This document shows, one piece after another, positions 1 to 61,075 of a stretch of 61,075 bases of DNA. Within the stretch, counting starts at the first letter, position 1. Every line of letters begins with the position of its first letter. A model generated the notes under the pieces. That model worked only from the letters and a program-made list of their open reading frames with translations, did no database searches and was not told where the DNA came from. Origin of the DNA: a virus (taxonomy: Duplodnaviria > Caudoviricetes). Where the stretch lies: positions 1 to 61,075 of the IMG/VR virus record IMGVR_UViG_3300010354_000093. The stretch is one strand, 5' to 3'. Position numbers and translations under genes: made by a program.

Positions 1-420
1 GAGTGTGCCGATGCGGCTCACGGCCTCGGTGGGCACATTATTGCTGACGGTGGCTGCACTTGCCCCGGAGACGTTGCAAAGGCTTTTGGCGCTGGTGCAG
101 ACTTTGTGATGCTAGGCGGTATGCTAGCCGGTCATGATGAAGGCGGTGGTGAAGTCAAAGATGGCAAAGTCACATTCTATGGTATGAGTTCGGATACTGC
201 TATGGAAAAGCACCATGGAGGTGTAGCGGAATATCGTAGCAGTGAAGGACGTACTGTTACAATTCCATACAAAGGTGCTGTGGAAAATACCGTTTTAGAT
301 CTATTAGGCGGTATTCGTAGTACCTGTACATACGTAGGTGCACCGTCACTTAAACAATTAAGTAAATGCACTACTTTTATCCGTGTTAACAGACAAATTA
401 ATGATGTGTTTTTAAAATGA
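1..420 (+). CDS. guaC: GMP reductase (5'-truncated by window edge)
   Basis: Frame open from base 1: [47 protein letters not shown]...FYGMSS..AM...YRSSEG...[13 protein letters not shown], the C-terminal half of the GuaC (IMPDH/GMPR family) pattern. Confidence 0.93.
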
Positions 421-764
421 AACCAGAAACTCCAGCACAAGGTGTACTCCAAGTAAACGATTGGGGACACAGTAAAATGTACAAAGCCGTGTGTCAATGT
501 GGTAACGACGACTGCACTCATACTATTGATGTCGAGGCGGAAGACCACGGTGATGTTATTGTAACAATTTATACCAAAGTTAGGACCAATTTTTGGTCTA
601 TGACCAGATGGCAACATATTTGGCAACTCTTAATTCGGGGCTATACAGATTTAGAAACTTCCATTGTGATGAATAAACAGGTTGCTCTTAACTATTCAAA
701 TGTGTTACAATCAGCAGTCAACGATATAGAAGAATTTAGGAATAAGAAAAATGTCAAAAATTAA
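417..764 (+). CDS. hypothetical protein (CxCxxxxCxH possible metal-binding cluster)
   Basis: 115-aa ORF, ATGA overlap with the guaC stop; [10 protein letters not shown]. Confidence 0.7.
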
Positions 765-1611
765 AATTGCAGAATTATTTTATAGCATTCAAGGCGAAGG
801 ACGTTACATGGGTGTACCGTCCGTTTTCTTACGTACATTTGGTTGTAATTTTAAATGTCAAGGTTTCGGCATGCCCAGAGGTCAACTAAGTACTGAAGCA
901 GACGACCTAGCAGAAGTTGTTCATATGTTTAACAAGTATGAAGAACTACCTTTAGTTAGCACAGGCTGTGATAGCTATGCTAGCTGGCATCCAAGTTTTA
1001 AAGATCTTAGCCCGATGCTCACTACAGATGCTATTGCAGAACGTATTATGGAAATTCTTCCACACGGCGAATGGCAATCAGAACATTTAGTTATTACAGG
1101 CGGCGAGCCTTTGCTAGGTTGGCAACGTGCTTATCCAGACTTGCTCAATCATCCTAAGATGACTGGCTTGCGTGAAATTACATTTGAAACAAATGGTACT
1201 CAAGCACTTACTCCAGAGTTTACACAATATTTGAAAGACTGGCCGTGGCAACATAAAGATAATATTGCTCGAGAGCTTACATTCTCAGTAAGTGCTAAAC
1301 TTCCATGCAGTGGAGAAAAGTGGGAAGACGCCATTCGTCCCGAAATTGTCAAGTCGTATCAAGACATTGGTGCTACTGTATATCTTAAATTTGTTATTTC
1401 TACAGAAGAAGATTTTGCAGATGCTTTACAAGCAACCAAGGAATTCCGTGATGCAGGTTTTCGAGGCCACGTTTATCTAATGCCAGTCGGCGGAGTCGAG
1501 AGTGTTTATGCACTAAATAATCGTACAGTAGCAGAACTTGCTATGAAACACGGACTTAGATACAGTGATCGTTTGCAGGTTCCGCTCTTTAAAAATGAGT
1601 GGGGAACTTAA
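751..1611 (+). CDS. queE: 7-carboxy-7-deazaguanine synthase (radical SAM)
   Basis: ELFYSIQGEG..G.PSVFLRTFGCN..C, GCDS, VITGGEP, ETNGT, SVSAKL, LKFVI, YLMP, RLQV motifs typical of QueE. Confidence 0.88.
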   Translation: MSKIKIAELFYSIQGEGRYMGVPSVFLRTFGCNFKCQGFGMPRGQLSTEADDLAEVVHMFNKYEELPLVSTGCDSYASWHPSFKDLSPMLTTDAIAERIMEILPHGEWQSEHLVITGGEPLLGWQRAYPDLLNHPKMTGLREITFETNGTQALTPEFTQYLKDWPWQHKDNIARELTFSVSAKLPCSGEKWEDAIRPEIVKSYQDIGATVYLKFVISTEEDFADALQATKEFRDAGFRGHVYLMPVGGVESVYALNNRTVAELAMKHGLRYSDRLQVPLFKNEWGT

Positions 1612-3047
1612 TGCATCAACCAGTTAGACATATTTGTATTTTTGGAGCAGGATCGGCAGGGTGGGTTTCAGCGTTAGGTATTAAAGCATTATTGCCTGGT
1701 GTAGAAATTACAATTATTTGTCCTAAAAAACATTCTAGTATTGGAGTGGGTGAGTCTACACTACCTGATTTACTGCACATACTAGAACAAGCCGGTATAG
1801 ATTTACCAGAGTTTATGGTTGCTACTAACTCTGTATTTAAACATGGCATGTATTTTAAGAACTGGGACGGTGAAGGAACTGAATACTGGCATCCTTTTTC
1901 TAATTTAGATCGAACCGGCAATATGTATTCAAGAGCTCATCATTACCACATGATGAGCAAAATCGATCCTGTCAATTTTCCAAGAAAAGACTACTATAAA
2001 CACGTTCACCCAAGCTGGACATTAGCTATTGAAAACAATCTAAGTTCGACAGAGATGGGGCATGCATTACATATTAATGCTATCGAGTTTGCCGATTACG
2101 TAAGAAAATTTGTAGGAAATAGTGTTAGAGTAATTGACTGTGACAATCATCATATTAATCATGATGATAAAAAGATAGAATCAATTATTGTAGACGGCAT
2201 CACAATTAATGCAGATTTATATATCGACTGTAGCGGATTTAATAAAGTACTGATTAGTAAAGTTAGCGAACTTGAACACGATAATTACGAAGCTAATGTA
2301 AATGTGGCATTATTTGGTCGTGTGCAATATAATCATCCTAAAGTAAAGTTTATCCCGTACACTAAAGGAGAAGCAACCAAACACGGTTGGATTTGGACTA
2401 CTCCTATTAGAAATCAAGTCGGTACTGGATGTTGCTACCATAGTAATTTTACTAGCGACGAAGAAGCAATGAAAACTTTTATAGACTATTGGGGCGGTGC
2501 TATAGAAGAAAAAAACATTAGAAAAATACCGTTTCCTTCAACTTCGCTTAAACAACCTTGGGTCAGTAATGTTGTTGCTATTGGTCTTAGTTCTGGGTGG
2601 GTGGAACCGTTGGAAGCAACAGGATTAAGTACATTTATCCAAGCTATTAGTAGCTTAACTCGATTTCTAGAAAATCATTATTATGATCAGGATGTTATAA
2701 ACAGGTATAACGCTAATACTGTAAATCACATAGAAGACATCAAAGATTTTATTGATGTACACTACACACTTAGTAGCCGAAGAGATAGCGACTTCTGGAG
2801 ATGGGCTACAAGCCGAAAAATGCATCCTAGGTTGGAATCAAAATTAGAAATATATCGTAAATTCTTACCTAACTTAAACAATAGGCAGTCAACATACTCG
2901 TGGGCGTTTAATGACATTTCATGGATTGATACATTAACAGGATACAATTTTGATTTCGATCCTATCACTAATACCCCGCAATGGTTGTTAAATAAACGCG
3001 ATATGGAACTGTACATGGATTTTAATAAAATGGTAAAGGGTCAATAA
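1611..3047 (+). CDS. flavin-dependent (tryptophan halogenase-family) halogenase
   Basis: GAGSAG FAD motif, IGVGEST, FKHGMYFKNW (conserved Lys), DCSGF, GWIWTTP (WxWxIP-like), EPLEATG; ATG at 1611 overlaps the queE stop. Confidence 0.85.
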   Translation: MHQPVRHICIFGAGSAGWVSALGIKALLPGVEITIICPKKHSSIGVGESTLPDLLHILEQAGIDLPEFMVATNSVFKHGMYFKNWDGEGTEYWHPFSNLDRTGNMYSRAHHYHMMSKIDPVNFPRKDYYKHVHPSWTLAIENNLSSTEMGHALHINAIEFADYVRKFVGNSVRVIDCDNHHINHDDKKIESIIVDGITINADLYIDCSGFNKVLISKVSELEHDNYEANVNVALFGRVQYNHPKVKFIPYTKGEATKHGWIWTTPIRNQVGTGCCYHSNFTSDEEAMKTFIDYWGGAIEEKNIRKIPFPSTSLKQPWVSNVVAIGLSSGWVEPLEATGLSTFIQAISSLTRFLENHYYDQDVINRYNANTVNHIEDIKDFIDVHYTLSSRRDSDFWRWATSRKMHPRLESKLEIYRKFLPNLNNRQSTYSWAFNDISWIDTLTGYNFDFDPITNTPQWLLNKRDMELYMDFNKMVKGQ

Positions 3048-3337
3048 TGGAATTGTGGCAAAAAGTAAAAGATTTCTGGGTTCGTAGTTATACCAGCGAC
3101 AGACGTGCATTTTATTATGAAACTGTAGCAAGTGCATGTGTGTTTATATCTATGACTTGGATTAGCATTACAGCTCAACATCCGCCAATGCATCTAATTT
3201 ATCCTATTAGTTTTACAGGTGCAGTTTTTAGTATTTTAGCATTTGTCAGGAGAGGAGCAGGTTGGCCATTAGTTATGACTTGTTATTTTGCTTGCTTACA
3301 TGTGTTTGGGTTCGGAAGAGCTATGGGATGGTATTAA
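3047..3337 (+). CDS. small membrane protein (about 3 hydrophobic segments)
   Basis: 96-aa ORF coupled by TAATG overlap; hydrophobic stretches. Confidence 0.7.
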   Translation: MELWQKVKDFWVRSYTSDRRAFYYETVASACVFISMTWISITAQHPPMHLIYPISFTGAVFSILAFVRRGAGWPLVMTCYFACLHVFGFGRAMGWY

Positions 3338-3338
3338 T

Positions 3339-3788
3339 ATGAAAAAACTTATGAGAAAATTGCTTGGCATAGAAGAGATAGAAAAAAACATCGCCATTGC
3401 ACAAGCTAAACTGGAAGAGACGGAGCGTCTTAGAACGGAGGCGTTAGAAAGAGCATCGGAAGCATTGGCTAAAGAAGAAGAAGCTAAACTTACTCCTAAA
3501 GATCGGGCAACTAAAAAGAAAGAGCCATGGGTTGCCGTTTTAGATACTCATGTTAATAAAGATAATATTCGAAACGGATTTTTTGAGTTAGATTGGAATG
3601 AATATTTTATAGAAGAACTTAAAAAATCTGGTTACGGGTTTGACGGTGATTTAGAAGAAGAAATAGTAGATCGTTGGTTCCGAGATTTAGCAAGAAACAT
3701 GCTAACTGACGAAGGACTTGATCCAAATAGGGGCGCTGGTTTTATTGATGTAAGAAAAATATCGCCTGATAAATCTGAAGTAAGTTAA
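3339..3788 (+). CDS. hypothetical phage protein (N-terminal coiled coil)
   Basis: ATG 3339 follows the previous stop; EPWVAVL...GFFELDWN...IVDRWF. Confidence 0.75.
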   Translation: MKKLMRKLLGIEEIEKNIAIAQAKLEETERLRTEALERASEALAKEEEAKLTPKDRATKKKEPWVAVLDTHVNKDNIRNGFFELDWNEYFIEELKKSGYGFDGDLEEEIVDRWFRDLARNMLTDEGLDPNRGAGFIDVRKISPDKSEVS

Positions 3789-4360
3789 TGAAAATTATAG
3801 ACAAAAACGATTATATCGAAAGATACGATTTCAGTAAATTAATTACCGAAGAAGATAATAAAGAAATTATGCGTATTAGCAAAGAGCTAATTGACGCAGG
3901 ATTATACTTTACTAATAGTCCTAAATATCAAACCAAGGCTAATTTATTTGCCAGGCCTGAACCCGTGTTTCTTAAAATGAGGCAAAGTTTTATCTATAGT
4001 TGCTTTATGTTTTTAGGCAAAGAAGTTAAAATCAAAGGAATAAACAGTTGGGTGTTTATGACAAAACACGGTGACGAAATTGATAGACAACAGCTATGGC
4101 ATCATCATCACTACGATAAAGAATTTGGTAAAGTAAGTGGAATATGGTATGTAAACATTCCCGAAGATGCAGGGGATTACAATCATTCCGGAACTGAATT
4201 TGCATTAGATGGAGTTGATGGTACTGATAAAGTACTTGTGCGACCATCTGAGTCTACTTGGATTGTTTATCCAAGTAAATTATGGCACCGGCCGGCGTTG
4301 ACGTACAATAAAGAAAATTACAGATTTGTATTTGCGGCCGACTTGGAGTATTTACTATGA
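3788..4360 (+). CDS. putative 2OG-Fe(II) oxygenase
   Basis: WHHHH...VSGIWYV...GTEF...YPSKLWHRP...RFVFAAD matches the DSBH HxH...H...R pattern of phage 2OG-Fe(II) oxygenases. Confidence 0.65.
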   Translation: MKIIDKNDYIERYDFSKLITEEDNKEIMRISKELIDAGLYFTNSPKYQTKANLFARPEPVFLKMRQSFIYSCFMFLGKEVKIKGINSWVFMTKHGDEIDRQQLWHHHHYDKEFGKVSGIWYVNIPEDAGDYNHSGTEFALDGVDGTDKVLVRPSESTWIVYPSKLWHRPALTYNKENYRFVFAADLEYLL

Positions 4361-5547
4361 AGCTTGCAGTTCTTGGTGTTGGGACTGCTGGACTCACATC
4401 ATTATCACATTGCCTTGCTCATTTAAATGATGAGTGGACTATATACTCTATAAGCGATCCTGCAACACCTATTTTAGGGATTGGCGAAAGTACTACTCCA
4501 TTAATTCCCGGGCAGTTGTACAACGGTGCAAGATTTACTTTATTAGAAGATTCTAACGAGTTAGATGCAACTGTAAAATATGGTGTCAAGTATGTTGGTT
4601 GGCGCGAAAAAGATTTTTTTAGTCATATACTTCCGCCAAACCATGCAATACATTTTAATAATTTTAAACTTAAAGAATTTTGTTTTAAAAGGTTTGCGGA
4701 TCGTTGGAAAGATAAATTTAAGATTATATACGGAAAAATTAATTATTTAGAGAATCAGAAATCTTGGGCTACTGTATCTGTAGAAGATCAAGTTTATAAT
4801 TTTGACTATGTTATTGACTGTAGAGGATATCCAGAAAACTATACCGACTACAACGTATTAGAGTCTATTCCAGTAAATCATTGTCTTGTACACACAGTAA
4901 ACGAACCAGGTGAGTGGACCTGGACATATCACAAAGCCCATAGAAACGGATGGATGTTTGGCATTCCTTTAAAATCTAGGCAAGGATGGGGTTATTTGTA
5001 TAACGACAAAATAACTCCCCGAGAAGATGCTGTTGCAGATATTGCAGAGAGGTTAGGTGTTAACTCTAAAGAGCTAGCTTTAAGAGAATTTTCTTTTAAA
5101 ACATACTATGCAAAAAAGTTCATGGAAGGGCGTGTTATTAAAAATGGTAATCGCGCACTATTCTTTGAACCAATGGAGGCGCTGTCAGGATCATTCTATG
5201 GAACATTAATGAGATCGTTCATCAGTTTTATAGCAGGCGACATTGATGAAGACTATTTCAATACTAGCTTAACACATACTGCACAGGATTTTGAAAATTT
5301 TATCTGTTTTATGTATCACGGCGGTTCAAATTACGAATCGAAGTTCTGGGAAATAACCAAAAATAGATGCCGGGCTCATTTACACAACAACGAGCGATTC
5401 AACTATTTTATCGATTTAATAAGAACACTTAAACCTCACGAATTTGAACACAAAATGTGGACTCCATTTTTGTCAACCAATTGGATTGACTTTGATCGAG
5501 ATTTAGGATATAATTACTTTAATCCTAACTCTAAAGAACGACCATGA
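4357..5547 (+). CDS. second flavin-dependent halogenase-family protein
   Basis: GVGTAG, GIGEST, VKYGVKYVGW, IDCRG, GWMFGIPL, GNRALFFEPMEA. Confidence 0.8.
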   Translation: MKLAVLGVGTAGLTSLSHCLAHLNDEWTIYSISDPATPILGIGESTTPLIPGQLYNGARFTLLEDSNELDATVKYGVKYVGWREKDFFSHILPPNHAIHFNNFKLKEFCFKRFADRWKDKFKIIYGKINYLENQKSWATVSVEDQVYNFDYVIDCRGYPENYTDYNVLESIPVNHCLVHTVNEPGEWTWTYHKAHRNGWMFGIPLKSRQGWGYLYNDKITPREDAVADIAERLGVNSKELALREFSFKTYYAKKFMEGRVIKNGNRALFFEPMEALSGSFYGTLMRSFISFIAGDIDEDYFNTSLTHTAQDFENFICFMYHGGSNYESKFWEITKNRCRAHLHNNERFNYFIDLIRTLKPHEFEHKMWTPFLSTNWIDFDRDLGYNYFNPNSKERP

Positions 5548-6530
5548 CTTATATTATCGTAGATACTGCTAACACATTTTTTCGTGCTAGACACGTAGTA
5601 AACGGATCTAGTGACATTAAATTAGGCATGGCATTCCACATTACGTTTAATAGTATTAAAAAAGCATGGAACGATTTTAACGGAAGCCATGTTGTTTTCT
5701 GCCTAGAAGGCAGATCGTGGCGCAAAGACTTTTACGAGCCTTATAAACGTAATCGTGCAGAAAGTCGTGCGGCACTCACTGCAAAAGAACAAGAAGAAGA
5801 CAAACTGTTTTGGGAAGCGTTTGACGAATTCAAACAGTTTGTAATTGAAAAAACTAACTGTACTGTATTGCATCATCCTCAACTAGAAGCAGACGATCTT
5901 ATTGCAGGGTTCATTCAATCACATACAAAAGATAAACATGTGATCATTTCAACAGACAGCGATTTTTATCAACTAATTGCCGAGAACGTAAGTCAATACA
6001 ATGGTGTTCAAGAGCATCATATCACGCACGAAGGTATTTTTGATGCAAAAGGTAAACTTGTTAAAGACAAAAAAACTAACGAAGCAAAAGAAATCCCTAA
6101 TCCCGAATGGCTACTTTTTGAAAAATGTATGCGCGGTGATACCAGTGATAATGTCTTCTCGGCGTACCCAGGTGTACGTGTTAAAGGCACAAAAAACAAA
6201 GTGGGTCTTACTGAAGCGTTCCAAGATCGTAATAGCAAAGGCTTTGCGTGGAACAATCTCATGCTTCAGAGATGGGTTGATCACGAAGGAAAAGAACATA
6301 GAGTAAAAGAAGATTACGAACGCAATCGCATACTCATCGACTTGGCTGCTCAACCAGAAGAAATTAAAACACTTATTCGCAAAACTATAGAAGTAGATTG
6401 CATACCAAAAGATGTTACACAAGTTGGCATTCGTATGCTTAAATTCTGTAATGCTTGGGATATGAAAAAAATAGCAGATAACATTCAGCAATATGCTGAA
6501 CCCTTTCAAGCAAAATATCAAAGGAAATAA
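5544..6530 (+). CDS. rnh: T4 RNase H-like 5'-3' exonuclease (FEN family)
   Basis: IIVDTANTFFR, SWRKDFYEPYKRNR, LEADDLIA, ISTDSDFYQL, GDTSDNV, RNRILIDL. Confidence 0.9.
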   Translation: MTYIIVDTANTFFRARHVVNGSSDIKLGMAFHITFNSIKKAWNDFNGSHVVFCLEGRSWRKDFYEPYKRNRAESRAALTAKEQEEDKLFWEAFDEFKQFVIEKTNCTVLHHPQLEADDLIAGFIQSHTKDKHVIISTDSDFYQLIAENVSQYNGVQEHHITHEGIFDAKGKLVKDKKTNEAKEIPNPEWLLFEKCMRGDTSDNVFSAYPGVRVKGTKNKVGLTEAFQDRNSKGFAWNNLMLQRWVDHEGKEHRVKEDYERNRILIDLAAQPEEIKTLIRKTIEVDCIPKDVTQVGIRMLKFCNAWDMKKIADNIQQYAEPFQAKYQRK

Positions 6531-6532
6531 AA

Positions 6533-6733
6533 ATGGCACGTAAAAAGAAAGAAGATTCTTCAGAGACATGGCCTAAAGTTATACAAGGCAGTCACAGTAC
6601 TAGAACAGAATACGAAGATGGCCGTATAGAGTTTGTTACAGACTGGGATGCACTACAGCGAGATGTGCGCGAAGCTATCGCCAGCGTAGAAAACAAAACT
6701 GAAGAAAAGCCTAAGCGTACAAGGAAAAAATAA
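6533..6733 (+). CDS. hypothetical protein
   Basis: 66-aa ORF with AGGA RBS, tightly packed. Confidence 0.65.
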   Translation: MARKKKEDSSETWPKVIQGSHSTRTEYEDGRIEFVTDWDALQRDVREAIASVENKTEEKPKRTRKK

Positions 6734-7212
6734 TGACAGAGATACACGCCAAGCCCATTGTTGATGGCAAATTTTGGATCGTCGAGATGAACGGCGAAAA
6801 AATTGCTACATTACATAAAAAAGAAAATAATAAATTTCTACTGAGTAGTACTACCGGGGAAGTCGTTTTCAATAAGAAAGAAGAACTGACTAATCAGTTT
6901 GGTAGAGATTTCTTTTTATCTAACTCAAAAGTAAAAGTCACAAACCTTGAACCTAAAGAGTGCCACGGATATCCTACCAGCTGTAAACCAAATAATTCAA
7001 TGTACGATGTGCGTAGGAAATTGCCGTTGTTTACAAAGAGCGCACAAAGTAAAAGTCTGTACTGTGCCGGATACTATATCATTAAGTTCGATAAAGGATG
7101 GGTTAAAAGTTTTTGCCCTAAGGCAATTACTGTTGAAAGATATCCGTATAAAGGCCCTTTTAAAACTGAAATTGAAATGAAACAGGTGTTGGCAAATGCA
7201 AAATCAAATTAA
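6733..7212 (+). CDS. hypothetical phage protein
   Basis: 159-aa ORF coupled by TAATG overlap. Confidence 0.75.
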   Translation: MTEIHAKPIVDGKFWIVEMNGEKIATLHKKENNKFLLSSTTGEVVFNKKEELTNQFGRDFFLSNSKVKVTNLEPKECHGYPTSCKPNNSMYDVRRKLPLFTKSAQSKSLYCAGYYIIKFDKGWVKSFCPKAITVERYPYKGPFKTEIEMKQVLANAKSN

Positions 7213-7441
7213 TACTTCACCGTTTTCACAATTTGCACAGATACTACGGGCCGCAGAGCAAGCTCAAAGCAAAGAGGTAAAATTACCCATTCATCAAGCA
7301 AGAGCTTTAAATCTAGCTCTTCTTGAAGTTTTAAGTAAATTAACACAAGACTACGAGAGTCTTTTTAACGAACTACGCAAAAATAAAGATTCTGAAGTTA
7401 TTAGTGTAACTATGGATGGCGGTACTTTTAACAAAGAATAG
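7196..7441 (+). CDS. hypothetical protein
   Basis: 81-aa ORF overlapping the upstream gene. Confidence 0.7.
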
Positions 7442-7442
7442 A

Positions 7443-7450
7443 GATAAATA
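7443..7450 (+). promoter_or_regulatory. putative late promoter -10 element GATAAATA
   Basis: One mismatch to the T4 late consensus TATAAATA, 23 nt before ATG 7474. Confidence 0.5.
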
Positions 7451-7473
7451 TATGCGTATATTTGGATACGCAA

Positions 7474-7758
7474 ATGAGTAGACCTAAACCAAAAATTCTT
7501 TTAGAACACGTTAATAAAAAGACATATAAAGCCGAACAGATTTTAGAAGCCGACGCTATATGGGCTGTGTTTTACAAGAACGAACCGTTTAATTTAAAAT
7601 CATTTAATAGTCTGACTAGCTATCCAGGCCCAAAATATAAAAAAGTGTCTTTCTCAAATCCCGGGCATGCACACAATTTGGCAAAGAAGTTAAATTTAAC
7701 ATTTGGGTGTGAAGATTTTCAAGTAGTTAAACTTACCCAAGGCCAAATTATAAAATGA
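7474..7758 (+). CDS. hypothetical basic protein
   Basis: ATG 7474 preferred over TTG 7462; MSRPKP...[17 protein letters not shown]. Confidence 0.75.
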
Positions 7759-8162
7759 TTCCACGTGATGCTCTTACTAAAATTTTTTTACAACAATGGG
7801 GAAAGAGCACAGACAAAGCTAATGTATCCATGTACTCAAGGACATGGTGGCAATCGAATCGTTCAGGAAAAAACTCTTTTCGATTAAGCGACAAAGGGTA
7901 TGAGTTTTTAGCATCCGAGCTAAACATTAAAGAATACGAAATACCATTTACCGAACCTATTGACCTAAGTCCACAAACAATAGTATTTTTGGAAAGATAT
8001 ATGGATTGCCCGTATTATCTGACAAACCAAAGTATTACTGTTTTTAGCGAGCGCAAGAGTTTTGAGCTAATGTTGTTTTCTGACGACATTCGTAAATTTG
8101 GTTTGGTAAAAGCTATCAACGAACGCGAAAAAGAGATATCCGAAACGGTTAAGAACTCTTAA
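7755..8162 (+). CDS. hypothetical protein
   Basis: 135-aa ORF, ATGA overlap. Confidence 0.75.
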
Positions 8163-8169
8163 AAAGTAG

Positions 8170-8198
8170 TTGACTTTTGTGCGGATCTCCCGTATAAT
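8170..8198 (+). promoter_or_regulatory. sigma70-type (early) promoter
   Basis: TTGACT(8170-8175)-17 bp-TATAAT(8193-8198) in the intergenic gap before the AAA+ gene. Confidence 0.85.
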
Positions 8199-8246
8199 AC
8201 ATACATCAACTAAACAACATTCCCCTTAACTTTTAAAGGAATTAAA

Positions 8247-9335
8247 ATGGCAGAAGTTATTAGCCGCACCGTAGGACCTAAAAACGCTAAAAAGTCCTTG
8301 CGTAAGGCATTTAAGAGTAAGCGTCCGATTTTCATGTGGGGGCCACCCGGAATTGGTAAATCTGATATTATTAAACAACTCGGTGACGAGCTAGATGCTC
8401 ACGTTATCGATGTTCGTTTGAGTCTTTGGGAACCTACTGATATTAAAGGTATCCCTTATTTCGATTCAAACACAAACACAATGGTTTGGGCTCCTCCTAG
8501 CGAACTTCCTAGCCAAGATTTGGCTAGTCAGCATAAACAAATTGTTTTGTTCCTTGACGAACTGAACTCTGCGGCTCCTGCTGTACAAGCGGCGGCTTAT
8601 CAGCTTATTTTGAATCGCCGTGTAGGCACTTATCGCTTGCCTGACAATGTATCGATTGTTGCCGCAGGTAACCGTGAAACTGACAAGGGTGTTACTTATC
8701 GTATGCCTGCTCCGTTGGCTAACCGTTTTGTTCACTTGGAACTTGCCGTCGACTGGGACGACTACTTCGAGTGGGCTACTGAAAACAAAGTACATAAGGA
8801 TGTTGTTGGCTTCTTAACTTTCTCTAAGAAGGACCTCTACGACTTTGATCCAAAGTCTAGCTCACGTGCATTTGCTACGCCACGCTCTTGGTCTTTTGTG
8901 AGCGAATTGCTTACCGATGATGACACAGATACTGACACACTTACTGACTTGGTGTCGGGTGCAATTGGCGAAGGACTTGCTATTAAGTTTATGGCGCATC
9001 GAAAGATTGCTAGCAAACTTCCAGATCCGTCCGACATTCTTAAGGGCAAAGTTAAGAAAATGGACACTAAAGAAATTTCCGCTATGTACTCTTTAACTGT
9101 CTCATTGTGCTATGAGCTTAAAGATGCTTGCGATAAAAATGCCAAAGACTGGAATGACCAAGTAAATTGTTTCTTTGAATTCATGATGAATAACTTCGAA
9201 ACAGAGTTGGTTATTATGGGAACTAAACTTGCTCTTAGCCAATACAAACTTCCGTTGGATCCGGACGAGATTAAATGCTTCGACGACTTCCATGCAAAAT
9301 TTGGTAAGTACATTGCGGCAGCTACTGAAAAATAA
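8247..9335 (+). CDS. MoxR-like AAA+ ATPase
   Basis: Walker A GPPGIGKS, Walker B LFLDELN, AAGNR sensor, PLANRF Arg finger, TPRSW sensor II; AAGGA RBS. Confidence 0.9.
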   Translation: MAEVISRTVGPKNAKKSLRKAFKSKRPIFMWGPPGIGKSDIIKQLGDELDAHVIDVRLSLWEPTDIKGIPYFDSNTNTMVWAPPSELPSQDLASQHKQIVLFLDELNSAAPAVQAAAYQLILNRRVGTYRLPDNVSIVAAGNRETDKGVTYRMPAPLANRFVHLELAVDWDDYFEWATENKVHKDVVGFLTFSKKDLYDFDPKSSSRAFATPRSWSFVSELLTDDDTDTDTLTDLVSGAIGEGLAIKFMAHRKIASKLPDPSDILKGKVKKMDTKEISAMYSLTVSLCYELKDACDKNAKDWNDQVNCFFEFMMNNFETELVIMGTKLALSQYKLPLDPDEIKCFDDFHAKFGKYIAAATEK

Positions 9336-9351
9336 TTTGGTTTAGCACCAT

Positions 9352-9380
9352 TTGACACCGCCCCCGGGCGGTGTTATACT
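9352..9380 (+). promoter_or_regulatory. sigma70-type promoter containing a GC-rich inverted repeat
   Basis: TTGACA(9352-9357)-17 bp-TATACT(9375-9380); ACACCGCCC-CC-GGGCGGTGT at 9355-9374. Confidence 0.8.
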
Positions 9381-9406
9381 ATATACATATACAAAAGGAG
9401 CACCAG

Positions 9407-10591
9407 ATGGCACATCAAGATCCAATTATCGACAAAATTATTGTAGCACGAGTTGGTTTATTGCTACGTCACCCGTTTTTTGGCAACATGGCCACACGTC
9501 TGAAAATCGAAGAATGTACTGATTGGTGCATGACTGCGGCGACTGACGGGCGAACAATTTTCTTTAATCGAGACTTCTTTAGTAAACTATCTATTAAACA
9601 AATCGAATTTGTTATTGCACACGAAATTATGCATAATGTATTCGATCACCTTTCTCGTACAGAAGGCCGTGACCGTAGTATTTTTAATGCGGCAGCAGAC
9701 TATTGCGTAAATGGTCAGTTAGTTCGAGATCAAATTGGAGACCATAACATTCCAGATATTAAGATCTTTCATGATCCTAAATATTATAACTGGAGTGCAG
9801 AACAAGTCTACGACGACATTTACGAAAAAATGGACGAGCAGGCTCTTAAGGCGTTGGGTCAATTGCTCGACGAGCACGTTGACTGGGGTGAACAAGGTAA
9901 AAACGGTCGACCACAATATACCAAGGACGAGCTTAAACAAATCCGCGACGAAATTCGTGAAGCTACTATGCAAGCGGCACAAGCGGCGGGTGCAGGTAAT
10001 ACTCCTGCAAGCATCCAACGAATGATTAAGGAACTTACAGAACCTAAGATGAACTGGCGCGAAATTTTGCGTCAGCAAATTCAAAGTACCATTAAAAACG
10101 ATTTCAGTTTTATGCGTCCTAATCGCAAAGGATGGCATATGAGTGCTATTTTGCCCGGACAACAATTCCAAGAAACTATCGACATTTGCATTAGCATCGA
10201 TATGTCAGGCTCTATCGGCGACGAACAAGCTAAAGACTTCTTGACCGAGATTAAAGGCATTATGGAAGAATATAAGGACTTTAAAATTAAACTCTGGTGC
10301 TTTGATACTAGAGTATATAATGAAGCTGACTTTGATGGTTACACTATGGACGAATTCTTAGATTACCAACCTATGGGCGGTGGTGGTACTGAGTTTGACG
10401 TTAACTGGGAATACATGAAGGAACATGATATCAATCCTAAAAAGTTTATCATGTTTACTGACGGTTATCCCTGGGGCAGTTGGGGTGACGAACTCTACTG
10501 CGATACGGTATTCATCATTCATGGCAATGACAAGATTGTTCCTCCATTTGGAGAATACGCCTATTACGAAGCCTTAAAGGAATCTGCTTAA
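9407..10591 (+). CDS. HExxH metallopeptidase-like / vWA domain protein (MoxR partner)
   Basis: TAATDG, AHEIMH, N.AAD..VN; C-terminal vWA MIDAS DMSGS, GGGTEF, FTDG; AAGGAG RBS before ATG 9407. Confidence 0.85.
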   Translation: MAHQDPIIDKIIVARVGLLLRHPFFGNMATRLKIEECTDWCMTAATDGRTIFFNRDFFSKLSIKQIEFVIAHEIMHNVFDHLSRTEGRDRSIFNAAADYCVNGQLVRDQIGDHNIPDIKIFHDPKYYNWSAEQVYDDIYEKMDEQALKALGQLLDEHVDWGEQGKNGRPQYTKDELKQIRDEIREATMQAAQAAGAGNTPASIQRMIKELTEPKMNWREILRQQIQSTIKNDFSFMRPNRKGWHMSAILPGQQFQETIDICISIDMSGSIGDEQAKDFLTEIKGIMEEYKDFKIKLWCFDTRVYNEADFDGYTMDEFLDYQPMGGGGTEFDVNWEYMKEHDINPKKFIMFTDGYPWGSWGDELYCDTVFIIHGNDKIVPPFGEYAYYEALKESA

Positions 10592-10878
10592 TGGCATTGA
10601 AAAATGGCAAACCTAACCCGTTAAATTACTTTGACTTACGCAGGGTTGGGTTTGCCGCACCGCACTTTAAATATGTTACTATAGAAAAATTCAGTCCGAT
10701 TTATATTAAACAGTTAGATTCCTGGATTAAGAAAAATCTTAATCATCGATATTATATTGGGCCAAGCATTTCTCTTGATAATAGTAACACCATCATATAC
10801 ACAACAAAACTTGGCTTTGAAAGCGAAAAAGAACTTAGCTTTTTCACGATTGCGTGTCCGCTTTTTCAATCAAGATAA
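10591..10878 (+). CDS. hypothetical protein
   Basis: 95-aa ORF coupled by TAATG overlap. Confidence 0.7.
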   Translation: MALKNGKPNPLNYFDLRRVGFAAPHFKYVTIEKFSPIYIKQLDSWIKKNLNHRYYIGPSISLDNSNTIIYTTKLGFESEKELSFFTIACPLFQSR

Positions 10879-10882
10879 TTAA
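10874..10882 (+). promoter_or_regulatory. putative late promoter variant GATAATTAA
   Basis: 26 nt before ATG 10909; same 9-mer precedes the 17652 gene on the - strand. Confidence 0.4.
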
Positions 10883-10908
10883 CTATGCAGTTCGAATAAG
10901 GAGAAACC

Positions 10909-11172
10909 ATGACTGATACTGTAGAAAATCAAACTCAAACTGACGACAACATTCCTGTACCCGTTGAAGTACTCAATGTACAAGATTTAGTAGATATCGC
11001 AAATCTTATTGATGTTGTTACTCAACGCGGTGCTTTCCGTGCGGACGAGCTAACTGCCGCTGGTGCATTGTATGACAAACTAAAAACATTCCTAGCAACC
11101 TTAATGCCAAAAGAAGAAACACCCGAGGCAGAACAAAAAGTTGAAGGAACTTACGAATTCAAGGGAGAATAA
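10909..11172 (+). CDS. small helical protein, paralog A
   Basis: AAGGAG RBS; LNVQDL..IDVVTQRGAFRADEL...G.LYDKL..FL. Confidence 0.8.
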   Translation: MTDTVENQTQTDDNIPVPVEVLNVQDLVDIANLIDVVTQRGAFRADELTAAGALYDKLKTFLATLMPKEETPEAEQKVEGTYEFKGE

Positions 11173-11175
11173 ACA

Positions 11176-11412
11176 ATGGCCGAAACCGCTGCTCAAACTC
11201 CAGAAAAAGAAGACATGGATCTAAGTCTCAATGATCTTAATGCTATGAAAGTTATCATTGATATTGCTAGTTCTCGTGGTGCATTCAAACCAAACGAAAT
11301 GGCAGTAGTAGGAACAACCTATAACAAACTAACTGCATTCCTTGATAATGTAGCAAAACAAGCAGAAGCCGCAAAACTGTCAAAGGTAGCGGCAAGTCAA
11401 CCGGAGGCATAA
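11176..11412 (+). CDS. small helical protein, paralog B
   Basis: GGAG RBS; LSLNDL..IDIASSRGAFKPNEM...G..YNKL..FL. Confidence 0.8.
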   Translation: MAETAAQTPEKEDMDLSLNDLNAMKVIIDIASSRGAFKPNEMAVVGTTYNKLTAFLDNVAKQAEAAKLSKVAASQPEA

Positions 11413-11416
11413 AAAT

Positions 11417-12055
11417 ATGCAAAGTTTAAAACACGTAGGTAGAATTAAATCTACCAAAAAGAAAGTTCTTATTGCTTATAGAACATTGCCAGGCGATGCA
11501 TACTATTGTCTAGTAATTCCAACAGAGAGTCTAGATGATCAATATCATAATGCAATTATTAATCTAGTAGAAAGCCCGGCGGCACAATCTGCGTATGAAT
11601 TTGCAGAAGCATTGGATCGTACACAATTCCCGGACGGAAGTCGTATGCTTCCTAGCTTACATGCTAAAGGAATGTTGCTAAAAGTTTCAACGGATCAGGT
11701 AGAAATGACCCCAACTATGTCTACTAGCATTTTGCTTTCTGAGTTAAATCAGATCATTGCAGAACAACGAGGTGTTGCTGTCGACGGTCTTTCGATTGCT
11801 CCTGCAAGTGCTGATAAAGTTGAATACATGGACACTTCAACTAAAACTTCTTCTAAAGAAAAAGTAGTTAAAACGACTTCGCAAGACATTGCACAAGAAG
11901 TTACTCATGAACCTGAGCCAACTTTTGATTCTCCAGAATCTGAAGCAAAATACTACAGAAGTCAAGCCGATAAGTTAGCAAAGCAAGCTGCCGAAATGAG
12001 ACGTAAGGCCGAGGAAATTGCTCCTACCAAGAAAAAACTATCTGAAGTAGCGTGA
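11417..12055 (+). CDS. hypothetical phage protein (C-terminal coiled coil)
   Basis: 212-aa ORF, GGAGG RBS. Confidence 0.8.
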   Translation: MQSLKHVGRIKSTKKKVLIAYRTLPGDAYYCLVIPTESLDDQYHNAIINLVESPAAQSAYEFAEALDRTQFPDGSRMLPSLHAKGMLLKVSTDQVEMTPTMSTSILLSELNQIIAEQRGVAVDGLSIAPASADKVEYMDTSTKTSSKEKVVKTTSQDIAQEVTHEPEPTFDSPESEAKYYRSQADKLAKQAAEMRRKAEEIAPTKKKLSEVA

Positions 12056-12372
12056 CCTCATCGGGAAAAAATCTTCCCAAAGAAGTTGTCGATTATTGGC
12101 CCGAAGTGTTTGGAGAAGTAAGACTTCACGTATTACCTCTTCGATATTTAGATTCGGTGTTGGTAAATTTTAAAGACGGAAAAATTTGGGAAATAAAAGT
12201 AACTGCAAAAACAAAGCGCCAAGGATGGGAGCCTTTTGAAAGGTCTCTATCAGAATTGGCTCGCACTTACGAACAAAAAATCGATAGTATTAATTTTAAA
12301 TTAGATACAGAAAAAATTAAAATTGATATTGAAAAATCAACACAAAAATTCTTAAAGAAACGGAAGTTATAA
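12052..12372 (+). CDS. hypothetical protein
   Basis: 106-aa ORF, GTGA overlap. Confidence 0.7.
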   Translation: MTSSGKNLPKEVVDYWPEVFGEVRLHVLPLRYLDSVLVNFKDGKIWEIKVTAKTKRQGWEPFERSLSELARTYEQKIDSINFKLDTEKIKIDIEKSTQKFLKKRKL

Positions 12373-13049
12373 TGCAAGTTAAACTAATCAGTGTTAGCAA
12401 GCCAAGTCAAGAAATGATCGACGAAGGGATTGCAGATGCACAAGAACTTATTGCTTTTTGTGCTCGTGTAAGCAACCCTGCTAACCAGTTTAATACCGAA
12501 ACTAGTGAAAAACTAATCAAGTATCTTGTAAAACACCAGCACTGGAGTCCTCTAGAAATGGTTTCAGCTTGCATTGAAATTACAACTACTCGAGACATTG
12601 CTAGACAGATTTTGCGTCATCGTAGTTTCAGCTTCCAAGAATTTAGTCAAAGGTATGCTGATCCAACCAAAGACTTACAGTTTGTTCTACGTGAGCCTCG
12701 ATTTCAAGATACTAAAAATCGTCAAAATAGTATCGACATCGACTGGGATAACGACGAACACAGACAAATTGCTTATCAATGGGAAAATCTGCAAAATGAT
12801 CTAATTAGGCGCACTCGAGATGCCTACGAGTGGGCTATTAGTAAAGGCATTGCAAAAGAACAAGCTCGTGCAGTCTTACCTGAAGGCTTAATTGAAAGTC
12901 GTTTGTACATGAATGGAACATTGCGTAGTTGGGTTCACTTCATCGAACTGCGATCTGCAAACGGTACTCAAAAAGAACATCAGGAAGTTGCAAGAGCTTG
13001 TGCTCGAGCGATTGCGGAAATCTTTCCAATGATTTCCGACCTTACTTAA
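12372..13049 (+). CDS. thyX: FAD-dependent thymidylate synthase
   Basis: ARVSNP, HWSPLE, RQILRHRSFSFQEFSQRY (RHRx7SxR), KEQARAVLP, GTLRSW, QKEH. Confidence 0.95.
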   Translation: MQVKLISVSKPSQEMIDEGIADAQELIAFCARVSNPANQFNTETSEKLIKYLVKHQHWSPLEMVSACIEITTTRDIARQILRHRSFSFQEFSQRYADPTKDLQFVLREPRFQDTKNRQNSIDIDWDNDEHRQIAYQWENLQNDLIRRTRDAYEWAISKGIAKEQARAVLPEGLIESRLYMNGTLRSWVHFIELRSANGTQKEHQEVARACARAIAEIFPMISDLT

Positions 13050-14121
13050 ACATCGACGGCGGGAACATTTTAATATGTTGCTCGTATTCTTCTTTTAACC
13101 ATTCGTAATCGTTAATTTTAGCTAGAGCGTTCTTATCACCTCTATAAGTACTACCATACCATTGGCCTGCACTTGCACCGCCTCGTACATATTCTGCATA
13201 GGGTTTATCCTTACCTCCAGATAACCATACTTTTAAACGCTCTTCAGTTTCTTTATCAACCTGACCATTGATTACTCGACTACTAAGTTTAGTACACTCT
13301 CTAAATGCACTACGCCATGCGCTAAAAGAATCTGTGTTAAAATGTGTTATATTTGCAACTTCAGGAATAATTTTTATATCTTTGCTAATGCTTGTTGTCA
13401 TGTCAACTGATTCGTTTGACATGTTTAATACTTTTTCTCTAGGAAACAATTTTAGGCCACCGAATCCATATTCTAAATGATTTACTGGATTACGGCTATA
13501 CCATAAATGGACCATTTCCTCTTCCTCTGGCGTCAGTGCTAAATTAAATTTAAAAGTAGGAAGTATTTCGCAGTCAGCATCCACAACCCAAAACATATTA
13601 GTAGTAGCTTGTTTGGCTGCTTCGATGTGTGCGTTATGGATTCCTTTAATACCTTCGACATGAAAAGTTCTATTTGCTTTTCTTCCTGGATGCGTTAACA
13701 GTTCTTTAAATCGTAAGTTTGCATTTAATTCATAATTTGATATAAATGCAATGTCGTAACCTTTGGTAAAAGTTGCAACATTATTCATTTTTATCATGCC
13801 GACAAAAAATCGATACTCTAATTCTCTTTTAGTGACTGTTTTATTTTTAGGAAACAGCCCAATACTAGGAAGATTTTTATCAACACTATTAGGCCAAATA
13901 TGTATGTATTCTTCTTCGCCAAGAGATGGCCGAAAATCAAAATTAAAATTACTATCAACAACAACACCTGGCCAGACTGCCCAAAACATTTTTGTTACAG
14001 ATTTTTCCTGGGCTTGCTCAAAAGTCATTGCTCGTTTAGCAAACGGAGTTATTTCTTTTAAACTAGCAAAATCACCATCGATGCTAGGAGTATGTTCTCC
14101 GATAAAAAATAAATCATACAT
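13042..14121 (-). CDS. glycosyltransferase-like protein (GT-A, DxD) with a duplicated degenerate N-terminal domain
   Basis: FISNYE.NA, VEGIKGIHNAH..AA, FWVVDAD, YGFGGLKLFP, AWRSAFRECTKL. Confidence 0.6.
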   Translation of the reverse strand: MYDLFFIGEHTPSIDGDFASLKEITPFAKRAMTFEQAQEKSVTKMFWAVWPGVVVDSNFNFDFRPSLGEEEYIHIWPNSVDKNLPSIGLFPKNKTVTKRELEYRFFVGMIKMNNVATFTKGYDIAFISNYELNANLRFKELLTHPGRKANRTFHVEGIKGIHNAHIEAAKQATTNMFWVVDADCEILPTFKFNLALTPEEEEMVHLWYSRNPVNHLEYGFGGLKLFPREKVLNMSNESVDMTTSISKDIKIIPEVANITHFNTDSFSAWRSAFRECTKLSSRVINGQVDKETEERLKVWLSGGKDKPYAEYVRGGASAGQWYGSTYRGDKNALAKINDYEWLKEEYEQHIKMFPPSMFK

Positions 14122-15016
14122 GTTTTTTTCTTAGTCCTCTAGGAAAATTTTGATATACTGCTTTAAAAAATTTACTGCCAGCTGGATCAAGATTGGCTAT
14201 GTCTATTCCGCACTTTTCCCTAAGTTCTCGCCCATAAAAATTAATCTGTTCTGTGTATATCTCAGGCGTTGCATTTTCGTAATGTTCTTTCCAATAATTT
14301 GTTAAGTACTCGAAATCTCTTACATTAGTGTAATCCCAATCTGTACAATTAGTTAAAGCAGCTCCTTCTCGTGCGCCCAAAATACTAAACATTCCATTTT
14401 CAACATCAGCACCAACACTACACCAAATTAGTAATCTTTGATAATTTTGCCAATACGTCTTTTTTAAATCTTTTACACGGGCGCCTTGTTCTAACGACAT
14501 TTTTACCCCTTCTCGGAATCCTGCTCTCCATGCTTGAAAAGGTGTAGCATTTGTAAAACTCTCGCTGTAATTAGAATCGAACTGATAATAGTAATCATCA
14601 AAACAAAACTCTACTAGTCCTTTTGTATCTGACGGGTCGCTATTTTCATGTGTACGCATATTGTTGACAAAATCCTTTGTCCACATTTTTAGGCCGCCAT
14701 TACCGTACATCAAATGATTTACATGAACTTTTCCGGTCCAGCTGAATACGTGTTTTGGTGTTAATCCTAATTCGTCTAAGTTAATCTCAACTTCTAAAAA
14801 TTTTGGATCTACAATATTATCCCCGTCAACTGTTACAAAATACTCTGTTTCGCTTGTTGCAGCACAGGCCTTATGTGCAGCATCACTACCTTTGACTCCA
14901 TGCACACGTTTTGCCCAGGGCACCTTTGTTAATAAGTCAGCATAATGTTTTTCAGCATTAGGTTCATCGTAACTTAAAAATACGATATCTTGCTCAATTA
15001 CTTTAATTGTTGTCAT
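14114..15016 (-). CDS. glycosyltransferase-like protein (GT-A, DxD), paralog of 13042-14121
   Basis: FLSYDEPNA, VHGVKGSDAAHKACA, FVTVDGD, YGNGGLKMW, AWRAGFREGVKM. Confidence 0.6.
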   Translation of the reverse strand: MTTIKVIEQDIVFLSYDEPNAEKHYADLLTKVPWAKRVHGVKGSDAAHKACAATSETEYFVTVDGDNIVDPKFLEVEINLDELGLTPKHVFSWTGKVHVNHLMYGNGGLKMWTKDFVNNMRTHENSDPSDTKGLVEFCFDDYYYQFDSNYSESFTNATPFQAWRAGFREGVKMSLEQGARVKDLKKTYWQNYQRLLIWCSVGADVENGMFSILGAREGAALTNCTDWDYTNVRDFEYLTNYWKEHYENATPEIYTEQINFYGRELREKCGIDIANLDPAGSKFFKAVYQNFPRGLRKKHV

Positions 15017-15635
15017 AAACTTTAGTTAATCCGTATGTCTCAAATACTAATCGACTAGATACAAGTAAATTATCTATGTCGTGTTCTTTATTAGAAATAA
15101 AAGGATGGTAAACTTTTTCTTTAAATAACAATAACGAAGTGTCAATATAAATTATCCTTGTTAATAAATTTAAATCCGAGGCGTCAGTAACAAATACTGC
15201 AATACGTTGAGCAAGCCCTTCGTCATGCAATCTAGCCCGTGCTTTAGGTGTTAAGTAAAAATACCATCCCCAGCTATTCATATTCCATTCAACGATAAAT
15301 TCTTTTTCTTCTGGAGTTGTTGTTGGTTTAATAATTTCAAAAATATTTGTTCTTCGAATAAAAAATTCTTCTTCTTTTGGAATTATTGTTAGTCCAATTT
15401 TTTCGTCGTAAGCTACACAATAATCATGTATCGATTGCTGTCCTTCTAAAAATGGAACAATAACAGATTTTTCTACTTCAAGAAAATATTCAAATTTTTC
15501 ATTTTTTTCATTAGTAACTGAAAGTATGTTTCCAGTTTTTTTATCATAGTATACAAAATAATTTTTTGCAGGATTAGATGCAAAAACTTGCGATAATTCT
15601 TCCTCAGTAAAATAAATTAACTCATCATCTTGCAT
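15003..15635 (-). CDS. hypothetical protein
   Basis: ATG 15635 overlaps the end of the upstream gene; lies within the GT cluster. Confidence 0.7.
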   Translation of the reverse strand: MQDDELIYFTEEELSQVFASNPAKNYFVYYDKKTGNILSVTNEKNEKFEYFLEVEKSVIVPFLEGQQSIHDYCVAYDEKIGLTIIPKEEEFFIRRTNIFEIIKPTTTPEEKEFIVEWNMNSWGWYFYLTPKARARLHDEGLAQRIAVFVTDASDLNLLTRIIYIDTSLLLFKEKVYHPFISNKEHDIDNLLVSSRLVFETYGLTKVYDNN

Positions 15636-16467
15636 CTGGTAATTCCTTAATAATTTCAATTATTTCAGAAGTTAAAAAATCTTTTTCAACATAATGAAAT
15701 ACTTTTTGCTGACGGATATTAGCTAGATACAATTCGCCTTTTTTATTCATGAATTTATGAATAGTATTCTGCCAACGTATATTATCTAGTAACCAGCCTT
15801 GTATTGCAGGTTTCATATGTGTGAACTCTAACGGACAATTTTTATCAACTACCTCATCTTGGTAGCTAGAAATTTTTAATGCAATAGCTGCCGCAAGATC
15901 CATACTTAGCCAATGTTGGTAATCTTTAGGTGCATATTTTCCGTAGCATGCTTCCCAGTTTTTTATTACAAATTCTAAAATTTTATAAAAGCCTAGGGCT
16001 ACATTTGATTTTCTAAAATAATGAAATGCACAATACACATTTGGTAAATCATTTTCAATAAATGTTTTTCGATGCTTGAAATCTTGTTCAATAATTTCTT
16101 GTTTATAATTTTTAATCTTAGTGCAAAATTTTAAATCATAGTTATCAAGATAATCCCACCATCTAGATATGTCTTCAAGAATAAGCATATCACTATCAAG
16201 AACTACAGTCTGTTCATAAGGTGTAACATGATATATTTTCCAGCGATGATCAGCAGCTAAAAAATTGTCAGATTCGTCATACCACGGAATTTCAATTATG
16301 TTGTCAAACAGATTTTTATAATCATCTGGTACTTGATTGTTAGTTACAATCGATACATTAGCCACCAAAGATTGCGTTTTTTTAATACTCAATGCCAATG
16401 CACATGCTTGCTGTACATAATCAGTATCTTTGGAGTTTTTAGCAAAAATAACAAAACCTTTAGACAT
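15625..16467 (-). CDS. glycosyltransferase-like protein (GT8-like, DSD motif)
   Basis: GFVIFA...DYV..A..LALSIK, YHVTPYEQTVVLDSDML; GGAG RBS before ATG 16467. Confidence 0.65.
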   Translation of the reverse strand: MSKGFVIFAKNSKDTDYVQQACALALSIKKTQSLVANVSIVTNNQVPDDYKNLFDNIIEIPWYDESDNFLAADHRWKIYHVTPYEQTVVLDSDMLILEDISRWWDYLDNYDLKFCTKIKNYKQEIIEQDFKHRKTFIENDLPNVYCAFHYFRKSNVALGFYKILEFVIKNWEACYGKYAPKDYQHWLSMDLAAAIALKISSYQDEVVDKNCPLEFTHMKPAIQGWLLDNIRWQNTIHKFMNKKGELYLANIRQQKVFHYVEKDFLTSEIIEIIKELPDAR

Positions 16468-17305
16468 TACTGTCTCCATCAATGCACCGTGCAAGACTTA
16501 TTTTGTTCATAACGTGTATGTCTAAATTGCTAGTTTTTGCAGCAGTATATTCCCCTAAATGATTTTCTTTTTCAACTAAAAATTTCATGCTACTATCTGC
16601 TATCTCTAATAAAATATCTTTATCTGTTGTAAAAATCATTTTACCTGGCAGCTCCATTGGTAAGTCACTAGATAGTTTTCCATTTAGTAAGTGTATTGCT
16701 ATGCTAAAAGAATAATCATTACGATAGATACTAGAATCAATATTATACAGAGCCCGGTAATAAGTCCAGTTTTCTTTGATAAACTCAACTAATGTAAAAA
16801 ATGATTGTGTCCAAGCAGTTTTTGTAAAGATAAAAACAGTTGCCCAATAAAAAGGAATACTCTGATCATTAATCCTTTTAAACTCGTCATTTTGTCTCCA
16901 AGTTGTTAAATCCATACTTGATTTATAAATTTGGAAATCAGCATCGCGGTCTAACGCTATTTTTAGCAACGGAGAATTAATAATATAATCACTGTCGATA
17001 ACTAATGTTTTTTCAAATGGTGTAATTTCATATATCTGTGTTCTAGATAAATTCTTCCATTCTAAAACTTTGCTAGCCATTGCACCGTCATGAAAAGATC
17101 TTTTACCAGAAGATTCTCCAGCAATATGTATGATCTGATCAAAACAATGATCAGGATACGCCGACTCTAACCAGCCCCGGCTGTCAGTGGCCAATGCAAC
17201 TGGAATGTTAAGGTGTTTTTTGATTTGTTTAGCTGCAAAAACAGCTAACTTTACATAATCTATGACACCATTGTTTTGGGCAAAAATTAAAGCGCCTGTT
17301 GTCAT
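16460..17305 (-). CDS. glycosyltransferase-like protein (GT8-like, DSD motif), paralog of 15625-16467
   Basis: GALIFA...DYVKLA, YEITPFEKTLVIDSDY, WATVFIF, RNDYSFSIA. Confidence 0.65.
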   Translation of the reverse strand: MTTGALIFAQNNGVIDYVKLAVFAAKQIKKHLNIPVALATDSRGWLESAYPDHCFDQIIHIAGESSGKRSFHDGAMASKVLEWKNLSRTQIYEITPFEKTLVIDSDYIINSPLLKIALDRDADFQIYKSSMDLTTWRQNDEFKRINDQSIPFYWATVFIFTKTAWTQSFFTLVEFIKENWTYYRALYNIDSSIYRNDYSFSIAIHLLNGKLSSDLPMELPGKMIFTTDKDILLEIADSSMKFLVEKENHLGEYTAAKTSNLDIHVMNKISLARCIDGDSNV

Positions 17306-17652
17306 AGATCAACTAAATCTTTTACTTTTCTCTTAGATCTAATTTCTAAATACTTGGCTGCATATTCGTTTAACGTTTCAAAGTATGTAGAAAAAAGAGT
17401 TTCATGGAATGTAGATACATCTTTGATCAGTATTGGTATATTGTTATCATCGAGCACGGCTGCGTCAGACAAAATACCTTTATCAAGTAGCAATTTAGAA
17501 AAATTTATTAACTCAAGAGTAATTTTAAAAGTACCGCCATTGTAATAATAAATTAATTTTTGATCTAGCTCTTCCAAAATTATCTTTTTTTGGCTAGCCA
17601 AAGATGCAAAGTAATTTGTTATTTGGAAGGCTTTTTCTGTACGTTCATCCAT
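17302..17652 (-). CDS. hypothetical protein
   Basis: 116-aa ORF, GAGG RBS, ATGA overlap with the next gene. Confidence 0.75.
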   Translation of the reverse strand: MDERTEKAFQITNYFASLASQKKIILEELDQKLIYYYNGGTFKITLELINFSKLLLDKGILSDAAVLDDNNIPILIKDVSTFHETLFSTYFETLNEYAAKYLEIRSKRKVKDLVDL

Positions 17653-17679
17653 AGATAATCCTCGTAGTTATATACTACT

Positions 17680-17688
17680 TTAATTATC
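17680..17688 (-). promoter_or_regulatory. putative late promoter variant GATAATTAA
   Basis: Intergenic, 27 nt upstream of ATG 17652; identical to 10874-10882. Confidence 0.4.
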
Positions 17689-17706
17689 TATTATTTGATA
17701 AAGGGA

Positions 17707-18582
17707 TTATAATTGTGAAGATGTTGCTGGCGGTGCAGGAACAGATACATTTGAGCCAGAAGCACGCCTTACTTGGCATGTTCCAACTAATGTTCCATCA
17801 ACATCCTCGTCAACAGGAGGGCCAAGACCAGTTTGGTCGCCTGTATCATCGTCTCTAAATTCTAGCGTAAATTCTAACTGATTTGCACTTACTTTTCTAC
17901 CATAAAGATAAAAATCATTTTCAGCATAAACACCAGCAGGAGCAGGCTTATGGAATATCTGTGTATTTGATCCTGGTAAGTTTGTCCATCCGTAAGCTGA
18001 GCCTGTTCCAGAACCGCTAGCAGTAGTATCAGAATAGGCAAATGTAATAGTTCCCATACCAGTTAACATTGCCGTCCAAGTATTATTTTTTGATCCAGAA
18101 TTTCCGCCAGAACGACTAGCACTAAATTGAATATTACTACCAGTATTAAAGAAATGTCTTGCAGCATCCGCAGACGGCCATGTTATTGTTATTACTTGTT
18201 GTAATGTTCCGTTCCAAGATAATGTTCTTGTTGAACTAGCAACTGTTTCTATAGTTGCTTCGCCAGATGGCGGTGTAACTAATCTGTTTGTTACAACAAG
18301 GCTAGCCATGTTGTTACATGATGTATAAATTGTATTTGCAATCAATCCACCACTAGCTGGAATAGGAATATTTGAAGATTCATCGTTTCCTGTTTGGTGT
18401 TGTCTAGCTTTAAGTAAGTCGGATCGTAAATTAATCCATTGTTGAGCTGTAATTACTGCACCTGCTGAGATTTGACTGCTTGCAAGACTTTGACCATAGC
18501 CAAAATCTCCAGTACCTGTCCCCATGACAGATTGCACAGTTGATTGTATTGTATTATAATCAGTTAACTGGATTAATGGCAT
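17707..18582 (-). CDS. putative virion structural (tail-associated) protein
   Basis: Gly/Ser/Thr-rich beta-type composition; position in the tail operon. Confidence 0.6.
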   Translation of the reverse strand: MPLIQLTDYNTIQSTVQSVMGTGTGDFGYGQSLASSQISAGAVITAQQWINLRSDLLKARQHQTGNDESSNIPIPASGGLIANTIYTSCNNMASLVVTNRLVTPPSGEATIETVASSTRTLSWNGTLQQVITITWPSADAARHFFNTGSNIQFSASRSGGNSGSKNNTWTAMLTGMGTITFAYSDTTASGSGTGSAYGWTNLPGSNTQIFHKPAPAGVYAENDFYLYGRKVSANQLEFTLEFRDDDTGDQTGLGPPVDEDVDGTLVGTCQVRRASGSNVSVPAPPATSSQL

Positions 18583-18593
18583 GTTTTACCCTA

Positions 18594-20069
18594 TTATAAA
18601 ATTACTGCTTCGATAAGTTTAACACCAACGTCATCACTCGATTCTAAAGCTACTGCAAAAACTTCACTACTATGATGTACAGCCTGTACTGCACAACCAT
18701 TGCTCGAAGCTATTAGACATTTTCCTTTTGCAATTGCACCAATGACCTTTACTGGTACACGGCCTTTTAGTGCAATATAGGTGCCGCCTTCTAACTCACT
18801 ATTCATCATATAAGCAGGGTTAGCACTTACAACACCGATTGCGCGATGGCCAAAAGTACTTGCAGTTACTTCTTTTTCGCCGCCAACTATCATAACTGTA
18901 CCAACTTCATAGTCCTTATCGGCAAGATATTTTTCTGCTAAGTCAGCATATTGTGCAGATGTAGCAACGCCTCTAAATGTTGTTGCATATAAGTCGCCTA
19001 CTGCATCTCTAGCAGCAATTGTTACATTACCAGCAGAAATTGAAGTAGTTGCAACTCTGGCAGTACCGGCAACAGTCAACGTATCGGCTTGACTTGCAAT
19101 ACCTTCAAACTGATTAGCATAGACTGTAGAATAACGATATGTTAAAGATCCAATATTAGAATTACCATCTGTATCAGGAAGGATGTCATTCCCAATAAGT
19201 TTTAATGGAATTTTTGTAACAGACGCCACTGTTGTTTGGAAAATCATAGTATTTGTATTGGACTGAAATACCGGATTGCCGCCTGGATTGATCGAGACTT
19301 GTAATTTTTTAGTTGCAAGGCCTACAGTATATCCAGGATCTCCAAATTCAACTTGCGTGTTAAATGTTGCACTAGTTGCTTGAACAAACGATGAGGCAGG
19401 AAACCCGCCTAACAAATCGGCGTTCGTTGCAGTTCCATAAAACTTAATTGGGGGTGTTGTCTGGCCAGGTGCTGCTGGATTGTTTGTATTTCTTAATGTA
19501 ATACCTGGATGAACATCCGTAAATCCGTCAATTGCGTTAACTGTATCTTTTAACGTAAAAGTTGTTGTTTCCGTACTAACAATAAACGAAACGACTCCGT
19601 TAACTGTGGCACAAATAATCGCATGGGATCCGCCTAGTGTGTCAATAACTAGTCGGCTAACCATCTCAGTTTGCTGGGTTCCTGCGGATTGAGGGCCTAT
19701 AAGTGTGAAACTAGTTCCGTTGTAAGCATACAGTTGTTTGTTATCTGTATCCCACCAAAAATCACCAAGAGTTAAGCCAGACGGCTCTGTTGCACCAACC
19801 TCAGCGCCGCCAGTAGTTCTAAAATAAACACCATCAAAAAACTTTAATTTTTTATTAGATGTATCGTACCAAATTTGTCCGCTAATTGGCTTGGACGGAG
19901 GTGAGCTGTAAGCAAAATTTTCAAGTAATTTTACAAAATTTTCATTTTGTATTTCGCCGTAACCTGCGTAATTTTTACCAATTAATTTAATGTCAAGGGT
20001 GCTATCAATAGTGCCATCAGCTACTACAGCTACTTGATCTCCACTTGTTTTATTAATAGTATATGGCAT
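18594..20069 (-). CDS. tail fibre-like protein with a C-terminal intramolecular-chaperone-like domain
   Basis: Shared N-terminal GKNY..YG..NENF..LLENFA...GQIWYD module; C-terminal YADLAEKY...GVVS..PAY.MN...IALKGRVPVKV. Confidence 0.7.
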   Translation of the reverse strand: MPYTINKTSGDQVAVVADGTIDSTLDIKLIGKNYAGYGEIQNENFVKLLENFAYSSPPSKPISGQIWYDTSNKKLKFFDGVYFRTTGGAEVGATEPSGLTLGDFWWDTDNKQLYAYNGTSFTLIGPQSAGTQQTEMVSRLVIDTLGGSHAIICATVNGVVSFIVSTETTTFTLKDTVNAIDGFTDVHPGITLRNTNNPAAPGQTTPPIKFYGTATNADLLGGFPASSFVQATSATFNTQVEFGDPGYTVGLATKKLQVSINPGGNPVFQSNTNTMIFQTTVASVTKIPLKLIGNDILPDTDGNSNIGSLTYRYSTVYANQFEGIASQADTLTVAGTARVATTSISAGNVTIAARDAVGDLYATTFRGVATSAQYADLAEKYLADKDYEVGTVMIVGGEKEVTASTFGHRAIGVVSANPAYMMNSELEGGTYIALKGRVPVKVIGAIAKGKCLIASSNGCAVQAVHHSSEVFAVALESSDDVGVKLIEAVIL

Positions 20070-20091
20070 CTGGGTTATTCCTTATTCCTAG

Positions 20092-20099
20092 TATTTATT
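20092..20099 (-). promoter_or_regulatory. putative late promoter -10 element AATAAATA
   Basis: Intergenic, 22 nt upstream of ATG 20069. Confidence 0.55.
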
Positions 20100-20121
20100 C
20101 GTTTTTGGGCAGTTGTACGCA

Positions 20122-21777
20122 TCAGATATCTGAGTTATAAGTCCACACGCCGGTGACAAGAGAGTACAACTTCGATGTTCTAACACCCCCGTTAACACAA
20201 TGAATCCTGCAAAGTGTTCCGTTTGCATAATCTATCGCAGGGAAAACTTTTTCAATAATCGCCGAAGCAATAGCAGAAGTTTGATTAGCAAGTCCTGTTG
20301 TGTCAGCAGAAATTCCTAAAGATTTTGAAGATAACTGAGTGTCAACATAGGTTTTATTAGCTGCATCATTAGAACTAACAGGAGTAGCTACATTTGAAAT
20401 CTTCTTTGAATTTACATCTATTACTCCAGAGCCGTTTGGAGCTATTACAACAGAACCGTTTACTGCTGTTGAACTAATTGTATTTCCTGTAATATTAATA
20501 GTTCCAGCATAAAAGTTAGTCTGTGTTCCTATACTTGTTAATCCAGGAGCACTAGTAACAGTTGACCCAATAGCAGTTTGACTTAAAACATCAAATCCGT
20601 TAATTTTATAAGTTTTGTTAACTGCTAAATTGAAGTGTTCCGAGCTTGTCCATGCAGAATTTGAGGATACCCAAGTTAATGTTTTGTCACCGTCGCCGCC
20701 TGCTTCAAGTAGAATACCTCCACCATTAGCTGTGGTATTACTTGGAGTATCAACTTTACCTAATTCAATTAATAAATCTTCAATTTGTAAATTAGTAGTG
20801 TTGATTGTTGTTACAGCACCTTCGACTGTCAGGTCTCCAGTAATTCTAACATCACCCGATACGTCTAAAGTATACTGGGGCGAATCAGTAAAAATGCCGA
20901 CAAGCTCGTTTTGAGCATCTACAAATATTGCAGTTTGTAGTCCGCCTGCATTTTTAACTCCGATTTTAAAATTCTGATTACTTCTGTTTGAGTTAAATGC
21001 ACATATGGAATTTGACACTAAAAATTCATTCTGAGTCGCTGGACCTAACTTTAACGGTGTTGTACTAAGAATACTAACTGTTCCGTTAATTGCTGAATCA
21101 GTATCGTTCAAGACAAAATTTTCAACAACTTTTAAATTGCCTGCACTATCAATTAGATTATATGCGGCTGTAACATTGGTCTTAAACTGCATATTTGACA
21201 GCGTTCCTTGATTAAATCCTGGAACAATACTGCCACTAAACCCTGGAATTGCAGTGGATGGTGTAAATGTATCTTTAGCAAAAATTCCCAACAGCACCTG
21301 TCCAACATAAAAATAAATTACTGTATGACTGTTTTGATTAGTATCTAAAATATCTACTACTTGAAACCCACTAATTCCTTGCTGCTCAGTATACAACGGA
21401 CCGGCTAATAAATTTGAAACACCATCATTAAAATATAGTTGCCTTCTAAAACTATCTATCCAAATATCACCTTGTGCTATCGAACTTGGAGCACTTGAAC
21501 TTACTATTGTACCTCCGCTGACTTTCCAACCATTTCCGTCGTAAACTTTTACTCTTCCTTCACTAGTGTCATACCATAATTGTCCTTGAACAGGATTATT
21601 AGGTTGACTATTATTAGCAAAATTTTCTAAAAGATGAACAAAGTTTTCGTTAAAATATTCGCCGTAAGACGTAGAATTTTTTCCAATTAAGGTCAAATCT
21701 GTAGCAGTCTGATCAATAGTACCATCAACTATTTCAGTTAATACAGACCCGTCAGTTTTGTTTATAGTATAGCTCAT
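20122..21777 (-). CDS. tail fibre-like protein
   Basis: Same N-terminal module; fibre motifs GDLTVEGAVTTINTTNLQIED and ISNVATPVSSNDAANKTYVD. Confidence 0.7.
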   Translation of the reverse strand: MSYTINKTDGSVLTEIVDGTIDQTATDLTLIGKNSTSYGEYFNENFVHLLENFANNSQPNNPVQGQLWYDTSEGRVKVYDGNGWKVSGGTIVSSSAPSSIAQGDIWIDSFRRQLYFNDGVSNLLAGPLYTEQQGISGFQVVDILDTNQNSHTVIYFYVGQVLLGIFAKDTFTPSTAIPGFSGSIVPGFNQGTLSNMQFKTNVTAAYNLIDSAGNLKVVENFVLNDTDSAINGTVSILSTTPLKLGPATQNEFLVSNSICAFNSNRSNQNFKIGVKNAGGLQTAIFVDAQNELVGIFTDSPQYTLDVSGDVRITGDLTVEGAVTTINTTNLQIEDLLIELGKVDTPSNTTANGGGILLEAGGDGDKTLTWVSSNSAWTSSEHFNLAVNKTYKINGFDVLSQTAIGSTVTSAPGLTSIGTQTNFYAGTINITGNTISSTAVNGSVVIAPNGSGVIDVNSKKISNVATPVSSNDAANKTYVDTQLSSKSLGISADTTGLANQTSAIASAIIEKVFPAIDYANGTLCRIHCVNGGVRTSKLYSLVTGVWTYNSDI

Positions 21778-23912
21778 TATAAGACACCAGTGAAAATTAT
21801 ATAATTAATGGTCAAATACGGATTCATTCTAGAAAACGCATCGCTTGTTGTTGGATTTAAAATATCTCCAGTGCGAGGCAATCCTTGTCCTGTACTTGAA
21901 CTTGGTAATCCAAGACCAGCAATAGCATTAGGATCTCCTGCTGCACCTGGTAAACCGCCAGCATAATACTGCCCGGCGCCTGTTGCTAAATCGTGTTGGT
22001 GATTAGGAAGATTAGAAATAACTAGTGTTGTTTCTTCGTTGCCTGCGCCTTGACCTAATATATCAGCTGTTGTATCAGTTACTCTGTTTGCTGGGCCGCC
22101 GCCTGCATCAATAAGAATCCCTGGATCGTTTTTATCAGGAACTTGTTGTCCGTTGTCCATATTGTCGCGGCCTAATGGAAAACGACCTCTTAGATCTGGT
22201 AATGCAAACGTGTTGTTACCTATTAAAAATGCTGCATTTTTATAGGTATAACCAATAATAGCAAATAAACTGCTGTAAGTTCCAATTGATATTTCTGAAC
22301 CGTCACATAACAGATACCCGGCTGGTGCAGTAGATCCTGCAAACGGCATTATAGCTCCGATTGGAACAGTTGCAACATTTGATAAAAATGATTGTTTAGT
22401 AACTTTCTTAAGTCCGCTATCAATACCAGAACGATAAATTAACAATGTATCTGTTGGATTAGCGGTTGTTACCGCAGTTTTACTTGTAATAATATCTGAA
22501 CTAATTGTTGCGTTAAGAACAGCAACACCAGCATTAGCTTGACCGTCAACTGAAACTCCCGGACTTGTTACATCTCCTGTTAAACTAAAAACTGTCGGAC
22601 TTGCCCAACGAGCCGCTGAGCCGCTAATGCTACCTGCTAAACTTCCTGTAAATGCTCCGCTGAAATTTCCTACGAAATTGTTAGCATATATATTTCGGAA
22701 AGCTCGTGTGCTAGACCCAATATCATAAACACCGTTGGCTGCATCACTTCCTGGAACTAATACTGAAGCAGGTGTTGGATCGCCAAGGCCGTCTAAATTG
22801 TTAACAATAATCTGACCGTTAGCAATAGTAATATTTGCACCAAATGTTGAAGATTTACTGATTGCGGCGCCGCCAGCAACTTTTAAACTACCTGTTGAGA
22901 GACTAGTTGATGCTGTATCTCCTAAAATATTAACATCATTGTCAATACTAGCACTACCCCCAACGTCTAAAGCAGCCACAGGGTTAGTGTTATTAGGGCC
23001 AACGCCTACAAAGCCATTAGAATTTAAAAATAAACCAGTTACTGTGTTTAAATTATTTGTTAATTTAATTGCAATGCTTGCATCACTGTTTTTACTATAT
23101 AAAATAGTTGTGTTTTCAGTATCGTCTCGACCAATATTAAAACTTAAATCTGCACCTAAACTTATACCCTGATTCGATCTAATGTTAAACTGTGCATTTG
23201 TTGTGCTGGTAATATCGCCTCTAAGAAAATTTGAGGCATCAACAGCACTATTATTAACTATAAGAGAATTTGCTTTTTCACTAGTGCCCCAAAATTTAAT
23301 TGGTGCTGTAGAACTTGTAGCATCATTCGCATTTAAATTTATACCTTGATTAATACTAAGGTAACCAGATATGCTAGCCTTTGGTGTGAATGCTTCTCGA
23401 CTAATAATTGCTATTCGATTATTATTAGCGTATAAACTTATAACACTATGTGACACATTTACAGTATCAACAATAGTTTCAACCGTAGGACCTGTTTTAG
23501 TTCCAGAACTAAATTGTGGGCCTACTAATAACCATGCAGATCCTGAATAAAGATATAATTGCTGGTTAACTGTATCTGCCCATAAGTCGCCGGCTAATGC
23601 AGTATTTGGAGCAGTAGACGATTTTTTAATAGAGCCAGAATTTACCCACTGAGTACCATCATAAACTTTTAACAAATTTACATCTGCGTTATTGTCATAC
23701 CAGAGTTGGCCTTGGACTGGATTGTCCGGTGGCGTATTTTTAGCAAAATTTTCTAATAAATGTAGAAAATTTTCAGCTATAATTGGTGCATACCCTGCAT
23801 AATTTTTTCCAACAAATGTTAAACTTGTTTCAGAGTTAAGTGTCTGATCGTTAACTGTTAACGTTGGTTTAGCAGGATTAGTTGTTTCAGTAAATTTAAC
23901 TTGATAAGCCAT
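21777..23912 (-). CDS. tail fibre protein with phage tail-collar domain
   Basis: Same N-terminal module; PIGAIMPFAGSTAPAGYLLCDG...LFAIIG..Y...FALPDLRGRFPLG collar; LPNHQH; NPYLTINYII. Confidence 0.85.
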   Translation of the reverse strand: MAYQVKFTETTNPAKPTLTVNDQTLNSETSLTFVGKNYAGYAPIIAENFLHLLENFAKNTPPDNPVQGQLWYDNNADVNLLKVYDGTQWVNSGSIKKSSTAPNTALAGDLWADTVNQQLYLYSGSAWLLVGPQFSSGTKTGPTVETIVDTVNVSHSVISLYANNNRIAIISREAFTPKASISGYLSINQGINLNANDATSSTAPIKFWGTSEKANSLIVNNSAVDASNFLRGDITSTTNAQFNIRSNQGISLGADLSFNIGRDDTENTTILYSKNSDASIAIKLTNNLNTVTGLFLNSNGFVGVGPNNTNPVAALDVGGSASIDNDVNILGDTASTSLSTGSLKVAGGAAISKSSTFGANITIANGQIIVNNLDGLGDPTPASVLVPGSDAANGVYDIGSSTRAFRNIYANNFVGNFSGAFTGSLAGSISGSAARWASPTVFSLTGDVTSPGVSVDGQANAGVAVLNATISSDIITSKTAVTTANPTDTLLIYRSGIDSGLKKVTKQSFLSNVATVPIGAIMPFAGSTAPAGYLLCDGSEISIGTYSSLFAIIGYTYKNAAFLIGNNTFALPDLRGRFPLGRDNMDNGQQVPDKNDPGILIDAGGGPANRVTDTTADILGQGAGNEETTLVISNLPNHQHDLATGAGQYYAGGLPGAAGDPNAIAGLGLPSSSTGQGLPRTGDILNPTTSDAFSRMNPYLTINYIIFTGVL

Positions 23913-23915
23913 TTA

Positions 23916-24524
23916 TTAAACTCCTGCCAAACCTGTTAAACTCTGTATTCTTACAGTATAATCAACTTGTATAAGTCTATTCAATGATTTTTGTACTGGA
24001 TGGAATATGACATGTGTTAAAAGTAAGCTGTTACCAGAAGAGCTATAGGATTTTAGCCCCAATTCATCAAAAACATAAGCACTTTCATTATTATTCGAAT
24101 TATCGTAAGCTAATTGGCCGTCAGGTTCACCGTAGTCTAATAGGCAACTCACAAATACATCTGTATAATTTGTTCCTGTAACATGTCGAGATTCGACGTA
24201 ATTTCTAGTTGGATCTATGTTGTTACTGGATCTATCATTAACAACTTTAGAGAATGTTTCATTATACAAGCTGGCATTTGCTCCAGAGCTATTTGGTGTT
24301 AAGTATGTGATAATTCCAGTGGGATCAACTGCTGTTCCGCCGTTGCCAAATGCCATTTCATAGATAAATCCTTGGCCGCTGTTACCAATACTCTCTGCAA
24401 GAGCAATGCTCATGTTTTCGTAATGAATAGCATTACGTTTATTAATGTAAATTTCTTTAGAGATAGGGTCGTATATCTTAATATGCCCTTCAATATGAAT
24501 TCCTGTAAGATCTTTGCTCTGCAT
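23916..24524 (-). CDS. putative baseplate/tail-fibre attachment protein
   Basis: NAIHYEN, MAFGNGG, FDELGL, THVIFHPVQKS; position in the tail operon. Confidence 0.55.
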   Translation of the reverse strand: MQSKDLTGIHIEGHIKIYDPISKEIYINKRNAIHYENMSIALAESIGNSGQGFIYEMAFGNGGTAVDPTGIITYLTPNSSGANASLYNETFSKVVNDRSSNNIDPTRNYVESRHVTGTNYTDVFVSCLLDYGEPDGQLAYDNSNNNESAYVFDELGLKSYSSSGNSLLLTHVIFHPVQKSLNRLIQVDYTVRIQSLTGLAGV

Positions 24525-24544
24525 AACATTCTCTCTTTATAGTA

Positions 24545-24576
24545 TATTTATCTAGTACCATTATATGGTAGTTTAT
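24545..24576 (-). promoter_or_regulatory. bipartite late promoter ATAAACTAC-N15-GATAAATA
   Basis: -10-like element 20 nt upstream of ATG 24524; upstream element shared with 49131-49139 and 54810-54818. Confidence 0.65.
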
Positions 24577-26081
24577 TAGACCCTAGTTACAGTTAGCGGA
24601 TTTGATCCGCTAAACGGCCATCTTAAATATCGATTAGCGGCACCTTGTAAACTTAGTGTGTCAGTATATGTTGTTGTACCAGAATCGCTCATTCTTCCCT
24701 GGGTGGCTGTAGTTGTAACCCAATTAATACAATCATAAGCATCGTAATCTCGTCGACTTTCAAGCAAACAAGCTAGAACTCCAGCAACTTGGGGTGAGGC
24801 CATGCTTGTGCCTTGTATTTTTTTAATATAAAATGTAGGATCATCAGGATGAGATACTGAACCTGACCCTAAGGTAGCTGTTAATGGCATTGCAGACTGA
24901 ACAGCTTCACCTGGAGCAAAAACTGTTATGCCTGGGCCGCAACAACTAAAGTTACTCTTATATTCAGTATTAGCAGCTCTTATTGCACCAACAGTAATAA
25001 CTCCGTTTGGGCCATTAGGAGTAGACCCCCTGTGATAGTATCTGTTCGCGCCACCTGATGTAAAATAATTATTATAATCTAATCCCCCAGAAACATCTAT
25101 TTTATGTGTATCATTTCCGGCGGCTGCGACTAAAATAATACCAGCTGAAATACAACTATCTATATCTGCATCGACACTAGCTACTCGAACTGGGTGAGTG
25201 TAAGCATTATATGTAGAACTAAAGTTATAAGAAGTTTGCACCATGCCATACTGGCTCTGAGCAGTTGTGCCAGTCCACGATGTTCCCCTATAATTGCCAC
25301 CAGTAATACCTGAATACAAATTAAAATACCCCCAACTCATATTAACAACTGTAGGATTTTTGTTTGTTTTTAATAAATGCCAGTTTCGAATCATATTGAA
25401 CGCGGCACTAGTACCAAATGCATCGGTATCAAATATTTTTATAGCATATATGTTGGATTCTTTTGCCCATCCGTAACGCCGACCTGCTACTGTGCCGGCG
25501 CAATGGGTTCCGTGTCCGTAAGTATCGGTATAGTGTTGGGCACCTTGAGTATATGTTCCCGATAAACCAGATGCGACGGGCCAGTTAATTTGATTAAGTC
25601 TGTCTGTTATACCATCTTGCGCCTTCCACTCCGGGTGACCGACCTGTATACCCGAGTCCATAATTACCGAGTCAACATTTTTTCCTGTAGCAACATACGG
25701 ATGTTGATATGTTAATGTTGTTCCAGAGAACGGATTAGAGTTATTAATACATGCAGGTATTGCCCAAGCGTAATCACTATTGCTCTGAGTAGTCGATCTA
25801 GAATATGTTCTGCTTGAATCTAATGTATGATGCTTGAGGAAAATACCGTTTTCTTGTTTAGACCCGTAACGAACATCAGTTATGCGAGGGTCATTTTTCA
25901 AAAATTCAACTTCTTTCTGTGTTAAAACAACATCAAAGTTTCTTTCGCTTTCATTTTTTTCATTCCACATTTCAACCTTGCGGCCTAATGCTTTTCCAGA
26001 AACAATATCATCCATTAAAGCATCTACGTCGACACCTTTTTCTGCTGTTACAACACAACGATTTTGATCTTCAGTAGTCAT
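24576..26081 (-). CDS. subtilisin-family (S8) serine peptidase
   Basis: Triad VIMDSG / HGTHCAG / GTSMASP, oxyanion AAGND; likely start ATG 26081 right after the upstream stop. Confidence 0.9.
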   Translation of the reverse strand: MTTEDQNRCVVTAEKGVDVDALMDDIVSGKALGRKVEMWNEKNESERNFDVVLTQKEVEFLKNDPRITDVRYGSKQENGIFLKHHTLDSSRTYSRSTTQSNSDYAWAIPACINNSNPFSGTTLTYQHPYVATGKNVDSVIMDSGIQVGHPEWKAQDGITDRLNQINWPVASGLSGTYTQGAQHYTDTYGHGTHCAGTVAGRRYGWAKESNIYAIKIFDTDAFGTSAAFNMIRNWHLLKTNKNPTVVNMSWGYFNLYSGITGGNYRGTSWTGTTAQSQYGMVQTSYNFSSTYNAYTHPVRVASVDADIDSCISAGIILVAAAGNDTHKIDVSGGLDYNNYFTSGGANRYYHRGSTPNGPNGVITVGAIRAANTEYKSNFSCCGPGITVFAPGEAVQSAMPLTATLGSGSVSHPDDPTFYIKKIQGTSMASPQVAGVLACLLESRRDYDAYDCINWVTTTATQGRMSDSGTTTYTDTLSLQGAANRYLRWPFSGSNPLTVTRV

Positions 26082-26082
26082 A

Positions 26083-27279
26083 TTAATATAAAGCGTTCCA
26101 ACTTGTTCCGTTATAAAATACAGGATAAGCTCCGCCAGTTCCCTTTGAAGCAGGATCCCAATTAGTTCTGTCTGCAACAGCAAATACACCGGCGCTTATT
26201 CCAGTAGGAGCAGCTGACAATGGAGATAACCTTAAAAATTTACTTGCTTCAACTGCTCCTTGAACTACCATCGATCCAGTCGAACTACCTGTTGCAAATA
26301 CAAAATCACTAGCAGAAGTGTATGTAGGAACCCCAGTACCAGAACTGGTCAAAGTTGTTGCTGTTACTGTGCCCCCTACTGTTAAATTTGTGCCGTCAAA
26401 CGTTAAATTTGCACTACCAGCAAATGCTCCGTTATTATTAAATTGAACTTGAGTATTAGATCCCCCTGGATTTGTTGATCCGCCACCGCCACCGCCTGCT
26501 GCCGAAATAGTTATAGTATCTGTAGTAGCATTTGTAGTGATAGTAATATTAGCGCCTGCAACAAATGTTAAAGTATCTATACTACTGTCTGCAACAATGT
26601 TACTTTGTCCAGCTACAGCAATAGTGTTAAAAGAGTTTACTGTTCCAGTAGCAGCAATTGTTACAGAATCTGTATTAGCATCAGTGGTTAAAGAAATACC
26701 AGAACCGGCAACTAAAGTTAAAATATCTTCCGGAACGTCTGCAATAGCATCTGCCTGGCCAGTAATACGAATTGTCCCAAAAGAGCTTGGTAATGCCGGA
26801 GATCCTTGATCAGCAGCAGTTATAGTAATCGAGTCTGTTGCAGCATTTGTAGTAATGGTGATATTATTGCCTGCTACTAAAGTTAACACATCGGTAGGGC
26901 TATTTGCAAGAACACTACTTTGTCCTGATACTGCTATTGTTGAAAATGAGTTTGATGGAGGGCTTCCGCCGGCGCCAATGTCGTCTTCGCCGTTATACCA
27001 AGCTGTTCCATTATATTTTAACACTTGTCCAGATAGCGGAGTATTGATTACAACATCGGTGAGTCCGTCTAAATTCGATGCGCCACTTCCTCCTCCACCG
27101 CCGTTTGCTAAAACCCAGGCACGAGTAGCTAGTATCGATCCTCCAATTAAAGACCCGTTGTATACTCTTAAGGTATTACTACTAGAGTCCCAAAAAACTT
27201 CCCCTGGTTCATAGGCAAACTTGTTTAAAGTTTGCGTGCCTTGCGATTTTAATCTAACTGAGCGTAACGGTGTTGTCAT
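26083..27279 (-). CDS. repeat-containing tail fibre-like protein
   Basis: LDGLTDVVI...GQVLKYNGTAW, three ~50-aa repeats SF.TI.V.GQ....A....D.LTLVAG..I.ITT.A.TD..TI, PGGSNTQVQFN. Confidence 0.7.
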   Translation of the reverse strand: MTTPLRSVRLKSQGTQTLNKFAYEPGEVFWDSSSNTLRVYNGSLIGGSILATRAWVLANGGGGGSGASNLDGLTDVVINTPLSGQVLKYNGTAWYNGEDDIGAGGSPPSNSFSTIAVSGQSSVLANSPTDVLTLVAGNNITITTNAATDSITITAADQGSPALPSSFGTIRITGQADAIADVPEDILTLVAGSGISLTTDANTDSVTIAATGTVNSFNTIAVAGQSNIVADSSIDTLTFVAGANITITTNATTDTITISAAGGGGGGSTNPGGSNTQVQFNNNGAFAGSANLTFDGTNLTVGGTVTATTLTSSGTGVPTYTSASDFVFATGSSTGSMVVQGAVEASKFLRLSPLSAAPTGISAGVFAVADRTNWDPASKGTGGAYPVFYNGTSWNALY

Positions 27280-27293
27280 ATTTCAATCTCGTT

Positions 27294-29981
27294 TTAATTT
27301 ACTAAAATATCTATATTAGGAGCCGGATATATTCCTAATCTTACATTCATAGTCAGTGCAAATGTTGTTGTCATGGTTATTGGTAACGACCCAGCATTAT
27401 TATTAACTGTAATTGTACCTGTTAACGGCACATTTAATGATGTTCTACTAAACGGATACACAGATCCGCCCGGACTTTGAAATGCCCATCTTGCATTTAC
27501 TCCTGTGTGTACATCGATCTGGTTACTAGTATTTTCATAAAATACTGCTTCGTACACCATGTTAGGATTTCCTAATGTGCCGGAGACAGAATTAGTTCCT
27601 TCCCATCTAATTCTAAAAGTTCTATTTGGTGCTACGCCTTCCTCACCGTAATATATTCGTTGACAACTATTATCATTTGCAGAAATCATTATCTTTGGAA
27701 TAGCAGGGTTAGAACTACTTAATTGAGAATAGTTCGATGAACCAGCACCAAATGTAATGTAAGTGTTTGTTCCTACATAAATTGTGTTGTATGTTTGATT
27801 TAAAAAACTAATGCTAAAAGGAAGTGGAACTGTCCAATACCCGTCATCAGAATTTCCTGTGAATGTTAAGCCAGCCGGGGCAGATGGCGTCGACGACAAC
27901 AAACTTGCTGGGCCAATAATCGAATTTGTAATACTAATTCTCGAGCCGGCAGTTGGAGTAGTAGTTGTAATCCTATTTCCAGTATTTGGGCGTGTGTCAA
28001 AGCTATCGGTATTAGTAACTCTTGTGTCAGTTGTATAGATTCCACTAAAACCAGATTCAACTAACACTGGAGATCCGCCTGCTCTAGGTTTAGCAGTAAT
28101 AATATAAGGAACAACTGTACCATTTGGTATATTTGCTGTTGATAAGTTTACTGTAACGGTCCCATTATTAATGACTGAACTTACATCAGAAGTTAAATTA
28201 AACGTTGCTTGATTATTATAGCTGTAGAGTGTTCTTTTTCGAGGAACAATTTGGCCAGACACTGGCCTATGTGCCGCAGTTATTTCTGGAAATGGAACTG
28301 TATGATAACCTCCTACATCAAGCGTTGGTACTCGTGTTCCGACTAATAGTAATACTTGTTTATTACTTGCTGGATTAAATGTTAATCCAGCATCTTTACT
28401 ATCCTGGGCGCCACCGTTTGAACTTTGTAAAGTTGGTGGACACATTGCTTTTAAATACTCTCGAGCTTCTTTTTGAGTCATTCTAGGATATTTTTCAGCT
28501 AAACATGCAAGAACACCAGTGGTTTGTGGACCACTCATGCTAGTACCTGGACATTTTTTAAAATTGTTATTAATTGTGTCTGTTCCAGCAAGTGATTCTA
28601 TTCTTGAATCCGGAGCTGCTATAGAGTCATATAATGTAGTGCCGGTACTCCATATACTTTGTATACCTGAACCTGGTGCCCAGCAATCAATTCGTGGGCC
28701 ATAGTTACTAAATTCTGCTTTAAAGTCTCCAGATTCAATACCAGTCGAACTATAAATGCTTGCTCCAGAAGTTTCATTGTGTTGCCCCATGGCGCCTGAA
28801 CAAATAATTTTAGTTTCTTCTGTGCCACCATCTGCGGCACCAGGACTACTGCCACGATGGATGTAATAAGTTGTGTTGTTGTAAATCATTGTGTTGTCGT
28901 AATCTAAGCCGCCAACTACATCTTCGTAAAAATAACTATTTCCAGCACTAGCAACAATGATAATTCCTTCTGCCATAGCATCGATCATATCGATATCAGT
29001 TCCAGTATCTCGAGTTGGAAACGCTCCGCCGATATTTAATCTAGCAATATTTTGCAGAACATTAGAGTCCCATACATAAGATCCGTTTGAGCCGCTAGTT
29101 GGAAAATAATCAACACCTCTTATAGTTAACTTTGAAATGGAAGCAGAGTTTAATGAGCCTCCCCTATAACCCCAACTGTTATTCATCACTGTAGGATTCT
29201 TAACACCAGTTAACGGATTAATTGGTTTGTTTTTATGGAACTCCCTGACATAATCGATACTATCATAAAATGTAATATTATAGATATTTGCATCTCTGGC
29301 CCAACCCTGAGTATTGCCTGCGGTTGTTCCTGATGTGTGTGCGCCATGTTGTTGCAATCGTTCGCCTGGATAGTCGTAATACCCTATTGCGCCGCCTGTA
29401 ACAACAGGATTATGAATAAACCAATTATACTCAACCATTCTGCTGTAACCGGTTCCGTTGGCATTTTGTGCATACTCATAGGTAGTTGGATACGGTGCAC
29501 CGTCATCCATAATAACAACATCAACATTTTTTCCTGAACAGTCAACCAACAATGAAGCTGCTTGTTGTACCGTACCGTCGATCCCCCAATTTGTAATATT
29601 AGATTTTTTTAAACATCTAACAAATCCCCAATTTATATCGCCTGCATCGCTTGCAACACGTTTATCAAAATTTGACGAAGTTTGATTGAAACCAAAAGTT
29701 CCTCTAATTAAACCTAAATCTCTATAATTTAATTCTACTGTTAATACACGAGGATCTTTTTTAATAAGAGCCGCCTCATCATAACTTAACATATAATGTG
29801 TGTTACGGCTGATAGGTCTTCTGTTGACGCATTCAACCATCCTGTCAGGAATATAAAGATTCCCTCCTGGATTTTCCATATCTTTATAAAAATCGTCAGC
29901 ATCGTCCATACTCTTAAGAGTTACAATATACTCTTTAAGGCTTTGATCTTCCGGATTACCTAAGTGTGGAATTGGATCCAT
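27294..29981 (-). CDS. subtilisin-family (S8) serine peptidase with C-terminal beta-rich (NIDO-like) extension
   Basis: Triad VIMDDG / HGAHTSG / GTSMSGP, SAGNS; N-terminal EYIVTL propeptide-like segment; C-terminal DDGYWTVPLPFSISF....Y..IYVGTN. Confidence 0.88.
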   Translation of the reverse strand: MDPIPHLGNPEDQSLKEYIVTLKSMDDADDFYKDMENPGGNLYIPDRMVECVNRRPISRNTHYMLSYDEAALIKKDPRVLTVELNYRDLGLIRGTFGFNQTSSNFDKRVASDAGDINWGFVRCLKKSNITNWGIDGTVQQAASLLVDCSGKNVDVVIMDDGAPYPTTYEYAQNANGTGYSRMVEYNWFIHNPVVTGGAIGYYDYPGERLQQHGAHTSGTTAGNTQGWARDANIYNITFYDSIDYVREFHKNKPINPLTGVKNPTVMNNSWGYRGGSLNSASISKLTIRGVDYFPTSGSNGSYVWDSNVLQNIARLNIGGAFPTRDTGTDIDMIDAMAEGIIIVASAGNSYFYEDVVGGLDYDNTMIYNNTTYYIHRGSSPGAADGGTEETKIICSGAMGQHNETSGASIYSSTGIESGDFKAEFSNYGPRIDCWAPGSGIQSIWSTGTTLYDSIAAPDSRIESLAGTDTINNNFKKCPGTSMSGPQTTGVLACLAEKYPRMTQKEAREYLKAMCPPTLQSSNGGAQDSKDAGLTFNPASNKQVLLLVGTRVPTLDVGGYHTVPFPEITAAHRPVSGQIVPRKRTLYSYNNQATFNLTSDVSSVINNGTVTVNLSTANIPNGTVVPYIITAKPRAGGSPVLVESGFSGIYTTDTRVTNTDSFDTRPNTGNRITTTTPTAGSRISITNSIIGPASLLSSTPSAPAGLTFTGNSDDGYWTVPLPFSISFLNQTYNTIYVGTNTYITFGAGSSNYSQLSSSNPAIPKIMISANDNSCQRIYYGEEGVAPNRTFRIRWEGTNSVSGTLGNPNMVYEAVFYENTSNQIDVHTGVNARWAFQSPGGSVYPFSRTSLNVPLTGTITVNNNAGSLPITMTTTFALTMNVRLGIYPAPNIDILVN

Positions 29982-29982
29982 G

Positions 29983-31251
29983 TTATACCTCTAATTGCAA
30001 CAATGTTAATGTAACAGTAATTGTTGTTGACGACCCGCTTTTATTAGTAACTGCAACCGGAATGCTAGTTGTCGGAGTTCCTTCGTTGTTAAATCCTAAA
30101 ACAGCTGGAGTAACCACTACTGTTTGACTTCCGGTTGTAATAAATTCTGCTAGAACACCGCTTCCAGGAGCAGGATCTGTTAAAATATCTCTACTAGCGT
30201 CTGATGTCCTTGACGCAACATCGCTATATAATCTTACCCAAGCCGCTGCACTTGTTTGAATTTTTAATACCATATAGGATTTAAATCCGGTAATAGTTAT
30301 ATTACCTGTTGCATTATTTGCAATACTTGAAGTAGTTGCCGAAGCCGTTGTTCTACTGTAGGCTCCACCGGTACCTGCGACAGCAGCAAAAGAAAATTGT
30401 CCTGCACCATTAGTTGTTAAGAATGTTCCAGGTAATCCGTCAGCAATACCTAAATTTAATATGCTAGTTGGAATAGTTGGTTTACCAGTTAAATCTTGAT
30501 ATAATCCCGAGACTGCTACAATAGAAAAAGCCGGTCTATTTTGTATTGCAGACCATTCAACAACACCAACACCAGTTGAACTAATTACTCCGTTTGCGTC
30601 AATAGTAATAGACGCTCCGTCAACTTTAATTCCGCCTAGTGTTCCGCCGCTGCCAGTACCTGCGGTTGGCAGGGTATATTGTGTTGGAATAGTAGGTTTG
30701 TTTGTTAAATCAGTATAGCTTCCACTAGTTGCCACAGTTGCAAACGTTGGTTTTCCTGAGATATTTGCCCAAGCTAGCGAAGTTAAAGTAATATACCCAG
30801 AGCCATTAATAAGCTGATTCGTGTTGTTAGGTATTGTTGGTTTGTTTGTTAAATCATTATAGCTACCGCTAAAAAGTACAGGCTTGTTTGTTAAATCATT
30901 ATAATTGCCGCTAAAAAATGTAGGCTTGTTACTTAAATCGTCGTAGCTACCGCTTGTTGCTACCAAGGATAAAGAAGGTGTGTTATCTAAATCAAAATAG
31001 CTGCCTGAAGCGGCTACATCTGACAATGTGGGTTTATTCGTTAAATCAGTATAGCTTCCACTAAACAAAACTGGTTTGTTCAATATTTCAGCAAGTCCAG
31101 ATGTGGCATTCCAATCAGCATTGACTTGACCAGTTTCCATAAACTGATATAACTCTGTGAAATTATCATTTATTTTTTGAGCACCAGATCTTAACGTATC
31201 GCCTGATCCGTCATTTGCTGTAACTCCTGCATTAATTACTTGTTGCGACAT
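29983..31251 (-). CDS. repeat-containing tail fibre-like protein
   Basis: N-terminal ANDGSGDTLRSGAQKINDNFTELY (T4 gp9/gp10-type baseplate-attachment motif); seven SG.Y.DL..KP-type repeats; start ATG 31251. Confidence 0.75.
   Translation of the reverse strand: MSQQVINAGVTANDGSGDTLRSGAQKINDNFTELYQFMETGQVNADWNATSGLAEILNKPVLFSGSYTDLTNKPTLSDVAASGSYFDLDNTPSLSLVATSGSYDDLSNKPTFFSGNYNDLTNKPVLFSGSYNDLTNKPTIPNNTNQLINGSGYITLTSLAWANISGKPTFATVATSGSYTDLTNKPTIPTQYTLPTAGTGSGGTLGGIKVDGASITIDANGVISSTGVGVVEWSAIQNRPAFSIVAVSGLYQDLTGKPTIPTSILNLGIADGLPGTFLTTNGAGQFSFAAVAGTGGAYSRTTASATTSSIANNATGNITITGFKSYMVLKIQTSAAAWVRLYSDVASRTSDASRDILTDPAPGSGVLAEFITTGSQTVVVTPAVLGFNNEGTPTTSIPVAVTNKSGSSTTITVTLTLLQLEV
30694..31062. repeat. 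coding tandem repeats (SGSYxDLTNKP)
   Basis: Near-identical GGTTT(G/A)TT(T/C)GTTAAATCAGTATAGCTTCCACT at 30694-30725 and 31031-31062, with similar units in between. Confidence 0.8.
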
Positions 31252-31255
31252 TTTT

Positions 31256-34200
31256 TTATCCTTGGTCAAATGTTATGTCATTGCTATCGAACGAGCCGGC
31301 ACTTGAGTCAAACGTTGAAACAGACTCAGCACTTTGATATTTATTGCTCTCTTGATACCAAATTCCCGGAACAGCTTTTAAGAAAGTTGCTACGCTATTG
31401 TTATCATATAATAAGTTTACTGTTGAATCCCAAATTATACCTTTCTTTCTAACTACAGTTATGTTAATACCGTAATCTAAAGGTGTTTTCAATGTAAGCA
31501 CATTAGTATTTCCATCAACTGTGAATTCAGCATCAAAGTCAATATCTCCTTCAGGACTATCTGGTGCTTGATTAACATTGTAAACTGTATAGTCCGACTT
31601 ACGTAATCTTAAATTACCTATAAAAAATTCCCAATTGGCAGAATCATTTATAAAATTATCTGTACTTGTATGATTAGTCACGCATCTATATGTGTAACTT
31701 CCAACAGTTACAATATTTCCTATAGAATAAGCTACACCTGAAGTCCAATTAGCACCAACATTGTACCCCCCAACAAAAACTTCGATAGAATCTTTTGCAA
31801 GAGTGATAGCATCTTCTGCTGTCATCGAGCTACCCTGATATGTATAAGATGTATCAAAGTTGCCAGGAACAAAGTTTAAATTAACAGTATTAGTACCATC
31901 AGAAATTAATTTTTGTATAATTTGTTCGTTAACATAAGGTATTGTTTCCGAAGGACCAATATCTTGAACAAAACTGTTAACTGGATGAACGTTAGGAGTA
32001 CCTGTTCCTAATGTTCCACGACGTAGTTGACTTAATACATTTCCATTTTTTTGGAAATACTCAATTCGTTCTCCGCGAATTTCGACAATACCTGGCTTGT
32101 TTGCAGACGGGTTAGGAGCGTCGAAATTTGATGCATCTTCAACTTCTATCGAAACATCATTGTACTTTAAAGGTGCTGTTAATTTTGTTTGCTTATACAA
32201 ACTTAATCTCTTGAAATGATCCCTATTCAACATATCCTTAAATTGCATATAAGCTATGCCTGGAGATAGTACATTACTTCCAAAAGTTATAACATTAACT
32301 TCTTGATTTAAAGGAACATAGTCAGTTAGTTTAACTGTAATTTTATCTTCTTTAACTACATAGTCAACGCTAGGAACAAGAAGTTTACCAGCCTGGATTA
32401 CCCACACATAATTCTCATCAATTACAGGATTTCTTAGAGTAATATAACCACCAGTTACACCAACATAACTATAATATTCAGTTGTATCAGGTGTTACAGA
32501 AACAGAAGCATCAACTGTTAAAACTGTTCTTTCAATATCTAAAATATCGTGTTTATAAGAGCTTATAATTTCTACAGTATCCAAATTTGAGTATGCCTGA
32601 GCAAAAGTTATCTGTGCTGGCGTTGCTCCTTGTGGAGGAGTATAAACATACTCGGCATTCTGCAATACATTAACAATTAATTTCTTTCCTTTATACTGAG
32701 CAGCAATACTAGGAGTTATTTTTATATTGATAACGCTTAAATCAATAATATAATCGTTACCTAATGTCAATAGTGTTCCGTCAGCATAAATTTTTAAATC
32801 TGTAATATCAATGCTATAAGGCGGCAATGTTACCGGATCTAAAGAATAGTTATACTTGTTTGCTTTAATCGTGAAGTATTGATTTGTTGGTCCTGTTAAG
32901 AAAGTTTGATTTGCCCTAACAAGAATGTTTGATTCAATTGGTAACGAATCGCCTATTATATTAGACAAGTTATAAGTTAATGAACCATTTGTAGCAACTT
33001 TTTCTGTTTTAGTAACTGCAAATGTTTGTTGATTACCTGCAACGATAGAATAAGTTATTATGCTTCCAGACAGCGGTGCTGCACCGAAACGAATACCTAC
33101 TCTATTTGGACTATCATACGTTTCGTCTGTTTTAAAGATTTGCCCGTTACAAGGTTCTCCATTTAAATATATCAAATAGGACATCTGGTCAAGCCACGGA
33201 GCTTTAGTAATAAATTCCTCTGTTGTACCATTGCCAATAAAATAATCAATATCTAAAATGTTCCCGCCGTTGAATCCAAAACTGTAAACAGAAACAATGC
33301 TCTTAGCAGCAGGTGCCGTTACAAAAGTGATCAAATTATTTTCATAATCAAATGTGTAATCAACTTCACTAGTTTTAACACTATGGACAGAATTTGATAT
33401 TACTTTAACTATAATAGCCTGTTTAGTATTAGGCCTTTGAGATAAAATAAACTCCTCAGTAACACCATTGGCAACAAAATTATCGACCCTCATTGTAGCA
33501 CTTGCTGAATAAGGTTTATCAAATACTTTAATTGAAACTGTGTCAAACAACTGACCCGGTACAACTTCTTCTGGGGCAGGGCTAGTAGTTGGAGTCACAA
33601 AGCCGTCGCCGTCAACAATAATATCTTCTGGTAACAGGCCCGTTGCGGTAGAATATGCAAAATTTCCGCCACTAAGAGCTGTATCATAATCTGATTCTTC
33701 TGGTTTTATAGATCCGTCACTTGTGTTCTTTCTAATAATAATTTGGTCGCCGTCGTTAATTGTATATGTCAACGGTATTGCAATGTCGTAAGCCGGTATT
33801 GTTGGATCAGAACTTATACCAGTCGACACAATAGTTTCCATTATTGCATTAGTGTTTGTTTGGCCTGGGGTATTGTAGTCAGGATCATCTAACCTTACAG
33901 GCTCTAACAACGAGTATACTTCAACCCAAGACTGATCTGGAGCAGGAACTGTAAGTACTGCTATATCAAATCCAGTTAAAGCAAAATCAACATTTTTAAC
34001 TAAATTACGAGTAAAGGTTAATGAGCTTGCCGGATCTATTGATCCGTATAAAATTTGATTTAACCTAACTTGTGTACTGCTAATGATTTGAGTAACTGAG
34101 GTGTTCAGCCCAAGTACACCATTAACTGTTGTTGTTACTATATCACCAATTGCAAGACCTGTTGTACTAGCTACAGTTAGAATATCAACACCTGGTTTAT

Positions 34201-37200
34201 TCAAAGTAAATTTTAATGCTGTTCCATTTGCTGGAGGTAGACTTGGGGCGGCACTTAGAATCAAAGTTGTTGAGTTGGAAACTGTGACAACTGTTTGTGT
34301 TGTAAACTCTGTGCCAACTACTAGCATGCCCGGAACGATTCCGGTAGTATTGGAAACCTTTAATGTTGTACCAAAACTTCCTGCCGATACATAATTTGCT
34401 ACTACTCCTCCAGAATTAACATATCTTTTTATTCTGACTTTTGGAGACACCATATTGGTATTATATGGATACTCGAGGTTAATGCCGTCTGATTGTAAGT
34501 CATTTATTTCTAGTTTTATATGATAAACATTAATTTCTGTTCCGGCAGGAGGAACATAATTCAGCGTCCACTCGTGATCACCTGAACCAGTAGTTACAAT
34601 AAAATCATCAAATGTTGGATCTGCACTATCCCATCTTTCGGTAAAGTACGGCACATTATCCCAACCTTGGCCAACATCAAAATCTAAGCCGTCTAGTACA
34701 ACGCCACCGTAATCTATCCCTGACATTAACTGAGATAAATCTTTACCAATTTGACCCGATGTTGGATTATAGTAAAACTGTACTCTGTCAGCTGCATTCA
34801 ATAATGACCAATCTTTTGTATAGGTTACAATAATAGTTGCGTTTCTAGCAGGTGCTTTTTCAAATATAATCGAACCGCTATAACTTGTGTAACCTTTTGA
34901 TACAGATTTAATAATAACAAGTTTATAATTATCTCGTAATTCTTCAACTCCATTTACTGTAACTGTTGATTTATTAACCCTTACATCAGGTCCCCATTTT
35001 AACGGAAATTGTAATCTACTGCCTGTACCGCTAAATGTTTCTGTTTCTTCTAATTGTGTAATAAAATAACTTTGTGTTATACGATCAAACTTCATTCGAA
35101 TAGTTTGAGATCTTGTCACGCCGCCGCCGATAATAGCCACAGCAGTTGCTTGCGTTCCGCCCTGTTCTACTCCGCCTTCTAACACCACTTGCGGTGCTGA
35201 CAAATAACCACTTCCAGAATCAAGTAAAACAATTCTATTCACTTTTCCATTAGCAATAAATGCCCTAGCAGTTGCTCCAGACCCAGAGCTACTAATAAAT
35301 CTTACTACCGGAGGAGAATAATATAATGCTCCGTTATCAACTATCTGAATAGAAACAACTTTGTAACTTGCATTATCTAACCAGTTTTTCCAAGGATAAT
35401 TATCAATAACAGTTGATGTACTGGTAATTTGATTATTTTGAACTGATGCATTTACAACAGAAACTTTTCCGTTTTGGTAGGCTGGTTGTAAGTCAAAGTC
35501 AGTTACTAGTAATTGAGCAGGATCTACTTTATTATAGGTGCTAATATATTCTCTTATCTTAGTTCTATAAGGCTTAACCTCAGAAACATACGATTCAAAG
35601 TCCGATAAATTATCGTTCTTATAATTTACTGGCTGATGTAATTCTCCTACGTTATGATTTGCTTTAACAAAACTTGTTTTAAAAATCCAATCAACATAAG
35701 TTTGTTCATTTAAAACATAACGAACTGTATTAAAGAAAGATCCAAGATATGCATATTCTAATGTGTCAATAAGAATATTGTTCTTTAGCGCAGTGAGTAT
35801 GTTCCTTAATTCTGTTGTTGCAGAATTGTCAAACGTTGCATTGTCATATAACGCCCCATCAAATCCATAATCTGTATTTTGGAAAAGATATAAACTAGAA
35901 CTTAATTGTATTGTTCCATTTTCTTGACCAACTACTTTATAAATCTGTGTCCAGTCGATACTTTCAACATCGGAATATTTTTCTAATAAGAACCAAGTTC
36001 CACTACTGCTTGTTCTAACTTTTACAGTTTGTCCTATTGCTGGATAGATGGAATTTAAATCTGAAAATGTGTCTACTGCAAAATTTATTGCAGTATAATC
36101 ACTATATCCAGTTGCATACCAGTCAACGTAATCCCAGTATTTTCTTGTGTCAAATGACTGACTACGAATTCTTGACCATACTTTGTTTACAGAATCATAG
36201 GAGTATATGCTCCAAGTTCCAGTAGCGGAAGTATCAGTATGTACAAGTGCTGCGTAACTTCTTACTGAAAAGACTGTATTTGTGTCGTAACCGTATCCTG
36301 GAGAGATAATTTTAATACCAGTTATTTGTCCTTTAGCATTAATCAGTGCTTTAATCGAAGCCCCAAATCCTGAACCAACAACATCAATAACCGGTGCTAT
36401 AACATACCCGCGGCCGGCGTCAACAACTGATGCACCGACTATTGATCCATTTTCGATTATTGGAACTAATGTTGGTAGCACAAAAGATCCAACGTTGGCA
36501 AAACGTAGTTCTAAGTCTGTATCTAATACAACATCATACAATCCTGTATTAACACTAGGTTCTTTTTCATATGACTCTAATAAACTAAAATCTCTCTGGC
36601 CAACTACTTGGGTAGTTATTAACACTCTGTTAACATACTCGATGTATTGTTTTAGAGCCTCGAGACGATTAATAAACATACCTTGTCTAGGTCTGTTTTC
36701 AATTCCATATAATAGTTTTGGTGGAAGTGCAGGATCAGGTACTACTCTACCTTGCTCGTCTTTTCCACAAAGACTGTCTATCCATTTCTGTTCAATAATT
36801 TTAGGAATTACTGTATCACTATTAGTGCTTACTAATCTCCACTGGCTATGAATATTTTTATTAGGAGGATCACTTACCCAATATTCAACAGACAATACAA
36901 CATCTCGATCTGCTAATAAATTACCAACATTAACTAGACTAAATGAATTTGAACTAGTAAGTGCTAGATATTTGTATGCCTGGCCCCTAGGATTTCCTAT
37001 TAAACTAGAAACATCTTGAGCAGATATATATCTACCAACAACATTTGGAGTTGTTTTCTTATTCTTGACCCAGTAATAATACGTGTACTTGTAAGACTTA
37101 GCAACCGAGTCCCAACGTTTTGAATAGCTGTATGTGTTATTTCCGTACAATGTCTGGCCGCTTATACCCGAGGCAAGTCCTTCTTCGGTGTCGGCCTTAG

Positions 37201-40200
37201 CGTTCCAATCTGCTGGTTTATATTTTGATTCGACCCATTCGTAGATATCTACGGTAGATCCTGGGAATAATGTATTCCACGTACTGTTTCGATAAACAGT
37301 TTCATTATCATTGCTATCAATAAACTTTGTTGTTCGTAGATCCCACCATAATGTTCCAACTTGCGAGCTACCCCATGCAAGGCCATCATCAATTTTTACA
37401 GAACTGTTGGGTGTTTCAGATATTGGAGTTGCATATATTGCCGGATCAAAATATGTTTTATAACGTATTTCTTGATCAGAAATTCCTGGAATTTTTCCTT
37501 GACTAGAATCTATTACATCTAAGTATGTAATAAATTTATTTGTACGCTTGTTATATAAAAAGACTGATTTAATCTTAGATAGATCAACTTTGTCAATTTC
37601 ATAATGATTCAATGTCCAACTGTAGTGACCTTGTTTTTTAATATAAGAATAAAGTTTTCCAGAAGTTTTACCGTTGACAACTGCATATGGGGCTCCAACT
37701 AATACATAATTGCCGCCAACCGTAATTGATGTTCCGTATCCTTCTAATATATCAGTGTCTGTTGCTAAACTTTCTCCAAATATCCACTTTTTGTTGTACC
37801 TATCAAAGATATCAATTCTGCCACTATCAACATTCTTTTCAAGATAAAATGTTGTTAAGGAGTCGTCAAATGTTGTGCCGTCATTTATATCCCAGCCAAC
37901 TCGACTATCTGCACTTGCACTATAAATTACAAGTGTTTTATCATTATTCATGAAAAATATCTTACTTCCAAACATTTCTCCTTGTTCAGAATTTAAAGAA
38001 GTTATTGTTTGACCAAGACTATTATCTAAAATATAGTTGCCAGCTTGATTCCGTTCGTAGACAACTACTTTGCCCTGATCTACTTTATCACCATCGTATA
38101 CAGTTGACGATATTGCAATATATGTTGCAGAGTCAGTAATAGCTATACTTTGACCAAATCTAGTGTCTGTTCCAGAAATTGTCTGTGCTAAAGTATACAC
38201 TCCAGAATTGTTCTGTTTATAAACATACACTGACCCGTTTCCACCAGAAGTAATAGCAGGAGCTGATACTACTAGTGTCGAGCTGTCTTTACTTACGACT
38301 ACCGAGTCACCAAACTGATTTCCGATAGCACCTGCTGTAAATCCAGTAAGGTTATCATAAGCCCACGATGTTAAGACAAAATTTAGTCTTCCAAATGGGT
38401 CGCCATCTGGCGGCGCACTTAGAACCAATGTGGTCGAGTTCACAACTGTTATAACTTGTTGGCCTTGTGTAAATCCAGTTCCAACTACAGTCATTCCTTC
38501 TTTTACACCGTCTGTTGTAGATACTTTAATTGTTGCGCCTGTACTGCCAACAGGATTATATAACGCACTAGTTTGAACACGTGAATCATAAATTAATTTG
38601 TAAACTTTACTAGAATTATCAGCAGTAGAAACAAATAATGTATTATCACCAAATGCAACCTTGTACCCAAATAGTTCATTGATGCTTTGTACAGGACTTA
38701 CAAAAGTTGTAAGATGAGAATATAGTCCTATGCTGTTCTTGAAATAAACTGAAACTGCACCTTGCTGTAAAGGCCCTGTATTAGTTGCACCGTTAACTGT
38801 TTCAATTAAATTATTTTCACTCCAGTAAGTCGGCGATGTAGCAGGCGGATGAGATCCCGAAAAACTTACAATTGCTTCATAAATTTTTGTACCATCTGTT
38901 ACTAAATCTCCAACTACATACGAACTAGCAGGGTTATACGTTCCTTTAAACTTGGTTGCAGCAAGTCCGGCGCGAGGATGTCCTACTGCTAACCAATATC
39001 CGTCAGGAGAAAATGCTGCTGATTCTGCAAACCACGAATCTTGATTTGGATTAACACCTAGTATATCATTTGCTACAACAGGGCGTAAAAATATTTGAAC
39101 TTTTGTCCAAGGTACTCCCGGAACTGGTTTAGAATAAATTGAAGGTTGGCCCGACGTGTCTGAAACAAACGCTACATTGCCGTCTAAATTCATTACGACT
39201 AGTCTGCCAAATAAGGCATCATCTTCTAATGGATTTGGCGGTATAGTATCTCCTGCAAATACAGGATTATATTTCCAAGTTCCCCATTTTCCGTCGCCTT
39301 TATCTTTAGTCCATAACAATTCGCCATTGACTCTATTATTCGATAGAACCGAGTCAACTAAATCAATAGACTCGGATAGTTGAGGCTTAAGAGCAAATAC
39401 AGGAACAGTTGTTCCAGCCTGGAATGGTGTCCATCCAGCAATAGTTGTATTAATTATAATTTTTTCTACAGATACTGAAGAGATTTTATAAAATCCCTTA
39501 AACCCAACAGTCTCGATGCCAATATATGAGTCTGGTTCCAGGGTAACCACAGAGTCTGTCTCTAGTGTAAGAACAGAATTACTATAAGTAGCATTAACAA
39601 TCTTGATATCAGTAGGTGTATATCTATAGACATTCCAACTTATACCTTCAAATCCTACCCATACATAAGACCCATTGTTATATTCATCGATATTTTCAAG
39701 TAATATCTTATCTAGAGATGTTAAAACAGTTTTAACTTCGTCTTGTCTAACAAACCCTGCTGAACGTAGATAATTCTTTTGTGATGTTTTTAAAGGCCAT
39801 GGATTACTATTGTAACCAAGCGGTTTTAAATATATGTCACTTTCAATTTGTCTTACAATAAAATCATTTAAATTTCTATCAACTGTTTTTACTAATTCAA
39901 ATCCTTGAGGATTATTTTTAAACAGAGATTCGTCAAGTAGAAATTCAATGTTTTCAAAGGCGGCATTGGCACCGTATTGTCCAACACGTACTGCCCATTC
40001 TTCGTAAAAGTCTAAGTTTTCTTTTCCGCTGGCACCGAAGACGTCGAATAATTTATCTAAGGAATTAACTGAACCTTTGTCTGCAATCATTCCCTGATAA
40101 AATTTAAATTCGCTAACATCGTCTTGAATAATGTTACTTAAATACTGTCTTTTTTGGTAACCAATTAGATGCTGTGCTACTTTTTGCTGACCAGAATCAA

Positions 40201-43200
40201 AATTATCACTATCAAGGCTGTAAAAATCAGTAAACTGTTCTGCTTTATAAGTCCAGTTTGGAAGTAATTGCGGAGTTGGTTTTTCTGATAACTTAATCCA
40301 GCTAGTTGGATTAAAATCAAGTGTGCCTTTTAGAGACGATGCAGCACTATAATAAAATTCTTTATATTTGGCAATGTCACCTAAGTTATAATCTGTCCAT
40401 GGTGTCCAGTCATTAATTGTCGCTTCGTCGTAAATAAAACCAGGAACATTAAACCCGCCGTTCCACTCAGAGCTTACATACCCAGAAACTTTAATTCTTT
40501 CTTGTCGATAACCACTTTCAAGATTATAAATTGTATCACCAAACATTGTTTGGTTGTTTAGTAAAACAATTTGCTCTTTTTGTACAAGATAAAAAACTGC
40601 TCCATAAATTCCGTCTTCGCTGCTTGGAGAATATGTCACAGCATTATCTTCTCGATAAGTTGAAAGGAATGAATCAACGATAGGCGACCCGTCAACTTTG
40701 TATATTTCATATCCGTTAAACTGACTTCTTATATCTTCTACTACACAATAAGGAGTTGAGAAAGTTAAAGATGTTGCAGACGGGCTAAGACTTATTACAC
40801 TACTACCAACTGTGCTTAAACCATCTAATTTAACAAAATCTTCTTCGTTAAAAATTGAAGATGCAAAAACCTTATACTTTGCTTGATAATAATCGCCGTT
40901 GTATTTTACAATCTCTTGATATTCAATATCTTGATCATCGCTCCAGTCTTTCCACTTATCTTGTCCTGAATTCCAATTTTGTGTTGTCCAGAATAAAAAC
41001 TCTTTTGCACTAGTTTGCCAGTTAGTTATAGTTCTTAAATTATTATTAAAGTCATCAAAAATAAAACCCTGATCTTTTAACCATTCACCATAGCCAACTA
41101 TAAAGTCATATGTGTCTTGAATTGTATCAAATTTAGTTCCGTACGGAACAATAATAGATTCTGTCCTATCCCATCGAATTCGTGTTGTTGCTTCTTTACC
41201 ACCTACAACTGGCAAAGAACCTAATGCTTGATAAAAATCTGAATTGAATTCCCCTTCGGCAGTATGATTTACCTTGACTCGATAAAATCTATTCTGATAA
41301 TTAACAACTTTGCCTGCAACATATGTCGATCCGGCTGTCCAAAAAGTGTAGCCTTCCGAAATTCCCCCAACATTAATGGTTGGGCCAGATTGTGTATAAG
41401 GATAATAGTAAAAATACGGTTGAGTTTTACTATATCCCTTAACTTCGTATCCGGTAGGCAATTTTGTAATTATTATACCGCTATAGACAATCTTTTTAAT
41501 TGGGCTGGAAGTATTTAAAATTATATTATAATCTTCTTGAGGTATAAAAACTCCTCCAGAGCTTAAAGGATTTTTACTATCTAAAATAAAATTAAATTTT
41601 TCTTTGCTAGTAAATCCGCCAAGACGTAAACTAATTTGTGCAGAAATATTTTTTAAATCGTATGTATACTGATCATAGGATCTTAGATAATCGCTTAAGA
41701 TATAATCAACAACATAGTTAATTAAACCAGATGTGTATACTCTTTTAGGACTTGAATAGATACTAGGGAGTACTAAATCACTTGGCGTAATTCTTAATTC
41801 TGTTTCTGTATATATTAACTGCCCAGCAATGTTTCTCTTAATTCTCGAACGATCGAGTAATGTTCCAAAAGACATCGCAGGATTTATTAAAATAGCAGTA
41901 ATTATAAAACTAAACGGATAATGACTACTTCTCCGCCAAGCGGCTTCTACTGGACTAACATCTCCGAATACAAAATCGCCGACAGTTGCTCTTGAAATTG
42001 TGCCTTCGACAATCTCTGTAGTATACGGACTTCTTAATTGGCCATACTGATCTACTGGTATATGATCTAGCAAGTAAGGTCTGACATATTGTTCAAGAAC
42101 TAATGATGGAGCATTTGGATCTCTTACCAAACCGGCCGCGAGATCTTCCCATAACACTAAATTATCGCTTGTATACGGCGCTGGGCCATATACAGTTTCC
42201 CACCATTCTGGTTGTAGAGTAAACCCTAACATTTCCCACGGGCATAGGTGGGGGCGGTCTGTACCTAGCATCCAACGGTATATGCCTCTCCAGTACCCTG
42301 GAACATTTCTTCCATCTAACGATACATAGTCGCCATAGTTCCAAGTAAAAGAATTGTCTTCGTCAAAGCTCAAGGGTTTTGAAAAATCTCTATTAACAAA
42401 CGATGTCCATTTAAAAAATTGAGGTGCAAAAATTTTATTAAATTCGTCTAACCCAATGCTTGAATTTTGATTATAAGCTGGCTCAATTTCTGTTACATCA
42501 AATAACTCTGGATTATATTTTATTTTAATATTATTAAAAATTCTTTTTTCTAATTCTAAAATAAGCTCGTCTCGATAATCTCCGTAAGCTAATACTTGAC
42601 TTCCGTCGTGGCCTTGTATCATTAGCCTTGGAGTTACTAAACTAGTATCTAGATAAATTTTAGGCTCGTAGGCTGGCCAAATACCTAACTTAGTAGGAGT
42701 AGACGGTATAAAACAACCATCAGTACTATCATACTCGTATATTGATATTTCATCATCGTTGGCCATTTCAGCCTTAATAACAATAAAACGTTGTTCGCTG
42801 TCAAAAGTATAATCTTTTCCGTAAATTAAATGGTTGCCATTTAAATAAACATATACTGCTTTATTTGATAAGGACTCTAGGTCAAACGAAGTTGACACAG
42901 GGTAAGTCTTTATCCTGTAATCAATTACCGGATATGTATTAACTACAGAAGCTGTGTAGCCGACCATGTCACTAAAATAGTAAGGGCCAGTTTTTGCTTT
43001 ATCTTTATTGATATGATTTAAAATTGCATTGACGTGCCCAACATAATCTGTGAGATTAGGATAATCTAACACCTCAATTACATTAATAAAATTGCGTTTA
43101 AATATTCCGTAGTCATCTCGAGATTTTTCAATACCTCGAATAATATTACTTGACTGGCTTGTAATGTGATATAAACTTAAACTTAACGGGCCTGCGTGTT

Positions 43201-45610
43201 GAACAAATTTTGTTCCGTACGGAGACACATTTCCTAAATCTCGAATATTGCTGGATCCTGGAAAAATTCCTTCAAAATTTTGAATATTATCTACAATCGA
43301 TCCAACATGGTCTATGACTTCTCCTAGGGTAAAGTCATTCATTGTTCCATTCAAAGGATTATTTTGTAAATTTATAGGAATTTCATAATGTCCGTTATTA
43401 TTAATTTCTTGCTTGGCAAATGCTCTGATAGTTAATATATCTGAGTCTTTAATATCCGATGTTAAAACAATTTTTTTATAATCTGGTGCATCAACAATAG
43501 ACCATTGACTAGGATCTAAACGAATTTTGTTTACATAAATTTTTACTACAAGATCATCGAGATTATTAACATCATCAAATATATCTAATTTGAAATTATT
43601 AACAAGACCAGAATCTTTATAAATTCTAACTGCGGCTTGGGTAGTTGTTAGTACCGATTTTTCCCAACCATTTAAATATACTTTCTCGCCTGTTAACGGT
43701 TTTGATTTAATCAAAAATCCTACATCACATTTTTTTTCAAATACAGATGCTAATTTTTTATACTGAAACGAATCTGTTAAAATATTAAAATTAAAAACAA
43801 TATCACCAACATTATTAATATTTTTATAAGAAAGTGCAAAACCAAGATTCGTATCAACAGTTCCAGTTCCTGTTTTATAAGAAAAAAGTTTAGTACCCTG
43901 AAAAGTTGTTCCTTCATATATGGACTCATTTGCAAAACTATTATAGTCTGCATCTACTAAATCAAATAGCGGAGGCTGATTTACAGAAATCTTTTGCTGG
44001 CTTTCTACCCATGTTGTACCGTTAAACCAAAATGTGACTCCGCCGTTGGCATTGCCATACTTGATAATAACAGTATCGTCAATTTCAGGTTCGTCTTCTA
44101 ATACAAGGTGTATTTGTCTGCTGCCGTCATTCAGATGAAGTACATCTAAAAAATCAACTCTAAAAATTTTATTTTTAACTAATACATCTGTATCGGCAGT
44201 AAACAAAATTCGCTGACCTTGAGACAAACTTACACCATCGATGTTATATCCAAAACTTCCTTCTATTGTTGAAAACACATCTTTAGTAAAGGTATCAATT
44301 AAATCAACATCAGGAATTGCACGAGTTCCAAAATTATACAATCTTAACCCTGCTTCAAATTCAATAATCGGTCTGACTGCCCTTTGATTTTGATTTAAAC
44401 TAGGAATTTTTCCGTTTATTTCGGCACTGGCATTGATAACATCTTTATGAACCCATCGATTATACCTACTCCAGGGATTCCTGTCTCGACTGGATCTATT
44501 TACAACATGATAATCAACTGAACTAGCCAACGATGTAGCATCGCTAAATGGCATTTCGTCAAATGGGGTTGTATCAAAAAGTACTGCTTCAGATGTTGTA
44601 TAAGCACTAATAAGCTCTAAATCATTTTTATTAATTAAAATAATCTCGCTTCCTACACCTTCGACATAAAACTGGCCGGTTGCATATTTTTCTGGTTCTA
44701 CTTTTCCAGTAAATGATACCAACATTCCGTTACTTAATTTTGTTCCTGATGGTAAAGTATATGTTTGTTTTCCGATAATTTCGTCATCAACATTGATATA
44801 AGTGTTATCTTCGATTGATAAAATATGTATTACTCCCCCAACATCAACGTTTGCTTCACTAACATAATATAATACATCAGGAGAATTGTAAGGAATAGTA
44901 ATAGTTAATGTACCATTTTCAATTGCAAATTGATCAAAGTCTATTGTCTGGTAACGGTCTTGAGCTCCAGCAGTTCTCAATGTTTTAATACTGAATGGTT
45001 GCCCAGGACAATTAATTTCAAAATTATAAGTTTGTCCTCTTAATAACGTTATTGTTGGGTTTCGCTCTAGGCCATTAGGAGTGAACAAATAGGTATAAGT
45101 GTTTAACTGATTTTCTAATGTTACATTATACGTACTATTAATTTCTAACTGCTGCCCAGCAATTTTAACTACATCAGGACCATTGGGTAGCCAATAATAA
45201 TTTTGAAAGTTTACAAATTTATCCCAGTCAATATGAGGATTCCACGAATAAAATTCTTCATTGTTAACTCGACTATGGTTTGAAATGTTTGCGCCAAATA
45301 CATTTAATTGATTAATATAATCTTGGTAGTCTTTAAAAAAGGTAGTATTATCTAGTTTATCTTTAATTGTAAAACCAGGCTCAAGCTGATAATTCTGCCT
45401 ATCGTTACTTACAGCAGAAATAAAAATGTCGTCACCAACAGTAGCTTTACTATTTTGTCTTCCAACAAAACCATTTACTTTTTTAACAGTTCCTGGTGTA
45501 ACTAGTTGATCAATTGTTGCTTGTAAAAACTTTTTATTTGGGTCTGATCTAAAGATTTTTGGAAGAAAATTGTAACTAGTAGTTGATTTAGAATTAACGT
45601 TATCAGCCAT
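31256..45610 (-). CDS. giant (4784 aa) multidomain baseplate/tail structural protein
   Basis: Uninterrupted 14.4-kb ORF directly downstream of the gp6-like gene (gp7 position); FG-GAP-like repeats and several W....Y..G..V.Y....Y CBM5/12-like motifs. Confidence 0.75.
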   Translation of the reverse strand: MADNVNSKSTTSYNFLPKIFRSDPNKKFLQATIDQLVTPGTVKKVNGFVGRQNSKATVGDDIFISAVSNDRQNYQLEPGFTIKDKLDNTTFFKDYQDYINQLNVFGANISNHSRVNNEEFYSWNPHIDWDKFVNFQNYYWLPNGPDVVKIAGQQLEINSTYNVTLENQLNTYTYLFTPNGLERNPTITLLRGQTYNFEINCPGQPFSIKTLRTAGAQDRYQTIDFDQFAIENGTLTITIPYNSPDVLYYVSEANVDVGGVIHILSIEDNTYINVDDEIIGKQTYTLPSGTKLSNGMLVSFTGKVEPEKYATGQFYVEGVGSEIILINKNDLELISAYTTSEAVLFDTTPFDEMPFSDATSLASSVDYHVVNRSSRDRNPWSRYNRWVHKDVINASAEINGKIPSLNQNQRAVRPIIEFEAGLRLYNFGTRAIPDVDLIDTFTKDVFSTIEGSFGYNIDGVSLSQGQRILFTADTDVLVKNKIFRVDFLDVLHLNDGSRQIHLVLEDEPEIDDTVIIKYGNANGGVTFWFNGTTWVESQQKISVNQPPLFDLVDADYNSFANESIYEGTTFQGTKLFSYKTGTGTVDTNLGFALSYKNINNVGDIVFNFNILTDSFQYKKLASVFEKKCDVGFLIKSKPLTGEKVYLNGWEKSVLTTTQAAVRIYKDSGLVNNFKLDIFDDVNNLDDLVVKIYVNKIRLDPSQWSIVDAPDYKKIVLTSDIKDSDILTIRAFAKQEINNNGHYEIPINLQNNPLNGTMNDFTLGEVIDHVGSIVDNIQNFEGIFPGSSNIRDLGNVSPYGTKFVQHAGPLSLSLYHITSQSSNIIRGIEKSRDDYGIFKRNFINVIEVLDYPNLTDYVGHVNAILNHINKDKAKTGPYYFSDMVGYTASVVNTYPVIDYRIKTYPVSTSFDLESLSNKAVYVYLNGNHLIYGKDYTFDSEQRFIVIKAEMANDDEISIYEYDSTDGCFIPSTPTKLGIWPAYEPKIYLDTSLVTPRLMIQGHDGSQVLAYGDYRDELILELEKRIFNNIKIKYNPELFDVTEIEPAYNQNSSIGLDEFNKIFAPQFFKWTSFVNRDFSKPLSFDEDNSFTWNYGDYVSLDGRNVPGYWRGIYRWMLGTDRPHLCPWEMLGFTLQPEWWETVYGPAPYTSDNLVLWEDLAAGLVRDPNAPSLVLEQYVRPYLLDHIPVDQYGQLRSPYTTEIVEGTISRATVGDFVFGDVSPVEAAWRRSSHYPFSFIITAILINPAMSFGTLLDRSRIKRNIAGQLIYTETELRITPSDLVLPSIYSSPKRVYTSGLINYVVDYILSDYLRSYDQYTYDLKNISAQISLRLGGFTSKEKFNFILDSKNPLSSGGVFIPQEDYNIILNTSSPIKKIVYSGIIITKLPTGYEVKGYSKTQPYFYYYPYTQSGPTINVGGISEGYTFWTAGSTYVAGKVVNYQNRFYRVKVNHTAEGEFNSDFYQALGSLPVVGGKEATTRIRWDRTESIIVPYGTKFDTIQDTYDFIVGYGEWLKDQGFIFDDFNNNLRTITNWQTSAKEFLFWTTQNWNSGQDKWKDWSDDQDIEYQEIVKYNGDYYQAKYKVFASSIFNEEDFVKLDGLSTVGSSVISLSPSATSLTFSTPYCVVEDIRSQFNGYEIYKVDGSPIVDSFLSTYREDNAVTYSPSSEDGIYGAVFYLVQKEQIVLLNNQTMFGDTIYNLESGYRQERIKVSGYVSSEWNGGFNVPGFIYDEATINDWTPWTDYNLGDIAKYKEFYYSAASSLKGTLDFNPTSWIKLSEKPTPQLLPNWTYKAEQFTDFYSLDSDNFDSGQQKVAQHLIGYQKRQYLSNIIQDDVSEFKFYQGMIADKGSVNSLDKLFDVFGASGKENLDFYEEWAVRVGQYGANAAFENIEFLLDESLFKNNPQGFELVKTVDRNLNDFIVRQIESDIYLKPLGYNSNPWPLKTSQKNYLRSAGFVRQDEVKTVLTSLDKILLENIDEYNNGSYVWVGFEGISWNVYRYTPTDIKIVNATYSNSVLTLETDSVVTLEPDSYIGIETVGFKGFYKISSVSVEKIIINTTIAGWTPFQAGTTVPVFALKPQLSESIDLVDSVLSNNRVNGELLWTKDKGDGKWGTWKYNPVFAGDTIPPNPLEDDALFGRLVVMNLDGNVAFVSDTSGQPSIYSKPVPGVPWTKVQIFLRPVVANDILGVNPNQDSWFAESAAFSPDGYWLAVGHPRAGLAATKFKGTYNPASSYVVGDLVTDGTKIYEAIVSFSGSHPPATSPTYWSENNLIETVNGATNTGPLQQGAVSVYFKNSIGLYSHLTTFVSPVQSINELFGYKVAFGDNTLFVSTADNSSKVYKLIYDSRVQTSALYNPVGSTGATIKVSTTDGVKEGMTVVGTGFTQGQQVITVVNSTTLVLSAPPDGDPFGRLNFVLTSWAYDNLTGFTAGAIGNQFGDSVVVSKDSSTLVVSAPAITSGGNGSVYVYKQNNSGVYTLAQTISGTDTRFGQSIAITDSATYIAISSTVYDGDKVDQGKVVVYERNQAGNYILDNSLGQTITSLNSEQGEMFGSKIFFMNNDKTLVIYSASADSRVGWDINDGTTFDDSLTTFYLEKNVDSGRIDIFDRYNKKWIFGESLATDTDILEGYGTSITVGGNYVLVGAPYAVVNGKTSGKLYSYIKKQGHYSWTLNHYEIDKVDLSKIKSVFLYNKRTNKFITYLDVIDSSQGKIPGISDQEIRYKTYFDPAIYATPISETPNSSVKIDDGLAWGSSQVGTLWWDLRTTKFIDSNDNETVYRNSTWNTLFPGSTVDIYEWVESKYKPADWNAKADTEEGLASGISGQTLYGNNTYSYSKRWDSVAKSYKYTYYYWVKNKKTTPNVVGRYISAQDVSSLIGNPRGQAYKYLALTSSNSFSLVNVGNLLADRDVVLSVEYWVSDPPNKNIHSQWRLVSTNSDTVIPKIIEQKWIDSLCGKDEQGRVVPDPALPPKLLYGIENRPRQGMFINRLEALKQYIEYVNRVLITTQVVGQRDFSLLESYEKEPSVNTGLYDVVLDTDLELRFANVGSFVLPTLVPIIENGSIVGASVVDAGRGYVIAPVIDVVGSGFGASIKALINAKGQITGIKIISPGYGYDTNTVFSVRSYAALVHTDTSATGTWSIYSYDSVNKVWSRIRSQSFDTRKYWDYVDWYATGYSDYTAINFAVDTFSDLNSIYPAIGQTVKVRTSSSGTWFLLEKYSDVESIDWTQIYKVVGQENGTIQLSSSLYLFQNTDYGFDGALYDNATFDNSATTELRNILTALKNNILIDTLEYAYLGSFFNTVRYVLNEQTYVDWIFKTSFVKANHNVGELHQPVNYKNDNLSDFESYVSEVKPYRTKIREYISTYNKVDPAQLLVTDFDLQPAYQNGKVSVVNASVQNNQITSTSTVIDNYPWKNWLDNASYKVVSIQIVDNGALYYSPPVVRFISSSGSGATARAFIANGKVNRIVLLDSGSGYLSAPQVVLEGGVEQGGTQATAVAIIGGGVTRSQTIRMKFDRITQSYFITQLEETETFSGTGSRLQFPLKWGPDVRVNKSTVTVNGVEELRDNYKLVIIKSVSKGYTSYSGSIIFEKAPARNATIIVTYTKDWSLLNAADRVQFYYNPTSGQIGKDLSQLMSGIDYGGVVLDGLDFDVGQGWDNVPYFTERWDSADPTFDDFIVTTGSGDHEWTLNYVPPAGTEINVYHIKLEINDLQSDGINLEYPYNTNMVSPKVRIKRYVNSGGVVANYVSAGSFGTTLKVSNTTGIVPGMLVVGTEFTTQTVVTVSNSTTLILSAAPSLPPANGTALKFTLNKPGVDILTVASTTGLAIGDIVTTTVNGVLGLNTSVTQIISSTQVRLNQILYGSIDPASSLTFTRNLVKNVDFALTGFDIAVLTVPAPDQSWVEVYSLLEPVRLDDPDYNTPGQTNTNAIMETIVSTGISSDPTIPAYDIAIPLTYTINDGDQIIIRKNTSDGSIKPEESDYDTALSGGNFAYSTATGLLPEDIIVDGDGFVTPTTSPAPEEVVPGQLFDTVSIKVFDKPYSASATMRVDNFVANGVTEEFILSQRPNTKQAIIVKVISNSVHSVKTSEVDYTFDYENNLITFVTAPAAKSIVSVYSFGFNGGNILDIDYFIGNGTTEEFITKAPWLDQMSYLIYLNGEPCNGQIFKTDETYDSPNRVGIRFGAAPLSGSIITYSIVAGNQQTFAVTKTEKVATNGSLTYNLSNIIGDSLPIESNILVRANQTFLTGPTNQYFTIKANKYNYSLDPVTLPPYSIDITDLKIYADGTLLTLGNDYIIDLSVINIKITPSIAAQYKGKKLIVNVLQNAEYVYTPPQGATPAQITFAQAYSNLDTVEIISSYKHDILDIERTVLTVDASVSVTPDTTEYYSYVGVTGGYITLRNPVIDENYVWVIQAGKLLVPSVDYVVKEDKITVKLTDYVPLNQEVNVITFGSNVLSPGIAYMQFKDMLNRDHFKRLSLYKQTKLTAPLKYNDVSIEVEDASNFDAPNPSANKPGIVEIRGERIEYFQKNGNVLSQLRRGTLGTGTPNVHPVNSFVQDIGPSETIPYVNEQIIQKLISDGTNTVNLNFVPGNFDTSYTYQGSSMTAEDAITLAKDSIEVFVGGYNVGANWTSGVAYSIGNIVTVGSYTYRCVTNHTSTDNFINDSANWEFFIGNLRLRKSDYTVYNVNQAPDSPEGDIDFDAEFTVDGNTNVLTLKTPLDYGINITVVRKKGIIWDSTVNLLYDNNSVATFLKAVPGIWYQESNKYQSAESVSTFDSSAGSFDSNDITFDQG

Positions 45611-48600
45611 TAGATGCTCCGTATGTTGCGCTTGTTATAGTTTGTTGAGATTCGACAGTGGATTCGATTAGTGTTCCAGATACCGATTTAATGTTACTTG
45701 TAGTTATTCCCGCAATGATTTCAATGTCATCAACAGTTGCACCGTTAACAAACAACTCATCGCTCTCAGATTTTATTTCAAACAAACTTCCAAAATTTAA
45801 ACCTGCTTGCTTAGGAACAATGACAAAATTTACAATGTCAGGACTTAATTGTCCAAGTACATAAGTTGATAGCTCCGTAAAGTAAAATGTTTCTCCAAAA
45901 TCCCAATTTTCTAAAGCAAAAAATTGATTCATTGCAACTAAAATTCTAGACTTGATATCATTATCACTTAATGACTGATCGCGATTTTTTACAACTTTAA
46001 AAGTTGCTTGTAATGCCGGGCTAGACGAGGATCCAAACAAAATTTTATATCTTATTGGATGGTATATAATTTCGTCAGACATAGTTTTAATCGGATTAAG
46101 AGTTGTACTAACTAAATCATATAATTCATTAGAGCTTGGTGGCAACGGTTTAGTAATATTTGCTCCGTTTAGCCATTTTCTAAAATTAGTATCGTAACTT
46201 TTAGTCAAGACATAAACATCAATAATATTACTTGCACCCGGGTCAATTCTAGACTCATAGTCTGCACTATGAATATACTGGAATTTAAGACTGTCTCTTC
46301 CAATAAACACTTTGTAATCAAGACTCACATCAAGTTTCCCTGATGTTTTGTTAAGTTGTTTAACAATTTTAGTATCTACAAAATAAAAATATTGTTTATC
46401 GTTATACAAAGAGTAAGAAATTAAGGAAGCCTCTGAAGGTAAAATAATAACCTTTTCATCACTGTTTGTTACATATTTGTAATCTTCTTGGCCTACTGAG
46501 ATAAGATATTTTTGCTGAATGATATATTTTTTCTGTAGAACTATTTGATTAGTTTCAGTAAGTTCTGGAGGGTTGACAATGTTTGTAAAGAGATCTGGAT
46601 CGTCAACTGATCCGTTATCGTCTATATCGGCAAAAGATACAATAATTTTCTTATTGTCTATATACCCATCAAGTCCAACAAAATCAGACACAATGTCCCA
46701 TTCGAGATCTCGTGTAAACGGAATAGTTAAATCAGGAACTGTATTAATACTTAAAAAATTAATACTATCTTTTACCACTTTTCCAGAACGACTGTCATAT
46801 ATTTTCTTCGATGCATCATAATAGAAACGCAACTGAGAATCACTTTCTACTATGTAGCGTTTTAGTCGAGTTGTAACAGTATAAAATTCATTGTCTGTGG
46901 TAAACAATAGTAGCCAACTGGAGTCAAGTTGTTGGTTTGAAATATCGCCTTGATTTCCTAAACTGAAATTTGAAACTGTATTCAAATTTGCTTCAAAAAC
47001 AACCTGCCATACTTGGGTACTGGAATTATATCGTAGACCAAATGGTTTATTAGCAAAGATTAAATCTATCATTGTAGTAATAGCATTACTATCAATAACT
47101 GTTCGCCATCTAGGTAAAATATTTGAAATTACAGAATTTAACGGGATAGTTTTGTTTAACGCAATGGGGCCAAAACCACTGGATAATACCCCCTTGTTGG
47201 TTGCCGTTCCGTCATCATAAACAGAAACAACCTCAGCCCAAATGTACGATGTAGTTCCTGGACCATTGATCGAAGTTAGATTATTTGAATCATTTGTGTC
47301 AAAATAATATTGTGTGCCGCCAATGCTCGGAGCTAAAAATTTTACCAGCGCACCAACTGTTAAGTATCTTAAATCTGTAACAGTATAAGACCCAACTTTA
47401 TAAAATTGTAAAGTATCGCGAATTGCACCTGTTGAATAACCTTGTTCTGAAGTTGCTGGTGCCCAATAAACATTAAGACTAGATGCTAATTTTATAGGAT
47501 AATTTGCGTAATAAAAATTTCTTAAATTTTCTGATTTAAGAATATCAAAAATATTATTATAAATTATTCCTTCTATATCAGTTTTGTTAGCATAAGAAAA
47601 TCGAATTTGATCTGTGTAATCTTCTGTATACACAACACCGTCTGTGGCAAAAATATTAGTAGAACTATACTTTCCTGTTGGATCAACTAAATCAAAATAG
47701 CGACTGATTCCGCTACTTGAACGATTAAGTGCTTTAATTTTTGCTATTTCTGTACTTGCAGATAATGGACTTATATTATAGTCCTCGGCAGTTACCATCC
47801 TGTTTTGTGTGTAGTAGTACTGAGGAGCATTTGTTTTAATCGAATCGTTAGACTCTGTTGCCAATGCATTTGAAACTGACCCTGTTAATGATAAAATAAG
47901 AGTCAACGATTCAATTTGATTGCTAGCAGAATAATAAGGAATTGTTAGTGAAACGTTTCTAATATCTTTAGGATTGATTGTATAAGTTAATCCATTACTA
48001 ACTCGGTAGTAAGTTCTGAAGGTACCTAATGGTAAATTTCCAAAAACACCATCGCCGAATCCCAATGCAACTCGGTCGCCGGCCCGTGTAGTAACTGTAT
48101 AGATATTTCTAATATTTTTATTCAAACTATTGTAGATAATATTGTTACCTTCAAAGTTTGAGACCTGAGTCCATTCTTCAGATTCAATATTATTTTTATC
48201 TAATCTATAAAGCCAAACATCGGTGTTATTAATATTTACAGAATCAATATCTATACTGTCATTACTGCTTGGTTGAGTAATCGTAAACGTTCCTTGATTT
48301 AGTGTTCCTTGTGTAAAATTTAAGAAAAATCCAGAGTTTGCTGAACCTAAGCCACGGCCATCATCTCTGTAAATAAAAGCCAAACTATTGGCAACCTTAG
48401 GAGTTTCTTCGTATATAAAAGTTTTATTATTAAATGTAGTACTTGTAACTTCGAAACTCATCGAGTTTCCGTCAATAACTTTTGTAAATCCGTAAACAGG
48501 AACGTCTGCATTTGCACTCTGGAATCTATATTGTTCTGTTGGGATTCCATAAATTGTTGCTTTATCGATAGGGTTGCCAAATTGTTGTGTATTTGGAACT

Positions 48601-49088
48601 GCTGCATTTATTATTTTAATAAACTGATCATACCAATTAGGATTCGACGGATCGTTCCAGTTAATAATCTGTCCTGCTAAATTTCTACCGTTACTATCGA
48701 TAACAGTTTGTGTTGTCTGCACAGATTGAAATTTCAAAAGTCCTTTAGCAGCAGTGGTACGTTTAGAATTATATGAAATCATCCTTGCTAAACGTAAAAC
48801 ACTCTCTCGGCGTTCGGCTAATTCTAAGAAATTTTCTCGAGCATTTAAGTCAACACGGAAAGCTATGCTTTGACCCAAGAACGCAATAAGATCTATTAGG
48901 GCAAGGTATTCGCTAGACTCGATATAATCGTTAAAATCTTCAGGGTAATTTTGTCGGATATAACTAATCATGGTACGACGCAGATTTTCAAAGTCATAGC
49001 TTTTAAAGTCTGCGTTGCGGAACGATTGGTAGATTTTCTTCCAATCCTCTGCTACAAGTAATCGATTTTGTCTATCAGTTGCACTCAT
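45603..49088 (-). CDS. baseplate wedge subunit (T4 gp6-like)
   Basis: YDFENLR..MI.Y.....PEDFNDYIESS, RENFLELAERRESVLRLARMISY, FGDGVFG.LP, ESNDSIK.NAP..Y.TQNRMVTAEDY. Confidence 0.85.
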   Translation of the reverse strand: MSATDRQNRLLVAEDWKKIYQSFRNADFKSYDFENLRRTMISYIRQNYPEDFNDYIESSEYLALIDLIAFLGQSIAFRVDLNARENFLELAERRESVLRLARMISYNSKRTTAAKGLLKFQSVQTTQTVIDSNGRNLAGQIINWNDPSNPNWYDQFIKIINAAVPNTQQFGNPIDKATIYGIPTEQYRFQSANADVPVYGFTKVIDGNSMSFEVTSTTFNNKTFIYEETPKVANSLAFIYRDDGRGLGSANSGFFLNFTQGTLNQGTFTITQPSSNDSIDIDSVNINNTDVWLYRLDKNNIESEEWTQVSNFEGNNIIYNSLNKNIRNIYTVTTRAGDRVALGFGDGVFGNLPLGTFRTYYRVSNGLTYTINPKDIRNVSLTIPYYSASNQIESLTLILSLTGSVSNALATESNDSIKTNAPQYYYTQNRMVTAEDYNISPLSASTEIAKIKALNRSSSGISRYFDLVDPTGKYSSTNIFATDGVVYTEDYTDQIRFSYANKTDIEGIIYNNIFDILKSENLRNFYYANYPIKLASSLNVYWAPATSEQGYSTGAIRDTLQFYKVGSYTVTDLRYLTVGALVKFLAPSIGGTQYYFDTNDSNNLTSINGPGTTSYIWAEVVSVYDDGTATNKGVLSSGFGPIALNKTIPLNSVISNILPRWRTVIDSNAITTMIDLIFANKPFGLRYNSSTQVWQVVFEANLNTVSNFSLGNQGDISNQQLDSSWLLLFTTDNEFYTVTTRLKRYIVESDSQLRFYYDASKKIYDSRSGKVVKDSINFLSINTVPDLTIPFTRDLEWDIVSDFVGLDGYIDNKKIIVSFADIDDNGSVDDPDLFTNIVNPPELTETNQIVLQKKYIIQQKYLISVGQEDYKYVTNSDEKVIILPSEASLISYSLYNDKQYFYFVDTKIVKQLNKTSGKLDVSLDYKVFIGRDSLKFQYIHSADYESRIDPGASNIIDVYVLTKSYDTNFRKWLNGANITKPLPPSSNELYDLVSTTLNPIKTMSDEIIYHPIRYKILFGSSSSPALQATFKVVKNRDQSLSDNDIKSRILVAMNQFFALENWDFGETFYFTELSTYVLGQLSPDIVNFVIVPKQAGLNFGSLFEIKSESDELFVNGATVDDIEIIAGITTSNIKSVSGTLIESTVESQQTITSATYGASNG

Positions 49089-49106
49089 GATATATCCTAA
49101 TATCTA

Positions 49107-49139
49107 TATTTATTGAATAAAATTATGTGCGTAGTTTAT
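49107..49139 (-). promoter_or_regulatory. bipartite late promoter ATAAACTACGCAC-N12-AATAAATA
   Basis: -10-like element 18 nt upstream of ATG 49088; both elements and the spacing are identical to 54786-54818. Confidence 0.72.
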
Positions 49140-49573
49140 CGCAATAACAATCCGTTCTGTTGATCAAATCTTAATTCTAATGCTTGCTGAATGTTATAAG
49201 GGCGATATTCTAGTAAACATTGTATTTGTATTCCAGACTCGTATGCAGTGACAATCACTTCTTTGGCATTAATTCTTGGATCATAATTTATAATTTTATT
49301 CACATTTTCTGTAATAATAAATTTTATTTCTTCTGTCAAAGGCTCAAATAACAAATCCCAAATAACAGTCCCAAATCCTGGATTCATCAACCTCTCGCCT
49401 TGGCGAGTACTAAAATGATTAATCAAATCTTGTTTAATTAATGCAAAGTCAAAGAGACCAAAGTTTTCAGAATCAGGGCTAATTGTACTAAAACCCTTAT
49501 ACATTTTAGGAGTAAGGGTATCGTTAGATTGTTTGCCCTTTAATACTACTCTATCATAAAGTCTTGCGCTCAT
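49136..49573 (-). CDS. baseplate wedge subunit (gp25-like)
   Basis: YKGFST, LIKQDLINHFSTRQGERLMNPGFGT.IWDLLFEP, I.YDPR. Confidence 0.9.
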   Translation of the reverse strand: MSARLYDRVVLKGKQSNDTLTPKMYKGFSTISPDSENFGLFDFALIKQDLINHFSTRQGERLMNPGFGTVIWDLLFEPLTEEIKFIITENVNKIINYDPRINAKEVIVTAYESGIQIQCLLEYRPYNIQQALELRFDQQNGLLLR

Positions 49574-51138
49574 GGTGTTTGATCCTCTTCTGGATTTTCT
49601 TCAGGTGGAATAATTTGCTCAAAAGTATCTGAATTGGTTGAATATTTTTTCCAATATTCAGGAACTTCAATTGCACTTCCTGATTCGCGATCTGTTAAGT
49701 CTGGTTTAAATTTTGTTGCATCTAAATTTTCATGATGCGGGTATGGTTCAGTTGTAGGAACTCGGAGCATGATACTTTCAATTGTTGTACCTTCTGCTTC
49801 TGTTGGATTTTCAAAAGTTGACAATGGCTCTGGAGCAGAGGCAGCTGATCCTCCAAAATTTCCCGAGTTAAGGTGTATTTCGCCGCCATCAATATTTGTA
49901 CCGGCAGCATTTACTTCAAAACTTCCGCCAGCTGTAATAGTATGCCCTGACCCTGTTGATATTGTTACTGTACCATCAACTGTTTCATCATGGTTACCAA
50001 CTGTTTTTAAAACAACATTGCCGTTAATAATAGTAATCTTGTCTGTTCCTACCTCAGTTTGATGTCTCTCCGCAACTTTTAAATTAAAATTTCTACCAAC
50101 TTCAATATTAAAATCTCTGTCAGCATAGAAATTAAAATCATTCTGTGTTCTTAAACTAATACTATCCTGAGCATATATGTCTATCTTCCCATCGCTAGTC
50201 ATTTCAATCCAAGCAGTACCTCGACTATTTGTTATATAAATTAAATCTTCGCTGTTATGCAAAAGAATTTGATGGCCAGTCCTTGTCCTAATTCGAAAAA
50301 GTTCGTTGTGGGGAATTGTTATTTCGCCGCCTTCTTCGCCTTGCTCTCGAGCAATATACTTAGGAGGACCATCTGTTACTATTGTGTCTCTGATATAAGC
50401 AGAATCGCCGTCATCCATAACAAAAGTAGTTCCTCCCAGATGGCTTACCGGCACTACTTTTTTATTTGGGGCTTCTCCTTTTAATCCTTCTTTTGCTCCT
50501 GATTGACGATCAAAAGGGCCTGGCGTACTTATACCAAATACTGCACTTGGTGTTTCTCGCCTAGCACTACTTGTTGTGATACCACGGGTGTCATCTTCTA
50601 ACAGGCCCTGCGAATCTAAAACATCCGCCAAAGGATGTTTTGGCTTTAACGCTTTAGTTTCATCAGGCACCGATGCCAATGCTTTCCTGTTTAAATCAGC
50701 TACAGGTAGTCGTTTGCTAGAGTCTTCGTTATTGAAAACTGTTGCTGCAATTCCTGGCATCATAAAATTAACACCAGTATTTTTTGTAATGCCGCCAATC
50801 CAATAACCTTGTTCGATCTTTCCTTGATGGAATATTACTAAGCCGTAACTGCCCACGTCAGGCGGTATCATCCACATACCATAACTTTTTTGTGTGTTGT
50901 TATAATCGTCAGGGTCTTCTCCGAGGTATTCCTCACCTGTAGTTCCAAAAAATGGACTCATGTAATTAACATCTATAATTTGTCCAGGCTGAGTTTCGTT
51001 ATTATTTCCAACGTTACGTAATAGTTCAACACGCAATTTACCCATATAAGTAGGATCAGCATGATTCACTACCTTTGCAATACAAGGTAGTTCAGGAACA
51101 AACGGTTGTTCGCCACTATTACCATCTTCATTATACAT
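49570..51138 (-). CDS. baseplate central spike (gp5/VgrG-like, no lysozyme domain seen)
   Basis: N-terminal OB-fold DPTYMGKLRVEL...SYGMWMIPPDVG; RTRTGHQILLH; beta-helix repeats; IHLNS. Confidence 0.8.
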   Translation of the reverse strand: MYNEDGNSGEQPFVPELPCIAKVVNHADPTYMGKLRVELLRNVGNNNETQPGQIIDVNYMSPFFGTTGEEYLGEDPDDYNNTQKSYGMWMIPPDVGSYGLVIFHQGKIEQGYWIGGITKNTGVNFMMPGIAATVFNNEDSSKRLPVADLNRKALASVPDETKALKPKHPLADVLDSQGLLEDDTRGITTSSARRETPSAVFGISTPGPFDRQSGAKEGLKGEAPNKKVVPVSHLGGTTFVMDDGDSAYIRDTIVTDGPPKYIAREQGEEGGEITIPHNELFRIRTRTGHQILLHNSEDLIYITNSRGTAWIEMTSDGKIDIYAQDSISLRTQNDFNFYADRDFNIEVGRNFNLKVAERHQTEVGTDKITIINGNVVLKTVGNHDETVDGTVTISTGSGHTITAGGSFEVNAAGTNIDGGEIHLNSGNFGGSAASAPEPLSTFENPTEAEGTTIESIMLRVPTTEPYPHHENLDATKFKPDLTDRESGSAIEVPEYWKKYSTNSDTFEQIIPPEENPEEDQTP

Positions 51139-51141
51139 ATA

Positions 51142-53457
51142 TTACCCCGGGAAGTCTCCCAAATCTTTACTTGCTTGAATTTCGGCAGGTGTTCGTAACT
51201 CAGTCGATAATCCTTTATTAGTGGAAACTTCTTCTTTTGTAGTATAAAGAGTTTTTGGATTTGGTGTTGCTTTAGAATCCTGACCTTGTCTACGATGACA
51301 AGTTAATATCTGTTTAAACTGATTTTTATTAAAATAACTCTTTATAGTCGATACTCTGTATAATCCGCTAAAACTTTGTATTACTTGTGTGTTTGTTAAC
51401 TCATATAATCCTGTAGTTTGATTAATGTCTGTCGGAGTTCGAAAATTTATAACAACATCAACTTCGCTGTTGACATAATTAACACTACCGTCTTTACTAA
51501 CATTAATTAAATTTGTTGGATTATCAACATAATTACCCTTGCCACTATTTGCAATCCAATACGGGTCTCCGACAATTTCTAATTCTAAATTCATCATGTC
51601 TTGGCCATAAGTTAACGAATCGTGGAACATACGAGCAACACGATTAGCAGCAGTTTCTCCGGAAGTTCCTCCTTTATTGTCTGTGCTTGTGTTGGTCTGA
51701 GTAGCTAATGTTCTTGTAGGCAACCCTTGACCAGGTAAAGGGGGTGCAGATCCTTTAGGTTGCGGTATTGATGTGTCAGGGCCTGTTCTAATATCACTAC
51801 TAGTTGCTTTTGATGTTTTTTCGTCCGCAGTTTTATTACCACTGTCTGCCAATACTGGATTATAAAATGTGTTTTTAATCTCAATATCAAATTTTAATAC
51901 GTCAACATTTTTCCCTGTGTAAATGTAATTGTACTCTTTTGCAGCTTGTTTTTTTAATTCAGCGATTCCCGGAGCAGGCGCATTGGGAGGTAATAAACGA
52001 CTTGCATGTACTTTATAAGGTATTACTCTATATACAATTAACCTAGGTATTTGTCCTGTTGATTTCATGTTTGCATTTGATGGAATATCGTAAGTTTTTA
52101 CATCAATCTTCCACCAAGGACGCATGCCTTCTTTACTAAGCTGACCTGCATCTAATGCTTGCTTACTTGCATCACTCTTAATTAATACCTGATTAATAAT
52201 ATTAATGATATCTGAATTTTGGCCAAATTGCATTACTACTTCTTTTGGATTGGCAACAGATTTTCCTCTAATGTATGTTTTTGTTTTTTCATCGTAATGG
52301 TCAGCAACATTAGTTACTGGTTTATCTCCGGGTCTTTCCGCATCAAACCCTAAACTAGCTCTGCCTAGCGGATTTATATCGCCCGATCCTTGTATTAATG
52401 TTTTGTTTGAAGAGCTTCGACTAACTCCTAATTTTTGAAATAAACTCGATCCGCTTTCTTGTGACGAAGAACCTGATGCAGTTGCTGATGTATCGTTCTC
52501 TTTTGCGGTTCCGGCGGAAGACGAGCTAGCAGCAGACGAAATATCATTTGGAAACAAAATTAAAATTTCATCAGGAATTGAAGTTTGGCCGTCTTCTTTT
52601 TGTTGTTTAAATCGTGCATTAGCTACAACTTGTAAACTTTGATCGCCTGTTTGCAAAATTTCTTGAACTGTCTTTCCTCGAATAGAAACGTCGTTTTTAA
52701 CTAGCTTATAGCTGTCATTTAAAGCTACAGAGTTAGCAATAGTTGCAACAATATTATATGTGCTGCCTGCGGCAGTTACTTTAAAAATTAAATTATTAAA
52801 TCTAAACGGAATAAACTTTCGAGTTCCAGGAACAAGCTTCATGTTTCCAGCTTGGTCGGCGCCTCGAAACTCTATCATTAATAAAAAAACTGCATCGGTG
52901 TAATTTGCATAACCGCGCTCATATGCGGTCTGCTGGACTGCTAACATGAACAACCCCATGCTATAAGGTTCTATAACTTGAAATTCAACATTTGTAGAAT
53001 TTACATTGCCTGTAGATTTTTCAAAACCGTATTGCCCAACTATCTGAACATTATCAATGTAAAAATCAAACTTTCCTGCTTTTGTTTGAACACGATTGTT
53101 TGGATCAGCGTTGGCACTCTTTAATATCCAAGGAGGATACTTTCCGGCAAAATAAGATTGATCTGGAAAATTAAATTCTTCTGCTGAAAGACATCCTATT
53201 GAAAATAAACAGTCATAACTAGCATAATCATGCAAGACATTTGCCATCGGTAGCTTTTTATCTGACTGTACTACTCCCAAAGATGATCCAGAAAAAATAT
53301 TTCCAATAGAACTCAATGCTCCAGATAGTGCTCCTCCAAGTTTGTCTCCGATTGAAGATAATCCGGTTGCCGGACCAAAACTTGAAAGACTATTTTTTGC
53401 AGCAGAAACTGCATTAGTTGCTGAATTAATGATACCTGGAAGATTATCCAATGCCAT
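51142..53457 (-). CDS. putative baseplate hub protein
   Basis: NVLHDYASY, F.VIEPYSM, KEYNYIYTGKNVDVL.FDI, LEIVGDPYWI, SGLYRVSTI.S.F....F.Q.L; lies between the gp53-like and gp5-like genes. Confidence 0.6.
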   Translation of the reverse strand: MALDNLPGIINSATNAVSAAKNSLSSFGPATGLSSIGDKLGGALSGALSSIGNIFSGSSLGVVQSDKKLPMANVLHDYASYDCLFSIGCLSAEEFNFPDQSYFAGKYPPWILKSANADPNNRVQTKAGKFDFYIDNVQIVGQYGFEKSTGNVNSTNVEFQVIEPYSMGLFMLAVQQTAYERGYANYTDAVFLLMIEFRGADQAGNMKLVPGTRKFIPFRFNNLIFKVTAAGSTYNIVATIANSVALNDSYKLVKNDVSIRGKTVQEILQTGDQSLQVVANARFKQQKEDGQTSIPDEILILFPNDISSAASSSSAGTAKENDTSATASGSSSQESGSSLFQKLGVSRSSSNKTLIQGSGDINPLGRASLGFDAERPGDKPVTNVADHYDEKTKTYIRGKSVANPKEVVMQFGQNSDIINIINQVLIKSDASKQALDAGQLSKEGMRPWWKIDVKTYDIPSNANMKSTGQIPRLIVYRVIPYKVHASRLLPPNAPAPGIAELKKQAAKEYNYIYTGKNVDVLKFDIEIKNTFYNPVLADSGNKTADEKTSKATSSDIRTGPDTSIPQPKGSAPPLPGQGLPTRTLATQTNTSTDNKGGTSGETAANRVARMFHDSLTYGQDMMNLELEIVGDPYWIANSGKGNYVDNPTNLINVSKDGSVNYVNSEVDVVINFRTPTDINQTTGLYELTNTQVIQSFSGLYRVSTIKSYFNKNQFKQILTCHRRQGQDSKATPNPKTLYTTKEEVSTNKGLSTELRTPAEIQASKDLGDFPG

Positions 53458-53460
53458 ACT

Positions 53461-53760
53461 TTAAATACCTAATATTGTTTTAAGACTGCTACTTTTAGGA
53501 ATATAGATCTGAACTCCTGCAACAAAATCATATATTGGATCTTGTAATACATCTAAATTTCGTTGCATAAACACCCACCAAAGACCTGGCTCGCCGTATA
53601 AATCATACGCAAGTATGTCGGGACGATATTCGTAAGAAGTTGTAATAGTCCAATAAATGTCATCAGGGTCGGCTGAAACTGGTCGTATGGTTAAAATATC
53701 GAGATAGTCCTCACGAACTTCGGTGTTTGCCCAAGGACTAATATTACTATAGTTGGCCAT
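53461..53760 (-). CDS. baseplate wedge subunit (gp53-like, LysM-like)
   Basis: YRPDILAYDLYG...LWWVF..RN...IYIP. Confidence 0.8.
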   Translation of the reverse strand: MANYSNISPWANTEVREDYLDILTIRPVSADPDDIYWTITTSYEYRPDILAYDLYGEPGLWWVFMQRNLDVLQDPIYDFVAGVQIYIPKSSSLKTILGI

Positions 53761-53761
53761 A

Positions 53762-54763
53762 TTATACGTACCCGAATGAATTTGTCATGTAGCCCCCGGT
53801 AACAAACCTGTCAAGACTGAAAGTTCGTACACTAGTTCTGCTGTACATTGTTTGCAAAGTAATTGTAAACGTTGATTTAGTAGGAACATATGCTTTGCCG
53901 CCTGATGTCGAGCCGCCAATGCCAAACGTCCCGGCTAAACTTGCAACTTGTCCAATGCCCCCAGCAATCGTACTTACTGTACTTGTAATTCCACTTAGTT
54001 GAGGAAGAGCTCCTCCTAGTGTACTAGCAAGACCTCCTAGACTATCTGTAATTCCTGCAACTGCACCAGCGGCGCTACCCACAACATCACAACTAATGTA
54101 ATCTGAATCTTTTGGAAGCTGTACTTGAAACTGTGTCATTGCAACAGGAACATTTTTAAAGACATAATTTCCATAACCATTTAAGAAAAATATCGGAGGA
54201 GGATTACCGGCCTTTGGATCAAATCCTGTAAACATCTTTGTAACACTTCGACAATAATGTAAAGCAGCTATCCAATACAATGCTTGTGCCGAATCTTCTA
54301 CATACATAGGAGCAGTTATGCTAATCTGTCCAGGACTACTACTTTCGTATGCACTAAAGGGATAATTAGTATGCACCGCTTGTATTTGATTATACTTCGC
54401 ACTACCCGATAATTGTATATCGGGTGTATAAGGAAATACAAAACCGCCTGCATCTTTTAAAGGCTTTAGCACCGGACTACTTTTAAAGCTAGACCAATTT
54501 GGCAAACTTAGTCTTACACGCCAATCTTTACTGTTGCCTGTATCAGAAAATAAGGAGACTGCACTAAGAACATCACCTATTGCTTCACCTGCTGCTGGTA
54601 ATCCTGACAAGGCCATTCGGGCCGCGCCTGCAACATCGCCCGCATTACCAATAGAACTGGCAAGATTTCCAGCGACTCCTATAGCATTTTGAACTGCTCC
54701 AAAGGTTGTGCTAGCGGCACCAATAGTAGATGACAATGATTGTCCAACGTTGAATAAGCCCAT
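53762..54763 (-). CDS. putative tail-tube initiator / baseplate protein (gp48/gp54-like)
   Basis: FVFPYTP.I, HTNYPF..Y, GNPPP...LNGYG..VF.NVPV....F; first gene of the tail operon. Confidence 0.6.
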   Translation of the reverse strand: MGLFNVGQSLSSTIGAASTTFGAVQNAIGVAGNLASSIGNAGDVAGAARMALSGLPAAGEAIGDVLSAVSLFSDTGNSKDWRVRLSLPNWSSFKSSPVLKPLKDAGGFVFPYTPDIQLSGSAKYNQIQAVHTNYPFSAYESSSPGQISITAPMYVEDSAQALYWIAALHYCRSVTKMFTGFDPKAGNPPPIFFLNGYGNYVFKNVPVAMTQFQVQLPKDSDYISCDVVGSAAGAVAGITDSLGGLASTLGGALPQLSGITSTVSTIAGGIGQVASLAGTFGIGGSTSGGKAYVPTKSTFTITLQTMYSRTSVRTFSLDRFVTGGYMTNSFGYV

Positions 54764-54785
54764 ATATTTTTCCTGTTTGGTAATG

Positions 54786-54818
54786 TATTTATTTGACTTA
54801 ATAAAGTGCGTAGTTTAT
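54786..54818 (-). promoter_or_regulatory. bipartite late promoter heading the tail operon
   Basis: ATAAACTACGCAC-N12-AATAAATA, 22 nt upstream of ATG 54763. Confidence 0.72.
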
Positions 54819-54821
54819 AAT
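54793..54821 (+). promoter_or_regulatory. sigma70-type promoter of the sigma factor/gp47/gp46 operon
   Basis: TTGACT(54793-54798)-17 bp-TATAAT(54816-54821). Confidence 0.85.
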
Positions 54822-54844
54822 GTAACATCGGAGATTAACCAAGG

Positions 54845-55687
54845 ATGACACCAACAACACCAAAAGTAAACTATCTAAACAACAAGGATATGTTAGCAGA
54901 AATACACCGATCTAAAAGCACTTATTGTAGCTTTAAGGATCCGTCTTATCATCAATACGATATTATTCTTCCAAGCCTAGAAAAAATTAATATCAGAACT
55001 ATAGCAGAAGCAAAAAGAAATAAAGCAAAAAGACTGTCCGATGAGGACTATGCAAGACGTAAAGCATCTGGCGAAAAAGTAAAGCTAGCAGACTGCGAAG
55101 TTGATTACAAAAAAATCCCTAAAATAGATTTAATTTTTAGGATCATGACATACGATCATATTCCTACTAATACCACACGTAAAAAGAATCCTAAAACCAC
55201 AGCTGATTCAAAGGACAAAGTAAACTTTCCTCCTTTTCAGCATTGGAAGTTTAACGAAGAAGACGAACTAGTCTGTGTAGGTAAGAGTCATTGGAAGGGC
55301 GATCTAGAAAAAGGGCACTTTGACAAAGATGCCGGATGTATTACCCCTACCCTCGCTCGTATGATGATTAAACTATGTGAAAGATATGCTACTCGAGGAA
55401 ATGTTCGAGGATACACATACAACGATGAAATGAAAGGTCAAGCAATTTTGCAGCTAACACAAATAGGACTTCAATTTGATGAAAGCAAATCTGATAATCC
55501 TTTTGCTTATTTTACTGCTGCGGTTACAAATAGCTTTGTTCGTGTTATTAATATTGAGAAGCGTAATCAAAATATTCGTGACGACATCTTAGAAATGAAC
55601 GGAATGAATCCAAGTTATAGTAGGACTGGCCAAGGAGAACACGAAGCCGCTATGAAACGTTACAATGAGGAAACCCCCGGTGAGTAA
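54845..55687 (+). CDS. late-transcription sigma factor (T4 gp55-like)
   Basis: NYLNNKDML, RYATRGNVRGYTYNDEM, FDESKSDNPFAYFT....NSF.R.I..EK; upstream of gp47/gp46 as in T4-like phages. Confidence 0.8.
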   Translation: MTPTTPKVNYLNNKDMLAEIHRSKSTYCSFKDPSYHQYDIILPSLEKINIRTIAEAKRNKAKRLSDEDYARRKASGEKVKLADCEVDYKKIPKIDLIFRIMTYDHIPTNTTRKKNPKTTADSKDKVNFPPFQHWKFNEEDELVCVGKSHWKGDLEKGHFDKDAGCITPTLARMMIKLCERYATRGNVRGYTYNDEMKGQAILQLTQIGLQFDESKSDNPFAYFTAAVTNSFVRVINIEKRNQNIRDDILEMNGMNPSYSRTGQGEHEAAMKRYNEETPGE

Positions 55688-56693
55688 TTTGTTTAAAAAA
55701 GTTGCCTGTTTTACAGATATACACTTTGGTTTAAAATCAAACAGCAGCGTCCACAATCAAGACTGCGAAGAGTTTGTTGATTGGTACATTGCTAAAGCAA
55801 AGGAGGAAGGATGTGACACTGGTATTTTTATGGGCGACTGGCATCACAACAGGAATAGTCTTAACATTACTACTATGGACTACAGCCTTCGAGCACTGGA
55901 AAAACTTGGACAGGCTTTTAGTCAGTTTTATTTTTTTCCTGGTAATCATGATCTTTACTATAAAGATAAGCGTGATATCCACTCTGTAGAGTTTGGCAAA
56001 TACATTCCCGGAATTACCATCGTGCATGAGCCCATGACTGTAGGCGATGTTACTATGTGCCCTTGGCTAGTCGGTGAAGAATGGAAGGCTATAGGTAAAA
56101 AGAAGGCCAAATATATATTTGGTCACTTTGAACTGCCACACTTTTACATGAACGCCATGGTACAAATGCCGGATCATGGCGAAATACAGTTAGATGCATT
56201 TGATGGTTACGAGATGGGATTTAGTGGGCACTTCCACAAACGCCAAAGCAAGGGCAATATGCACTACATCGGTAATGCTTTCCCGCACAACTATGCAGAT
56301 GCATGGGACGACGATCGTGGAATGATGGTCTTAGAATGGGGTGGCGAGCCCAAGTACTTTAATTGGCCTAATCAACCTACATTTAGAACAGTAAAACTCA
56401 GTCAACTAATCGATGATGCAGATACTTTGATATTGCCTAAACAGCATTTGCGTGTAAGTTTAGATATAGATATTACTTACGAAGAAGCAAGTTTTATCAA
56501 AGAAGACTTCATGAACCGTTTTGAAATTAGAGAACTTACTCTTATAACGGAAAAGAAAGAAGTTGAGATCAATACCAACATTGATATTCAAAATTTTGAA
56601 AGTGTAGATCAAATTGTATCCAAGCAACTTGCTAATATCGATAGCGATACGTACAATAAGAGCACTTTGCTGGAAATTTATAATAGCCTATGA
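55680..56693 (+). CDS. recombination endonuclease subunit (gp47 / Mre11-SbcD-like)
   Basis: TDIHFG, GDWHH, GNHD, GHFE, SGHFH phosphoesterase motifs; probable GTG start 55680 (ORF track starts 55665). Confidence 0.9.
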   Translation: MSNLFKKVACFTDIHFGLKSNSSVHNQDCEEFVDWYIAKAKEEGCDTGIFMGDWHHNRNSLNITTMDYSLRALEKLGQAFSQFYFFPGNHDLYYKDKRDIHSVEFGKYIPGITIVHEPMTVGDVTMCPWLVGEEWKAIGKKKAKYIFGHFELPHFYMNAMVQMPDHGEIQLDAFDGYEMGFSGHFHKRQSKGNMHYIGNAFPHNYADAWDDDRGMMVLEWGGEPKYFNWPNQPTFRTVKLSQLIDDADTLILPKQHLRVSLDIDITYEEASFIKEDFMNRFEIRELTLITEKKEVEINTNIDIQNFESVDQIVSKQLANIDSDTYNKSTLLEIYNSL

Positions 56694-58468
56694 TTAAAAT
56701 AAAGGAACTAACTGTCAAAAACTTTATGAGTGTGGGAAATCAAACCCAAGCTGTAGATTTTGGCAAGGAGAATCTAACACTTGTACTAGGTGAAAACTTA
56801 GATCAGGGTGGAGATGACAGCGGAAGCCGTAACGGTACTGGCAAAACAACCATTGTTAATGCACTAAGTTATGCATTATTTGGTACAGCGTTAACTAACA
56901 TTAAAAAAGATAATCTTATTAACAAGATTAACAATAAGAACATGTTAGTTACCCTAGCCTTTAATAAGGATGGCACAGACTATCGAATTGAAAGAGGGCG
57001 AAAGCCAAATGTTTTAAAGTTCTATGTAAACGATCAAGAGCAAGAAACAGAAGAATCCGATGATTCGCAGGGAGATATGCGTGAAACTCAGAAAGACCTA
57101 GACGACTTGTTAGGCATGAGTCACGACATGTTCAAACATATTGTAGCTCTTAATACATATACTGAGCCATTCCTTAGTATGAAGGCCAATGATCAACGTG
57201 CAATTATTGAACAGTTGCTAGGCATTACACTACTAAGTGAAAAAGCTGAAAACTTAAAAGAGCTTATTAGGCAAACTAAAGATGCTATTGTACAAGAAAC
57301 TGCTGATATCGAAGCAATTAAGAAATCTAATGAGAAAATTCAGCAAAGCATCGACAGTTTACTCACTAGACAAACGGCTTGGAACAAACAACACGAGCAG
57401 GATCTAGAAAAAATTGCCCGAGCTATTGTAGAATTAGAGAGCGTAGACATTGAAGCAGAGCTGGCACACCATGCTCTGCAAAAAGCCTATGCGGAGCATA
57501 GCGCAAAGCTCAAGAGCCTGAATAAGGAACGGGCTACGTTAGAAAGCGCGACAGCGCAAGCGGAGCGAAGCGTCACGAAGTATGACGGCGAGCTCGCCAA
57601 ATTGGCAAATAAGACCTGTCACGCTTGTGATAATAAGCTACAAGATCACAAACATGAAGAAATGACTGCGGATGCCGCTGTTAACTTAGCTGATGCTCAG
57701 AAGTATTTGGACAAGGTTACTGCTGACCTTAACAAGATACAGTCGGAAATTAAGGCTATTGGTGAGCTGACCAGGCCTGCCGACACTTATTATGAAACAG
57801 TTGAAGAGGCTCTTAAGCATCAAAACAACTTACAGACACTGGAAACACAGTATACAATTAAACTTGGTGAAGTCGACCCTTACCAAGAACAAATTGATGA
57901 ACTTACTAATACAGCATTGCAGGAAGTCCAATGGGATACTGTTAATGAACTGACTACACTAAAGGAACATCAAGAGTTCCTACTTAAATTACTAACAAGT
58001 AAAGACAGTTTCATTCGTAAGAAGATCATAGATCAGAACCTAGCATACCTTAATAATAGATTAACCTATTACTTGGACAAGATGGGATTGCCGCATACCG
58101 TGGTATTCCAGAATGATCTGACCGTTGAAATTACCCAGCTGGGTCAAGACTTAGACTTTGACAACCTAAGTCGTGGGGAACGAAATAGACTTATACTTGG
58201 CTTGTCCTGGGCATTTAGAGATGTTTGGGAAAGTTTATACCAAAACATCAATTTGTTGTTTGTCGACGAGCTAGTTGACAATGGCTTGGATGCATCTGGT
58301 GTTGAAAACGCACTGGCAGTATTGAAAAAGATGGCTCGTGAGCGCAAGAAGAACATTTATCTAATCAGCCACAAGGATGAACTGATCGGTCGTGTTAACA
58401 ATGTACTCAAAGTTATCAAGGAAAACGGCTTTACCAGCTATGCAAACGACTTAGAGGTATCAGAATGA
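56690..58468 (+). CDS. recombination ATPase subunit (gp46 / Rad50-SbcC-like)
   Basis: KNFMSVG, NGTGKT Walker A, coiled coil with CHAC zinc hook, LSRGE signature, LFVDE Walker B, ISH. Confidence 0.93.
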   Translation: MIKIKELTVKNFMSVGNQTQAVDFGKENLTLVLGENLDQGGDDSGSRNGTGKTTIVNALSYALFGTALTNIKKDNLINKINNKNMLVTLAFNKDGTDYRIERGRKPNVLKFYVNDQEQETEESDDSQGDMRETQKDLDDLLGMSHDMFKHIVALNTYTEPFLSMKANDQRAIIEQLLGITLLSEKAENLKELIRQTKDAIVQETADIEAIKKSNEKIQQSIDSLLTRQTAWNKQHEQDLEKIARAIVELESVDIEAELAHHALQKAYAEHSAKLKSLNKERATLESATAQAERSVTKYDGELAKLANKTCHACDNKLQDHKHEEMTADAAVNLADAQKYLDKVTADLNKIQSEIKAIGELTRPADTYYETVEEALKHQNNLQTLETQYTIKLGEVDPYQEQIDELTNTALQEVQWDTVNELTTLKEHQEFLLKLLTSKDSFIRKKIIDQNLAYLNNRLTYYLDKMGLPHTVVFQNDLTVEITQLGQDLDFDNLSRGERNRLILGLSWAFRDVWESLYQNINLLFVDELVDNGLDASGVENALAVLKKMARERKKNIYLISHKDELIGRVNNVLKVIKENGFTSYANDLEVSE

Positions 58469-58914
58469 CTGTAGGATTTACTTGCAGCACATTTGATTTG
58501 TTTCACGCAGGGCATATTATCATGCTTAAAGAAGCAAAGTCAGTGTGCGACTATTTGATTGTGGGTCTACAAACAGATCCTACTATTGATCGCAAGGAAA
58601 AGAACAAACCAGTTCAAAGTATTTTTGAACGTTATGTTCAGCTACAGGCCTGCAAGTATGTTGACGAGATCGTAGTTTATGCTACAGAAAAAGATCTTGT
58701 GGACATACTGCTCAGTTACCCAATTAATATCAGAATACTAGGCGACGAATACGAACATAAGGCATTTACCGGCAGGCAAGAATGTATACAAAAAGGCATC
58801 AAATTTTATTTTAACAAAAGAGAGCATACATTTAGCACTACAGAGTTAAGACAGCGTGTCATTGACTGTGAAGCAGACAAATTTATGTCAAGGGCCAATG
58901 AGCAAACACGTTGA
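58465..58914 (+). CDS. cytidylyltransferase (TagD/glycerol-3-phosphate CT-like)
   Basis: FDLFHAGH (HxGH), LIVGL.TD, ER...L.ACKYVDEI, R....STT. Confidence 0.85.
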   Translation: MTVGFTCSTFDLFHAGHIIMLKEAKSVCDYLIVGLQTDPTIDRKEKNKPVQSIFERYVQLQACKYVDEIVVYATEKDLVDILLSYPINIRILGDEYEHKAFTGRQECIQKGIKFYFNKREHTFSTTELRQRVIDCEADKFMSRANEQTR

Positions 58915-59152
58915 ACCATTAGATTATCAAGATGAAGAAACTCATGAACAGCTGATGACGGCGTTTCGTGAGTATTTCAAGTCTAATCAAGAATGGGTCA
59001 ACAAAGGCACACGTAGGGCAGGAGAGAACAGTCGTTACTGGCTTGCCCAAATTAGAATCATAGCTAAGGCTCGCAGAGAAAAAATACAGCAATATCGTGT
59101 TCATTTGGACAGAACTAAGGCTCAAAAGAAAGGCTCGGCAGAGGAAGAGTAG
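58898..59152 (+). CDS. small basic protein, possibly histone H1-like (Hc1 family)
   Basis: F..Y......KGTRRAGENSR..L..I...AK.RR resembles the KGNKAAGxRAR core of Hc1-like proteins. Confidence 0.45.
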   Translation: MSKHVEPLDYQDEETHEQLMTAFREYFKSNQEWVNKGTRRAGENSRYWLAQIRIIAKARREKIQQYRVHLDRTKAQKKGSAEEE

Positions 59153-59164
59153 ACTACATAGTTG

Positions 59165-59608
59165 ATGTATTGGACGTATCAACAAAAATCAGTAGAAGAA
59201 ATTCCAGAAGGCGTAATTGGCTTCGTTTATCTTATTACAAATCTCACCACCGGGCAAAAGTACATAGGCAAAAAACTAGCACAGTTTAAGCGTACCAAAC
59301 CACCACTCAAAGGCAAAAAACTTAAAAGACGTTCCGTAGTTGAAAGCGATTGGCGTGACTATTGGGGATCGTCGGATAGGTTACAAGCAGACGTTCAAGC
59401 ATTAGGTCCGGAAAAATTCACAAGAGAAATAATTTATTATTGCAAAAGCAAAGCAGAAATGTCTTACTTAGAGGCAAGAGAACAATTTGAACGGCGTGTA
59501 CTAGAGACTGACGAATACTATAACGGCATTATCAACGTTAGAGTGGGCGGGTCAGCTATCCTAAGACAGCGGTTAATAGAACAAGCACAGGCGAAATCAA
59601 ACGGTTAA
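59165..59608 (+). CDS. GIY-YIG endonuclease (catalytic domain only)
   Basis: GFVYLITN....KYIGKK, YWGSS, FTREII, LEAREQ (catalytic Glu), YYN; no extended C-terminal DNA-binding domain. Confidence 0.85.
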   Translation: MYWTYQQKSVEEIPEGVIGFVYLITNLTTGQKYIGKKLAQFKRTKPPLKGKKLKRRSVVESDWRDYWGSSDRLQADVQALGPEKFTREIIYYCKSKAEMSYLEAREQFERRVLETDEYYNGIINVRVGGSAILRQRLIEQAQAKSNG

Positions 59609-59610
59609 TG

Positions 59611-59955
59611 GCTAGCGCAGGCCAAATTCGTGCGCTCTATACCTGGACCCAGGGTCGCAGGGACGGAAATCTCTCGCCGTTAAGAGTACTCAACCACTAC
59701 CCGAAAGGATGTTGATCGCTAATAAGACCTGCGATTTGGTTGTTTGAACAGGATTTAAGGCAAAAAGAAGGGTAATTCCCTAACGGACATATAGGTGATA
59801 GCATGTCTATATGTACCTGCCGTCGGATAAAGACGCTGCTCGTGGTACCGGCCGACCGCCACTGTAATGCAGTAATGCTATGTGACTGCGCTACTCAGAT
59901 GATGCGAATCTTTGCCCTATGCGGGCAAAGTGTGACCACTTAATCTAGATGATAC
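59611..59955 (+). ncRNA. candidate large structured non-coding RNA (unidentified family)
   Basis: No ORF; GC-richer than the genome; many helices incl. TAGCGCAG 59613-20/CTGCGCTA 59886-93, CAACCA 59691-96/TGGTTG 59737-42, CC-GAAA-GG, ACATATAGG 59787-95/TCTATATGT 59806-14 with loop ATAGCAT pairing to ATGCTAT 59875-81, CTTTGCCC 59910-17/GGGCAAAG 59923-30. Confidence 0.65.
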
Positions 59956-59960
59956 TAAAT

Positions 59961-60021
59961 CGCTTCGCTTTAAAAATGCTTCGAGTCTTTAGACGAAGAA
60001 GCAAACGAACGCAGTTCGTTT
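59961..60021. other. cluster of hairpins (GNA-triloop mini-hairpins)
   Basis: GCGAAGCG on the - strand (59961-59968); TGCTTC/GAAGCA stem 59977-60003; AAACGAAC-GCA-GTTCGTTT 60003-60021. Confidence 0.6.
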
Positions 60022-60028
60022 ATAAATA
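60021..60028 (+). promoter_or_regulatory. T4-type late promoter TATAAATA
   Basis: Exact T4 gp55 consensus, 22 nt before ATG 60051. Confidence 0.75.
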
Positions 60029-60050
60029 AAGGTATTATCGGAATAATATT

Positions 60051-61075
60051 ATGTCTTTAACTTTTTCACAAAGATTAATTGTAGAAGAAAAATTAAACGA
60101 AGGTCGAATTCTCTTAGAGGATATATGCCGAGGTTTAACTGAAGAACAAAATAAAATAATTAGAGGAATATATAGAGAGTTTTTACCGTTAATTGAAGCA
60201 ACATTAACTACAGATCAAATATCCCAATTATTTAAAAATGTAGAGCAATCAGCAACTGCTAGTGGATCTAACAGAACTGGGTTGGGAAAAGCCGCAGATG
60301 TTGCAAAATTACCAGTCCAAGCAGTTCAAAAAGTTAACGATATTATTAACAAAGCAGGGCAGTGGGCGCAAAACACTAAACCTGTACAGGCGTTTGATCA
60401 AAAATTTGAAGAACTAAAAGCAAAGATTAGTGCTAAGTTTCCAAATTTAACTCAAAACTTAACTCAAGCAGGAGAATGGGCTAAGGCAAATCCTGGAAAA
60501 ACCGCAGTGATTATCGGTGTGTTAACCGCCGTTGCATCATTAGCGGGAGGACCTTTAGGTGGTGCTATCGCAGGTCAAATACTAAGAGGTACTACTGAAT
60601 TAATGAAAGGCGAAAAACTTTCAACTGCGATCGGAAAAGGTATTAAAACTGCGGCTTTAGGTTACTTATCTGGTAAAGCCTTTGAAATGTTGGGAAAATT
60701 CGTAGAGGGAATGAGAGTTGAAGCATTGCCTGTTCCTGGGGCTGAGGAATCTGGGTTAGCCACTGTTAACTACGGGGCTACTAGAACTATTACAGGTCCG
60801 GGCACAGAATGGAAACAGACTGTGCAAGGATTTAATGTCACGGTATTTCCTGAACAACAGACAGCCATTAATGACGCTATGAGTATGATCCGTAATGGTC
60901 AACCCGGCGGTTTTGATCTATTGAAAACTATCGCCCAGGAGATTAGATCTCCTGAATACAGGGCTGCGATCAAAGATATAATGGTCAATGCTCGTGCAGA
61001 CCAATTGGCCAATGACGGATTACTAAAATGGATCAATGGCATGGCCCAAGCAGGTCAAAGTCTTAGTCAAGGTGC
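60051..61075 (+). CDS. late protein, probably virion-internal (3'-truncated; absent from the ORF track)
   Basis: Open frame from ATG 60051 to the window end: MSLTFSQRLIVEEKLNEGRILLEDICRGLTEEQ...KTAVIIGVLTAVASLAGGPLGGAIAG... Confidence 0.8.
   Translation, partial: MSLTFSQRLIVEEKLNEGRILLEDICRGLTEEQNKIIRGIYREFLPLIEATLTTDQISQLFKNVEQSATASGSNRTGLGKAADVAKLPVQAVQKVNDIINKAGQWAQNTKPVQAFDQKFEELKAKISAKFPNLTQNLTQAGEWAKANPGKTAVIIGVLTAVASLAGGPLGGAIAGQILRGTTELMKGEKLSTAIGKGIKTAALGYLSGKAFEMLGKFVEGMRVEALPVPGAEESGLATVNYGATRTITGPGTEWKQTVQGFNVTVFPEQQTAINDAMSMIRNGQPGGFDLLKTIAQEIRSPEYRAAIKDIMVNARADQLANDGLLKWINGMAQAGQSLSQG

What the first reader, a model, noticed from the sequence alone, without database searches (positions are those of the whole stretch)
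59611..59955. ~345-nt ornate non-coding RNA candidate with long-range helices and pseudoknots
Seen, in the only long ORF-free stretch of a densely coding window: an 8-bp long-range helix TAGCGCAG(59613-20)/CTGCGCTA(59886-93); a three-way junction closed by CAACCA/TGGTTG(59691-59742) holding CC-GAAA-GG and GATCGC/GCGATT; a 9-bp stem 59787-95/59806-14 whose loop ATAGCAT(59798-804) is perfectly complementary to ATGCTAT(59875-81), a pseudoknot; GACGG/CCGTT(59662-81) with loop CTCT able to pair with AGAG(59683-86); hairpins CGTC/GACG, ACTG/CAGT and CTTTGCCC/GGGCAAAG. GGTCGCAGG(59653-61) can pair with either CCTGCGATT(59728-36) or TGTGACC(59931-37), suggesting alternative folds. G-U wobbles favour the + strand as RNA. 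I do not recognise it as tRNA, tmRNA, RNase P or a group I/II intron. Inference: a new large phage ncRNA (ribozyme, scaffold, or ColE1 RNA II-like replication primer).
Basis: partly seen in the sequence, partly recalled or inferred. Interest (0 to 1): 0.85.

Follow-up and report, generated by a model that had tools for sequence, protein, structure and literature searches.

The report
Large structured phage RNA, partly known
The candidate is a real non-coding RNA of about 410 bases carried by a lineage of very large T4-like freshwater phages; its first third is an already catalogued RNA motif of unknown function, while the pseudoknotted remainder is not in the catalogue.

Summary
Real feature, only partly new. 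Window 59610-59745 (+) is a full-length, high-scoring match to Rfam RF01718, Polynucleobacter-1 (118.7 bits, cut-off 37). That family is a 2010 bioinformatic motif of unknown function. The RNA does not stop there. The next ~280 nt, to ~60021, are conserved directly behind the motif in 88 of 100 related viral loci searched. All 12 misses are contig ends or chance pattern hits. A 15-helix model with three pseudoknots has 89.7% of cells paired, against 33-43% when slid, and 69 of 89 pairs change on both sides.

Its 8-bp long-range helix holds only in a subset. Three small helices and both alternative pairings are not supported.

The RNA follows a GIY-YIG gene in 110 of 121 loci. That protein occurs without the RNA in a cultured relative, and seven bacterial copies of the motif lie beside a DUF6641 gene instead. 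A free-standing trans-acting RNA is therefore most likely.

Two single-stranded 7-8-nt elements always stay identical to each other, which is unexplained. Function is unknown.

The parts
59610..59745 (+). 5' domain: a full-length copy of Rfam RF01718 (Polynucleobacter-1). Helices: P1 59615-19/59631-35; P2 59643-49/59653-60; P3 59671-74/59683-86; P4 59691-96/59737-42, which closes a three-way junction with the small CC/GG helix 59701-02/59707-08 and P5 59714-19/59731-36.
   Evidence: cmscan gives 118.7 bits against a gathering score of 37, E 3.4e-25, model positions 1-141 of 141. On A1, P1 is 99.2% paired with 5 of 5 pairs changed on both sides, and the three outer pairs of P3 are 99% paired (the fourth 55%). 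In P4 the pair 59694/59739 reads CG 35, UA 28.
59610..59623 (+). PK1: the 5' end GGC (59610-12) pairs with GCC (59621-23) in the P1 loop. This pseudoknot is not in the Rfam model.
   Evidence: 90% of cells are paired. The middle pair reads GC 55, AU 11, other 8. GGC/GCC, AGC/GCT and GAC/GTC variants are visible in A1.
59746..59957 (+). 3' domain, not modelled by Rfam. It holds the conserved A-rich joiner AGGCAAAAAGA (59758-68), the P6 hairpin (59770-72/59778-80; a GNRA-looped hairpin of variable length in relatives), P7, PK2, P8, P9, P10, segment 1, P11 and segment 2.
   Evidence: It is conserved directly 3' of the motif. A covariance model built on it (R1: 207 positions, 31 pairs) finds 88 of 100 viral loci at E <= 1e-5. 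No Rfam family matches it, even at E <= 10.
59787..59814 (+). P7: a 10-bp hairpin (59787-96/59805-14). Its loop (59797-59804) carries the 5' strand of pseudoknot PK2.
   Evidence: 87-90% of cells are paired and 10 of 10 pairs change on both sides (helices 14 and 15).
59798..59881 (+). PK2: the loop AUAGCAU (59798-804) pairs with AUGCUAU (59875-81).
   Evidence: 90.3% of cells are paired and 7 of 7 pairs change on both sides (helix 16). By mutual information, pair 59803/59876 reads GC 48, AU 17, and pair 59798/59881 reads UA 28, AU 25.
59822..59872 (+). Pseudoknotted core. P8 is 59822-26/59852-56; its 3' strand lies in the P10 loop. P9 is 59836-39/59869-72. P10 is 59842-46/59858-62. The core includes the nearly invariant GGUACCGG....ACCGCC.
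   Evidence: P8 is 96.9% paired with 4 of 5 pairs changed on both sides. P9 is 90.2% paired with 4 of 4 (pair 59836/59872 reads GC 33, CG 24). P10 is 97% paired (helices 17-19).
59881..59905 (+). Segment 1: UGUGAC, six variable bases, ACUC, then R1 (AGAUGAU at 59897-59903, followed by GC). It is single-stranded in the consensus model.
   Evidence: The variable positions of R1 are always the same as those of R2.
59910..59930 (+). P11: the hairpin CUUUGCCC/GGGCAAAG, lying between the two segments.
   Evidence: 93.7% of cells are paired and 5 of 8 pairs change on both sides (helix 20).
59931..59955 (+). Segment 2: UGUGAC, six variable bases, AUCU, then R2 (AGAUGAU at 59947-59953, followed by AC). 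It is a direct repeat of segment 1.
   Evidence: Identity covariation with R1: 59897/59947 GG 39, AA 29; 59901/59951 AA 35, GG 34; 59903/59953 UU 45, AA 17, GG 7; 59898/59948 GG 59, CC 7. The elements stay identical or nearly so in the divergent subgroup as well.
59957..59972 (+). P12: a small hairpin with a CUUCG-type loop. It is weak in this window (2 pairs) and has 5-8 pairs in many relatives. A linker of variable length follows.
   Evidence: The motif is found in 51 of 71 sequences and the stem has 4 or more pairs in 29 of them. The count was made on a column-filtered alignment, so it is approximate.
59978..60002 (+). P13: a hairpin GCUUC/GAAGC that encloses the conserved GAG...CGA(A) internal loop (a tandem-G-A type).
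   Evidence: 74% of cells are paired in A1, where this stretch is poorly aligned, and 4 of 4 pairs change on both sides (helix 22). GAG is invariant.
60003..60021 (+). P14: a terminator-like hairpin AAACGAAC/GUUCGUUU, taken as the likely 3' end of the RNA unit. In most relatives the next genes converge on it from the minus strand.
   Evidence: 92.1% of cells are paired and 7 of 8 pairs change on both sides (helix 23). The terminator scan finds it on the minus strand. Conservation drops after about 60028.
60021..60028 (+). TATAAATA, the octamer of T4 late promoters (the consensus is recalled, not from a call), lying 22 nt before the start codon of the next gene.
   Evidence: It is the only copy in the window, where 9.4 would be expected by chance.
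59162..59608 (+). Upstream gene: a 148-aa protein that is a GIY-YIG nuclease domain only. Its stop codon lies 1 nt before the RNA. It is a syntenic neighbour and is probably co-transcribed with the RNA.
   Evidence: Pfam PF19835 SegE_GIY-YIG, E 2.3e-35, profile 1-123 of 123. A homologue lies upstream on the same strand in 110 of 121 loci. The motif residues are conserved across 86 distinct sequences.
60051..61073 (+). Downstream gene, running off the window end, with no family match. It is not a conserved neighbour of the RNA.
   Evidence: No Pfam or PHROGs hit. Its family follows the RNA in only 12 of 121 loci.

Best explanation
Window 59610 to about 60021 (+ strand) is one non-coding RNA gene of about 410 nt.

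Shown: its first 136 nt are a complete Polynucleobacter-1 motif (Rfam RF01718). The following ~280 nt always accompany that motif in related phages. They fold into a second domain with two further pseudoknots, then three hairpins, the last of which looks like a terminator.

Inferred: the RNA is made as the tail of the transcript that carries the GIY-YIG gene. It then acts as a free-standing, trans-acting folded RNA. It is not a leader of the next gene, and it is not an obligate cofactor of the nuclease gene beside it. It belongs to the pool of RNAs carried by mobile elements: the 5' domain also occurs sporadically in genomic-island-like regions of freshwater betaproteobacteria.

My guess at the mechanism, held weakly: the fold is a scaffold that displays two identical single-stranded 7-8-nt elements, R1 and R2. 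These would be two equivalent docking sites for one partner sequence, most likely a nucleic acid, and that partner is still unidentified.
For: Identity: cmscan gives 118.7 bits against a cut-off of 37.

Extent: the stretch 59746 to about 60025 is conserved behind the motif. The covariance model of the 3' domain hits 88 of 100 viral loci. All 12 misses are either cut by a contig end (7) or chance pattern hits (5).

Structure: 89.7% of cells are paired, against 33-43% in the slid controls. 69 of 89 pairs change on both sides. None of 500 shuffles reaches the observed value on any measure.

Strand: two nearly invariant G-U pairs fit only the + strand.

Not a leader: downstream gene families differ between loci. 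A minus-strand baseplate gene follows in 68 loci, and the window's own downstream family in only 12.

Not bound to the nuclease:
- Phage Melnitz-3 has a 65%-identical GIY-YIG protein but no RF01718 match in its whole 141-kb genome.
- One locus has a PDDEXK nuclease in that position.
- Seven loci have an extra ORF between the nuclease gene and the RNA.
- All 7 bacterial copies of the motif lack a GIY-YIG gene and lie beside DUF6641.

Mobile-element flavour: RF01718 was found in 1 of 151 genomes of one bacterial family. A short tyrosine recombinase gene lies just 3' of the RNA in 3 of 7 bacterial places.

Co-transcription: no sigma-70-like promoter was found on the + strand between 58520 and 60019. 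Contigs from RNA libraries of four studies bridge the ORF/RNA junction.

R1 = R2: these column pairs rank 4th, 7th and 9th of all column pairs by mutual information. The elements stay identical or nearly so in divergent variants: GGAUAAU, GCAUAAU and AGUCAAG in both copies, with CGACAGG against UGACAAG the least alike.
Against: The minimum-free-energy z-scores are not significant: -0.47 on the + strand.

There is no direct evidence for a discrete transcript or for its ends. The RNA-library data are assembled contigs, which can contain DNA and cannot show strand or ends.

No partner for R1 and R2 was found. The only consistent complement in cis is the nearly invariant UUGUUU at 59739-45, which fits in 32 of 71 sequences and overlaps P4. 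No recurrent complement turned up in the flanking loci or in the window.

The RNA and the GIY-YIG gene are neighbours in nearly every phage locus, so a functional link in phages is not excluded.

The phage 3' domain could not be detected in the bacterial copies: the best match was 12.6 bits, E 0.054, on the wrong strand. The phage RNA and the bacterial RNA may therefore do different things.
Confidence: 0.55

Rival explanations
1. The RNA is a cofactor or guide of the adjacent small nuclease, giving a GIY-YIG ribonucleoprotein. The analogy is the RNAs beside IscB and TnpB nucleases, which lie next to or overlap the nuclease gene.
For: A GIY-YIG homologue lies directly upstream on the same strand in 110 of 121 loci. 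In 103 of those 110, its stop codon lies between 140 nt before and 6 nt after the RNA start. The protein is a bare nuclease domain of 148 aa with conserved catalytic-type residues and a basic insert, and it has no recognisable DNA-binding domain. In one locus a different nuclease (PDDEXK) holds the same place.
Against: The closest cultured relative has the protein (65% identity) and no such RNA. The protein family is spread over 483 cultured phage records, while blastn of the RNA found none of them. Bacterial copies of the RNA motif have no GIY-YIG neighbour. Seven loci carry an inserted ORF between the two. No hypervariable guide-like end was seen. The gene order around the pair is conserved as a whole, so the adjacency may be plain synteny.
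Confidence: 0.1
2. It is a cis-acting element of an mRNA. Either it is a 5' leader or riboswitch of the downstream gene, which is how Polynucleobacter-1 was classed in 2010, or it is a 3' UTR that controls or stabilises the GIY-YIG message.
For: The table in the 2010 paper marks the motif 'y' for cis-regulatory (passage read). The RNA starts 1 nt after the stop codon of the upstream ORF, and no promoter of its own was found. In a subset of sequences the 5' strand of P1 has two alternative partners, which is a switch-like feature.
Against: The downstream genes differ between loci, and in most loci they lie on the opposite strand. A terminator-like hairpin and a late-promoter-like octamer separate the RNA from the next gene. 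About 410 nt with three pseudoknots is far more than known 3' UTR stabilisers need (general knowledge). In bacteria the RNA stands alone, divergent from its neighbour.
Confidence: 0.1
3. It is a ribozyme, or an RNA-only multimeric assembly of the GOLLD or ROOL type, whose chemistry or architecture rather than base-pairing with a partner is the function.
For: Its size, its pseudoknots and its stretches of invariant unpaired bases (CAGGGAnGGAA, CACUA, GGUACCGG..ACCGCC) resemble those of large catalytic or architectural RNAs (the comparison is general knowledge). It is phage-borne, as GOLLD and ROOL are (abstract seen).
Against: No Rfam ribozyme or large-RNA family matches, even at E <= 10. No cleavage-site signature was seen. 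This reading gives no reason for R1 and R2 to stay identical.
Confidence: 0.15
4. The stretch is not an RNA gene. It would instead be a protein-coding region or a DNA-level element such as an origin, iterons or a homing-endonuclease target.
For: A minus-strand ORF of about 81 aa overlaps the region in 36 loci (cluster 6). Two co-varying direct repeats could be read as iterons. Nuclease genes and extra ORFs cluster next to the stretch.
Against: The window has no ORF above 46 aa here. Compensatory Watson-Crick and G-U changes occur in 15 helices, with conserved G-U pairs on one strand only. A covariance model scores it at 118.7 bits.
Confidence: 0.03

Closest known systems
Rfam RF01718, Polynucleobacter-1 RNA motif (Weinberg et al. 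2010, Genome Biol 11:R31)
   Same: Window 59610-59745 matches the whole 141-position model at 118.7 bits. All model helices are present and covary. The habitat also fits: the 2010 table lists Burkholderiales and fresh water or estuary.
   Different: The family model covers only the first third of the RNA. Here the motif is always followed by a second domain of about 210 nt and three more hairpins. A pseudoknot between the 5' end and the P1 loop is not in the model. The family was classed as probably cis-regulatory, and the gene context here argues against that.
Large ornate phage-associated RNAs of unknown function (GOLLD, ROOL)
   Same: It is a large, pseudoknotted non-coding RNA carried by phages, with bacterial copies in mobile-element-like regions and no known function. 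The comparison rests on general knowledge and on the abstract of PMC12286853.
   Different: There is no sequence or structure match to those Rfam families. It is smaller, at about 410 nt. No tRNA genes lie nearby. Multimer formation was not tested.
Nuclease-associated guide RNAs (omega RNAs of IscB and TnpB, formerly HEARO)
   Same: A structured RNA abuts the gene of a small nuclease.
   Different: The nuclease is of the GIY-YIG type. The protein occurs without the RNA, and the RNA occurs without the protein. There is no transposon context and no variable guide end.
IS110 bridge RNAs (two-loop guide RNAs)
   Same: Two modules of like build each carry a module-specific variable part, and they share a part that must be identical. 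In bacteria a recombinase gene lies just 3' of the motif in 3 of 7 places. The resemblance is recalled and was not tested.
   Different: There is no DEDD recombinase. The phages have no tyrosine recombinase either, in 0 of 5 large contigs. The two-module 3' domain was not detected in the bacterial copies that do have the recombinase.

Membership tests
Rfam RF01718 Polynucleobacter-1 | The covariance-model score reaches the curated gathering score of 37 bits over the full model. | tested here: met
   118.7 bits, E 3.4e-25, model positions 1-141 of 141, window 59610-59745 on the + strand.
Rfam RF01718 Polynucleobacter-1 | The model's helices are kept through compensatory changes in homologues. 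| tested here: met
   P1 is 99.2% paired, P3's three outer pairs 99% (the fourth 55%), P4 92% and P5 90-92%, all with changes on both sides.
Rfam RF01718 Polynucleobacter-1 | The motif lies in the 5' UTR of a conserved downstream gene. The 2010 paper marked it 'y' for cis-regulatory. | tested here: not met
   The downstream families vary, and in 68 loci the downstream gene is on the opposite strand. This is an interpretation attached to the family, not a criterion of the model.
Group I intron (Rfam RF00028) | A match to the intron core model, and flanking exons of one gene. | tested here: not met
   No hit, even at E <= 10, in window 59400-60150. The flanking ORFs are unrelated genes.
tRNA / tmRNA | Detection by ARAGORN or by the Rfam tRNA/tmRNA clan. 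| tested here: not met
   ARAGORN finds 0 genes in the window. The only Rfam match is a chance-level mt-tmRNA hit of 16.6 bits against a cut-off of 65, outside the RNA core.
GOLLD, ROOL, OLE and HEARO large RNAs | A match to the corresponding Rfam model. | tested here: not met
   No such hit at the gathering threshold over the window, nor at E <= 10 over 59400-60150.
Nuclease guide RNA (omega-RNA-like) | The RNA and its nuclease always occur together. | tested here: not met
   Melnitz-3 has the nuclease and no RNA. All 7 bacterial RNA places lack a GIY-YIG gene.
Nuclease guide RNA (omega-RNA-like) | The RNA binds the nuclease and directs its cleavage. | not testable with these tools
   This needs biochemistry.
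ColE1 RNA II-like replication primer | A persistent RNA-DNA hybrid forms at an origin and is processed to prime DNA synthesis. | not testable with these tools
   No sequence-level criterion is available, and no Rfam hit to the plasmid RNA I/II families was seen.

The most novel reading that the evidence does not exclude
The 3' domain would be a two-module adaptor. Each module (UGUGAC, six module-specific bases, then a 7-8-nt element) would pair with one nucleic-acid site. The 7-8-nt elements must be identical because the two sites share a common core, as the two partner sites of a recombination or strand-exchange reaction do. On this reading the RNA would be a bridge-RNA-like, RNA-programmed device for bringing two DNA or RNA sites together. 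Alternatively it could be a template whose identical ends allow reiterative copying. It would work with enzymes encoded next to it: nucleases in phages, and short tyrosine recombinases that appear to consist of the catalytic domain only in bacteria.
Probability: 0.1. Interest if true: 0.9.

Novelty: new variant of a known kind. Interest (0 to 1): 0.6.

Why it matters
Large bacterial and phage RNAs with complex, conserved tertiary structure are few, and several of those whose function has been worked out are catalytic or form ribonucleoproteins. These results indicate that a motif catalogued since 2010 as a 141-nt, probably cis-regulatory element is, in phages, only the first domain of an RNA of about 410 nt with three pseudoknots. 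That RNA is present as a single copy in a widespread lineage of very large T4-like freshwater phages, in each of the five large contigs searched. This changes what should be synthesised and probed, namely the whole RNA, and what kind of function to look for, namely a trans-acting one. The two elements that are always identical to each other are an unusual constraint that can be tested directly. If they prove to be twin pairing sites, the RNA would join the small set of natural RNAs that address two nucleic-acid sites at once.

Tried and rejected
- blastn ('distant' mode) of window 59550-60060 against 50,697 cultured phage records found no match. No cultured phage in that collection carries the RNA at that sensitivity.
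- mafft-qinsi, a structure-aware aligner, is not installed. G-INS-i was used instead.
- The pattern scan of genome contigs returned 120 loci, most of them chance hits. nhmmer kept 7.
- The covariance model of the phage 3' domain was run against the bacterial loci. It found nothing with default filters and nothing credible with filters off: the best match was 12.6 bits, E 0.054, on the wrong strand. An nhmmer alignment of locus L169 runs through the 3' part, but at low posterior probability. I therefore do not claim that the bacterial copies have the 3' domain.
- DUF6641 was sought in the window and in 5 large phage contigs and was not found. In the second of these searches the control genomes did not ring either, so that blank is weak.
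- A tyrosine recombinase was sought in the 5 large phage contigs and was not found, with all controls positive.
- A partner for R1 and R2 was sought. The only cis complement is UUGUUU at 59739-45, in 32 of 71 sequences. The 7-mers and their complements are not enriched in the window. No recurrent complement of 9-11 nt was found in 624 kb of flanking loci.
- A rolling-circle template that encodes a protein is unlikely. By eye, the 50-nt unit between R1 and R2 in the window has stop codons on both strands. This was not computed across homologues.
- Reads: no RNA-library contig was laid beyond about 59980 or on the downstream gene. The habitats of runs holding only small shares are not used either.
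- The five ORFs that sit between the GIY-YIG gene and the RNA in seven loci have no PHROGs family, and the four of them also put to Pfam have no Pfam family. Whether they are homing endonucleases stays open.
- An apparent second ORF-free gap at 26190-26536 was an artefact of my ORF filter. A minus-strand ORF at 26083-27279 covers it.
- The supplementary files of the 2010 paper, which hold the per-motif descriptions, could not be read. They may say more about the motif's extent and gene context than I could check.
Full report
**What is at the coordinates**

The stretch 59609-60050 is the only ORF-free gap above 250 nt in a window that is about 97% coding. Its G+C is 0.47 against 0.37 for the whole window.

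An Rfam scan of the whole window gives a single hit at the gathering threshold. It is RF01718, Polynucleobacter-1, at 59610-59745 on the + strand, with 118.7 bits against a cut-off of 37, E 3.4e-25, covering model positions 1-141 of 141 (alignment).

The only paper in the held library that names this motif is Weinberg et al. 2010 (PMC2864571; search). I read the table passage only. It lists the motif as a likely RNA, likely cis-regulatory, found in Burkholderiales and fresh water or estuary.

No other Rfam family matches 59400-60150, even at E <= 10. ARAGORN finds no tRNA or tmRNA in the window.

In these loci the sequence behind the motif is also conserved. blastn of window 59746-60050 gives 99 hit lines at 70-84% identity, always directly 3' of the motif. 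Column conservation stays high to about 60025 and then collapses just before the start codon at 60051 (104 sequences).

I built a covariance model on this 3' part alone (R1: 207 positions, 31 pairs). It finds 88 of the 100 loci L002-L101 at E <= 1e-5. Of the 12 misses, 7 are loci where the contig ends right after the 5' domain. The other 5 (L032, L037, L045, L078, L098) are chance pattern matches with no similarity to the RNA. In phages the two parts therefore always go together.

Each of five large related contigs carries exactly one copy. One of them is 345 kb and is rated 99% complete. The window itself is a viral record rated 17% complete. By arithmetic, the phage genome is of the same very large size.

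**Structure**

On a 75-sequence non-redundant alignment (A1; 4 rows are the chance outliers) I counted a model of 89 pairs. The model was derived from the Rfam structure plus a mutual-information scan.
- 89.7% of cells are paired, against 33-43% when the 3' partners are slid by 1-3 columns.
- 69 of 89 pairs change on both sides.
- None of 500 shuffles reaches the observed value on any of the five measures.

The supported helices, in window coordinates:
- P1: 59615-19/59631-35
- PK1: 59610-12/59621-23 (a new pseudoknot)
- P2: 59643-49/59653-60
- P3: 59671-74/59683-86
- P4: 59691-96/59737-42
- The CC/GG helix: 59701-02/59707-08
- P5: 59714-19/59731-36
- P7: 59787-96/59805-14
- PK2: 59798-804/59875-81
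- P8: 59822-26/59852-56 (its 3' strand lies in the P10 loop, so it is a second pseudoknot of the 3' domain)
- P9: 59836-39/59869-72
- P10: 59842-46/59858-62
- P11: 59910-17/59923-30
- P13: 59978-82/59998-60002
- P14: 60003-10/60014-21

P6 (59770-72/59778-80) is poorly aligned in A1, at 53% paired. It covaries in the better alignment, where pair 59771/59780 reads GC 37, UA 12, CG 9, AU 4.

Two G-U pairs are nearly invariant: G59714-U59736 in 66 of 74 sequences with letters there, and U59846-G59858 in 72 of 73. On the other strand they would be conserved mismatches, so the + strand is the RNA.

The minimum-free-energy test does not detect any of this. Its z-score is -0.47 on the + strand, and 31 of 100 shuffles fold at least as well. 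For a pseudoknotted RNA I give it little weight against the covariation.

Confirmed: the three-way junction and its arms, the 9-bp stem, the loop pseudoknot and the CTTTGCCC hairpin. CTCT/AGAG is also confirmed, but as an ordinary hairpin stem rather than a pseudoknot on top of GACGG/CCGTT.

Not supported: GACGG/CCGTT (69.7% paired) and ACTG/CAGT (40.9% paired). CGTC/GACG is ambiguous. The covarying alternatives that use the same bases are P8 and P9.

Both alternative pairings of GGTCGCAGG do no better than shuffles.

The 8-bp long-range helix is perfect in this window and in a few relatives, with matching changes (GCGCAG/CTGCGC against GCACAG/CTGTGC). A register-free count gives 6 or more contiguous pairs in only 16 of 71 sequences. 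The mean longest helix is 4.66, against 4.41 +/- 0.10 for permuted partners. It uses the 5' strand of P1, which is paired in 99% of cells. In another subset the same six-base stretch instead pairs with its counterpart in segment 2, with 6 pairs in 12 of 71 sequences. I read these as lineage-specific, possibly alternative, contacts.

**An unexplained constraint**

Flanking hairpin P11 are two direct repeats of like build. Each has UGUGAC, six variable bases, A plus three pyrimidines, then a 7-8-nt element (R1 at 59897-59903, R2 at 59947-59953).

The variable positions of R1 and R2 are always the same base:
- 59897/59947: GG 39, AA 29
- 59901/59951: AA 35, GG 34
- 59903/59953: UU 45, AA 17, GG 7
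- 59898/59948: GG 59, CC 7

These rank 4th, 7th and 9th among all column pairs by corrected mutual information. All combinations of the variants occur. In the divergent subgroup the two elements are identical (AGUCAAG in both; AGGAUAAU in both) or nearly so (CGACAGG against UGACAAG; GGAGAAA against AGAGAAA).

Such identity covariation means that both elements answer to one and the same partner. I could not find that partner. The only cis complement is the invariant UUGUUU, which overlaps P4. There is no enrichment in the window and no recurrent complement in the flanks.

**Context in phages**

The upstream ORF (59162-59608) is a 148-aa protein that consists of a GIY-YIG domain only (PF19835, E 2.3e-35). 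A homologue lies upstream on the same strand in 110 of 121 loci. The 11 exceptions are 5 chance loci, 5 loci where the contig ends, and 1 locus (L075) where a PDDEXK nuclease (PF24608) sits in that place. In 7 of the 110 loci an extra ORF of 151-334 aa lies between the nuclease gene and the RNA. The five such ORFs I scanned have no family match.

Further upstream lie a gp46/SbcC-like gene and a cytidylyltransferase-like gene. In other loci radical-SAM genes lie there instead. Downstream, most loci have a small minus-strand ORF and a T4-baseplate-family gene on the minus strand. The window's own downstream gene family follows the RNA in only 12 loci.

P14 therefore sits where two transcription directions meet. 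In this window it is followed by the window's only TATAAATA, where 9.4 would be expected by chance. That this octamer is the T4 late-promoter consensus is recalled, not taken from a call. No sigma-70-like promoter was found on the + strand just upstream of the RNA.

Contigs assembled from RNA libraries of four studies cover the ORF and the RNA and bridge the junction between them. One 151-nt contig is identical to the window over the 132 nt (59580-59711) that it shares with it. This fits co-transcription but does not prove it, because the contigs may contain DNA.

**Is the nuclease its partner?**

The protein family is common in cultured T4-like phages of the Kyanoviridae. It occurs in 483 records, where it is often labelled 'NAD synthetase'. 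The closest of these, Methylophilales phage Melnitz-3, has a 65%-identical protein but no RF01718 match anywhere in its 141-kb genome.

Conversely, the motif occurs in bacterial assemblies without any GIY-YIG gene. I found 7 places in 5 genomes at 69-98.5 bits. One genome is an isolate titled Limnohabitans sp. Bal53. The others are metagenome bins titled Comamonadaceae, Sterolibacterium, beta proteobacterium and Nitrospira lenta. In all 7 places the neighbour is a divergently transcribed DUF6641 gene. In 3 of the 7 a short (192-218 aa) tyrosine recombinase gene follows the RNA on the same strand.

The motif is sporadic in bacteria: it was found in 1 of 151 genomes sampled from that bacterial family. 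DUF6641 is wider, in 9 of 151 genomes, and its other loci lack the motif. The phages have neither DUF6641 nor a tyrosine recombinase. The second DUF6641 search had no positive control, so its blank is weak.

The 5' domain is thus shared between mobile-element-like regions of freshwater betaproteobacteria and these phages, with different protein neighbours in each. The phage-type 3' domain could not be detected in the bacterial copies.

**Verdict**

The best-supported reading is a free-standing, trans-acting structured RNA of about 410 nt. It would be made from the tail of an early or middle transcript and ended by P14.

Its biochemical role is unknown. I commit, weakly, to a scaffold that displays two equivalent pairing sites. 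A role as cofactor of the adjacent nuclease, a purely cis-regulatory role, and a ribozyme or self-assembling RNA remain possible, with the odds given in the rival explanations.

Relative to what I could find in print, three things appear new: the 3' domain with its two pseudoknots, the 5' pseudoknot, and the phage lineage that carries the RNA. The print check rests on the search and, which found nothing further. The closed supplements of the 2010 paper are the caveat.

Noticed in passing
L209 3094-3909; L161 1-694; L169 4194-5310; L215 424-1231; L250 4712-5910 and 13647-14460; G006:C28 12649-13415: In bacterial assemblies the Polynucleobacter-1 motif is always paired with a divergently transcribed DUF6641 gene (7 of 7 places). 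No paper in the held library mentions DUF6641. Two genomes carry two such pairs.
   Followed up: partly
L161 1468-2121 (+); L169 5671-6246 (+); L250 3370-3954 (-): A short tyrosine recombinase of 192-218 aa, whose Pfam match covers nearly its whole length, lies just 3' of the bacterial RNA on the same strand in 3 of 7 places. Either the RNA gene serves as an integration site or the two work together.
   Followed up: no
L075 1669-2184 (-): In one divergent phage locus a PDDEXK nuclease (PF24608; by PHROGs a RusA-like resolvase family) takes the place of the GIY-YIG gene directly upstream of the RNA.
   Followed up: partly
window 59700 and 59710 (with 59705): Non-Watson-Crick covariation inside the three-way junction: C...U in 38 sequences against U...C in 33. 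It goes with a change of the small hairpin from CCC-GAAA-GG to UCC-UUnACA-GG. It may be a tertiary contact or two alternative junction designs.
   Followed up: no
window 60021-60028: TATAAATA occurs once in 61 kb where 9.4 would be expected, and it sits 22 nt before a start codon. The octamer seems to be avoided elsewhere in the window.
   Followed up: partly
window 59162-59608 and GenBank phage records: Homologues of this GIY-YIG-domain protein are labelled 'NAD synthetase' in many cultured cyanophage records and in phrog_447. Pfam gives only a GIY-YIG nuclease domain, so the label looks like a propagated mis-annotation.
   Followed up: partly
about 63-308 nt from the RNA start, minus strand, in 36 related loci (cluster 6): A minus-strand ORF of about 81 aa overlaps the RNA in 36 loci but is absent from the window (longest is 35 aa). 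It is probably a by-product of the conserved sequence, but its coding signature was not tested.
   Followed up: no
window 58856-59152 and 58465-58914: A 98-aa ORF with no family match overlaps the end of the cytidylyltransferase-like gene by 59 nt. Its family (76-98 aa) precedes the GIY-YIG gene in 60 loci.
   Followed up: no
L024 467-1492; L108 5115-6488; L054 1988-3217: In some related phages radical-SAM genes (one with a SPASM domain, one with a B12-binding domain) replace the gp46-like gene upstream of the GIY-YIG and RNA pair.
   Followed up: no
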